This document shows, one piece after another, positions 1 to 64,000 of a stretch of DNA of 64,000 nucleotides. Under the pieces are notes generated by a model, which made no database searches, was not told the DNA's origin, and saw nothing but the letters and a program-made list of their open reading frames with translations. The DNA is taken from positions 47,988,001 to 48,052,000 of the forward strand of contig NC_043002.1 in NCBI RefSeq assembly GCF_006345805.1, written 5' to 3'. Position 1 is the first letter of the stretch. Each line of letters opens with the position of its first letter. The position numbers and the translations under genes are program-made. This DNA comes from Octopus sinensis. Taxonomy: Eukaryota.

Positions 1-1078
1 CAGATTTGATTGACTCCAAATTATCACATTCAAAATTAGTAGTATAAGTGAAATTCGGATAAATAAACTTTATTAACAAATAAATATCAAGGTTGATCTT
101 ACTCTTGGAATAAAGATCTAATTTAATGGTAGATTATTATTTTTAAAAGCAAGAAAATAATCAAGTTTTCCATGAATATACAGAATAATCATCAATAACA
201 TAGCTATGAGCTGATACTAATAGGGTATCAACTACAATTTAATTAATAGAAAAGTTTAGATTATTTAATACATTTAAATTTTTCTCTAATTATTATTGAA
301 ATTGCAGGAAAAATAACTTTTTAGATTATAATTTTCAAAAATTATCCAGCAAATTTTCATTTTGCTTAAGTTAATTAACAAGAAAATTTAGTCTACATTG
401 ATTTTCAACAGAACTAGAAGCAAATTGTAAAAATGCATAATTCCCTAAGTAAAGTTGTTTGTAAATCATACATAGCATATTAATGATTTGTTATTGAATA
501 CCTCACTGTTTTTTAATGAAATTTCATTGCAGGTAAATAATCATCATCAGTGAAACACCAATATGTATAATTTATGTAATGATTTCAACAAATATTCTAT
601 ATATTGAAAAATAAGTAGGAAAAAAAAGAAGCATATTACAATGTATTTATTCTCTAATTAGTCTGGTACTTGTGTATGGTTTAATATGAGTAGACAACTG
701 TAAACAACAGACAGGCTAAATGAGTTGTATCAAAATTTGAACTTTAGGTTGCACCAATAAACTTCTCATTAATTATCCAAACTGATTGAATAAGAAACCA
801 AGTCTCCTGTTGGATTATCACTATATTGTTACACTACTATAACGATAGGACCTAAAATTTCAGCTAGGAAGATTCAGATAATATTTCAGTAGTGTAATGA
901 AGGAAGTAATGAAATATTAGAGTATTAAATAATAATCTATGCAACATATAGTTAATAATTTGATCATTGCAACCAATTATTCACAACAACATTTGATTAT
1001 GTATTATCTGAGTGTGAGAATATTTGGCTTGTTATATGTATATGTGAGTGTGTGTATATGTATGTATTCACACACACA

Positions 1079-1080
<2 letters not shown>

Positions 1081-1118
<38 letters not shown>
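1081..1118. repeat. (TA)n microsatellite
   Basis: Perfect AT dinucleotide run preceded by a CA/TG-rich stretch. Confidence 0.95.
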
Positions 1119-1122
<4 letters not shown>

Positions 1123-1589
1123 TGTCTTCTTTCAGCTTAGTGAAACTGAAAATTAAAGTTATTTGTTTTAGAATGAGATAAATATCATTCTGTTACATTG
1201 GACTAAATCACAATATGTATTTAATTACATATATTACCAACTAGATATGGCAAAGTAATAATTCCTTTCCAACTATATTGTGTAACTATGACTAACAATT
1301 AGAAATTAAGTTACTGTAGAAATTAAAATGAAATGTAGCAGCAAAGTTATAGCAGAAGATAAAGTGATAAAAGACAATGGCATTAATAATGATTAATATG
1401 CTCACCACTAATAGAAGAAAACAATGCATAGATTAATGTATTAAGAGTAATGTATCTCTTACAGGATATTATATTTCAAATTAATTTAATTTGGTAAACT
1501 GGAAACTAAACTGCATTTAAGATATCTGAAGGTTAACACAAAATCAGTAAACTGAATTACAAACAGATATCTATATAGTTTTAAAATAT

Positions 1590-1795
1590 TGATTTTAAAT
1601 TTTAGTACAAGTCCAGCAATTTCTGGAGAAAGGGTTAGTCAATTATATTGATCCCAGTGTCCAACTGGTACTTATTCTATCAACCCCAAAAGGATGAAAG
1701 GGAAAGTCAGCCTCGCCAGAATTTGAACTCAGAGCATAAAAACAGATGAAATGCCACAAAGCATTTTGTCCAGTGTGCCCAGTCTGCCAGCTCAC
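1590..1795 (-). mobile_element. Short tRNA-derived SINE, family B (~200 bp)
   Basis: Motif ggtacttattctatcaaccccaaaaggatgaaagggaaagtc...atttgaactcag recurs in at least nine other places in the window; boundaries approximate. Confidence 0.8.
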
Positions 1796-2676
1796 AACTT
1801 TATGTATATTTAAAATATTGGTAATCTGTATGTTGCATTATGTAAGTGAATGATTGTTGGCAAGTGTTGTATCTAATGCCCAATTCTTAACTGGTAAGAG
1901 ACTAAAGAGGTGAAATGTAATGACATATATCTTATCCCTTACTCAAACACAAAGGTTAGAACAAGATCTGAAATGGAAATACTTGATATTTGCAATGTAT
2001 ATCTCAAGGAACAGTAAAAGTAAAGCATATGAAAAGACTGATGGGTAAAGATCTGGAAATGGGATTATGTATGAAGTGAAAAAATGCAATAACATAAATG
2101 ATGGTGGTGGTGGGGCTTAAGAATGAAGAAGGCAGATAAAGGTAGACAACAAATGAATCTAGAGATTTCATATCTGCATGTATTTAATCTCACTGTGAAA
2201 TGAAATGCCAGGAGAACCTTTGCAGCAGAGTGAGATAAAGATCAAACCCACAGGTTTCATTGTCATTTAGCTCATCAGAATTCATGTCACTTTCTTCTCA
2301 TCAAGATGGCAAGCAATAACAGCAGAAAACCACGTATTAAAGTAAAAACATGACTGTATTTAGCCAAGAATCATCTACATAAAAGTACAGAGACGCTGGC
2401 ACAATGTTAATAACTAATGTCCTAATACAGAGGATGCTATGAAAAATAAGGTTTGTAGAGTCATATCTATATGTATTTCGTTCAAGTTTGAGATGAAGCA
2501 TCTTGAGGCATTTTTAGAATCTTAGGATTAAAGTAATTGGTTTACTTGTTATTTAGCAACTCGGAATCACATCTTCCCAAGATACTGAGTAATGGTAACA
2601 GACATTTTATACATATATACATGTAAATATGCATCATACATAAATATACACACACACATGCATATGAATATATGTG

Positions 2677-2930
2677 AAGACATGTGGAGTGGCAGTTAAG
2701 GTGTTGCACTCACAATCGCTAGACTGTAGGTTTGATTCCCACTCTGGGTGGTGTGTTGTGTTCTTGAGCAAAACACTTCATTTCACATTGCTCTTGTCCC
2801 TCTTTCGGTCAGTGGGGAAGGTTGGTCTGCTAGTGTAGCCAGTAGGGTGGCATCCTTCAAAGGCTAAAATGACGCAAAATGTATTATCACCATTCATGTG
2901 GAACAACATCTAATAGTCTGGTGATCACAT
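2677..2930 (+). mobile_element. tRNA-derived SINE, family C
   Basis: tRNA-like head (gtggcagttaaggtgttg...gtttgattccc) then gttcttgagcaaaacacttcatttcacattgctc, the reverse complement of the copies at 3060-3370, 12495-12710 and 43560-43870. Confidence 0.7.
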
Positions 2931-3059
2931 GATATATATATATATATATACACAGATACATGCACACACTCACACACATATATGTACATATATATTTTAC
3001 ACACACATATACATATGCATACACACATACATACATGCGTATATTCTATTCTTCTACAC

Positions 3060-3370
3060 TATTATTGGTTTTGCCCAGAAGCTGAAGCCATTCTGGGGGC
3101 ATTGCCATTAGCATTAATGCTTGTTTATATTACATACTTCGTGGCCTTGTCCCTAGAATCAGATTTTGTGATCAAGTGAGTTTGACAGAGCTGTGAGCTA
3201 GTGAGTCTGACAGGCTGGCCCTTTGAATTACAACTCATTTTTTGCAGGTAAGTGGACTGGAGCAATGTGAAATAAAGTGTCTTGCTCAAGACGACAACAC
3301 CCCATTGGCAATTGAACTCACAATCTTTCAATCATGAGCTGAATACCTGAACCACTAAACGATGTGTCAT
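3060..3370 (-). mobile_element. tRNA-derived SINE, family C
   Basis: gtggactggagcaatgtgaaataaagtgtcttgctcaag...attgaactcacaatc...aaccactaa shared with other copies. Confidence 0.7.
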
Positions 3371-3399
3371 ACATACATGCATGCATACATAAATGCATA

Positions 3400-3580
3400 C
3401 ATGCATACATACACACACAAATACAATGGGCTTCTTTCGGTTTCTGTCTACTGGAATTGCTTACAAGTCTTTGGTGAACCAGGGCTACAATAGAAGACTC
3501 TTGCCCATGGTATCGTACAATGGGACTGAACCCAGTAGTATGTAGTTTGAAAATTAAATTCTTAGTCGCACAGCCATACC
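3400..3580 (-). mobile_element. SINE family A, 5' fragment
   Basis: gggcttctttcggtttctgtctac...gggactgaaccc matches the family A head in reverse. Confidence 0.7.
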
Positions 3581-4124
3581 TTATCCATAATGCTTGTCTA
3601 TTCAAAAGTTATGCTACGTTGGTACTCTAGTAGTTAACAAAGGAATAAATGCAAGTGATTGAAGATGAGATGTGAAAAACCTGACCTAGAAAAATCAATG
3701 AAAATAAGATACTTCAAATAAGACAAAATTAAAGAGTCACCCAAGACATGCTAGCATAAAGATAACTTGAAAAGAGTGACAATGACATGACAAAGATATT
3801 GTATACAAAGGCAACAATGGCAGAAGAAAATCTATTGTTGAAATGCAAATGAAATTTCATTGGCGATTTAAAACAATTGCAAGAAATTCAGCTATAATTA
3901 TGACAAGACATTTGTACACAACATCAATAATATTATTTCCAAATGCAATATCAAATTACATATTTTACTATATAATACTGGTATCGTTATATAAATGTAA
4001 TAATTTTATATTCTGGTATACACTTGTGATATGTCATTCAACGCCCATTTACAGTATGTGGATACCTGATGTCAACAAAGGTATTCAGGTATATTCTTTG
4101 TGACCATAGAGCTTATAAAAATAT

Positions 4125-4492
4125 GAGAGAATGAAAACGGAGTTTGCAAGACTTTTTATTCATTATGATCACTTGACCCATCGTGCACTGGTACCTTCCA
4201 GGTGAGATGCCGTACAGACAGTAGTGGTGTATTATAAGTGCAGATGTGTCTCCTTGGGTAACTTGTCAAAAGGCACACATTTTTTTGTTTGCTTAATACC
4301 AATATGTATTGTTACAGAAATAAGCAAAATGGCAATTAAAAGGTGAGGTACCTTTTGACAAGTCACTTGAGGAAATAAATTTGCACTTATGATGCATTGC
4401 AACTATTTGTTTTGTATCTCACTGTGAGGTACCAGTGCATGAGATGATTACAGAGAATAAAGAGTCTCCTGAATTCCATTTCTTTCTCTCTC
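4125..4492. mobile_element. Degenerate palindromic MITE / fold-back element (~365 bp)
   Basis: Nested inverted blocks tgcactggtacct/aggtaccagtgca, gtgagat/atctcac, ataagtgca/tgcacttat, acttgtcaaaagg/ccttttgacaagt. Confidence 0.7.
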
Positions 4493-4511
4493 ATATGTAT
4501 GTCTGTATGTA

Positions 4512-4584
<73 letters not shown>

Positions 4585-4842
4585 TGTATACTATTAGACC
4601 CAACCCCATTTGGAAATCGGAGTTGATTCAAAGTCAGTGAACAGCGATGACGAAACTGGTATAACTTTCTATATTGACTCTTGATAATGATTTTTATACT
4701 TCTTAATTCCACCTCAAATCACTTATTTGTATGTATATAACTTTGTTTTTATTTTTAAAAAAGCCATTACTTTGATACCTAGAGTGCATTTTCTTTCTTT
4801 CTTTTTACTTTTCACCTATATATATATACACATACATGCATA

Positions 4843-5843
4843 CAAGGTGTAGTGAATAAATTGTCGTCTAAATTACACAAAAATGAAAATTACACTGACA
4901 TTTCATTTTAACAGACATATTTACCAAAATTACATAAAAATATCTTGAAATACTGAAGAGTGAATTTATTCAATAAAAGGGGTTAGCACTCTGGTGAGTT
5001 AGGTGGCCAGATGTTAGGGGTGATGTCGTTGCAGAAATAATCTGACAGCTGTGACTGGGTTTTCCTGCTTGTGTGGCATGGTACAGAGTCCTGTTGCCAG
5101 ACATATGGTCTTCCAGCAGCCACCCTCTTCATCCAGGTCAGCTCTATCACCTTCAGGCACTTGATGTACGCCTCCATGTTGAGTCTGAGATTGTGTGGGA
5201 AGATGAATGGAGGCATATCTTCGCCATCACTAGTGATCTAGGCAGAAATTTTTCTTATCTGAGAAAAACCAAAGCATGTGCAGTGGGAGGGGATGCTTGA
5301 GTTTGTTCAAAAGCTTCATAATGCAGTCTTTCTTCTTCTCTATGATGCCTTGGGATAAAAATTGGCCCTTTCTCATCTTGTATGAGGAATACTATCTTCA
5401 CGCACTACCTGCCTGATAAGAAACTCAAGCACTCCCATGTACCTGCTGATAAACCTGATTGACTTGGAGGGATTGTTGTTAATCATGGCCTGAGTCTCAC
5501 CAACAGATTCAGGAGTTTTATTCTTATCAGATCAATCAGACTGAGATTTCCAAGCTGCTGTACCTTCGTAATCACCATTAGACTGATCCAACTCTTTCTA
5601 AATCCTTTGCACTGTCTTCAGATTTACGCCCAATCATTCTGAAATGTTCTCATTGGAGTTTCCAGTGCAAATGCCAAGCAGAACAGCATGTTGTTTCCAC
5701 ATTTTTGACAGAGTGAATTGTGTCATGGTGCTGTTTTTCTCACAGACAGTGCCCAACTGACCCTACTACTGTGTAGTCGACAAACCATGAACATGCATGA
5801 AATTAAAGATATAAAATGGCGACAATTTACCCAGTGCACCCTG
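4843..5843 (-). mobile_element. Defective Tc1/mariner-superfamily transposon (maT/DD37D-like ends), 1.0 kb
   Basis: TIRs caaggtgtagtgaataaattgtcg / cgacaatttacccagtgcaccctg flanked by TA at 4841-42 and 5844-45; minus ORF 4983-5216 has catalytic-domain motifs WQQDSVPCH and WPPNSPEC; upstream part has stops. Confidence 0.85.
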
Positions 5844-6639
5844 TATGTTAGTATGTGTGTGGTTGGACACTTATTTGCAGTCACTACAATTATCTCTACA
5901 TATGCATTTATATATACATGCTGTACATATATGCATATGTTCTTTTATAGAGAAATATATTACAACAAATTCAAAATAAAATGATTAAAGTCATGCCAAT
6001 AATTGCTAATATATCCATGCATATGTGGACAAACATGCTTTTAATATGTAATAATAATGTTTGATTTCACTGTCATAATATCATGAATAACGTAATTGTG
6101 CTGAGAAATAAAAATGCAGATTTTTTACCCCTTCAAAGTATTCTCTTTAAAGGCTTGTTAAGAAATTTCATTGTTTCCAAGTCTAAACTCTATGTTGAAG
6201 AGATAATATTAAATGTTGAAGAAGTTATATTAAAGCAAAAATATTTTGGCTCAACGTGTTCAAGCAGTAATATGTTTCAAAATGAGCAGTTAACAAATAT
6301 GAGGCAATTCATCAATTTTTCTTTGACCTTTTGCCATTATCAAGTTAACATATGAAAAGTCAAAATGTTCTTTGCCATTAAAATTTTCAACATGAAAAAA
6401 ATTGGCTGATGAAAGCTACTGACATTTGACACTAAAATTGGAAACATCATTCAATAAAATAAATGCTGAAAATAAAACAGAACTACTGTAATTACTGACT
6501 TTAATGTTAGCCTTGAAATATCTAAGCTGATTAATTTTCCATTGTTTGTCTTGTTAAGATACAATAATATATGTTTCAACTATAAGCTCAGATAGAAAAC
6601 AGTTATTTTAATGTTAGAATTGTAAGATGGATTACCTAT

Positions 6640-6790
6640 CATCATCATTTAACTTTTTACATTTCCATGCTTGCATGGGTCACACAACAATATGCTGGGG
6701 CAGTGTTTCCTATAACTTGATGCCCTTCCTGTCACCAACTCCCAAATGTTTCCTGTGAGATAATACTCTTCCAGTCTATTGAACATCAAG
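6640..6790 (-). mobile_element. RTE-tail-related repeat (family D) fragment
   Basis: catcatcatttaac...ttccatgcttgcatgggt...gatgcccttcctgtcaccaac, with the (CAT)n tail shared by other copies. Confidence 0.6.
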
Positions 6791-7035
6791 CAACTGGAAA
6801 CAAAAGATACCATCTAAATGAGGCATTTGTTTACGAAGTTTTTGCCACATAACATGAAGCCCAGTTTATAGTTTTGCAGTGGGTTAGAAATGTATGGTGA
6901 CAACAACAAAGTCATTGTTTACAATCAGTGAGGAAACCCACAACACATCTAAAAATAGAAATATATTAAACTTACTTGCCTTGCACAAACATACACTCAC
7001 ATATGTGTGTGTGTATCATATATATACACACACAC

Positions 7036-7077
<42 letters not shown>

Positions 7078-7509
7078 ATAATGGGCTTTTGTTGACCCAG
7101 GTGTCATGCAGTAGGACTGAACTCAAAACCACATGGTTGGAAAGTGAACTTTACCACACAGACAACTCCTTGCCTTTCAACTAATGTAGGTATCTGTATT
7201 ATATAAAGTGACATATTGTCTCAGTCTATAATATTTAATCTAAATATTATTGAAGAATTTATCAGAATTCAGGTAAAACAGCAAACTTAATAAATAAAAG
7301 CAAAAGGTGGAATTATTAAAGATTAATGAAATGAAATTATTTTGAAATTTTTAATAATCTTTTAAATAACCATTCATTTCCAATATAGAAATATGAAAAT
7401 ATTTAATGCTAATTTAAATTATAGTGTTTATTTGAAACAAATGTAAACAACACAGAGACTATCACAAAATACAAGTTATCAACAACCATGCACTACCATA
7501 CATACTTAC

Positions 7510-7530
7510 CCACAGGCATTATTTGATAAC
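7510..7530 (-). other. Candidate 21-nt microexon (GTTATCAAATAATGCCTGTGG)
   Basis: Minus strand: TACTAAC (7556-7550), ctttaacatttatcatcag, exon, GTAAGTA donor (from 7509), TGCATG at 7492-7487; length is a multiple of 3; phase-1 reading xYQIMPV. Confidence 0.6.
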
Positions 7531-8154
7531 CTGATGATAAATGTTAAAGGTTAGTATTATGTAGCAAATTAATTTTGTAAAACAACAATAACTGCAAATT
7601 TCTTGCTTCCTAGGTATGTTTCATCTCATCTCAACAAGGCTGCACTTATAGTTATTATTGTTATTTTATACTTCCAAATGTTAATTCAAATTATGATGAT
7701 ACAGTATTTCTATTCTTTTTTTTTAATATTTCGGTGGATGGAGCGGGGGATGCACAACACCCTTTACAAGACCTCTGAGATTGCTGGGATGAGAGTGGAG
7801 GGAAGAGATACTTAAACTGGAAATCTGGCCTGAATGCTTGCAACAGAATGGACTCTGCTGAAGGTACCCAAGAGCCTAAATGGTGATGTTAAACTAGGTG
7901 CACCCAAGTAAGTCAAAGTTGGATTTTTACATCTATGTAAAAATCTGAAACAAATCCTGTAATATATCCAATCTGATGTTCTGACATTCTTACGATTCTG
8001 CCAATCTGCTGTTCTAAATTAGTACTTTATTATCAACATTAAAATTATGAAAGGCAAAGTTAACATCCTTTACAAATGCAGCAAAGCATTCTATCCAGTG
8101 CTTTAATGATTCAGCCAATTCACTGCCAATTTGCCAAAAGGTAGGATATGCCTT

Positions 8155-8530
8155 TTATCTTTTAGTTGTTTCAGTCGCTGGACTGTGGCTATCCTGGGTA
8201 CTGCCTCGAAGGGTTTTGTCAATAATATCAACCTCAAGTCTGGTACTTATTCTATCCCTCTATTTTGTTGAACTGTTAAGTTATGGAGATGTAAACAAAC
8301 CAGCATCAGTTATCAAGCAGTGGTGAGGGACATAAACACAAACTTACATACATGCACATGCCTATATACATGACAGGTTTCCTCACAGTTTCTGACTAGC
8401 AAATTCATTCACAAGGCATTGGTCAACCTGGAGCTATAATAGAAGAATCTTGCCCAAGGTATGCACATTGTGACTGAACCCAAAACCACCAGGCTGCAAA
8501 ACTAGCTTCTTAAACACTCATCTATGCCTG
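8155..8530 (-). mobile_element. SINE family A (~400 bp, internal CA/TA microsatellite), diverged
   Basis: Reverse-complement match to 12944-13365 along its length. Confidence 0.8.
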
Positions 8531-9719
8531 GTAACATTCTTTAATAATCATACAACTTTAACCTGGTTGTGAGAGATATAAGAAGCTTTTTCACATCACA
8601 TTATCTTACCATGGGGAAAATAGCTATTGATATAATTAGTTTCTAGTATTCTTAAATCTTCATCATTGAAAGGATATCCATTTTTCTATCTACAGGAAGA
8701 TTTGTAGCATATAGCTACTTACATTGCATACAAACTAGGGCTCAGTGAAACTGGTCATTCTAATTTGCATCATTAACAGTGTGATACAACACTACACACA
8801 AATTTAGTGAATTAACCTCTTCTTACATTTCGGGTCTTATGCCAATAACAGAAAGTATTATTATTTATTGAATTAACCTATATTGCCAGCTGATGCAAAG
8901 ATATGTAAATTACATGAAAGAATTTAGCTGAGTCCTATTTTGTATATATTATGATTAATTATATGCTACGACTCTCTGTTATGAAAAAAAAAAAATGGTT
9001 ATTCTTTCTCAGATGAGTTCAGCATACATCTACAGATATAATACCTGGACACATTACCAATGTTATATGCTGAAGTCAGTGGTTGTTACTAATCTTGCAA
9101 CATACATCATTATCCAGGTGACCTGATCCTAATTTTATGCTTAATTCTATGCTTAGATTACACTTAATTCTATGCTTAAGTGGTATTCTAATGACCACAC
9201 TGGCAACTTCTTTTTAGCAAGTCATATAGTTTCTCAAGAGCAGTCATATTGTTTTTGATGGTTCTTCTCTTTCCTCTAATATCTGGGGTTCTATGAGCTT
9301 TTCTGTAGAAATGACCTGTAAATCTTCGACTGCTCATCTCTATTCATCCATGCTACAGTCCTTCACTAACTTCAGGTATTTAGCTCATTTCCTCTACTCT
9401 AACCTAAGAAAATTAATAAATAGTAAAACTGATTCTACTTTTTCTACACGAAGATAGATAAACTCAGTGGAGTAACCATATTTTCTTTACTTTTCATAAT
9501 AAGTCTAAAATTATATGCTTAATAACAAAAATATTTTATATTACATTTCAAATTAGACAAAGATGTTGTACATATCACTATGTGGGAATTAATCCCTGTT
9601 GTCATTGCATACACTGCTCTGTATATTAAGTTGACAAGTTTAGAGGAGTCCTAGTCTGTAAACACTATAAATATCTACAAACCTTACCACAGTCAGAAAA
9701 TAAATCATCTTTCATTATC

Positions 9720-9949
9720 TTTTATCTTTTACATGTTTCAGTCATATGACTGTAGCCATACTGGGGCACTTCCTCGAAGGGTTTTAGTCAAACAAATCGA
9801 CCCCAGGACTTATTTTTAAGCCTAGTACTTATACTATCAATCTCTTTTGCTGAGCTGCTTAGTTAAAGGGATGTAAACACAGCAACACCAGTTTTCAAGT
9901 GGTGGTGGAGGACAAACACAGACACAAAGACAGACACGCATAGATATAC

Positions 9950-10006
<57 letters not shown>

Positions 10007-10165
10007 AGGCTTCTTTCAGTTGCTGTCTACCAAATCCACTTACAAGGCTTTAATTGGCCGGAGGCTATAGTGAAAAACATTTGCCCAAGGTGTCACACAG
10101 TGGGATGGAACCCAAAACTATGTGGTTGGGAAGCAAACTTCTGCCACAAGAACCATGTCTGCACT
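9720..10165 (-). mobile_element. SINE family A with internal (TA)n
   Basis: tttcagtcatatgactg...caaatcgaccccaggactta...cccaaggtgtcacacagtggga; reverse complement of 12944-13365. Confidence 0.88.
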
Positions 10166-12274
10166 TATTTGTTGAAAGATCAATTCCACTTCTGTTCATG
10201 GAATGATAAAAACTGTGGTGTTACTATTTTGTTTACACCTCACAATGAGGTTAAAATTGTATGTTTATTAAGAAACAGTATGCCTCTCAAACTTCCATAT
10301 ATGTGATTGGAATATATAATTTCCTTGTAGATACCCTTTCTAATGCTGGCAACTTAACTGTGGGAATCTAAAACCAATAGAATTTATCAAACACTTTCAA
10401 TGCTGTAACTCAATAATTACCAATAAAATTTATATTTTAAAATTTTATATTAGAAAATATAATACTTTAAATTTACATAACAGCTTTAAATTATTGTCTG
10501 AATTTGCATATTATATCAGACAGATGTTAGTTATGCCAGCAACATTCTGAAACCAACTATATTAAGCAGTTGTCACCAATTATTCCATTCATATATACAA
10601 TTATAAAAGTACTTAAATCAGCATAAAGCAACATTTCTTGGTCTTCATGAAATAATTAGTTGCTTTAGTTTGGCCTTCAATATTCTGAAGAGAAAATATA
10701 GCTGTCACTCAACAAGTATAACCTGTTGACATTTGAATGTCTATAGGTTGACTTAGTACATATATACTAAGTTGTTTTTTATTTTTGTTTTTTTAATTGA
10801 AATCCTTGGAGATGGTTTTAGTTGAAACAAAATTCTAACAAATCTAAAACTACATCATCAAATAAGTGATAACTAGCAGCTCTAGGAATTTTATTATGAA
10901 AGTTTGAGTAAGTTTTAAAACATTAACCCCACAAATGTAAGGTAACCTGCCATGATGGGAAATTTTTAAGGCAGTAAGCTAGCTATGGAAAAAGAAGTAG
11001 TGGCTGAAAACAAGTATGAATACATGTGATAAATGGATTTTTAATACTGTTTCCTTACATCAAGTAGATTACTGCATGCATTTTACGCATGAATACACAT
11101 ATGCATACGTGAATGTTCACACACATACACACGTGCAAATATATATATATATATATGTTTGTGTGTGTGTGTATACATACACAAATACTCATACATATGC
11201 ATGATATTAAATAATGAGATAAAATTTAAAATATTTTTACACATTTTTCAATCTCATAATTTGTAACTAATAGGAAATACCAGAGGAAACATTATCTTGT
11301 CTAAATCTAATCTTCTAAACTTGTTTTATGAACATTCCTGCTTGACAGATAAATTAAATCTATTTACATTTAATTTCCTTTTCATAATTAGTTAATTTTT
11401 CTATAAATCCATAGTTACATATACTTGAGATTTTGGTTTATTATTTGTTAAATTTAGGTTGGAAATTACCTGATGAATCTCCACATACTAATATGTCACT
11501 CCATTAAAGATATCATATCTAATATTTTTATCACTTCTTTCAATATTTCATATTTCAGATAATACTTCCTGAATGAAATATTTAGCTTCTTAAAAACATT
11601 AAAGTAACTGAATGACTGAAATGAAGTACTCTTGATGATAAGAGCAATTCCTACTACAGTTGTGCTTATATATTAGATCTGTCACTCAATAAGCTATATC
11701 CTACCATAACAAGTGCCATAATATTAAATTAGCGGTTAGCAACAGCAGGTGTTAAGAGGACCAGGGAGATTAGAAAGCAAATCATAAGTAGGAAAACACA
11801 CTATATGGAAGTTAAATGATTCTTCTGTGTGACATTACATCTAAACAAGATTTTGTGACACCTATATTAAAGAAAAACTATGAGAAGACAACTGGGTTTT
11901 GCTTAGAGCTATCTCATGCAAACCATTAACCAACTGAATGCACAGAATAGGAACTAGTTGGATAATAAGCATCATGGTAACATAGTAGAATACTGTAGGA
12001 AATAAGGCTACATGAGCTAAATGATAGACTAAAAAGAAGTGGTAAGAAAATAGACAGCAAGGATTGATTTTAGGAGAGTATACATATGACAAAATGATTT
12101 TATTTAGGCAAGAATGAAAGAGAGTATAAGAGGTTTGCCCGTATCTTGAATTATGGGGACAAGTGGCTTGAAGCATTCCTATATGCATGATAGTATATTC
12201 ATATATATTAGGACACCAATGAGGTCAAATGTATTTGGAACACATTGCACAAATGCACATAGCCTCAAAGTTAT

Positions 12275-12490
12275 CATTTATCTCTTATTTGTTTCAGTCA
12301 CTGGACTGCAGCCATGCTGGAGTATTTGCTTTGAAGGGTTTACTATTTTCTTTAGCTTGATACTTATTTTATCAGTTTTTTTTTTCGTTCTGAAAATACT
12401 AAGTTACAGGGATGCTAATAAACAAACATTGGCTGTCAAGCAGTAACAGGAACAAACACAGTACAAATACAGAGACACACACACACCTCA
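12275..12490 (-). mobile_element. SINE family A, 3' half
   Basis: gtttcagtcactggactgcagccatgctggag...taagttacagggatg. Confidence 0.65.
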
Positions 12491-12494
12491 TAGA

Positions 12495-12710
12495 GGCTGG
12501 TTTCCTAGTTTAATGGCATATAAATTTCCCACCTGGACAGGGCTTTGGTCCATCATGGGATTACTCATTTTTGCCAGCTGAGTGGACTGGAGCAACATGA
12601 AATGACATGTTTTACTCAAGAATGCAACACGTTGACCTGTTCAGGAATTGAAACTGTAATCTTACGATCATGAGTTCAACACCCTAACCACTAAGCCATG
12701 CAACTCCACT
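12495..12710 (-). mobile_element. SINE family C
   Basis: actcatttttgccagctgagtggactggagcaacatgaaat...ctaaccactaagccatgc. Confidence 0.75.
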
Positions 12711-12943
12711 TAGTTAAAGAATAGCAATTAAAGACATGAAGGCTTAGAAAGCAGCATGTCCATTAGCATATTTACTGATATCATGGAAGCAACATACTAT
12801 GAGGGTATTATGTATTTACAAGGTATATATTTACTTTGTACAATTGTTGTTGCACATCCTCAGATTAGCCCTGATTGAACAAACCTATAATGAAAGATAA
12901 TGCAGCCTCAAAAGCTCCATCCTGTAGCAGAATATCTAGCACT

Positions 12944-13103
12944 AGGAGTGGCTGTTCGGTAAGTAGCTTGCTTACCAACCACATGGTTCCGGGTTCAGTC
13001 CCACTGCGTGGCACCTTGGGCAAGTGTCTTCTACTATAGCCTCGTGCTGACCAAAGCCTTGTGAGTGCATTTGGTAGATGGAAACTGAAAGAAGCTTGTC
13101 GTA

Positions 13104-13156
<53 letters not shown>

Positions 13157-13365
13157 ATATGTTTGTGTATCTGTGTTTGTCCCCCCACCATCGCTTGACA
13201 AACAATGCTGGTGTGTTTACGTCCCCATAACTTAGCGGTTCGGTGAAAGAGACCGATAGAATAAGTACTTGGCTTACAAAGAATAAGTTCTGGGGCTGAT
13301 TTTCTCGACTAAAAGGTGGTACTCCAGCATGCCCACAGTCAAATCACTGAAACAAGTAAAAGAGT
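12944..13365 (+). mobile_element. Full-length SINE family A (tRNA-like head with A/B-box-like motifs, CORE-like gcaccttgggcaagtg, internal microsatellite)
   Basis: ggagtggctgttcggtaag...gggttcagtccc...gactaaaagg...actgaaacaagtaaaagag; near-identical to 60685-61100 and to the reverse of 22420-22812. Confidence 0.9.
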
Positions 13366-13763
13366 GTATCACCTAACGTGTTCTTATTTATTTTTAAGAA
13401 AGAGGAATGGGATTTGAGGGAAACTTTGCTGCAATTTTTAGCAGCTCGAATGACAACATAGATACTACCTTGTAGTTAAATCATGCAGGAAGGTGTTGTT
13501 TCTGATGAGCAGTGTAGCAGTATCATCATAAATTGCTGCTACAGAGACAAAGCAGATGTTTTAGATGAATGTGGGTTTTTACAGAGATGTTAAGTTGTCA
13601 TGAAAGTATTTAAGAGAATCATGAAAAATTTAGTGCAACATAAAATTGTATTTGATGTATATCTCAACACTATGTATTCCAGTGAACTATTAAAACACAC
13701 ACACACAATTGAAAATATTACCGAAAGCTCTGTAGTCTGACAAACATTGTGTATATGTATATA

Positions 13764-14634
13764 GGAGGTCTGATCAATAAATATCCGGACTGTTGCCATA
13801 ATAACAAAGCTAAAGCACACAGAATGAAGCTGCTTGGCAAAGATTGACCTTGAACTCTGTTGTGCATATGCACTAAGTTTCAACATTCTAGTTCACTTCT
13901 GCTGTTTACAGCAGTGCTTGGGAGGAAGGTGTGTAACATGTGGTCATTGCATTGACCATGACAGGGCAATACCTGCTCTCAGGCCTGCAGAAAGTGTATG
14001 GAAAGGAGTGTATGAGCTGCACAGAATTGCATGAGTGGTGCAGACATTTCCAAGATGGCCGAAAAATGTCAATATTGATGAATGCCCTGAGAGACCTGCA
14101 ACCAGCAGAACTGAGAACAACATCGCAGATGTGCATGCAGCTATGTGGGGAAATCATCAAATCACTATCCACGAGTTATCAGAGGATGTGCAGATTAGTT
14201 ACAGTTCAGTTCAATCCATTTTCACTGAAGATTTGGGTATGAGATGTGTGTCTATCAAGTTTGTGCCAAAACTGCTCTCAGCCGACCAAAAAGACACTCA
14301 AGTTTCAGTTGCACAAGATCTCCTTGATTGTGTTGAGAACAATGAATACCTTTTGAGATCTTTGTGTAGGCTTCTGAGCAGGTATCACCAAGCTTTTGGT
14401 AAAGTTTGATGCAGATTCTCTGCTTGACTTTCTTTGTCATGGTCAAATCGATGATCACACACTACACACCTTCCTTCCAAGCACTGCCATAAACAGTGGA
14501 AGTGAATTAGAATGTCAAAACTTTGTGTACATGCACAGCAGAGTTCAAGGTCAATCTGTGCCTAGTGGCTTCACTCTGTATGCTTTAGCTTTGTTACTAT
14601 AGCAACAGTCTGGCTACTTATTGATCAGACCACA
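13764..14634 (+). mobile_element. Internally rearranged mariner (DD34D-type) derivative with long inverted arms
   Basis: Ends ggaggtctgatcaataaatatccggactgttgc / gcaacagtctggctacttattgatcagacc with flanking TA; internal ORF gives the transposase N-terminus (RPATSRTENNI...DLGMRCVSIKFVPKLLSADQK); right ~270 bp is an inverted copy of the 5' end. Confidence 0.85.
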
Positions 14635-14639
14635 TATAT

Positions 14640-14675
14640 GTATGTATGTATGTATGTATGCATGTATATTAATAA

Positions 14676-14752
<77 letters not shown>

Positions 14753-14790
14753 ATATCTATATATGTGCATATATGTATGTACACATACAT
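14640..14790. repeat. Compound (TATG)n/(TA)n microsatellite
   Basis: Direct reading. Confidence 0.9.
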
Positions 14791-15681
14791 GCACAGAAAG
14801 ATATCAGGAAATGAACACAAAGATAAGACAACATGAGTGTTGCAAATTTTGACAAATTTGTTACTGTAACATTTAAAAGAAAGTGAAAGAGTCAACAGTT
14901 TTGACATTCTGGACACTAGTCCTTCAGAAGAAGAAAGATGTAAAAGAAAATATAAAGAATGAGAAAAGGTGGTGGGAAATAGAATTGAAGCATAACACAA
15001 AATTTCAGAACTGGTTATCCTTAGAAACATTTATATGAGACGGTTTGGCTTACATTGCCTAATTTGTTGAAGAGCTACAGATAAACATTTGAAACTTGGA
15101 AGAATGGTCTTGCATGCATAATCTAAGGGTCAGCTTGTGACAGAATAAATAATCACAATGGTATCAAGAAAGTGACCTTCATATATGTGTTAGATAGGTA
15201 TTAGCTCAACTTAATGCTGTGTACTCAGTAGTACAATGAGTACGTAAAAGTTGCTGAGAAACTGATGTAGAATCTATTGGATTAGTAAATTGTCAAGTCA
15301 CTCAGCACTGTTTTAAGGAATGGACACACTGAACAGTTGCCCAGGGGCTTCACAGGTCTTGGAGCCCAATCCTGAGGTAAGTATATTGTGGCTTGCCATC
15401 AATAAATACTACAAGATCCTGTGCATTCATTTGCCTGGAAGGTGCCTACAATGCTGTTAAGGCAGCTCTGAGATCACCCACGACAAGCAGCTCCTGAACA
15501 TGTTTTACCTCCAAGTAGTAGATAATTTATGCAAAACATAACTAATTGGTAATGATTCTATTAAAAATATAGTAATTAGGATAAAAAAATATATATGGTG
15601 TCGTTCAAGGAGCTATTTCTTTAGTTGATAGAAATGAGACAATTTTAAATAATAGCACCTTGAACTACTTAAAATTACATC

Positions 15682-16430
15682 TGAGGTGATATCTAAAAGT
15701 TCCTAGACTAGTTCTGTAGCATGCCAGCAGATGGCAGTGCATGATTGAATGCACAGTGAAAGCTAGCAGTGATCTTCATGAGGCAATGTGCTGAGTGACA
15801 TCGCTGTGTTCACTTTGCAAGTGGAATTTGTGTCTTTGTAATCACATGTGTGCTGTAGTCTGTGATTTTGTCTTGGACAGGAACAAAGAGGTAATGTGAA
15901 AATTTGCATTAAACTTGGGAAGTCTGCTACAGAGACATTGAGCATGCTGCAGCAAATGAGCTTCAACGATGAGGCAATGGGTTGTACACAATGTTTCGAG
16001 TGGAACAGGTGCTTCAAAAGCAGAAGAATGTCCCAGCAAGATGATGAGCTATCCGGAAGACATGCCATGTGTGGTACCCTTGGAAATGTGTAGAAAATTC
16101 ACCAGTTTGTGCATGAGAATCATTGGGGAACAATCAATGACCTTTTGAAGTGTTTGAGGAAGAACATTCGGTGAAAGCGATCGGATTTGTGGAGCCTGAA
16201 GAATTGGATTCTTCATAATGACAATGCAGCCTGTCACTGAGGTCTCCTCACCAAAAACAACATGGTATTGCTTCTGCACCCATCCTATTCACCAGATTCA
16301 GTACCTGCAGACTTCCATCTCTTCCTCAAGATGAAAACACTGCTCAAAGATTGCTGCTTTAATACCATTTTCAAAATCAGTTACTTTTCATTAAATGTAA
16401 CTAATCTGAGAACTTTTTGATACCACCTCG
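15682..16430 (+). mobile_element. Deleted mariner (DD34D-type) transposon
   Basis: TIRs gaggtgatatctaaaagttc / gaactttttgataccacctcg+TA; fragments translate to KICIKLGKSATETLSML...FEWNRCFK, WILHNDNA and HPSYSPDSVPADFHLF (YSPDLAP-like). Confidence 0.85.
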
Positions 16431-17418
16431 TATGCTTCAAACAGTTTGAGAATACTTGTCAAGGAAAGCAAGGGAGAGAAGCCTAAAATTAAAACAACAC
16501 TTTATGGGTCTTGTGGAAACAAGTTTGATCTTAGATTACTAGTGGCAACTTTGGATATGTTTCAGTTTAATTAGACCTCCTCAATGATTCATAGTGTAAA
16601 GAGACTTGAAAATGACTTGAAAGGATGTAGCTTTTGTATGAAATTTATTCACTTGTTAGGGAATATAAAATAATATGGCATATGAAAATTTCTCAGGATG
16701 CCTTCTGCATAAAGTTCATATGATTAAGTGCAGACAACATAGTGCTGTGCCTAACCTCCCCAAATCACTACTTGTAATTTATTTTTCCAATCTGATCCCG
16801 TAGCTCTTCATCAATTTTTTATCAGCTGTTAACTGATTGAAATTACACTAACAATGAGTAAGAAAATCATATTTTCTTAAGAAATGCATAAGTAAATATG
16901 GACAGCCAAAACCTCATAGATTTAAGCAGCAATAATTTTATTAGTTTTATCATTGGTGCTCTAAATACACTATATTACAAACATTTTCAGCAATGCCTGA
17001 CAGGAATCTCTGAATAACAGGACCTAGTATTAACATTAGTATACTACTAATGTAAAACTGTACTAAATCAAAATATCATTAAGTGGTGATAAACTGATAG
17101 ACTTAATAAATCACCAGTATTAACTTCTACTGAATAAATTTACAATTTGGAACTCTAATTTATTAATGAAGTGTATTAATCTAATGAGAACATATTTAAT
17201 TTTTTTTAAATGAAAGCAAACAAATACTTAAGATATAAGTAAATGTTTAAATTTTAGTGAAACGTTTAATTTCAAAAATTGGCTTCAATTTAAATTAATG
17301 AAATGCTTTTAGCTTGCTTTCAGTAAGATTATAAAATATACTGTAACAAAATTAAACATATGTTAAAATAAAAAAGTAAAGAAAATAGTCCTCACGGCAT
17401 TGAACCAGGATTTCAGAC

Positions 17419-17450
17419 ACTTACCTAAAAATAAAGAAACAAATGAGTCA
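17419..17450 (-). promoter_or_regulatory. Candidate recursive splice site (3'ss AG directly followed by 5'ss GTAAGT)
   Basis: Minus strand tgactcat-ttgtttctttattttTAG|GTAAGTgt; junction 17425/17424; lies in non-repeat sequence. Confidence 0.5.
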
Positions 17451-17639
17451 AAATTCTTTAAAAATAAAATGGAATATCATCATCATCATCACTATTTACA
17501 ACTTCTCAGAGAATATCAAATTAGAAATGGATTTAGGTAAAATTTAAGAATTAATAGTGAATTATATGTAAAGCAATGTAGAGAAACTTCGACATTTTTG
17601 TTAGAATTATGAGATTCATAAATCAATTTGGTTTATGAT

Positions 17640-18060
17640 AATGTGTGGTTGTGTGGTCAAAAATTTCCAACCTACATGGTTCTGGTTTCAGTTCCACTGT
17701 GTGTTACCTTGGGCACATCTCTTCTACCATAGCCCCAGTCCAACCAAAGTCTTGTAGAGAGAAACTTAACAAAGCTCACTGTGTGCGCACGCATGTGTGT
17801 GTGTGTGTGTGTGTGTACAAGATAATGTGTATATCTATGTATGTGTGTCTTTTTGTTAGTGTGTGTGTGTCCCCCTTCCACTACTTGACAGCTGGTATCA
17901 ATTTATTTGTGCCTCTATAATTTCGCAGTTCGGCAACAGAGAGCCACAGAATAAGTACCAAACTTAAAAAGGAAAAAAATAAGTACTGGGATCTATTCAT
18001 TTGACTGAAAGCCCTCAAGTATGACCACAGTCCAATAACTAAAACAAGTAAAGGACAAAA
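17640..18060 (+). mobile_element. SINE family A, diverged
   Basis: gtggttgtgtggt...accttgggcac...(TG)n...gaataagtac...aagtactgggatc. Confidence 0.8.
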
Positions 18061-18274
18061 GTTACATAGACAATATACACACACATATATATATATATAT
18101 ATGTACGTATATGTATATATGTTACGGAGATGTACTTGCATAGCAAGTGACCTGATCTGAGATTGTGTGCTGGAATGAAAACAATTGCAGTGTGGAAGGT
18201 GTTTATAAGCCATTTAAGAAACACACAAAATCCGTTAGATTCACTTCAACATTTAAATTTAATTTGTCAAAATA

Positions 18275-18374
18275 TTTTCGTCGCTTTAAGACAACGACCT
18301 GTTCACTGACAAATTTCCGTGTTGCAACATGGAAATTTGGCAGTGAACAGGTCATGATCTCAAAGCGACGAAAA
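18275..18374. repeat. 100-bp spacerless palindrome at the end of a repeat fragment (~18122-18390)
   Basis: Centre gttg|caac at 18324/18325; 44 of 50 positions are Watson-Crick complementary. Confidence 0.9.
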
Positions 18375-20338
18375 AACTGTTGTGTATACACAACAATGTG
18401 TAAGTCAGTGTTAATGAGTGAGTTGCTCAGGATTTGTAGATATGTTCTTCACTAAATGCATGCAATATAAATATGAATGAACAACTTGAGAGTTTGTGGT
18501 TCTGGATTTCTGGAGGCAGTTCCACATAACTTTCTTTACATTAATCTTTAATAGTGCACTCTGAATTGAGCTCTTCTAATCAGGATTTCTATGTCAATAG
18601 TGATCTAACCCAGTCTATCGAAGTATGCAAGCATATGCTATTTTTCAAAATGTTAAAATATTTGACTCTGTCAACTGTCTTTCTAATGACCTCACATCCA
18701 ATGTTTCAAGGATGATGGAGACATTTGTATGCAGCAACTTCCCTTAGTTAGTACTTGTGTAGTGGAATTAGAAATATAGAAATCTCAAACTTTCATGTCA
18801 CATGTCAAAAAACTCACTTTTAAAACTTTGGTATAAACAATATTGTTGCTTTTCATATCAGAAAAGCCTTCAAACATGTTTTGCATGATAACTTCTTAGC
18901 TCTGTTGCATGACTCTGGATTCCACAAATCTCTCATTTCTATGATTAGAGATTTTATTCTAAAGTTACTTCACTTCTTAACTTTCTGAGCACCAATGTAA
19001 AAGAAATACAGCATAGACACTTCACTCTAGATGTGCTCTGTTCCTACACACAGAAACTTTGAAAGCTTCTTTCAGTGGGAGAACTAAGAATTACTGCACA
19101 CATTGAAAAAAGCTTGGCACAAGTCACTTAAGAAGGAAAATATTCATACCAAAAGATTAGGTGACTTATTCTAAACCTGAAAATACTTCAGATATAATCA
19201 AGTATCGACAAAGCTAGCATATGACCCACATTAGACTACTGACTGATTGCACCCTAGATAACATCCCAATGAAAATGAAGAAAAGTGACTAATTAGTACA
19301 TACTGATAAGCACATTAGACCTTAACTCACAAAGATGCAATTTCTTCTCACTGATCCTTCTACTAACTACTATAGGATTTGCTACTATAGGAGTTTCTGG
19401 TTCTCTGAATCAGGGAGCTGTGTACCATTTCTGAGCAAACTACTTAATGCATCCATTACTTCCCTTTTCATCATCTTTATTATAACACACCCTTCAATTT
19501 CCACATCAAACATTTTGACTAAGCAATCTACCATAGTCCATATCTTCCTATAGGTATTAACGTAAGTAAATGAAGCTGAATATCAACTGCAATGATCTCA
19601 TTACTCCACAATTGCTAGCAAAAACCAAGGGTATCTTCTTCTTGTGACTAATTATTGATATTTTGAACACTTGCTATCTCATTACATGCAATTTTATGCT
19701 TCAGTTTCAGGAGTAAATTTGTTTTGCTATTAAGGATTAATTAGGTTGCAGCATATTGCTGTATATAATTAATGTCATTGAAGTAGTTGTTTCTAAGTGA
19801 AATCATTCAGATAAAATTCCAGAATTATTTTCTCTTTAAGTAGCAAAATGAAGGGAATGTAGAGAAAAATGTGGAGGAATAATCAGAAAAGCTATTTGGA
19901 GATATGTAAACTGCAAAAAATACATTAACTTGCAAATTATGATTTCATGAATTATTTGATAAAAATATCTTTGAAACATTTTCAAAAATGTACAAAAAGC
20001 TTAACTACTTACAACACTTTTCAAATTACTTAAAAATTGTTATTTGGTAAATATCAAACTTGAATTTTTAAATAAATAACATGTTATATGTAATACAAAT
20101 GTCTCTGAATACAATAGAATACAAATTTATTTTAGGTAAATAAGCCTTGTCACTAAATTCAGAAGATGGAAACCTACACACACACACACACACACATATA
20201 TATACATAAAGCTAGAACATTCCAAAGCTACACATAGATATGTCTGAACATTTGTAGAGATGAGCCACATTTGGAATAAAGAATTCAAATTCTCCACTTT
20301 ACCTTCAAACATTCAATTTTAGGGAGGTTTCCTTGATG

Positions 20339-20372
<34 letters not shown>

Positions 20373-20399
20373 ATATTTCTGTATGTGCATGTTCAGTTG

Positions 20400-20770
20400 G
20401 GAATATGTCCATGTTTATACAGTGTAACTTTGATCACACCACTTTCAATTCCATGATACTGTCTATGCTTTTCTTTCAAAAATTCAACTTTGTATAGAAT
20501 TTTTTGATGATGGCCCCTGTGCAAAGACAATCTAAACATGGACAGATGTTGTAGCAAATCACCGGTAGAGCAGAAATGGTGTGAGATTGGAGTGTCATTG
20601 CTGAGTATGATATGTTGGAGGTGTTCCACAAATCAGTCAGCCAAGTGCCGTCCCATTTGACCAATATACAGGGAAGGACAGAGAGAGCAGGAGATGCTGT
20701 AAATAACATTACTAGAGGTGCAGGTAAAGGAGTCGGTGATGTGTTAGGGACAGAAATGTATGACAGTGAC
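20400..20770 (-). mobile_element. Penelope-like retroelement fragment, GIY-YIG endonuclease region
   Basis: Minus translation HITDSFTCTSSNVIYSISCSLCPSLYIGQMGRHLAD*FVEHLQHI (VIY...CxxC...YIG) with an in-frame stop. Confidence 0.8.
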
Positions 20771-20987
20771 ACCCCTTTTACATGACAGCTTTGCATGATA
20801 GTTGTAAAATGAGTTTCTGTGTCATACATTTTCATTCCTCAATGGAAACATCTCCAGTTATGAAGAAATATTACTTAGGAACAAGCGAGTGTTAGTGACT
20901 GGAAGGGTATTTGACAATAGAAAGTCTATCTCAATGCATGCTGAGTCATGCTAGCAAGAAGTAGACACTGGTCATGGGTGATGGCAG

Positions 20988-21080
20988 CTGTTGTTGTTGT
21001 TGTTGTTGTTGTTGTTGTAATGGTGGTGGTGGTACAGTAGTGGTGATGATGATGATGATGATGGTGACAATAATGATAAT
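20988..21080. repeat. Compound trinucleotide repeat (TTG)n(TGG)n(TGA)n
   Basis: Direct reading; explains the polyQ/P/I ORF at 20946-21128. Confidence 0.9.
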
Positions 21081-22074
21081 GGCAGTTTTCCATTGCAGAA
21101 TAATATAAAAGTTGTTACTTAGCCACATATAAATTCTGAGAGAAGAAGACCATTTACCAAGGCCATCCCAGCCATTACCTTACCATTAATTCTTAAGGAA
21201 ATGTGTGATACAAATACCAGCAGCAGCAATATTTACTATGTCCTTTAAACAGGTGGGTGTAAGTGGAGGGAGATTTTTTAAAGTTATTTCTAGCATGTTT
21301 AGTGACTATGTAGAACACAAAGAGTATTCAGTCATGGGCTTAAATAGCTTATACATATATTTCTATAGCACAGTGATTGAGAGTACAGTTAATCAAAATA
21401 AAATATTTTATAACCAAAGTTATATATCTTCTCATGACAAACTATTTTAGATTAATCAAATTTACAAACATAAAATGTGTAAAAATATATATCATAAGGA
21501 ACATTTTATTGTGCTAGACTGTTTTTATTTTCACATATACTTATTTGATACAATTCCATAAAATGAGCAGAAGGTTTTGTATTTCTGTATAGTAGAAGTT
21601 AATCATTGACAGAATGGTAAATCAAGTGATAAAATGTAAGATTTGTGTTGTTGCGTGTTTTATCAGTACTGTATAGAAAATTTACAGGAGGAAAGACCTT
21701 CCAGGCATAATGGACTTCAGATTGTTGAAAACAGATATATGTTGTAATTAGTTTTTGTAGAGCAGTGAACCCATATTAAAAGACATCTGAAGCATTTAAT
21801 CAATAGTAATACTTTATTTAAAGTCACAACTAGATGTGTAAATCAGTGTGTATGCTCAAAGATTACAATCTTCCCAGCTGCAGATATCTTTGTACTTGAA
21901 ACTATGTACATCCTTAAAGGATCTTTGAAAGGTCAATTCTAGAATTTATAAATCTGAGCTAGGTCAGATAAGATTTTCAACTTTTACACTGCATTCCTTA
22001 CAACCAACATCAAATAGCTTCAAAATACTTAAACACAAAGAAAAAAGTCACAGGCAAAGCCGTCTAATGTAAAT

Positions 22075-22295
22075 ATTGCTTTCACACTTTGGCACAAGAC
22101 CAGTAATTTGAGTGGAGGGAATAATTTGATTATATTAATCCCAATGCTCAGCTAGTACATATTTTATTGACCCTGAAAGAATGAAAGACAAAGTCAACTT
22201 CGGCAGAATATGAACACAGATCATAAAAATAGACAAAATTTTGTGAAGTATTTTGCCTAGCATGATAAAAATTCTGTTGGCGCACCACTCTGCTT
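22075..22295 (-). mobile_element. SINE family B
   Basis: tttattgaccctgaaagaatgaaagacaaagtcaacttcggcagaat. Confidence 0.75.
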
Positions 22296-22419
22296 TCTTA
22301 ACAAATGTAAAAATTAAAATCATTAAACATAACCTTATGCTTAGCTATATCTTAGATAGAGACAAACATCTGTCCATCTCTCTGTCATCATCATCATCAT
22401 CATTATCATTGTTTAATCT

Positions 22420-22812
22420 CTTTTACTCTTTTACTTGTTTCAGTCATTTGACTGTGGCCATGCTGGAGCACCGCTTTTAGTCAAGCAAATCGACCCCAGG
22501 ACTTATTCTTTGGAAGCCTAGTACTTATTCTATTAGTCTCTTTTGCCGAACCGCTAAGTTACAGGGACATAACACACCAGCATCGGTTGTCAAGCGATGT
22601 TGGGGGGGGACAAACACAGACATACAAACATACACACACATATATATATACAAATATACAATGGGTTTCTTTCAGTTTCCGTTTACCAAATCCTCTCACA
22701 AGGCTTTGGTTGGCCCAAGGCTATAGTAGCTCAAGGTGCCACGCAGTGGGACTGAACCCAGAACCATGTGGCTGGTAAGCGAGCTACTTACCACACAGCC
22801 ACTCCCACGCCT
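22420..22812 (-). mobile_element. SINE family A, young copy inserted in a family D repeat
   Basis: High identity to the reverse of 12944-13365; family D (CAT)n tail precedes it and the family D body resumes at ~22813. Confidence 0.88.
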
Positions 22813-23155
22813 ATAATGTCTACTTTTCCATGCTTGCATAATTCAAATAGAATTTTGTTGATGCAAATTTTCTACAACTAAATATCCTTCATGTCACCAA
22901 CTACTAGCCCACATCTGTTTCCATATGAGGTAACATTTCTCTATGGCCTGATATGTATTTTTCACAGAAGACTAGAAATAAACAACATTGCTGGTATGGT
23001 GGTGATATTTAATTGTAACGATGTCGAGATAAGAGTACACACACACACACACACGAACACACGCACACACATACACACACATGTACATGAACACACACAC
23101 ATAAATACATATATGCATATATATTCATATATACAACAGGCTTCTGTCAGTTTCT

Positions 23156-23379
23156 TATTTCTTTATTGCCCACAAGGGGCTAAACATAGAGGGGACAAAC
23201 AAGGACAGACAAAGGGATTAAGTCGATTACATCGACCCCAGTGCATAACTGGTACTTAATTTATCAACTCCGAAAGGACGAAAGGCAAAGTTGACCTTGG
23301 CAGAATTTGAACTCAGAATGTAAGAGCAGATGAAATACCACTAAGCATTTCGTCCGGCGTGCTAACATTTCTGCTAGCT
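23156..23379 (-). mobile_element. SINE family B nested in a family A copy, with 11-bp TSD
   Basis: tgtcagtttct at 23145-23155 and 23380-23390 flanks the insert; family A sequence continues on both sides. Confidence 0.85.
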
Positions 23380-25245
23380 TGTCAGTTTCTGTCTATCAAA
23401 TCCACTCACAAGACTAGTAGAAGGCATTTGCTCAATGGTACTAAACCCAACACCACATAGTTGGGATGTAAACTTCATGATTACATTGCCACACTTATGT
23501 CTTTATACTATATGCTATAATTTTAATAGAAAGAATGAGAAATAAAATGAAAATACTAAAATAATATATATGATGCCAAGAGAATTAGCAGATAAATAAA
23601 ATGATCAGTTATATGATAGTAATGACAACAAACCTCAGTAATGACAAAAAAACACTGGTATATTGTAAGATAAAGCCGTAGTACGAGCAACAAGGGAATG
23701 GATGATGCAGGTATTCATTTATGGAAATGAATCTATTATCTGCAAAATCTCTAACAAAAAGCCTGTCAAACAATTGGTTACTTAACAGTTACCATACTTG
23801 CTATTTCTGAGTCAGATTGACTTTAGTGTGAGCAGGAAAATAGACAAATTGTTATTATAAAATATCCCTTATGACAAAGTCATTCACCAACATAGATGAG
23901 TGGTTAATGGGATCAATTTGAAAGTTATGTAAGACAAACAACTAAGACAATGAAAATTTAAAAGCTAAAAGATCACTCCTAGAGATATAACTTCTATATG
24001 ATACCAACAACAGAGGCAGAAATACAGAAGCTGAGAACAACAGGATATTATTGACAACCTACTAGTCTATCTACAACAGTAACTGATTAAGTTAGAATAG
24101 TGGCTCAATGAAAACAATAGATAACATGATGGTGAGATATAGTTATAAACATAACTATACAGGATGTGTCTATATTGAAACATGTAAACGAAAAAAAAAA
24201 AAGCATAGGAAATCATAAATATAGAATAAGTAAATTCTAAATGTTATGTGATAGCTTTTAGTAAAATAGAGCAGAATGTTTTTTAAATTGTAAGACACAA
24301 GAAGTAACAAGTGTTTGATATTGAGAGGTATTCCTGATAAATTAAATTCTTTGAATGTGAGGACATATTTGAATGTGTTTATATTTACTTAGTGGCAACG
24401 TAAAAAGATTTTAAAGTATCCAAATGAAAATTTGTTAAATAATAAGTATGAATTTAATTGTGATAACTAATCCTCAACAGAGCTCAGAAAGGCACTAGCA
24501 AGGAAGACAATCATAAAGAACTTAGAAATATTTTAGTCAGTCTTCACCTGTCCACCTATCTATCCTCTTTTAATAACAACCTGCTTGAGGCCACATCTTG
24601 TTTGATGATACAAAAGTCTTAAATTTTATATAGTGTTAATATTTAAATTGAAACATTTTCTTAAAACTCTAAGTAAAAAAGAAAAAAAAACCCACTTGTT
24701 ATATTCCAAATACCCGTATATTGATGAAAAATCAATTATTTTACAAAGCCCTAGAAATTCTTGATTACTTTCAAAATTAATAAGAAATATAGCTATGAAA
24801 GGGTTATGGGTATAAACAGATATATTGCTAAAAGGATAAATTGCTGGAATCTCAAGTAAATAAATATCTTTGGGAAGATAGTAATAAAAGTTCCATCAAG
24901 GTTTAGTGCATAATATTGCTGGTTGGATAGAGTGAAGTTTATGTGTTTGACATGGTATATTTCAAGGGAAATTGCAGCTCTATCAAGCATTTATCTACAC
25001 ATAAAAGACCTTTGATTCTCTGATGAATATTTAGAAAGCGATATGATGAATGAATGTGTTACAAGGACAGTTCAGACTGTGCATGTTTTACTTCTTCTTT
25101 TAAATAGGATTAGTTGAAAATTCATTGGTTATATGGATATTCATCAATGATTTGTCTTCAAGTTAGGGTAAATAAAACTACAGAAGTTCAAACATGTATG
25201 CAGACTTGAATTTGTGTACATTTTATCGCTGAATGTAAAAGTAAG

Positions 25246-25510
25246 ATATAGATTGTTGACATGAAATATTACATAGAAAATATTATGTTAATAGTAGGAG
25301 CACCAGAATCTCCAAAACATAAGAGAAGCCATATTACTTGTCATGCAGTAACCTCTATTTTATAGCTGAATACAAAAAGGAAAATATAGATTGCTGACAT
25401 GAAATATTTCATGGATAATATTAATAATAGGAACACCAGAATCCCAAAGTGGAAGAGGAGTTATTACTTGTCATGTAGGAATTCAATATCATGTTGGTGA
25501 GTGCAAAATG
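25246..25510. repeat. Diverged tandem duplication, 138-bp period
   Basis: atatagattg(t/c)tgacatgaaatatt...caccagaatc...tattacttgtcatg starts at 25246 and 25384. Confidence 0.85.
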
Positions 25511-27434
25511 AATACAGTGAGATCCAAGAAGACTTATCACAAAATGAAATTCCTTTTACATTACACAAACTAGTGTACTGACAGCATTATTGGTAGAATT
25601 TGTTGAGCTTAATGAGGCACTCCAATTGTAACCATTCCATCTTTTCAGTGTTATGCCTGGGACTACATAATGCAATGAGTCTTTTTTTCATATTGACTAC
25701 TGTTAGGTGCAGTTTGAAGAAGATTTGGCCTTTTCTACCAAGTCAAATCAAAGAAGCCCTTTTGCTGATTATGCAGATAAATTTTCTTCCTCATTATTGT
25801 TAATTAATGCAAAGCTTCAGTAATTTGAGAAGAAAAAAAGGAGTGTAACGCAATGGATGAGCAACATGTACTTGTGGTAAAAAGTTGAAAGTAAATGAGT
25901 GAGGAAAGTAAGCAGATATTAAAAATATTTGTTGGTATTTGCAGGAGAAACAATTACATTGGTTTAGTCTTGTTGTTAAGATGCACATCAGTCTCCACTG
26001 AATAAACATGTGATCAAAGGTGTTCTGACAATGACTATCCTTGTCTTCAGTACTGCATATCAAGGACAATATCATCTAATCTATCCCTCCTTTTTCAAAG
26101 GAGTAGGGCATAAATCCAGGAAGAAATGTTTGCTATTCTCAGCAGATTAATTAATAATATTGCAGTTCCCTCACTGGTTGTAGATGAATTGATGATAAAT
26201 GCTGTGTATTGTGATTTGATAAGAAGACAAATCTAGTAAAAGAGATAGACAAAAGTATACTTAGAAAGATATTCTTAGATAATTGAAACTCATAAAATAG
26301 AAAGAATCGACTCACATAGAAATACATAATACTGAGTGGTTTACATTACTTACAATCAAAGAAATATAAATGTTAAACACTTCATAGTCATACAACCTAA
26401 ATACTTGAATTCAATTTTCACTTACTTGCCTAAGAAATAATTTTTCTTCCTTAATACCTTGCGTTATTTTTCTTGTTATATGCAATTTATCCAATGTGAA
26501 AATCTACATTCAGTGTGTAAGGAATTAATTGTTAAAAGGGATGCATGAATATTAACTCATGTCTATGAAACCTGCAGTTTAGAAAATTATAGCTTCCAGT
26601 TCTCTCATTAACTGTATTCATTACACTAAGCATATAATTTACTTAAGAATGTAACTGACTTTCAATACAATAATTATAAAAATTCTTTTATTTCTATTGG
26701 AAATAAAAACTTTTCATATTTGAAGTATTAAATGTTGGGTAAGTGGACAGAACTGCTTTTCAGGGAAACCTTGGAAAATATGGGACAAAATGTTGAAGAC
26801 TACTCTTAAGATGCTAAGCCTCACAAAGGAGATGATACAGAACTGCAATGATTGGTACCATATAGTGCTGGAAAAGTCTCACCTGCCTATGGAAGCATAA
26901 TGAAATAAAACAGTAGTAGTGATGGACACTGGGATATGTAATACACCTACATTTAGGCCATTCACCACCTATTTTGACCCTGTTAAATTTCCATCAACTC
27001 CCTTCCTGCTTCTTTGATACATTCTTTGTCATTCACTATCTCTGTCCTCACCCTCTTTCCTCTTCACTGTACAATGCTACCTCTGTAATGAGTAATGATT
27101 TTAGATCCGTCCTTACTCAATATTCCCCTGTCACTATCTCTGTCACAATTGTCCATGCCATCAGCCTTTTGTACTGCTAGCCTTCACTACCTCTCCTCCA
27201 AGTCATTTTGACATTTATCAGCTCCCTTTTCTCCACCTCTACAATTATTTATCATTTATTTGGCAAGTGTACAGTTACTATCACTGCATTTCCCTCATTG
27301 CTATCAGCCACTAATGTCTGTTTTCCATTACTCTTTCTCCAGTGCTGTTTCTCCAAGTACTCCTTACTCTCATCTCAATTACTCAGTTTCTCCCATCGTA
27401 CCTTCTTCACCTTCTCATTCTTATTCATCTAACT

Positions 27435-27628
27435 GTGTGAACGTCACACTTGGCGGGAGCATCAATCAGGAGCTCCATCAGATATAACTGCCAAGCCAAG
27501 ACTGAGCGTGACAGTGAGGCACACACTGGAGCAGGTACAGGTGCATGCTCACCAAACACAACAGTGTTGCCAACAGCTGCATGCAGTTTTCCAGCACTTT
27601 GGATACCTTACTTTTGGGATTACCCTCA
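27435..27628 (-). mobile_element. Mariner-like terminal fragment
   Basis: Minus strand begins TA-tgagggtaatcccaaaagtaagg, resembling mariner TIR ends; no partner TIR seen. Confidence 0.45.
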
Positions 27629-27651
27629 TATATACATGTTTGTTTGTTTGT

Positions 27652-27707
27652 TTGTGTGTGTGTGCGCGCGCGCACGCGCGTGTGTGTGTGTGTGTGCATG
27701 CATGCAT
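27652..27707. repeat. Alternating purine-pyrimidine tract (TG)n(CG)n(TG)n
   Basis: tgtgtgtgtgtgcgcgcgcgcacgcgcgtgtgtgtg... Confidence 0.9.
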
Positions 27708-27998
27708 TACAAAATGTGGTACATGTTAAAAATAAGGATATGAGCTGGTAAAATAAAGCTTTAGTTCAAATGGACATGCACAAATTTGATCCTCTTTTCA
27801 GTTGTTAATTGAAAATCGCAACGGTTTTTTTGCACCTAAATAATTATTATTCATTCCAACAGTGTCCACAACTGATTAGACTTCCAAAGGTACAGACAAT
27901 TGCACATGATAAAGAAAAGAAGTAGGGTATACAAGATCTCACCATCAGAAATGATGAAGAGACAAATTGTGAGGACAGGGAAGGTACAAGACAAAATG

Positions 27999-28003
<5 letters not shown>

Positions 28004-28063
<60 letters not shown>

Positions 28064-28072
28064 GTATGTATA
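28004..28072. repeat. (TA)n microsatellite
   Basis: Direct reading. Confidence 0.95.
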
Positions 28073-28623
28073 TCAGTGGGTATACAGTTTGATGATTGGT
28101 TCAAGAGTGAAAAATATCAGAATGAAATGAAAAAGAAAGTGACAAAGTTCTTTTGACCTAGATGTTGAATAAAATGAAGTATGGAGAAAAATACATGCCT
28201 TATGGCCTTAACTAACCAACATAGATAAAAAAAACACTTTGTTACTACAAAAGCAATGTGTGTGTGTGTGTGTGCATATGCACATATACATATACATACA
28301 CATACTGGACCATAGCATTATATTTGGAATTTTATTTTTGCCTTTCTGAAATATCTCTAAACTTTTCACAACTTTCAATTCATGTTTCTTTGAATAAATG
28401 AAAGAAAAGTCTTCAGTGATCTTCTTTGATAACAATGTAATTGCCTGCTGTATTTTTATACAAAGAGATTACAGACTGTTCTGCTAACTAAAATTTCTCC
28501 AGTAAACGGAAAGACCTTTTATATTAAGTTACCTTTCTGTTCAAATGATAATAAAAAAAATGAACTATACACAAAGAGACAGTTGATATCTTTAAATTCT
28601 ATACGAAGATTATAAAAACGAAA

Positions 28624-28960
28624 CATCATCATCATTTAACATCTGCTTTCTATGCTGGTATGGGTAGGATGATTTAACAGGGAACCAGCAAGCTGCAAGG
28701 TGGCATTTGGCTTCAAAGTCATCTTTGGCATGGTTTCTATGGCTGGATGCCCTTCCTAAGATCAACCACTTTACAGAATGTACTGGGCATGTTTTTGTGC
28801 CAATGATACTAGTCAGGTGGCCATGAAGGAAAGGGAAGAAAAAGCTCCCACTACTAAGAATTATTTGAGAGGAGATGGTAGAGATAAGTGGCTGTATGCC
28901 AGATGTTGATAAAGTGAGAAGCACAAGTGCCTTGTTATAGAGGAGATATAGTTGAGGGAA
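28624..28960 (-). mobile_element. RTE-tail-related repeat (family D)
   Basis: catcatcatcatttaacatctgc...ggctggatgcccttcctaa...aaccac. Confidence 0.7.
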
Positions 28961-29069
28961 ATAAGAAGGTAATGATGCAGTGTTAGAGCAAACTCTCAAG
29001 GAAGAAGGAACATTTAAGAATTTGAATAGGTACTTGGTGTATGCCATCAAAATAAAGGCACATAATTCA

Positions 29070-29452
29070 TTATTGTTTTATTTGTTTTGGCCATTTGATT
29101 GCAGCCAGGCTGGAGCACTCCCTTTAGTCAAACAAATTGACCCCAGGACTTATTCTTGGTAAGCCTAGTACTTAGCCTATTGTTTTTTTTTTTTGCTGAG
29201 CCACTAAGTTACAGGGACATAAACACACCAACATCAGTTGTCAAGTAATGGTGGGGTGACAAACACAGACACACAAACACATACACACATATACAATGGG
29301 CTTCTTTCAGTTTCCATATACCAAATTCACTCACAGGGCTTTGGTAGCCCCGAGGCTATAGTAGAAGACACTTGCTCAAGGTGCCATACAATGAGAATGA
29401 ACCTGGAACCATATGGTTGAGAAGCAAGCTTCTTACCACACAGCCATGCCTA
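29070..29452 (-). mobile_element. SINE family A
   Basis: Reverse-complement match to 12944-13365. Confidence 0.85.
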
Positions 29453-30787
29453 CATAAGTATTTTTTAAAAGATGGGAAAATATCAATATTTTAAAATAAC
29501 TTTGTAAACAAGTAAATTCTAACATTAAAAGCACTAATTGTAGCAATGAAATAAATTATTGATTCCTAAAACAACTATACATAAAATTTCTTGTTTCCTT
29601 CATTTCAAAATCCTAAATAAATAAAAACAGAAGCTTGCCTCATAAGTATGCTTTGTGCTAACTAACTTATTTTCCATAATATCATTTCACTCCCTACAGC
29701 TGTAGTTTAATGACTTGAATTTCATTTTTCTAAAATTGCTGCATTCATTGATTACTAATTTTTGAAAATCATTGTTAATATACTATTTATAGTATACTAT
29801 TTGCAGGAACATTACAAATCACCATCCTTTGGTTTATTAAATAATTCCTTTTTAAAATAATATTTTTCAAGAAAATATATTTCAAATTATCAAAAAGCTG
29901 AATCAAGATCCAACTTACAGTTTCATTATATATAAACTATAGAAGTTCCATTAGTTTCTGTTTGTTCTTATTGGAACAGCATATAGTACATTTGTTAATG
30001 TTGGAGACGTTTGTTCAAGATAGAATTAAATGCATAAAATAGCATGAAGCAGTGTTGAATGAAATGTATTCATATAAAGTAATATTTAACATGTTTGACA
30101 GTATAAGATTTTCCATTGTGGAAATAATCTCAGAAGAAAATTCTCCTTTTAGACAACACATATGAAAACACAGATTGTTCCGAGAATTATGTCATTCATT
30201 CATATTGGGCTGTGAATAACAGATTTTGTATTTATAGTTGATGTGAAAGAATGCAGAATCACATACATTCTACAATCCTATGATCTCATTCAGAACTCAA
30301 TATATGTTTCTACACATTGTATAGGAAGGGAATTTTCCACTGAGATTATTTCTGCAGTGAAAAGTCTTTCCACATGAAAATGTACATGAACGTAATTATT
30401 ATGACTTCACACAAATATACTCTATTCAACACTGTCTTCATGTAACTTTATTTAATTCTAGCTTGACCAAGCTTTATGAACATCAAAAGCATGCTAGATG
30501 TTGTTCTAATAACAACTAAAATCATTCTTATCAGACTGTGGATAACAGATTTGCTGTTCATAGTAGATAACGTGAAGAAACACTGAAATGCACATGTTAT
30601 ATGATCCAGTGGTGTAATTCTCAGGCCAATATGTGCTTTTAAACATACCATCTAAGAGGAGAATTTTCTCCTGGGACTATTTCCTCAAACAAAGGTCTTC
30701 TCACATCAGAATGTATCCAAACATGTTAAATATGATTTTACAGGAATATATGTAAGTATATGTATATATTGACAGATGGCGATGAGG

Positions 30788-30943
30788 ACATCATCATCAT
30801 CATCATCATCATCGTTTAATGTCCGCGTTCCATGCTAGCATGAGTTGGACGATTTTGACTGAGGGCTGGCGAACCAGATGGCTGCACCAGGCTCCAATAT
30901 TGATTTGGCAGAGTTTCTACAGCTGGATGCCCTTCCTAACGCT
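30788..30943 (-). mobile_element. RTE-tail-related repeat (family D), short young copy
   Basis: (CAT)n-cgtttaatgtccgcgttccatgctagcatg...ctggatgcccttcctaacgc. Confidence 0.75.
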
Positions 30944-31209
30944 AATATAATATATATTTGATATAATATATATATTGTATATATTACAACTTATATAACC
31001 TCTAGGTGTTAAGGTGTTCCACTCAAAATCTCTAGATTGTGGGTTCACTTCCCAAACTGAGCAGTGCATTGTATTCTTGATCACAAAAAAGACATGTCAA
31101 AATCACTACTGGAGAAGTAGCAGGTACTCAGAAAACATTTGATGTCTATATATGGCCAAACAGACCAGCTTAGAAGTGGTTCTTCATAAATTTCATTTAT
31201 TATTTTAAT

Positions 31210-31262
31210 TGGTTTTGATTTGTAATGTACTCTTACTGGTTTTGATTTGTAATGTACTCTTA
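31210..31262. repeat. 27-bp-period tandem duplication
   Basis: tggttttgatttgtaatgtactctta at 31210 and 31237. Confidence 0.95.
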
Positions 31263-32191
31263 TTGATTCCTATTGTCTCTATTTGAATAGTAATTTCAGT
31301 TTGAAAAAAGACAGGATGGGAGAGTCTTAGAGAGAATGCTTTTATTCTTAACATTGTGGAAAAAAAAAATCTCTGAAATCATAAACAAAGGTAATATGGT
31401 GACAATTGAAAAATTCCTTAAAAATGATGGGATAGTTACTGGAATGCTTTCATTCTTACCAATAATCATGCTTGAAAAATTTGATTAAAATAGAACCATT
31501 CCAATTCCATAAAAACAGACAGGATGCAATCAGTTGGAATGTTGTTATTGCAAATGCTTAATATATTGATAAATAAACTTTGATCCTTTACTGGCATGAC
31601 TATCGAATTTGCACATGTACAGAACAAACTGTCTTTATGATTGGATTTTAGTAATCACATTATAATGAATTTTTCATAACAATGGAATTTTTATGCCCTG
31701 TCAATTTAATTACATATTAGCATAACCAAAAATTTAACAAAAAAAGACAAAAGCATAAAGATCATTGAGTAAAGTCTGCACAAGGTACATTAAATACAAT
31801 GTTACACTTTTACTTCAATTATTCTGTGATGAACACACAAAAAGTGAAAGTCTGAGTTGCATTTTAGTTTAAAAAGTAAAATGAAGCTCAAATTTTAGAT
31901 CAATCATTTTCCTCTGATCTTTATTACATTTGCTTGAAGAAACTACATAACTGAATGCATACTTTGCAACTTACAATAGACCTTGCAATAGAAAGATTGA
32001 ATCTAAACTGTAGCAGGCTCTTGTTTGAATCCAAGTAAGGCATATTGAACTAATCATTTGTTATGACTAATGAAAACAAATGACCTCTTTTGATGGTAAA
32101 TATTGATGGTGAAGACATTGGAATCTAGCAGTGTGATAATTTCTCTCAGAATCATTAGATAAATCTGGAAATTACAGATGCTACAAGGAGT

Positions 32192-33180
32192 CATCATCAT
32201 CAACATCATCATTATTATCATCATCATTGTTTAACATCCTTTGTCCATCCTGGGATGGGTTGGATGGTTTGACTAGAGTCGACCAGGTAGAAGACTACCC
32301 TAGACTACTGTAGCTGTTTTAGAGGGTTTTATGGCTAGATGCCTGCCCTTCCTAACACCAACCACTCTGCAGAGTGGATGAATGCTTTTTACGTGGCACC
32401 AGCATTGGCAGGGTCACCAAGTAACTTGCAAGACAAGGAATTTTGAGAAGGGCAGGGGAATTTGAGGAGGCAACTTGTGTCAGAGGTTGAAAGGTTAGGT
32501 GTCTTGCTATAATGGAGGGGGCACTGGAGGAGGTGATCCAGTGTCAAATGAGGAAAAATTAGGGCGTGACAGAGAAAGAGAGAGGTAGAAACAGGTATTT
32601 TTCTATAGAGGAGGTACATGGTTACCTAGAGAGAGAGAGACAGACAAACAGAGAGGAGAGAGAGAGAGTGAGAGGAAGAGAGATGAACAAGAAAGGGGAC
32701 AGATGTGCTGATGTAAAGGAGATACTTGGTAACCAAGTTAGAGAGAAAAGCAAAAGCAGGAGAGACAGAGTAATTAAGAATGAGGGCAGAAACAGGTGTG
32801 CTGCTGTAGAGGAGATACATGGCTACCCAGCCAGAAGGAAGAGCAAGGGAAAGAGAGAGAGAGAAAGAGAGTGGGAAACAGCAAAAGTGCAAGAGATAGC
32901 AGGAGAGAGATGGTGAAGTGAAGGGTATACTCAGATATAACAAGGATCAGAGCATAGATGTTATGGCAGAGTAAGAAAAAGAGAGATACAGAGGTCATAA
33001 TATATGCAGTCAGGTATTGCCAAGAAGGCACAAGTAGGGAATGGGGATTGCAGTGACTGGTGAAAACCTGGGTATAAAAATGGGGTGATGGAAAGCAGCA
33101 ATACAGTGAGGGCAAGGAAGGAGATTGGAAGGTAATCATAGTTTATGAAGAGGAAATGTGAGGAAGAGAAAGATGCAGTT
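32192..33180 (-). mobile_element. 3' UTR portion of an RTE-like LINE (family D tail, GA-rich region, three ~120-bp subrepeats)
   Basis: (CAT)n tail; gggtcaccaagtaacttgcaagaca mirrors 36960-36990; acagg/atgtg...gaggagatacatggctacc unit occurs three times in 32590-32830. Confidence 0.6.
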
Positions 33181-33280
33181 TAGAAGAGGAGATATAGTTC
33201 GGTTTCTTGGGATAGGGCGTGTGAAAAGTTATATGCCGGTATGTATGTACAAAATGTTAAATATTTTATCCATGTGTGTA

Positions 33281-33403
33281 GACATATATATATATATATA
33301 TACACATATATATATATATATACACATATATATATACACACACATATATATATACACATATATATATATACACATATATATATATATATATATATACACA
33401 TAA

Positions 33404-33434
<31 letters not shown>

Positions 33435-33542
33435 CACACATATATATATATATACACACACATATATATATATATATATACACATATATACATATATACA
33501 CACATATATATATATATACACACACATATATATATATAATAT

Positions 33543-33594
<52 letters not shown>

Positions 33595-33814
33595 CACATA
33601 TATATATACACACACACACACACATATATATACACACACACATATATATATATACACACACATATATATATATATATATATACACACACATATATATATA
33701 TATATATACACACACATATATATATATATATACAACACATATATATATATACACACACATATATATACACACACACATATATATATATATACACACACAC
33801 ATATATATATACAC

Positions 33815-33847
<33 letters not shown>

Positions 33848-33868
33848 TATATATATATATATACACAC

Positions 33869-33909
<41 letters not shown>

Positions 33910-34064
33910 CACACATATATATATACACATATATATATATATATACACACATATATATATATATATATATATACACCACATATATATATATACACACATA
34001 TATATATAATATATATATATATACACACACATATATATATATATATATATACACATATATATAT

Positions 34065-34104
<40 letters not shown>

Positions 34105-34192
34105 TATATATATATACACATATAATATATATATATATTATATACACATATATATATATATATATATACCACATATATATATATATACACAC

Positions 34193-34249
<57 letters not shown>

Positions 34250-34279
34250 TATATATACACACATATATATATATACACA

Positions 34280-34320
<41 letters not shown>
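33281..34320. repeat. ~1 kb compound (TA)n/(CA)n satellite
   Basis: Almost purely alternating A with T/C, no G on the plus strand. Confidence 0.97.
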
Positions 34321-34321
<1 letters not shown>

Positions 34322-35339
34322 TAATGTAATTATATACAGACTGTCTTTAAACAGCTAAAAGACCAACTACCAAAGGAAACTTTCAGACATCCTGTGGCAA
34401 AGACTCTATATCATACAATTCCTTTCAACGTTTTCTGATTATTTCCATGGTAATCTCAATCCCTGATGTGAAACTGATCGGTTAAGTGACTGATAAGTGA
34501 ATATAATATTGGATTATTATTATTTTGATATTATCATTACAATTATTATTATTACTATATGTATGTCTGTGTGTGTGTGTGTTTAAATAAGTTTTAATCT
34601 AAGGTATGTGTTCCTTATTGAATGTCTATTACAATTTTCTTAAAAATTGTATTTACTTATGCAAATTTATAAAATATCTTATTTCATTTTCTTTAGTCCA
34701 GAGATCACTCATGGATACAGTCAATGATATTTCTGTAATATCAGGCATGACCCAAACTGTTGCCATAGTAAAAGACTAGGCCCTTTGATGTAACCTTTTT
34801 CTTTGACCTGCATTTTAAATTAAGTGTGTATAAAATATTCAACATTTGCTCTACTCATGTGCTTTTCCATACCTTCTAGCTTTTAGAATTCAGAATGCAT
34901 AAAAAAACCCAGCAAATTCTGTTACATATTAAATAGGCTTGACTTCTAATGTAGCATATATAAATTAGTATAAATTAATTTGTAAGCCAGAGCAATGAAT
35001 TAGGTGACTAACTGATAAAAACATCAAAGCTCTCTTATATTGATAATATAACTCAGGTGGTTTAAAAATCACGTAAAAATCATCCAACGTTACATTGCTT
35101 TTCCCATTGTATCATCACTGAAACCTAGCAAACAACTTTTGGACAATCATATCTTTGATTTCCAACCCTTGCATTGTCACGTATTTGCTTGATGTGATGC
35201 ATTCTGCTTTTCACTCCCTTACTTTTATGTAAAAACATGTGGACTAAATAATTATTAGTTTTAGCAAGCATCATAGTTTTTCATGCTATTCTCATCTCCC
35301 ACCTGTCATAACATAATATATATGTATGACAAAGACATC

Positions 35340-35545
35340 ATGCTGGCAGAATTGTTAGCATGACAGAAGAATACTTAGCAGCATTTTGTCTGTCTTTGCA
35401 TTCTAAATTCAAATACTGCAGAGGTTGATTTTGTCTTCATCCTTTCAAGCTTGATACAATAAATACCAGTCAAACACTGGGGCTGATGTAATTGACTAGA
35501 CCCCCCCCCCCGCTTCCACAAAGTTTCAGTCCACATGCCTATAAG
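35340..35545 (+). mobile_element. SINE family B
   Basis: tggcagaattgttagc...ttcaaat...tcttcatcctttc...aataccagtcaaacactgggg. Confidence 0.75.
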
Positions 35546-35549
35546 AGAA

Positions 35550-37175
35550 AGAGAGCTTCCTCTACATGAACCAGCTATTCAAGTTGTATGCTGTATGATA
35601 GATAAGGCTATGAAGGACATGAAATCCAAGAAAGTTCCTGGCCCATCAGGAGTTATTGTTGAGATGCTTAAAATATCTGGTGGACTAGGATATGGTCTTG
35701 TCACCCATATAGTTAATCAGTTATACAGGAAGGTGTCATCCCCAGTGACTAGTGTTGTAGGGTTATAATCAGCTGCTACAAGAGTAAGGAAAATAGAAGT
35801 GATTATAGAGGCAACAGGTCGTGAAAGTTTTGTTCCAATTAATTGGGAACAGAAATCAGATTAGATGAGATGCAGCTTGGCTATGGGCTGGGGAGAAGCA
35901 CTACTGATGTTATCTGTATAGTAAGACAACTTCAGAAGTATTTTGTTATGGTGGGCTCTGTGGAAGCTAGTAGTAGACAAGTGGCTTGTAGAAACTGTAC
36001 AGGCCATGTAAGAGGTTCTGTCAGAGAGTTTATCATGAGAACAGTGATGAGTTTAGTGTACAGGTATCCATTCATCAGAGTTCAGTTCTTAGTCCCCTTG
36101 TATTCATTGTTGTCCTTCAGGCCATGACAAAGCAATTCAAGACTGGCAACCCCTGTGAAATGCTACATGCTGATGATCTTGTTCTCACAACAGATTCTGT
36201 AACAGAACTAGAAAAGAAATTCCAGACATGGAAGAAAAACTTAAAGTTAAAGGGCCTTAATTTTAACTTAGCAAAGACCAATGTTCTAGTAAACAAAAAA
36301 ACAGACAGGACCTACACTATTCATGTAAATAGCCTTACTTAACATGTAGGAAAGATGTAGCCAGGAATTCTATACAGTGTACCTAATGCAAGCTGTGGAC
36401 ACACAAGAGATGCAGTGGAATAATAGGAAGGTTAATAGAGTAAGTAGCTTTTCGTATGTGGAAGATGTACCAGAGCTATAAATATTCCAGATACATGGGG
36501 AAATGATTTCTTTAAATGCCTCTGTGTTATTCCCCTTCATTAATATCTCTTTTATCTGCTACCACCCTCAATGCTTTCACATCTCTACTGCAGCTCCCAT
36601 CCCTCAGCCACTCTTATTCTCCCCATTATTTGCTGCAATCACCTCTTTCCTGCCCATTCACCCACTCTAAATGTCTGTATCATCTCACTTATTCTCACCA
36701 TTCCCCAATGTCCCTTTGGGGTATATTTCAACTCATCTTTGCCTCTATCTCTCTCACTATTGCTCTCTCTCTCTCTCTTTATCTTACTTTGCCACTCATC
36801 TGCTTTCTTTATCTTACTCTCCAACTTAATCTCCTTTCACTTCCAACTGGGGTATCCATATCCCTTGTCTACAGGAAGATATCTACCCTTGTCTCTCCGT
36901 ACTTTAATCTCTCCATTGGCACAGAGCCACCCTGGCCTCAATTCTACTAAAGCCAAGGTGGTTTGTCTTGCAAGTTGCTTGGTGACCCTGTCAGTGCTGG
37001 TGTCATGTAAAAAGCACCCAATACAGTCAGTAAAGTAGTTGGCATGAGGAAGGACATCTAGCTGTCGAAACCATGGCAAAACAGACAAAAGTGCCTGGTG
37101 TGGTTTCCGGCCTTACCAGCTCCTGTCAAACTGTCCAACTCATGCCAATATGGAAAACAAATGATGATGATGATG
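35550..37175 (+). mobile_element. Decayed 5'-truncated RTE-clade LINE (RT remnant, Cys-rich C-terminus, 3' UTR, (GAT)n tail)
   Basis: Frameshifted pieces KAMKDMKSKKVPGPSGVIVEMLK, DEMQLGY..GRSTTDVICIVRQLQ, MLHADDLVL (YADD-like), GLNFNLAKTNVL, NSIQCT*CKLWTHKRCSG; ends tgatgatgatgat. Confidence 0.85.
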
Positions 37176-37415
37176 TTGAACCTTTCTTAACAAAATGATA
37201 TCATTTTTTTATAAACTATATAGATTATATAATAAAGTATTATAATCAATTATGATATATTTATCCACTGCCATGTACAACTTTATTTAGATCAGAAATA
37301 AATTGACTGCTGATTGAGATCCACTGTTTCATTCTATTGATACAATAAATTAAAAGAAAAAAGAAAAGAAAATGGAAGATAAAAGTATAGTAGCAAGAAG
37401 AATTGTTCAACTTAC

Positions 37416-37454
37416 TTTTTTTGGGTGCCATAACCGATTCAGTATATTTTTGAC
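37416..37454 (-). other. Candidate 39-nt exon of an unidentified minus-strand gene
   Basis: Minus: tttctttttttttttacag|GTCAAAAATATACTGAATCGGTTATGGCACCCAAAAAAA|gtaagt; open as VKNILNRLWHPKK (phase 0) or xQKYTESVMAPKK (phase 1). Confidence 0.65.
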
Positions 37455-38441
37455 CTGTAAAAAAAAAAGAAACTGGTTTAGAAATCGAAATACCTTCTTC
37501 AAGAATGATGGAAATAATTTTACTATTAAATGAGTTATTAGAACATTCTGATCAATATTTTCTCAGACATGCTCACATCAACATATATGATATATTTGAA
37601 TTAGAAATACAAAATTGAGAATTTAAAGAAAATTATAAACACATAACATAATATTTTATTTTTATTTTACACTTATAAACAAATAAAGAACCTGCTAACT
37701 CCCATGAGATTTGGTTTAACACCAAAAGATTCATTTTCAAGTATTGTTTCATTTTGAAGGTATGTCAATTTAGCACAGCTTGTCCTTCTCACTCCTATTT
37801 ACTACAGCAGGAAATTGAAAATGTGAGAAGCATGTAAGTTGAACTGGCTCAACTGGGAATCAAATTTGTATTTTCACACTCAGTTTGCCAAAAGTACATT
37901 AAGTTTCTATGGGTATTTATTGTTTATGCTTAGTAGCATTAAATAAGTAGCTAGTTTTCTTTTTGTTAGAATTTTCATATAAGTATTCTTTCCCCAAGTA
38001 AAATTATTTGTATGTAGGAAAAAGAAAGAAGAAAAGAAGAAATGACTTTCTTTTATGTTTATTTCCTGGTTATCAACATATATTCTCATTTAATATATAC
38101 AAATATATTCTCTGAATAATCCTACTTCATTAATAAATAATTGTTGTAGTTTTCAAATATTTATCAATCATTTGTTTAGATTTAGTTTCTTCATACATGT
38201 TCTGATCTTTTTCAATGAGCTAGTAACCTCTGCCTAGTTTATTTTCTCACAGTATAGTGGAGCTTATTCTAGACTTTTCTAGGCCAACTATTGTTAAATA
38301 GAAATGTTTCCTCTTTGTGAATTATTTATCTTATAGTTACTCCACATACAAAATATATTCTGTGATTTCAAATAAAGGGATAAACCAAGGCTATTCAACA
38401 AATTTATCTTGCTCAGCTTTGCCATGATTCATTTCATGTGA

Positions 38442-39689
38442 TTGATAACGTGTCATCAAAAAAAAAAAAAAAAAAATACTTGATCCTTGATATCTCTCTT
38501 AATTTCTATCCTTTGTTTACTTGCGAAAGTCTTTATAAAGAAATCTGTCAGATTATATACAATAATTCAACTTGTTTTGTCTTCTTCTTACACCACCTCA
38601 AAAACTTCACTCAGTCAAGCTCACCTTATTAATCTATGTTAGAAAACTCATTCCTCATTGGAGACAAAATGTGCATTTAACCATTAAAGTGTTTCTATGA
38701 GTTTGAATAAAGTCAATCTGGTCCCAATCTTCATTGAATAATAGACAATCAGTTTGGGAAGCAAACGTTTTGGGTTTAGGCACAATTATCACTGTGGGGA
38801 TGAGGAATGTGCTTCATAGCTATTTAGCTTGGATTTGATCTTACTGCATGAGATATTAGATAAAATTTCTTCTACATAACTTAATTTGAAAAATGCTTAG
38901 TGAGAGAAATTTAATTACAGAAACTATTTGGAAGCCTTGTTTAATCCCACTACCACCTCATCCCTAGGAGCATTTAACCAACTACCTTCTGTTGAAACTC
39001 TTTAGGACAGGTTTCTGGTCTGACAAAAGTTGGGAGCACAGTTCTTTCTCCTAGGACTAAGTTATGAAAATTTAAAAAATCTTTACTTACATCAAGAAAC
39101 TACAGAAGTACATCGGTTCTTCATTGACCTTAGTTTCCTTAAACATAAGTTTATTGATGATTCCTGGCATCATGATATTAAGATAATTATATTTATGACA
39201 TTATATTTGAGGTAAGTCTAGTAAACCTGTTCTTTCTACTCATCTGAAAATTCTTTGTGCTTAAGCCAAGATAAAGGTGTCTGTCATATTCTCTAATACT
39301 ATATCTTCTTATCAGAATTCTTACTTACTAAAAATAAATTGCAATAAATTTTCTGTTTGTAGAAGTGCATAGTTATTATGATATCTAAATAGATGGAATT
39401 TGCAATCTATTGAACAGATAATATGTTGTCTGTAGTCACTTGGAAAAGTGTAAAAGTATCTATTTAGAAGAGTAGGATGTAGGCTTTCTATTTAAACAAC
39501 TATTTTACAAAAACTAATTACAGCATAGAAAGAAATCTGCTTTCACCAACCAGTATGGTTTTCATGAGTTAAAATTCACATCTACAATATTCCTATTCAT
39601 TACTGATGAAGCACACCAGGACACAAATCCCACGTTAAAACATTAAAATAAGCATTCTCACAATAAATAATTTTCTTGGTATACAGAAA
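38442..39689 (+). repeat. Left arm of a ~1.24 kb inverted duplication
   Basis: Reverse complement of 40460-41690; about 11 substitutions and 3 indels by manual comparison. Confidence 0.97.
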
Positions 39690-40120
39690 TAAATATATCA
39701 ACTAGTTTTAGCATAAAAACATTTTGGCACAATAAAATGCTGATAAATTGGAGGATATATTCTAAGAGATTCAATATCTATTGAAAATTGAGTCATTTGT
39801 TTTTAATAGATTTTATTAGAATTCTTAAAGTCTAAAATCATTCATATTGAATTTGAGACATATATATGTGTTCTATTTCACTACCACCTTTACAGCTATG
39901 ACTGTTAAAGATATACAAAAAGCTTTTTCATTTCATTCAATATTTTCTCCATTTCAAATTAAATTACATATTGATTTTATGTTCATATTCAAGCCTTGAC
40001 ATTGATTCAATATTTAAATGAAAGATGAAGCTTATATCTTAATATATTTCTTAAATGAATTAAGAAAGTCGTACAGTACAGGTTTTGCAATATATATCAC
40101 TCGCTTTCATAATATATTGT

Positions 40121-40197
40121 TTACATTGCCTATAGCTGATATTTTGGCATTAAATGTCCTATTCAAAGATTGAAAAACAACCAAAATCTTATAGCAA
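40121..40197 (+). repeat. 77-bp direct repeat of 43243-43319 inside the inverted-repeat spacer
   Basis: ttacattgcctatagctgatatttt(g/a)gcattaaatgtcctattc(a/g)aagattgaaaaacaaccaaaatcttatagcaa, 2 mismatches. Confidence 0.95.
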
Positions 40198-40459
40198 GAC
40201 TTCTTAGAATTTCTAATTTCTCAGAATTTCACTCTTATCACTAAATTTCATCATTGAAGCACTGAGCCTTCTTTGTGAAATAAAGTCTCTAAATAGGTTT
40301 CCATTTGAAAATTCTTCTAGAAGCATACTACTTCCTTTTCTGGTTTGAATAAATTGATAATTTCATTTAAATCTTGAAATATACCGAAGTTATATGGTAG
40401 AAGTAATTTTGTTTTTTTTCCACACTCTCTGCACCTCTCTGCTCCTTATCAGCCTGAAT

Positions 40460-41690
40460 TTTCTGTATACCAAGAAAATTATTTATTGTGAGAATGCTTA
40501 TTTTAATGTTTTAATGTGGGATTTGTGTCCTGGTGTGCTTCATCAGTAATGAATAGGAATATTGTAGATGTGAATTTTAACTCATGAAAACCATACTGGT
40601 TGGTGAAAGCAGATTTCTTTCTATGCTGTAATTAGTTTTTGTAAAACAGTTGTTTAAATAGAAAGCCTACATCCTACTCTTCTAAATAGATACTTTTACA
40701 CTTTTCCAAGTGACTACAGACAACATATTATCTGTTCAATAGATTGCAAAATTCCATCTATTTAGATATCATTATAACTATGCACTTCTACAAACAGAAA
40801 ATTTATTGCAATTTATTTTTAGTAAGTAAGAATTCTGATAAGAAGATATAGTATTAGAGAATATGACAGACACCTTTATCGTGGCTTAAGCACAAAGAAT
40901 TTTCAGATGAGTAGAAAGAACAGGTTTACTAGACTTACCTCAAATATAATTATCTTAATATTATGATGCCAGGAATCATCAATAAACTTATGTTTAAGGA
41001 AACTAAGGTCAATGAAGAACCGATGTACTTCTGTAGTTTCTTGATGTAAGTAAAGATTTTTTAATTTTTCATAACTTAGTCCTAGGAGAAAGAACTGTGC
41101 TCCCAACCTTTGTCAGACCAGAAACCTGTCCTAAAGAGTTTCAACAGAAGGTAGTTGGTTAAATGCTCCTAAGGGTGAGGTGGTAGTGGGATTAAACAAG
41201 GCTTCCAAATAGTTTCTGTAATTAAATTTCTCTCACTAAGCATTTTTCAAATTAAGTTATGTAGAAGAAATTTTATCTAATATCTCATGCAGTAAGATCA
41301 AATCCAAGCTAAATAGTTATGAAGCACATTCCTCATCCCCACAGTGATAATTGTGCCTAAACCCAAAACGTTTGCTTCCCAAGCTGATTGTCTATTATTC
41401 AATGAAGATTGGGACCAGATTGACTTTATTCAAACTCATAGAAACACTTTAATGGTTAAATGCACATTTTGTCTCCAATGAGGAATGAGTTTTCTAACAT
41501 AGATTAATAAGGTGAGCTTGACTGAGTGAAGTTTTTGAGGTGGTGTAAGAAGAAGACAAAACAAGTTGAATTATTGTATATAATCTGACAGATTTCTTTA
41601 TAAAGACTTTCGCAAGTAAACAAAGGATAGAAATTAAGAGAGATATCAAGGATCAAGTTTTTTTTTTTTTTTTTGATGACACGTTATCAA
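40460..41690 (-). repeat. Right arm of a ~1.24 kb inverted duplication
   Basis: Reverse complement of 38442-39689; the twin ORFs 39030+ and 41106- confirm the match. Confidence 0.97.
40939..41081 (-). other. Candidate 143-nt exon inside the right arm
   Basis: Minus: ttctttctcctag|GACTAAG...TTTGAG|gtaagt; one frame is open from phase 1 to phase 0 (GLSYEKLKNLYL...KIIIFE). Confidence 0.35.
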
Positions 41691-43559
41691 CCAAATGAAT
41701 TTGTGACTGAAAATTCTTATAAAAATGTATGGAATATATATTTGCAGTACTGTTAATGCAAATTAAATGAATTAAAAAGGCCACACAACATATTTAACTA
41801 GTAGTTATAGTATATATGATATGTTCCATACATTTTATTTCAACTACACACAATTGTTCAATTAAGGAAAGAGAAGAAAAAAAACAAAATTATTGTCACC
41901 GTAAAACATCAAGTTCAACCAAGATTCTGGCTGGGTTATTGATCCACACTGGGAAAGTTGCTTATTACCAACAGAATTTACAAATGGAAAACTAGTTAGA
42001 AATTCTATCTCATGAATGTTTACCAGACTTTCATAAGACAATGGTGATACAGTAGATTTAGTGTAATAGTGGCAATCAAAAAATAACTGACCAAAGAATA
42101 TCTGAAATCATGTAACAGTTTGTTGTTTTTTAGTTTTTTATATGACATTCTATGCTGGAATATCAACTCTAGGCTATGTAAATAATTTTCTATGGAAAGC
42201 AAGTGATATTTAAGCTATAAGGTGTGACTATCTTAATTCAGTTAACTTGAGTGAACTTACACTACTATAATTCATACATTTTATTTCAACTAAATTAATT
42301 TCTTAAAAGACTAAGTTTCAATTCATAGGATATAAAGATTTTTAGTAGAAAACTATTTTGATATGTACATATTGCATATATCTATTTCTCCTTATTGTAT
42401 TTAAAATTAAGAATTCCAAATGAAAGTTATATGGCAATAAAATGGCAGTTATATAACAATAAAATAAATCTGACATAAAACCTAACCCTATATACAAATA
42501 TTTACATTCTAGGTGAGACTAATGTTGAAAAGATGAACAATGATTACATTGAAGTGTGTCATATACTTGCATGAAGTATGGTGAGAAACAGAATATTCTC
42601 AGTTTATTCTGTATGAATTTCTTAATTTTCTCTCCCCACCTACAATATTTTCAGCTTGGGTAGACATTGAAATCTTTCAACCATGTAAAGCAATAAGCAA
42701 TAAACTGAAGCCTCTATTATGGAAATGTTAGCTTGTCAAGCAACATAAAAAATATTATTTGTATATAATATCTAAATAAAAAAAATTAAAAACTGTAAAT
42801 ATATATCACTGATTACATTTACAAGAAAATGCAATCATTGTCATAAAATAAAAGCCAAATTTTGAAATATATACACTAGAAAAGATTTTAAAGGAAACAT
42901 TGTTTCAAGGTGATTGCTCATGGAATGATGCTGTTCACTAATACTTCTTGACATTCTGTTTCACTTCACAAGATAGACCAATGAAATGTCATATTGCATA
43001 ATTATCAAAAATGTCAGCAAGAACAAGGTCCTCTTTCATATTCTAGTTATGATAAAAAGCTTATAAATATCAACAATTTATGCTTATACAAAATAAATTT
43101 AAGACTTTATAAAATATAATAAAAACATTTAAATAAAGGAAATTAATTTACTTGCTAAAGACATTTTTGAGAACTTTACAATAAATTTTTAGTAAAATAT
43201 CATAAACTGAAAATAGGATATGTTCCATACATTTTATTTAACTTACATTGCCTATAGCTGATATTTTAGCATTAAATGTCCTATTCGAAGATTGAAAAAC
43301 AACCAAAATCTTATAGCAATGTTAAGGAAAATCAGAAAATATTCAGACTACTGGCCACTGATTAGTTGATGACAATTAAATTAGAGACAGTTCGTAGAAA
43401 TTGAAAAATCTCTTGTTTCTTTCATTTTCATAACAAAATTAAAATTCATCAGTTATGCAAAGTGAGGTACAACAAGATTGCATTGCAGTCAAGCAGGTGT
43501 GATGGGTAAATTGTTGCCATTTTGTATTTTTAATTTTGTGCATGCATATTGCTTTTGAC

Positions 43560-43870
43560 CATGGTTCTACACCTAGAAAGTTCTCCTCCAAGGCACAAGT
43601 CCAGGTAAGATTGCTTAAGGAACCCAGCAGTCACCCATGCATACCAGTTTCCCCTCTCCATACCACTGATGTTATCCGAGGGAAAGGCAAAGGCTGATAC
43701 AGCTTGGCACCAGTGATGTTGCAACTCATTTCTACAGCTGAGTGAACTGGAGCAATGTGAAATAAAATATCCTACTCAAGAACACAACACTCAGCCCAGT
43801 CTGGGAATTGAACTCACTACCTCATGATTGCGAGCCTGACACTCGAATCACTGAGTCATGCACTTTCACT
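43560..43870 (-). mobile_element. SINE family C
   Basis: caactcatttctacagctgagtgaactggagcaatgtgaaataaa...gggaattgaactcac. Confidence 0.78.
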
Positions 43871-46800
43871 ACTATGTAATGAATAATTCATTAATTAAGA
43901 ATAATCAAGTATTCTGCAAATCCAAAGATTTTATAATGACTAATTGTCGTACAATTATTGTCAAAATGATAATAAATGAATAAGGATGGAAAAAAAAATC
44001 TTCATTCTTAATTCATTCATTTTTAAACATACATGCATACATACATATGTATGTCTGTATGTATGTATATAACACATTACTAAAATAATCTAAAATACTT
44101 TAAGGCTCAACAAAGTTATGAAATGTTGTGTTATAGTATTGATTTTAAAATACATCGAAAGTATAATTTAATGGTTAATATGGTGATAAAAATAAAGAAC
44201 AACTCAAATTAGTCATCAATAAAACAATTGTTTTCCGTAACTTAAAGCAAATTTTGTATGAGAGTTTAATTACTGGAATTAATCTCCAGTACATACTAAT
44301 GTTTCTTATATTATTGAGTCTGGAGACATGAAATGTTAAAATCAGCCACCATACAAACAGAATTCAGAGCAATGCTCTGTTAAATCTGTAAAGCAATTTG
44401 GTCAGTCCTCTTTGCAATGCATTGGTTAGTTTGGTTGGTTGCATTGTAATAGTTGAGGCTAACACCATCATCACACATCAACATTTACCAACTGTCAACA
44501 TTGCTGACTAAAAAATTTTATGCTGCTGTCAAAAACATTTACTTAAGAAGAGGAAACTTGAGTGTATTACGGTGAAGTATATGCAAATATTAATCAAACA
44601 GATGACTTATTTCTACTGTATTTAATATCCAACAGTCAGGAATGAGCAAGACAGGAAATTCATATGTTAGCTTTCAGTTGGGTTTTTTTTCATAACTTAG
44701 TTCTTATTTTATAAAAGATAAATATTTTTGGCCAAAATTTAAGTCTAAATAACATATTATAATCAATAGAACTCTAACTTCAATAGGTGCATGCAGTATT
44801 TTGAGTGCTTTTTTTCTGAGTTTACATTATTGATCAGATGGCATGTTCACCTGGTCTTAATGAACAGCAACACATTAGTTTAACAGATAAACTAGTCACT
44901 AATTATAACCCACTATCTCTCAAGTGTACCAGGACTTAATGAAATATTCCTATTTAGCAAGAGGCAACTCAAATGCAATATATCAAATATTGTCGTTGAG
45001 TGGGGTCAACTGTTATATGTATGTCAAAATTATCAATAACTCATATATCTCCAGCTATGAACTCCTGAATCAAATTTTACTTATATCATCTAGATTGATA
45101 TCAACTTCTGAGATGAAAGGTAATACATTCCAGTATACCTTTAAAAATGCTCTTCCAATATTCTATAAAATGTCATGAATATCAGATGGTTTGTATTTGA
45201 TTTTATTTAATTATTTATTTATTTATTTTCATTTGTTCATTTCATATGAAGCTCACTGTTGCTACTCAACACTAAATGAAAAATAAAAATCTCAGATTTC
45301 AAAATATTTCTTGAACAGGATTCCTGAAAGCATTTTAATTCAAGGAAATTCAAACCTATATGATCATGACATTCAAAGATTAAAGCTATTTTATATCTTC
45401 CATTTACTGTATATAATTTAGAAGTGTTCCAGCTTCATAGATGGTTGAAGATAATTGCTGTCATGAAACAATTTTGTGGCATTTGAGAAACCTGTATCTA
45501 CTCAATTTGACCAACATTACAATAATTCACTTTCATCATTTCTAATTTTGTCATGGTGGTATGAAATCAGCACAGCTAGTACTACTATACACTAGTTTAC
45601 AGGCAATAGTTGAAGTAATAAAACAAAATTTCACTTAAAAAGAACATCATCTTTACTGTTATATACTATCATATGAGGCTTTTAATGATATACAGTAATT
45701 TGAGAGATCTAATAGATTTTGTTGGTGATATTGCTCCCTGAAGAGACTTTACATTGTAACTGTAGATAAATTTCAATTCATTATTTGTGTGATAATATTT
45801 CACATTAATAGCTTTGCCTAATTTTCTATTCCTTTGTATATTTCTGTAGTTCACTGGCCAATGCTCATTTTCCAGTTTCTCAATATTAAACTGATCACAT
45901 ACAAATCTCCTTGTTGATAAGTTGCCAGCCTATTTCAAGTAACTTTTCCAAACCAGCAAATCATCAACTTTTCAATGCAGCTGCATTTTACACTAGTGGA
46001 TTATACTACCATGTGGTTTAAGAGAACTCTTCTATTGAGGGTTAAGTGCCCTTGGAAACAATGCTGTGTAAATGACAGGATATGAACCACCAGTTTCTTG
46101 AAGATATTCTCGAGATTTCATCAAACTGTGCATCTGCTCTTCTCTTTGATAATTAATAACAGCTAATTATATTTCCTTATTTTTCCTGGATATCAATACT
46201 TTGATGATTTGTCACAATAATTCTGCATTTCAATTCTAAAGCCTGTAATCTTTCAGAAAAGCTGTTCCAAACATTTATTAATTTGTTACTTATGCAGACA
46301 ATAGCACTGAGTGAGATTTATAAATGTAAAAAGAGATAATCATAATTATCTCTTTATACTACAAAAGAAGCAAAGGATGATAATTGGACAATAAACGATA
46401 ATTGTTAGTAAAAGTAGGTTTCTTAATGAAATAGATATGTTATCTGAATATTGTCTAGGATTCAAGTGATCAGCAAAATGTATCATTCTCTCCTCTTTTA
46501 AAATTATATATCCTTTTGATCAAATGCATCCTTAGACCATATCTAGAAATAGAATTGAGAAAAATTCATATATTAGCCTTATAAATATACATTTCTGTTT
46601 TATGCAGCTAATCTTTCTATATTTCAGTAAGCAGAAATGAATATTGATTTCTTAATATAAGGCTAGAGATCTGATATTCATAAACACAAGGAATGATATT
46701 GTGTGACATCTATACCTTTCCCATAGGTATTAACAATACGGGAGATGTAAAACTGAACTTGAGTTGCGGATTCAGCTTCCAGAGAATTTACCTTTTATAG

Positions 46801-47169
46801 CGCTGATACTACTAAATAAAAAAGAGTATAAATTAAGTGGTGAATGAATAATATTGCACAACAAAGTTTTCAAAATACTTATTTTGTCTTTCTATTGAAC
46901 TAGAGAACCAATGTTAATGTAATGATGATGAACCAGCACCAGTGCCAATAGTTCAATTCTCACTGTCTCTAAGTGCTACAAGTGATATACTTCATTACTG
47001 TAAATAACAGACTTTGTAGCCTTATGCAGCACTAAGTCTGTAAAACTAAAGTGTCTTGTTCACTTGAAACAAGTTCACTTCTGCAGTTTTATTGTGAGGA
47101 AATTAGATGTCACAACAGACAAGCATTCTGAGAAAATATTTATCTTGCTGCCTTATATGTAAGCCATAT

Positions 47170-47370
47170 AAGGCAGTGAACTGGCAGAATTGTTACCATG
47201 TTAGACAAAATGCTTAGCGGTATTTCTTCTAGCTTTATGTTCTGAGTTCAAATGCCACCAGCCATTGGGGTTGACAAAATAAGTACCAGTAGAGCACTGG
47301 GCTTGATGTATTTGACTTACTCCCATCCTGGAATTTGTTAGTCTTGTGCCAAAATTTCAAACCAATATTA
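47170..47370 (+). mobile_element. SINE family B (internal deletion)
   Basis: ggcagtgaactggcagaattgtta...ttctgagttcaaat...aaaataagtaccagt. Confidence 0.75.
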
Positions 47371-48194
47371 TGTAAACTATAAACATACTGTTCCCATAAA
47401 TGCATGCATAGTTACATACATATATACTTACATACATATAAACATACATGCATACATACATACATATGCATAGATATAGGCACACATATAAACGGCACTC
47501 CTTTGGTTACAATGATGAGGGTTCCAGTTGATCCAATCAACAGAACATGCATACATATCTACCTGAATACCTACTTTCTACCTACATATTTACACTCATA
47601 TAAACATACACCTTTTTACTGATGACCTTAAACTGTACTTGAGTTATAGTCAAGATACCTAAAGGTAGTTAAAAGTTGCAATTTTGTGATTATGTGCTTC
47701 TTTGTAGTTATTTTACATGTTGTACATGTAATTATATATACACATAATATAAGTACAAGTATGGCTATGTCTATAAGGAGTCTAATTTCTTACCATAAGA
47801 TCTTGTATTCTGTTTCACTGCATGGTATGTTGGGTAAGTGTTTCCTACTGTAAACTTAAGCTAACATAATGCCTTGTGTCTAAAATTTGTAGGCAGAAAT
47901 TGTATAGAATATTTGCACCATAACCATATTTTGAAGTTGCATTTTGCAGTTATTTCATGATCTTTGTATTTGTTACCAGCTGCTTGGGTATGCTGCTTAT
48001 TCATAATCTCTGTGTTGGTTTACTGCTGCATGTTAATTAAGGAGGGATTATAGATACCACAAAACAGATATTATGAGAGTTTTATTATGTTCATTTAACA
48101 AAATTATAATCAAAATGCTTCCAGTTTTATGTGGGTTTTTTTTCCCCCAAAACTTCTGTTATTGGCTTATTATCAAAGTATTTTCAGTTAACTT

Positions 48195-48555
48195 CTATCT
48201 TTTTCCTGTTTCAACCATTGAACTGTGGCTGTGCTTGGACACTACCTTGAAGGGTTATAGTCAAACGAATTGCACCCCCAAAACATATTTTTAAGTCTCT
48301 TTTGCTGAACTGCAAATGTATAGGGACATATACAAACAAACACTTGTTGTCAAGTGATGGAAGGGACAAACACACACATAAAGACACAGACATGTATGAT
48401 GGGCTTCCACACAGTTTTCATGTACCAAATACACTCATAAAGCATTGCTTGACCCAGGCTTTAGTAGTGAACACAAGCTCAAGCTGCTGCACAGTAGGAC
48501 TGAACCCAAGATTTCATAGTTGCAAAGCAAACCTCTTAACCACACAGCTTCGTCT
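48195..48555 (-). mobile_element. SINE family A, diverged
   Basis: Reverse match to family A landmarks. Confidence 0.75.
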
Positions 48556-48854
48556 ATACCTATTATGAAACTATTTTCATTCATGTCATAATTTTTCAAA
48601 GATTGCGAAAGTCTTAATTGAGGAAATATTTATATTGAGTAATTTGTATTTATAATAAGGTTACTAATACTTCCATTGCATTTCTGATTATTATTGTTAT
48701 TATTATTTTTCTTTGCTTTGCATTCTTTTCAATATGCAACATAAAAATCAGATAATTATGTTACACTCATATCATACCTTATGCAGATCTGATAAAGCTG
48801 AACCAGGTGATTTCTGCTGTAGAATGAATATTCAAATACTATATGTATGTGCAT

Positions 48855-48865
48855 GTGTGTGTGTG

Positions 48866-48929
<64 letters not shown>

Positions 48930-48930
48930 G
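48855..48930. repeat. (TG)n(CT)n microsatellite
   Basis: Direct reading. Confidence 0.93.
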
Positions 48931-49693
48931 TTTATCTATATGCACTTAGATCAATAAGTGAATGTTGTCTAAGAAAAATACTTCTTGAAATATGCTGAGT
49001 AATATCTCCTACTTAACCATTTGATAAATGGAATGTGATAAAAGAAGCACTAGGTAAATACAGGGTCAATGAAATTGCTGAAAACCCTTGAAAATACTGC
49101 CTCACTATTGTAGAAGCTCAATGACTGAAGCCAAAACGTGTCAAATGCCTATATTTACATGTTTAACCCAAAGTAAAAATATTTTGCCTACATCAACTTA
49201 TACATCTGATAGCCACTGTTTTTAGTATTAACCTGCATCTTGTCCCTTTCCTCAAGTTCAGGTTACACATTAGTTTTCCAGATTTTGCAAACCATGTTTT
49301 CTTGCATAATTTATTGAAAGTCTAAAATCAATAAAAATTTCAAAACTGTTATAAATGTAACTATTCTTTCATAAATATCTGTTTTCATTTCATTTTACTG
49401 AGTAATGTCTACTATGAAGGTTGACACTTTCATTCATTTTTTTTTTTTTTTCGAATTAATTCTAGTCACAAATTGTCTCAATTCCCACATCTCCACATAT
49501 ATTCTTATCTTAATTATATTCATAGACAGGAACTTGATGCATCCTTTCATATCAAAATTGTCTGATATTTCAATTCATCTTAAGACTACTCTCTTCTTGT
49601 TTCTTCCTCTCTCATTTGGTCATCTCTCAAATTCTATCCTATTAACTTCTTATCATTGGTTCTTTTTTCCTAAAATCCACCTGTAATAGTTCT

Positions 49694-49695
<2 letters not shown>

Positions 49696-49750
<55 letters not shown>
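49696..49750. repeat. (TA)n microsatellite
   Basis: Direct reading. Confidence 0.95.
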
Positions 49751-49756
<6 letters not shown>

Positions 49757-51167
49757 TACAGTATAGAAGAAAATTATAGAACTCAAAAGATTATATATGT
49801 ATTGCTTGGTAAAAATATCATTTTCATATGGCAGCATACAAATTAGTTTACTGGGATTGGCTTTTAATTGGATATTTGAACTATTATTAATTGGATTTCA
49901 GATGTTTTGATAAATATAACAAAATATAGAATTCAAATTTCAAAAATTATTCCATTTCACATAAAAATGTAATACACACACACACTTATATATAAACATA
50001 TATGTACTTATATGTATATACACAACATATATACATCCTTGTGTATGTAATCATACCTATACATATCTAGCCATCTATCTATATGCATGTACTTATATTT
50101 ATATATATAGGGAGAGAGAGGGAGGGAGGGTGAGAGAGAGACATGTGTATGTGCATATATATATAAACCCAATTAATTTAATCAGTTATAGTAATAGAAA
50201 TTATGCAAAAATAAAAAAGAAATGAAAATCTTTTAAAATATCTAAGTAAATTATTCATTCTTCTTAGATGGTATTAATCAAAGAGGTCAGACCTTTCGTC
50301 GCTTGGTTATGGGCAAAAATTTTGGATGAATCTTCTATATTTTTCCAAAATTCAATTTGTTCTGACCTTTACTTGGTTTTGTTGGTAATCATCACTTTCT
50401 TTTATTGGTGTGAACTAAGTGCACACCTCCCTCTCATTTTCTATTAGATATCTTTATTCTTTATATTTCTTATCTGAAATACAGATTGGTAATTTGGATA
50501 TATACACCAGCTTGCCTTTACATCCAACTCTAACATGACATTCTGATAGCAATGGATTCAAAAGAATCAACATTGAATATCCTTTTCTTTGCAGGTAACT
50601 GCATATTATTCAATAATGTTTCTTTTATTGGTAGTGGTGGCAGGTCTTGATATGAAAATCTATGACTTCTCTCCAGTGTTGTGAGTCTTTTACCTTATCA
50701 TTGAGTTCACCATGTCATGGTGAATATAATTTAGTTAATGGAAACTGCATGAAAGCCCATTAGAGAAACCAGGTTGGTGCTCATAGGAGGAGGTTATGAA
50801 ATTCTCTTCAGATAAAAGACCTGGCTTTAATATTTCACAACAGAGTAAACTCTGCTAGAGGGACCTATGGTCCAGCTGTTAAATGCAATGTGAAATAAAA
50901 TCTAACAGTGAATGACAGGAACGGTGCCATCAATGAGCTCCAGGACAGTTTTGTCCACAGGATTTCACTCATAAGGATATTGAAGACCTGCAGGCATGAT
51001 AGAAAATATTTACTTAAGATCTCACACCGTAAGACTGAACATAGAATCATATAATAGTGAGGTAAACTTCTAAACCTACACATTCTTAGAAATTAATTAA
51101 ATATCCAATTAGTGAAGAATGCTGTTATATTGTTCTCTCTCAGTAAAAATTTGCATTATTTTGGGAA

Positions 51168-51340
51168 TCATCATCATCATTGTCATTTAACATCCCTTAT
51201 TCCATACTGATATGGGATGGTTTGATATGAATTAATGAGCCAGAGGGCTGTGCCAAGCTCCAGTGTCTGCTGACATGGTTACTACAGCTGGATGCCTTTC
51301 CTATTGCCAACCACTTCTTAGAATGTACAGGATTCTTTTA
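51168..51340 (-). mobile_element. Family D repeat
   Basis: (CAT)n...tttaacatcc...acagctggatgcctttcctattgccaaccac. Confidence 0.7.
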
Positions 51341-52129
51341 TGGATTTAATTGCTTTGATTTCTAGCTGAAATATTTCAAGCTTTCTATCCATTTTCTTTG
51401 ATTTCTGTAAATCCTATATCTAAATCTACTTTCCAAATACAGAGCTTATTTTTGATATTTCTTAAACATCAATTATTCAAATATGTAATATATTGCTTTT
51501 AATTTTAGTTGCTTTTAATAAAGACAAAGAATATGCTTAAAGATTCAATCAGTATTAGGTGATTCAAAAATAAATGTTATGAGCCTTGGGTCAGCGATTC
51601 CATGCCTTAGCTACTGACTCACAACAACTCTAGCTTATAATCATAAAATCAAAACCAAAACTTAGACAACTATGCTGAGTGTTGACATTTATACCTAATG
51701 TTCTTAAATTTATGATGTTTTGGTCAGTAGAGCTATATTTTAACAAGTTTCAGCAACTCACTTGACTACAATACAAACACACATAAATACATATAAATAC
51801 ACATGCACACAACACACACACACTCATTTATATTAGGAGATAATCTATTTTAAAAAAATAACAGGACATTTTATAAAGTAATAGTTTTCAAAAGAAAACA
51901 TTTTGCAGACATCATTCAAAAGTTGCACAAGTAGTTACTTTGATCTTACAGAAATTTCCCCTCATTATGAGCTGTTTCTCAACTCTCTTATATTGTAATG
52001 ACTTATGTCCAAATTCTGGCCCTGTAAAACTAAACTGACTTCGGTAAATGATCAATCTTATGGCCATTAATAACTGTTCATTAAACAGTTAATGAATAGT
52101 GAAGTTCATCAGATGTCATCAAGATAATT

Positions 52130-52730
52130 CATCATCATCATCATCATAGTCATCATTGTTGTTGTGGTGTTAACATCCACTATTCTATTCTTGCATGGGT
52201 TAGGCAAGTTGTGGTAGATTTTCTACAGGTGGATGCTCTTCCTGTTACCACTCTTCACTTGTTTCTAAGCAAGGTAATATTTCTTGATGACTGGACATAT
52301 TTTCCACAGAAGACAGGAAATGAAGAACACTGTCTATTTGAGGGTACCATTCATTTGATAAGGCAAGGAGGCACAAACATGCACACCACCCTGTACACAA
52401 ACACCTACATACATACACACATGTGTATGTATATGCACATACATACATTTCACTGTCTCTCAAATCCACTCAAAACATTTTGGTTGGCCTTGGGGTGATA
52501 GTAGAAGACATTTGCCCTAAGTGCTATCCAATGGGAATGAACCTAAACCTATGTTTAGCAGCATTTCATGTCTTTACATTCTGAGTTCAAACTCCACTGA
52601 GGTTGACTTTGCCTTTCATCCTTTTAGAATCAATAAAATAAGTATCAGTCAGGTACTGGGGTTGATGTAATTGACTTAGCCCCTCACCCAAAATTGCTGG
52701 CCTTGTGCCAAAATTTGAAATCAATATTTT
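52130..52730. mobile_element. SINE cluster: family D (-), family A head (-), family B (+, ~52555-52730)
   Basis: Landmark motifs of each family in succession, including gactttgcctttcatccttt. Confidence 0.7.
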
Positions 52731-53949
52731 CCTTCTGTTTAGTATATTCTTTCTTTAACTAATGTTTCTCTCAAATTTAAGAAATGCAAGTATGAATTGA
52801 AGTTAGATGGCTTTCAATGTCATGAGTCCAACATGAATTTATCTACACACTAAGACTGTATGTTCTTTTGTCCTCTAAATATTGGTTGAATACACTTTAA
52901 CATGGCAATTGTAAATATCACACTATTTCTCTATTGCTAGTCTTTTAGGATGTCTCACTTATTGTGTATATGTGTGTAACAGCATGTGCTTTAAAAATAC
53001 ATAATTATTTAAACATTATTAAAAACATGAAGTTTCTTTTTAAAAAAGAGAATTTTTTTTTTTACAAAAACCATTCTTTCTTCCATTTAATTTATAAAAA
53101 AAGAAAATACATGGTTTATAAATGTAATCTTTCTAACGGCAATTTTCACATTTTACAATGCATTATACATTAGTATGTATTAATTTCAGACAAATGTCTG
53201 CCACACACACACACATTTGCACAAATACACTAGTGTAAATACAAATATATACATATTGCTGCACAGATATATTTAACTACAGAAATGTTGATACAGCATT
53301 TAGTTAATTTTTTTTCATTATTACCATTATTAGTGTCTTCCATTAATATCATGGTCTGCCATTTCAACCTAAATAAATGGCCCTATTTTTAGGCTTATTC
53401 AATAAGTCTTAGTTAAAAGGAAATTGTATTATGTTCATTGATAGCAACTCACATCATCTCAAGTTGTTAGTCAAAGCTGATTTTTCAAACATGTTACTTT
53501 GAAAATTTTGAATCTATTTAATAAGCTTATTGATAATAATAATTATGAGAAAATAAGGATAGTGAAGTGACAAAAACACTAGTGTAAGACTTATTTTGTA
53601 CGATTTAATTTGATCATTTCACATTCTGTGATTAAATCCTGCAGAGATTAAATTTGCCTCTCAATTTTTTCGAGGAATCGATAAAATAATTTCTTTTAAA
53701 AAATTGTACTTTGTGTTTGTGATCTTATTTCAAAAATAAGAAATCTTTATAACTCAAGAGACAAAGAATAGAAAACACAAAAACACAACCAGAAGTCTAT
53801 CAAAATATGTCTCAGTAATAATATTAATATCATTATTTTACCCCCACATCTAATATTCTACTTTTTCACCAGCCAGACAAAGGAAATAAGAACAATCTAG
53901 GTAAATTTAGTATAAATTTAATGCTTCATGTCAGTTGTAAATAGCTGTT

Positions 53950-54115
53950 ATAATGGTTTCAAATTTTGGCACAAGGCCAGCAGTTTAGGGGAGGAGGTAA
54001 GGCGATTATATTTACCTATGTTCAACTGGTTCTTATATTATACACCCCTGAAAGGATGAAAGGCAAAGTCAACCTCATCAGAATTTGAACTCAGAATGTA
54101 AAGACAGATGAAAAT
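53950..54115 (-). mobile_element. SINE family B
   Basis: ctgaaaggatgaaaggcaaagtcaacctc...atttgaactcagaatgtaaagac. Confidence 0.8.
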
Positions 54116-56477
54116 AGCTATTATATATAGCAAAATTAAAATGTAAGTGCAAAGAGGAAACTAGTTTTAGTATGAAAGACAGGGAATTGAGTGTTTTCAA
54201 CTTGAAATTTGATGGGTTAGAACACCACAGGGCTGTGAGTAGGTTCCAAGAAGCAGTTCCCCAAGCTTAGATGACAACTAGTAGCTGCTGTTGCAGTTGA
54301 AATGTCAATTAGATTACAGAGCTCAACAGTGCATCAGTGGAAGTAAAATATTGATGATTTGACTGAGCAACTAATCAACCATATTTTTCAAGAACCGAAG
54401 TGAGAGAGAAGATAGAGAGAATGTATGTGTGAGTGTGGCTGAAGTACCTACAATTCTTCATATATATCTCTATCTGTTTGAATATTATATAACTTGAAAC
54501 AATTATTTTTTTTTAGTTTACTTCTCTTGGGATATCAGATACTTTCTATTTTTTACTTAATAACAATAAGTTTCAGTTTTATTTCTTTCAAATCCTTGCC
54601 TGCTGTATCTTAGCATAGATATTGAAATAGATTTATTGAATTTCTTTGGTGTCATTTAGTTCATGTTCTGAAAAGTCTTAAAATAAATTAATGGAAGAAA
54701 ATGTAAACATTTACTTTGAAATTAGAAATGTTTTCAACCTTCATTGACCTTTTAGAAAAAGATAGGATTTGATTCTCTTTAATAGCTATAATACATAGTG
54801 TTGCTATGTGTTTATGTGATTGTGGTTGTGGGGAGGGGGTGCAATTAATATATGTGCATACAGATGTATAAGTGAATGTGTATGTGTGGGGAAGAGCATG
54901 AAATACTAAGTGCAGTATTTTCTTTCCAAATTCTAAACTATCATTATTGAAAATTAATTTTTTCACTTTTGCATAACTTGGATATTATAATTTACCATTC
55001 TTTGAGTATGTGTGTTCACTATCACTATTTTACTCAATAACATATTTAAAATAAAATTTCTAACTAACATAATATATTTGAAATATGGTTTCTAATGTGT
55101 ACCATTGTTTTTAAGCTAAATTTGGTGTCATCTAGTTCAAAAAATTATATCAAATTATGTTTGCTAACATCTAGTTCATAAAATTTTCTGTAAATAAATC
55201 CAAAGTCAATGCCGATTTAATTGGATTTGTCTTAGTGAATATACAGCTAACAGTTTCCTTTCTTTTTTGTGGGACTGAAGTTCATATTTGATGATGTAAA
55301 CAAAAGTTGGCTGTATAAAATATTCATTGTTTGATTGAATTCATATTAATGAGATTTTTAGTTCATTTATGAATATCAATTAATAACTTTCAGCAAAACA
55401 ACATCATCAGTGACAGTATATTTTAAGTTTGCTCTTATGACATCATAATCTTCACAAATAGTTGAACAAATAGTTGAACAAATAGTGTAAATTAAGCATA
55501 AAACTGTGCCACATTAACTTTTACATATGGTGCTGCATTTTCAATTAGATTTTTCTCGGTAAAAATCAATAAACATTTTATTCAATTAGTTTTTAATATG
55601 TTGCTACATATGAGAAAACAACAATTATCTTTTAACAATTATGTGTCAATTTAGACAGTTAATAAGGCTAAATAAGGTATTTTTTGGCATAAGTTTACTA
55701 TTCTCAATGAAATATGATTAAACCATTTCCAATTATTCCCAAAGTTAAATAATTTAATAATTTATATAATGTTTTGAGACTAAATTAGTCAGAGAATTGA
55801 AAAAAATGAAGTAGCCATATCTGTACATAAGTGTACATGTGTGTGTGTGCATGTACATTCATGTGTATAGGCTGGAAAGAGAGAATTGTCACATTTTTTA
55901 CACAATCCCTCTGAGGGTACTTTTTTAATATGTATTGTATAATAAGCATTAATTTTTATATTTCAATGTTGTACTTTATTTGTAGATTACTTTATACCAT
56001 AGTGGTTAAATTCCTATAGTTGCTACCCTTTTAAAATGAGTTTAGATCAGACCCGTATCACACACTGTATTTTTGGAAAGTCATGAAATTTTGAAACCAG
56101 CTAAGTCAGTGTAAAGAAATCCTCTTAAAAACTTCAAGTGCTTACCCAACTTCATGTCTTTTTTTTTCTATTCCTGTGAAAAACATTTTCTACACGCAAG
56201 GACATACACAGATCACCAACACTACATACACACATCATATGCACAAAATGTTGTAAATATTAACAAATCACTTTGACCTACTAGAAATAATTTCTGAATC
56301 TTCAAGAAATTGCACTCCACTATCTTATAAATACAATAGGAGGATACAATAATCTTTGTGGTCTTACATTTATTGTGTCTGAAAAAGAGTTGAGATGCTT
56401 GTGGCTAGAGTGGTATTGATCATAGAGCTGCTATTATTATTATTATCATTATTATTAATATTATTATCATTACTAAG

Positions 56478-57090
56478 AAAGTGAGTTGGCAGAATCGTTG
56501 GCATGCTGGGTGAAATACTTAGCGGTACTTCATCTGTTGCAACATTCTAAGTTTGACTTTGTCTTTCATCCTTTCAGAGATGATATATTAAGTACCAGTG
56601 GAACACTGGGGTTGATGTGATCAACTGTTCCCCTCCCCACAAAATCCAGGCTTTGTGCCTTTAGTTGAAAGGATTATTATTATTATTATTGAGTGAGAGA
56701 GCAGTGTATGCCATCAAAGTAACACTGGGGTAAAATATATGAAGCCTAGTATACCCATCATGACTACCCATCTGATAAGGGTACACCAGGCATATGCACA
56801 ACATTGCAGGTGGTGGTGGGGTGGACAAACACAGACACACAAATATATACATTTACATACATATACACACACATAAATATACACACATACATATAATGTT
56901 TGAGTGTGAATATATGTGTTTATGTTTATATTGTGCCCCTTTGAGATTTATAACTTATCAGCTCATCAAATAGATATTGGTAAAATAAGCACTAAATTGA
57001 AATAAGAACTGGACTTGATTTGATTAATAAAACCCTTGAAGTCAATATCCAGCATGGCTGCAGTCCAATGACTGAAACCAGTGAAAGAAG
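56478..57090. mobile_element. Repeat cluster: family B (+), an (ATT)n-tailed retroposon end (-, ~56673-56805), family A 3' remnants
   Basis: Family B and A landmarks; simple-repeat tail at 56673-56690. Confidence 0.6.
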
Positions 57091-59614
57091 ACAATAATAA
57101 ATAACTATTTATATTCACTGCTAATGGTCGAAAGGAAGTATCAAAACTGTAGGAGCATGGTCATGATATAAATAAGCAGAAGGTAGCTGACAGACAGATC
57201 TGAGAATTTTGTGAATATAAATTATTGTATACAAAAATAACTAACTAAAACACAAAATGGAAAACAACAGACATGCCAATAATTCTAAATATTTCACAAT
57301 AGCAATATGATAATGAGTAGATGTCAACTTCAGTTTGTAGTATTGGATATTTTATATAGTTTGTTTCTAAGTATGTTTGTGAAGAGTACAAGAAACTTGT
57401 TTAGAAATATATATGTTTAAAATATTTGAAGTATGTTATGAACAAATAAAATCAAATATCATGTGTCTTCGTGAATTCTCAAGACTGGTGTAAAATATTA
57501 TAAATATTTGATATGTCATGCATATTTATATTTTGAGTAAACAATAACTCTAAACTACATGCAGATAATCAATATTTTATTTATATCACATAATTGCTTG
57601 ACTTTTGTAGTCAGCAGAATACATCACTAAGGTTAACTATTGATCTGGTTTAGTGGTTAATGTGTCTGGTTCATAATCATATAACCGAGGGTTCATTTCC
57701 AAGATTGGATAGCAAGACATTTTATTTCATGTTGCTCCAGTTTACTCAACTGTAATGACTTGTGCAGCCTTTTTCCTTCTAGCTGTAACATCTTGGGTCA
57801 AGGGTGAGTGTGGGTGAGATGGTGTATATATTTCCTAACAACTATATAAGAGGCACTTAAAACAATTATTGAAAGCATAGTACATTAACAAGTCAAATTC
57901 ACTTGGTAGTAACCTCTATACTTCACTATACTTATTATTGATTGGATTTAAAAAGAGATGTTGGTATTGACAGTTAAGTGTTTCGAAAGGTATTAACAAT
58001 GAATGAAAATTGTTGCACTGAAATATACTCAGCTCATTGAAAAAATTACATTTTTTATACTTTAAAGTTTGTGTTACTTTCTCTGAACACTATACCATGC
58101 TAAAAGAAAAAAGGACACAGTAGCCCCTGATATGTGACAGGAAGATCACAGCTGAAATAGCTTTGATCACATATCTTCTTGACTAGAGGCGAGACAACCA
58201 CAAGAGCAATGACAAATATTCAATTATGTCACCAAAATTAGAAGAGCATCCATACAATACTCATCATATAAATCTAAGAAATTCTAGAATTATTTTAGGA
58301 AAAGTGGAATTCAATGTTCTGAAGAGGAATTTTTAGAGAGTAACATAATTATCACTGAAAAATTCTTTTTTTTTTTCTAAAATGACAAATAAATATTTTT
58401 AAAAAACATGTGTTCTTTTAAAAACTCACAAGAAATTGATTTTAAAAATATCTACACAGTGGTAGAAAGCCATTTTAGTGCTAAAATAGATGTAATCAAC
58501 TTTTTTTCTTAAATAGCATATGGATATTAAATCAAATTAGATGTAATCCAATAAACTCCTACAGCAAATAGCAAATGATAAATTAAACAAAACTTGCACT
58601 GTTAAGTAGTTAAGAAGAGCTTGTTCATTCCATCAATATTCAAACTAATGTATATCTACCATTTCACAGCTAATGGGAAACACTATTATGCCCCGGAAGA
58701 AAGTTAGTACAATAAGATTTTTTTTTGTATTTTTTTTCCAACTATGTTATTTAATATTTCTAATGATTAAATAACATAGTTGAAAATGAATATTTTTCTT
58801 GCCACATCTTCAAATTATCAAAAAAAAAAAAAAAGATTACTACTCCTGCACCTAAAAAGAGTAAAGAGTAAAAGAGTAAAGAGTCACCTAATCCAGATTC
58901 AAATATTTAAAGCTGATCAATCTAGCCAATGTAGCTATATCATATTATATTATTCCATGATGAATATGAAAGAACAAAACCAATTTCTAGAGAAATCCAA
59001 AGACAATTCCAAAGATGTGAAAGAAAGTCTTAGAATTTGAGCTTGTTAATTAGCTCATTCAGAGTTGGTTGTCTAATGGCTTTTAAATCAGCAACATCCT
59101 AAGCTGTTCTGAAAAGAAATGTGATATGCTTGAGAAGAAAAAGAATGGAGGATGAAAACTAGTATACTATGTAGTACATGGAACATTCATGACTGAATTA
59201 AATTGGAAAGAAGGAAAGGTAAGAGATGATGTACTTATTGATATGTCTTTCATCTTCTACTTGTTTCAGTTATTGGACTGTGGCTATATGCTTTATCGGG
59301 AAACAAATATTTTAGTGTATAAACATATTTTTTTAACAGCATATGTATTTTGTCTGTTGTTGTTGAGTATATAGGAATGGGCTAACTAAAATTCTGAAGA
59401 TTAAAATAGCCAATTTAAAAAATTTAATTGAACACATTTTATAGAATGCAAAAGCCTAATTAGGTCAAAAGACATCATGTTATCAATGATATTATACAAA
59501 AAAAAAAGGGAGGTCAAGATGTAGAAATGATTTAAGGAGGTATATGCATGTGTGCGGAGGGTGATTTTCTCAATGCTTAAATTTTTAAAATATTGTTAGT
59601 AATTTTAAGTAATA

Positions 59615-59790
59615 GTTTGATTTAGATCCAAAGCTAGTAATTTTGAGAGGAGAGGATTACTTGATGCCACTGACTCCAGTATTTGACTGGTATTTATTTT
59701 ACTGACCCAAAAGGATGAAAGGTAAAGTTCAGCCTGGTAGAAGTTAAACTCAGAGTGATAAGAACCAGAAGAAATACTGCAAAGCAGTTT
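59615..59790 (-). mobile_element. SINE family B, diverged
   Basis: gactggtatttattttactgacccaaaaggatgaaagg. Confidence 0.65.
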
Positions 59791-59917
59791 TTGCTGATAC
59801 TCTAAGTATTCCACAAGATTTTGCTTTCATAGTTACATGTTGGTAACTTTTGCTATAACATACGAACATATTCCAAGAATATCAGTTCAAGATAAACCAT
59901 CAAACTCTCTTCTTAAA

Positions 59918-59957
59918 TTCTTGTAACTTGTAGGACTACGTCTACAAGTTACAAGAA
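59918..59957. repeat. Perfect 16-bp hairpin with 8-nt loop
   Basis: ttcttgtaacttgtag-gactacgt-ctacaagttacaagaa. Confidence 0.92.
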
Positions 59958-60684
59958 CCACAATAGTCATCTCTCGTTAAAAAATAGTACATTAAAAATT
60001 TTATGACCCCATTTCTAGTGAAACAAATGCTTTCCAATTAATTTTTAATATAATCAAGAATTTGGAAGAATTTAGTGAGAAGTTAACTATTTTATTCATT
60101 GCTATATTAAGTAGTTGTTTTGAATGTTAACAAAGTACCTCAAATAAAATTATGATAGTAAATTTTAAATTCAAGATGAATACTGCAAAATGGGAGGCTT
60201 TTGAATCATAAAACCGGAAATAGTGTCAGGAAGACAGTTAATGATGGTATTAAGTCGTTCCATCAAGTTAACTATGTTATTGGTTATTATATTTCATAGC
60301 ACTTACAGGCAATAGCTTACCTGCTGTATATTCCAAATTGTTTTGTCCAACTCTTATAATCTTACTATCCAAATATTATATCAAATAGTCCAACCAGAAT
60401 TTAGACTTATTCATTATTGGGAAAATTATTTAGAGCCAATGTAAAATAAATAATCCCAGAATAACACAATACTTTGTTATTCAGTTAAGTCTACTGAAAT
60501 AATAATCTATAAGCTAAAATAAATAATAATTTTAAATATATACTATTTTATAATGCATTTTCTTGTAATTGGGCAAGAGCATATTAGTAAATATTCTAAT
60601 GACTAGTTGATATTGGACTGTTTAGTAGAAAATCAGTCCATAATAAAAGAGAATATGGTAGCTGTGTGGTTAGTAGCTCAGACA

Positions 60685-61100
60685 CAGGAGTAGCTGTGTG
60701 GTAAGTAGCTTGCTTACCAACCACATGGTCCCGGGTTCAGTCCCACAATGTGGCACCTTGGGCAAGTGCCTTCGACTATAGCGTTGGGCCAACCAAAGCC
60801 TTGTGAGTGGATTTCGTAAATGGAAACTGAAAGAAGCCTGTCGCATATATATATATGTGTGTGTGTGTGTGTGTATGTATATATATATGTATATGCTTGT
60901 GTGTCTATTTGTTCTCCTGCCATCACTTGACAACTGATGTTGGTGTGTTTACATCCTTATAACTTAGCAGTTCTGCAAAAGACACAGACAGAATAAGCAC
61001 TAGGCTTACAAAGAATAAGTACTGGGGTTGATTTGTTTGACTGAAGGTGGTGCTCCAGCATGGCTGCAGTCAAATGACTGAAACAAATAAAACAATAAAA
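60685..61100 (+). mobile_element. Full-length SINE family A followed by a TA/CA tract to ~61310
   Basis: Near-identical to 12944-13365. Confidence 0.9.
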
Positions 61101-61599
61101 GAATATATACACATATATATACATGCACAGATATATATATATACACATACATATATATACATGCACACACACATATATATATATGCACACACACACAAAT
61201 ATATAAACACATACATACACATATTTATATATATATACATAAATACACATATGCATATACATACACACATACATATGCATATATGTATATTCACACACAC
61301 GCACACACTCAAACATGAATATATACTGCCGATTTAGTTTCAGATTTAGAATTTTTATAAAGTATTCTTTTCTTGTCTTTCATAGTCTATTATTTTCATT
61401 TTATATTTTGTAAAAGGGAATATCTTAAATTGCTGACTATTTTGAATGTTGACTATTTGGGTTTAAATTTGGATTTAAAATTCTTATATAGAACATTTCT
61501 AAGAGATGAATTTTTAATTAGTTATTGCATGTTTACATAACTGCTTAATTTTGTCCCTGTTTCTTCACTGCAATTCTCATTACATTGTGGGCATGTGAT

Positions 61600-63460
61600 G
61601 TAGCTTTTTATTTTATAATTTATGTTTGCATTTACTTTCAATTCTTTCCCATTCTTGAATCTTTTGGTTGTTCTTTGCTCACTTATTACACATGTGCCAC
61701 AACAAGGGTCTCAACAGATTGTTTTACTTGTATAATTTCTTTCTCCAATGTGAATCTTGCCTTTGTAAGAAGTCTCTTGAAATTTAGTGGTTGTCTTTCG
61801 CTGTTGATGATTATGGATTTTTTTAATTATTTGTTAGAGATTTCATGATTGATGTAGAATTGGGAGGTATCATTTAGCTGAATGTAGGAGATTATAGTTC
61901 CTGAGATTTTCCATAACTATGCATCTTTGTAGATAATATTGGTCATCAAAGAAGTAGAAGTTTTCCAAAACTAACTGTAATCATTTAAGTATAAATACAT
62001 TTGGGAATCTCTACTGAATTTTTGTGCATATTTGTCTTTCCAGAATTCTACTGCTTGAAATCCTGATCCATGGATATTTGTGTAGAGGCTGGTTATGTCA
62101 AAGGTAACAAGGATTGTCTCTTTATTCATTCTGGAATATGGTTTAGGAAGTCTGATGAAACTAGGAATTAATTTGCATGAAAGTTTCAAAATGATGTCAA
62201 GTTGCTTAATCATTGGGTGCTGGATGCTGGTTCTGCAGCAATTGAATGTAATTTTAGATTAGAGGATTTGGGGATATCTATATATGGTGTATAGAGGCTT
62301 TTTTAGCAGTTAATGATTTCTTTAGATTTATGGAGTTTTTGAAGTACATAGAACTTACTTGTTTTTGCCTCAAAATTAGTGAGGTAATCCAACTTCTTTT
62401 TTTGGTGAGTCATTTTAAAATTCATTAATTTACCAGTTTTACTCATTGTTCATTTATCTGCATTGGTATCTAATTTTTTGAAATGTTGGTCATTTAATTG
62501 TTCTAAGACCATTTCCCAGCAATGAGTCTTGTCCATTATTACAATGGCTTCTCCTTTGCTGGATTCTATAATGATCATTCAGGAGTGTTTTTGTAGACAT
62601 CTCAGTGATTTTTGTTTTTCATTTGTAATGTTTGATTTTATCTGGCTTGGAATATTTGAGTTTGCAGATCTTTTTAGACATTATATATTCCTCTAAGTGT
62701 TTATTCCTGTTTATCAGAGCTTTAAATCCTGTTTAATCTGTCACAAGTGATGGATTTCCATAATATTTGTTTTGGAAGAATTTTTGTAGACAAATTTTTT
62801 TAGGAAATTCCTCAGTATCTTTTATAAGATCTGTCATGATTGGTTTGGGACCTGGTGTAAATGTTTGTCCATATTCCAGAAGTTTTATTCGTTTTGGACC
62901 AGTTGGTCCAATATTTTCTTTGGGGGATATTCCTAATATTGTTATTTTTATTGTGGTTGAATATAATCGATCCTATATTGGGAGGCAGCTATTGCTAACT
63001 TTAACCATATTTATATTGAAGATCTTAAGATATTTTGTGAATGTGAGAAGTGGTTATCTATTAGTTTTAGGAATTTTCTAGCTATGTTTGTAGCTCCATT
63101 CAAATTATATGGGAGATTGTACCATAAAATTTTCCTCTACCTGCATCTTCATGGTCTATCTTCATTTGGTTCAGTGTAATTTATGCTATTCTTAAAGTTG
63201 GACCTTTCTAATGTGGCATTGTAGTATGGGGCAACCTTGTTGAAAGTGACTTAATCAGAGGATAGGTTGGAAATGTATCTACTAATGTTATTAATTAATT
63301 GTTTTATGATTGACAGTGGGTGGGAGGTTGGAACCTATGTTGATGTAGGAAGCATCCACATTTGGTTTATGGCAGGATTTAAAATTGCCTGCACTAAGGT
63401 TCATGTTAATACCAAGGAAATTCACCTCTTCAAGGTCAGTGTTAATTGTAGTTCTTAGAT
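61600..63460 (-). mobile_element. Decayed Penelope-like retroelement (RT region)
   Basis: Minus fragments IIIESSKGEAIVIMDK (ADKG-like), TSKFYVLQKLHK (YGLPKIHK-like), ILVTFDITSLYTNI (SFDVxSLYTNI-like); many frameshifts; boundaries approximate. Confidence 0.75.
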
Positions 63461-64000
63461 TTAGTTGGCTAAATATTTTGCATAATTTTTTTTTATCCTA
63501 TCCATGTTCTGTTCATCTTTGTATCACTACCATTTAAGTAATTTCTTTCATTTCTACCATTCTATGTAAACATATCAGCCATGAGGAAATATTAACTTGC
63601 ATGAAAACAGATGAGGTTTAGCAACAGGAAGGGCATCCAAAGGAAAAAAATCTGGGCCAATAAATTTCATCAGACCCAAGAAAGCATGAAAAAGGAGAAG
63701 CAAAAAGAATTATGATATATATAACGTTGCTATTATGTTAAACTGTTGTATGTCCAAATTTGGGCAAATGCATTTTTTTAATATTCATATTTGCTTTCAA
63801 TAGCTGATTCTTTTGGTCAAACTATCATATCTCCAGCTGCTTCAGATATCAATAATTATCAAAGTTTAGTACAATGGTTTTGCTATGGAATGGTGAAACC
63901 ATTTGTTTCATTTTCTGAAAAAGCAGCATTTTGAACTTATGACGCTTTTGCATAATAGCAACAACACACACACACATATATATATATATTCTCAAAGAAA

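What the first reader, a model, noticed from the sequence alone, without database searches (positions are those of the whole stretch)
38442..41690. ~1.24 kb, ~99% identical inverted duplication with a 770-bp spacer: potential giant intronic dsRNA
Seen: 38442-39689 and 40460-41690 are reverse complements with about 11 substitutions, a poly(A) length difference, a 14-bp indel and a 1-bp indel. The arms match none of the window's repeat families, and no TSD or transposase was found. Established: long intramolecular duplexes are substrates for ADAR and Dicer, and coleoid cephalopods have unusually extensive A-to-I editing. Inference: if the region is transcribed as part of the minus-strand pre-mRNA, it folds into a >1.2 kb duplex about 1 kb upstream of the 39-nt exon. 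It could be hyper-edited, yield endo-siRNAs or change splicing. The ~1% divergence is also compatible with two alleles mis-assembled in inverted orientation.
Basis: partly seen in the sequence, partly recalled or inferred. Interest (0 to 1): 0.8.

Follow-up and report, generated by a model that had tools for sequence, protein, structure and literature searches.

The report
Young inverted copy in agrin intron
A real 1.2-kb stretch has been copied back-to-front inside an intron of the octopus agrin gene, likely by a DNA-copying slip; its RNA would fold into a long double strand that is likely edited, but long inverted repeats are common in this genome and no function was shown.

Summary
The inverted repeat is real: arms 38442-39689 and 40460-41690, 11 substitutions, 770-bp spacer. 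It is not a mis-assembly. Two short-read runs show the arm at 1.7-1.9x depth, all four junctions at single-copy depth and no empty allele. It is not a transposon's terminal repeats: the arm has no other close copy in G000, and a ~5%-diverged relative joins the spacer straight to the right flank. Older repeats crossing both inner junctions agree: the left arm is the original, and the right arm is a later inverted copy dropped into an old repeat. This fits a local template switch (likely). The host is agrin on the minus strand; the duplex would end 987 nt before the 39-nt exon. A ~1,220-bp duplex is predicted and incidental ADAR editing is likely, but editing, small RNAs and splicing effects are untested. 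Inverted repeats of 1 kb or more occur at 2 loci in 1.2 Mb of control sequence, both made of repeat families. Verdict: a genuine, well-polarised but ordinary structural variant; low interest.

The parts
38442..39689 (+). Left arm, 1,248 bp: the original (donor) intronic segment; old, decayed sequence with no coding signal
   Evidence: an old paralog at 21393-21957 runs on from this arm into the spacer start (null 2 of 300); 0 Pfam hits in 15 of 15 arm and spacer ORFs scanned
39690..40459 (+). 770-bp spacer in its ancestral orientation; about 39990-40459 is a copy of an old low-copy repeat family ('X') that is cut at 40459 by the right arm
40460..41690 (-). Right arm, 1,231 bp: derived inverted copy inserted between ancestral neighbours 40459 and 41691, with no target-site duplication
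   Evidence: family X runs on across 40459|41691 in L006, L007, L011; null 0-1 of 300; X12 record 11 joins 40458 to 41693
41691..42300 (.). Right flank: the continuation of the cut X copy (to about 41800), then an older X copy in the opposite orientation (about 65% identical to the spacer)
38433..38441 (+). Imperfect microhomology at the outer junction: 7 of 9 bases match the reverse complement of 41691-41699; none at the inner junction
   Evidence: chance about 0.005 for either of two junctions; scored after it was seen
40939..41081 (-). Exon-like 143-nt piece (pyrimidine tract, AG ... GTAAGT) that the inversion turned into the sense direction of agrin; open in agrin's entry frame but would shift the frame at its end; found in none of the proteins held
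   Evidence: 0 of 27 proteins hold any 8-mer of it
37416..37454 (-). 39-nt agrin exon (linker after the NtA or transmembrane N-terminus); its 3' splice site lies 987 nt beyond the outer end of the duplex
43217..43319 (+). Separate, likely older patch: 23 bp matching 41818-41840, followed by a 77-bp, 97%-identical direct copy of spacer 40121-40197; also present in the outgroup run, so not part of the arm duplication

Best explanation
This is a real, young local inverted duplication in a long intron of octopus agrin: the 1.23-kb right arm is a reverse-complement copy of the left arm inserted 770 bp away, likely by a template switch during replication or break repair, and the pre-mRNA would fold into a ~1,220-bp duplex that is likely edited by ADAR as a by-product, likely without a selected function. 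Shown: the repeat, its presence in short-read data from two samples, its absence at the insertion site in an outgroup, which arm is new, and the host gene. Inferred: the mechanism (switch points in ancestral order 3-2-1-4 or its mirror 1-4-3-2: leave the template at one edge of the insertion site, copy the arm on the opposite strand, return), the age (about one sixth of the time since the split from organism E if the arms have not been homogenised), duplex formation (both arms are transcribed about 1 kb before the intron's 3' splice site, so they are present before the intron can be removed), editing, and neutrality.
For: Real: the arm contig has depth 83.5 (X1) and 96.5 (X6) against about 48-56 and 34-55 for the unique contigs; contigs run across all four junctions; no 40459-41691 joint is listed. 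Polarity, three lines: repeat family X continues across 40459|41691 but not into the right arm (3 of 5 outside loci with null <=1 of 300, the other 2 weaker at 11 and 27 of 300); an old paralog continues from the left arm into the spacer start but not the spacer end; the outgroup X12 joins 40458 to 41693 in one contig. Not a mobile element: 2 of 2 G000 hits are the arms themselves, no target-site duplication, no Pfam hit. Microhomology of 7 in 9 at the outer junction. Events of type 3-2-1-4 and 1-4-3-2 generate single inverted repeats (PMC7954356, passages). Duplex: 1,220 pairs, -2,083.8 kcal/mol, unbroken runs up to 306. Editing of intronic inverted repeats rises with closeness and likeness (PMC526178, abstract and passages). 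Ordinariness: 2 loci with inverted repeats >=1 kb, >=95%, spacer <=10 kb in 1.2 Mb of control sequence, and 26 inverted pairs >=100 bp, >=75%, <=5 kb apart in the 314-kb agrin block.
Against: Each junction contig reaches only 30 letters into the arm, one short of the tool's 31-letter rule for bridging, and no long read spanning both arms was seen. X1 may be the assembly's own sample, so only X6 is an independent individual. The outgroup has 16 letters at the empty site where my join has 3, so about 13 bp were lost or gained there and the letters were not printed. The outgroup shows no cover at 37190-40155, so the left arm was not seen directly in it. There is no microhomology at the inner junction. 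The published four-point events are tens to hundreds of bases, far shorter than this one. Neutrality is argued from background frequency, not tested; no unique-sequence inverted repeat of 500 bp or more was found in the 1.2-Mb control, so this exact kind is rarer than the repeat-derived kind.
Confidence: 0.78

Rival explanations
1. The duplex is functional: it changes recognition of agrin's first shared exon (the 39-nt exon), controls a frame-shifting cryptic exon at 41081-40939, or feeds Dicer, and so tunes agrin output in this octopus lineage.
For: The duplex closes 987 nt before the 3' splice site of a 54-kb or 171-kb intron. The insertion appears homozygous in both samples laid. The inversion put a splice-site-bounded, in-frame-entry 143-nt piece into the sense direction. 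One contig from a run guessed to be RNA lies in the arm while the spacer and most of the flanks have no cover.
Against: The structure is young and absent at this site in the outgroup, whose relatives make full-length agrin (P0020, P0019). Many other inverted pairs lie in the same gene. The cryptic exon is in 0 of 27 proteins held. Two samples cannot tell fixation by selection from drift.
Confidence: 0.07
2. Same structure, other route: the right arm came from an RNA or excised-DNA intermediate, or from local re-insertion of a rare mobile piece, captured at a double-strand break, not from a replication template switch.
For: The inner junction has no microhomology, about 13 bp differ at the empty site, and the copy ends 16 bp beyond an A-tract.
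Against: Donor and copy are only 770 bp apart and inverted; there is no target-site duplication, no tail at the copy's end, no dispersed copies, and no A>G bias among the 11 differences.
Confidence: 0.09
3. Inversion by staggered breaks: the spacer was flipped and the arm duplicated at the two breakpoints.
For: Inverted duplications flanking a unique segment are the recalled signature of this route. One weak match between the left flank and the repeat terminus was seen (score 42 against a shuffled maximum of 32).
Against: The spacer is in its ancestral orientation at both ends: left arm into spacer start, spacer end into right flank. A profile of the repeat terminus finds nothing in the left flank.
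Confidence: 0.02
4. Assembly artefact: two alleles, or a chimeric read, assembled in inverted orientation.
For: No single read or contig spanning both arms was seen, and junction contigs reach only 30 letters into the arm.
Against: Arm depth is 1.7-1.9x, not half; all four junctions are present at single-copy depth in two runs from different samples and studies; no empty allele is listed. Arm divergence (11 of 1,229; 0.9%) exceeds the difference between X6 and the reference in the flanks (10 of 3,952; 0.25%; Fisher p = 0.004).
Confidence: 0.02
5. The arms are the terminal inverted repeats of a fold-back or long-TIR element, and the spacer is its interior.
For: Such elements are common here: 10 of the 14 inverted repeats examined are made of repeated sequence.
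Against: No other close copy of the arm in G000, no target-site duplication, no Pfam hit, and the spacer is ancestral host sequence that stays joined to the right flank in the outgroup.
Confidence: 0.02

Closest known systems
Template-switch inverted duplications, four-point model types 3-2-1-4 / 1-4-3-2 (PMC7954356, passages read)
   Same: The inserted segment is the reverse complement of nearby ancestral sequence, copying resumes at or near the point of departure, the product is one near-perfect inverted repeat, and the direction is resolved with an outgroup.
   Different: 1.23 kb copied across 770 bp, against tens to hundreds of bases in that study; an octopus, not apes; microhomology at only one junction.
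Intronic inverted repeats edited by ADAR, such as inverted Alu pairs (PMC526178, abstract and passages; PMC9989829, passages)
   Same: Two close, oppositely oriented, highly similar segments in one pre-mRNA, predicted to pair within the molecule.
   Different: The arms are one locally duplicated, old, near-unique sequence, not two insertions of a mobile family; the duplex is about four times an Alu's length and 99% matched; editing here is not shown.
Fold-back and long-TIR transposons, and Penelope-like elements with inverted repeats (PMC3846280, passages)
   Same: Long near-identical inverted arms around a short interior; a family of this look supplies other long inverted repeats in this genome and in this gene.
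   Different: No dispersed copies, no target-site duplication, no coding remnant, and the interior is host sequence older than the second arm.
Hairpin-RNA (hpRNA) endo-siRNA loci (recalled, not read here)
   Same: A young, lineage-specific inverted duplication able to form a long hairpin.
   Different: It lies inside an intron with no sign of a transcript of its own, its arms match no gene that could be a target, and no small-RNA data were available.

Membership tests
Template-switch inverted duplication (four-point 3-2-1-4 / 1-4-3-2) | Inserted segment is the reverse complement of nearby ancestral sequence | tested here: met
Template-switch inverted duplication (four-point 3-2-1-4 / 1-4-3-2) | Flanks of the insert are adjacent, or nearly so, in the ancestor, direction set by an outgroup | tested here: met
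   X12 record 11 joins 40458 to 41693, with 16 letters between where 3 are expected
Template-switch inverted duplication (four-point 3-2-1-4 / 1-4-3-2) | Microhomology at the switch points | tested here: inconclusive
   7 of 9 at the outer junction, none at the inner; the ancestral letters at the site were not printed
Template-switch inverted duplication (four-point 3-2-1-4 / 1-4-3-2) | Arose in one replication or repair event | not testable with these tools
   inferred from the anatomy only
TIR transposon / fold-back element | Arms have dispersed copies elsewhere in the genome | tested here: not met
   2 of 2 hits are the arms; the search skips very common words and misses old copies
TIR transposon / fold-back element | Target-site duplication at the outer ends | tested here: not met
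   best match 3 bp with 4 bp of slack
TIR transposon / fold-back element | Empty site lacks both arms and the interior | tested here: not met
   the spacer stays joined to the right flank in the outgroup
TIR transposon / fold-back element | Transposase or RT remnant | tested here: not met
   0 Pfam families in 15 ORFs scanned of the 37 of 30 aa or more listed
Staggered-break inversion | Segment between the duplicated arms is inverted relative to the ancestor | tested here: not met
ADAR-hyper-edited intronic inverted repeat | Both arms lie in one pre-mRNA | tested here: met
   agrin exons on both sides on the minus strand, from database gene models; the intron RNA itself was not observed
ADAR-hyper-edited intronic inverted repeat | Long, closely spaced, well-matched duplex | tested here: met
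   (predicted)
ADAR-hyper-edited intronic inverted repeat | Clustered A>G changes in RNA against DNA of the same animal | tested here: inconclusive
   one 293-nt contig with 0 differences, from a run only guessed to be RNA; contigs drop rare variants
hpRNA / endo-siRNA locus | Stable hairpin transcript cut into 21-22-nt RNAs | not testable with these tools
   no small-RNA run was listed

The most novel reading that the evidence does not exclude
A single replication slip gave one octopus lineage a 1.2-kb, 99%-matched intronic duplex just before the first exon shared by the secreted and transmembrane agrin forms, and turned a cryptic frame-shifting exon into the sense direction inside it. If hyper-editing or Dicer cutting of this duplex now tunes agrin splicing or level, the locus would be a dated natural experiment (present against absent in close species) on how new ADAR substrates acquire function in cephalopods.
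Probability: 0.07. Interest if true: 0.6.

Novelty: new member of a known kind. Interest (0 to 1): 0.22.

Why it matters
As it stands it is a clean, polarised example of a kilobase-scale local inverted duplication retained in an animal intron, and a convenient test case: one species has the second arm and a close relative lacks it, so editing and splicing can be compared with and without the duplex. It does not by itself show new biology, because octopus introns, including this gene's, already carry many near-perfect inverted repeats from young repeat families. It would matter more only if the duplex were shown to change agrin splicing or to yield small RNAs.

Tried and rejected
Assembly artefact, fold-back or TIR element, and staggered-break inversion were tested and rejected. 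My early idea that the 77-bp copy at 43243-43319 came from the same event was dropped: the outgroup contig runs through that patch and breaks at both copies, so it is likely older. An early hint that repeat X continues in the left flank did not survive the profile search and the junction test. Rfam: 0 matches in the window. Pfam: 0 families in 15 arm and spacer ORFs. No RNA holder was listed for the stretch; this is no evidence on expression. The outgroup run has no cover at 37190-40155 and the RNA-guess run none at the 39-nt exon; the tool filters records, so these holes prove nothing. The 293-nt contig beside the A-tract is on the wrong side for oligo-dT priming at that tract (reasoning from the sequence) and stays unexplained. 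Only 4 of the 24 listed runs could be laid. Earlier findings of the scan: nothing shown in 3 of 3 look-ups. Paper searches turned up no description of this locus in their listings: 0 papers; 59 papers, 15 listed; agrin and octopus; 16 papers, 15 listed, none on this by title or abstract start; the library lacks most subscription journals, and no supplements were read, so published editing-site tables could bear on the editing question. A search of 314 kb for a second linker exon like that of P0020 found none. Pfam did not confirm the Penelope-like label of the control element.

Full report
Observation. The window is G000:C6:47988001-48052000 in a 2.72-Gb genome. Positions 38442-39689 (1,248 bp) and 40460-41690 (1,231 bp) are reverse complements around a 770-bp spacer, with 11 substitutions, a 4-bp difference at the A-tract, a 14-bp indel between 9-bp direct repeats, and a 1-bp indel. 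Nothing else in the window comes close in length and identity. A search of G000 with the arm, and with a 401-bp inner piece at a looser threshold, returned only the two arms; this search skips very common words and misses old copies. A more sensitive profile search of 1.5 Mb that I held found one old partial copy in the same window and three weak hits elsewhere, so the arm is old decayed sequence, not a young mobile element. Rfam gave nothing, and 15 of the 37 ORFs of 30 aa or more were scanned in Pfam with no hit.

Host gene. An exon found 74 kb beyond the 39-nt exon encodes a Kazal domain and is identical to part of a protein that its sources name agrin of Octopus sinensis. Mapping the isoforms places, on the minus strand, an NtA exon at C6:48196469-48196945, an alternative first exon with a hydrophobic stretch at C6:48079846-48079998, the 39-nt exon at window 37454-37416, and an optional 21-nt exon at window 7530-7510. 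The repeat therefore lies at the 3' end of an intron of 54 kb or 171 kb, and its outer end is 987 nt before the 3' splice site. These are database gene models; I did not see the intron RNA.

Real or artefact. Of 24 runs listed I laid 4. In X1 (organism A; possibly the assembly's own sample) and X6 (organism B, another sample and study; about 80% read), the two arms collapse into one contig of depth 83.5 and 96.5, against about 48-56 and 34-55 for the unique contigs. Separate contigs cross all four junctions at single-copy depth, and no joint from 40459 to 41691 is listed. The arms differ by 0.9% (95% interval 0.45-1.6%), more than X6 differs from the reference in the flanks (10 of 3,952; p = 0.004) or X1 does (3 of 3,952). 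An artefact would need half depth and missing junctions, so I reject it. No read spanning both arms was seen.

Which arm is new. The right part of the spacer and the right flank belong to an old, low-copy repeat family. Its likeness to other copies stops at 40459. When the spacer's end is followed in a script by each candidate neighbour, only 41691 onward continues the family sequence: null 0, 0 and 1 of 300 for L006, L007 and L011, and 11 and 27 of 300 for L059 and L008; the right arm adds nothing in any of them. On the other side, an old copy at window 21393-21957 runs from the left arm into the spacer start (null 2 of 300) and not into the spacer end. Directly, the outgroup run X12 (organism E, 114 differences in 2,125 letters, 5.4%) has one contig that covers 40156-40458 and then 41693-43301. 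It has 16 letters between these where my join has 3, so about 13 bp were lost or gained at the site. The ancestor was thus left flank, left arm, spacer, right flank, and the right arm was added later. This excludes a terminal-repeat element (the spacer is host sequence; no target-site duplication) and a staggered-break inversion (the spacer was not flipped). Against this: X12 shows no cover at 37190-40155, so the left arm was not seen in the outgroup. If the arms have not been homogenised, the event dates to about one sixth of the time since the split from organism E.

Mechanism (inferred). The anatomy is a switch-point order of 3-2-1-4 or its mirror 1-4-3-2, the two patterns reported to produce single inverted repeats (PMC7954356, passages), though that study concerns far shorter events. 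The polymerase left the template at one edge of the insertion site, copied 1.23 kb of the opposite strand from 770 bp away, and returned. The outer junction has 7 of 9 matching bases (chance about 0.005 for either junction, scored after it was seen); the inner junction has none. Capture of a local template at a double-strand break gives the same product and cannot be told apart here.

Consequence for RNA (predicted). On the minus strand the arms pair over 1,220 bases at -2,083.8 kcal/mol with unbroken runs up to 306; the inner 291 bp plus spacer fold as one stem. Of the 11 differences, 5 give A:C, 3 G:U, 2 A:A and 1 C:U. Both arms are made about 1 kb before the 3' splice site, so they should be present before the intron is removed. 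In human RNA, editing of inverted repeats rises with closeness and likeness and most pre-mRNAs are edited in introns (PMC526178, abstract and passages); repeats are the main editing target across animals (PMC9989829, passages). I put incidental editing at about 0.75. My only RNA-like evidence is neutral: X20, a run guessed to be RNA, has one 293-nt contig over 38486-38766 at depth 14.6 with no differences. The inversion also turned a 143-nt exon-like piece (41081-40939) into the sense direction; it is open in agrin's entry frame and would shift the frame at its end, and none of 27 proteins held contains it.

How unusual. Six 200-kb blocks chosen without prior look hold inverted repeats of 1 kb or more, at least 95% identical and within 10 kb, at 2 loci, or 0.2-6.0 per Mb, which extrapolates to hundreds or thousands in the genome. 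The 314-kb agrin block holds 26 inverted pairs of 100 bp or more at 75% or more within 5 kb, 4 of them (this one included) 200 bp or more at 95% or more. I examined 14 of the 23 inverted matches of 150 bp or more, leaving out overlapping and widely spaced ones: 10 are built of repeated sequence and 4 are not (this one and three of 153-286 bp). One family has 1,521 candidate places in G000, several of the 40 scored lying as inverted pairs. So long, near-perfect intronic duplexes are common here; what is less common is that this one is made of near-unique sequence (0 such of 500 bp or more in 1.2 Mb).

Verdict. Observation confirmed; interpretation partly supported. This is a real, young, polarised local inverted duplication in an agrin intron, a new member of a known kind. 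It works like an inverted-Alu duplex in all likelihood, but editing, small RNAs and any effect on agrin are untested, and the background argues against special meaning. Interest 0.22. The boldest reading still open, that the duplex tunes agrin splicing in this lineage, has probability about 0.07.

Noticed in passing
L074:7846-7998 (G000:C6:48079846-48079998) and L082 (C6:48196469-48196945): Octopus agrin models have two alternative N-termini: a signal peptide plus NtA domain, or a short first exon with a hydrophobic stretch inside the next intron (P0017, P0009). This mirrors the secreted and type II transmembrane forms that PMC2874008 (passages) describes for vertebrate agrins. Whether it is known in molluscs was not settled by the listings.
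   Followed up: partly
window 37416-37454: The linker exon differs strongly between octopus agrins (13 residues here; 14 in P0020, alike only at the start) although the flanking domains are over 90% identical; no second copy of such an exon was found in 314 kb.
   Followed up: partly
window 7510-7530: A 21-nt agrin micro-exon on the minus strand, present in most listed isoforms and skipped in P0001 and P0009.
   Followed up: yes
L099:2698-8582 (G000:C1:60112698-60118582); C6:48119457-48122460: A young family (98% identity, 1,521 candidate places) that often stands as inverted pairs; one copy has 2.1-kb inverted arms and broken ORFs, and a shorter relative lies in the agrin gene. One ORF resembles reverse-transcriptase clusters (score 0.91, RVT_1 in 68% of members); Pfam found nothing relevant. 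The label Penelope-like rests on recalled motifs. It is likely a much larger source of intronic double-stranded RNA than the finding itself.
   Followed up: partly
window 39990-42300; L005-L011, L054, L058, L059, L061: An old low-copy repeat family with a conserved ~90-bp terminal block, found both as inverted ends (L007) and head-to-tail (L006, L011). Before the insertion, two opposed copies formed an old ~65%-matched palindrome centred near 41800, about 110 bp from the insertion site.
   Followed up: partly
window 41818-41846, 42273-42292, 43217-43319: A 20-23-bp block occurs three times exactly, and 77 bp of the spacer is copied at 97% next to the third; it looks like small templated patches, older than the arm duplication.
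   Followed up: partly
window 38486-38766: The only long contig of run X20 (guessed to be RNA) lies at the outer end of the arm next to the A-tract, depth 14.6, no differences; unexplained.
   Followed up: no
six control blocks and the agrin block: Pairs of 200 bp or more, 95% or more identical and within 5 kb were inverted in 10 cases and direct in 2; small numbers, mostly repeat-derived, but an excess of close inverted pairs may deserve a genome-wide count.
   Followed up: no
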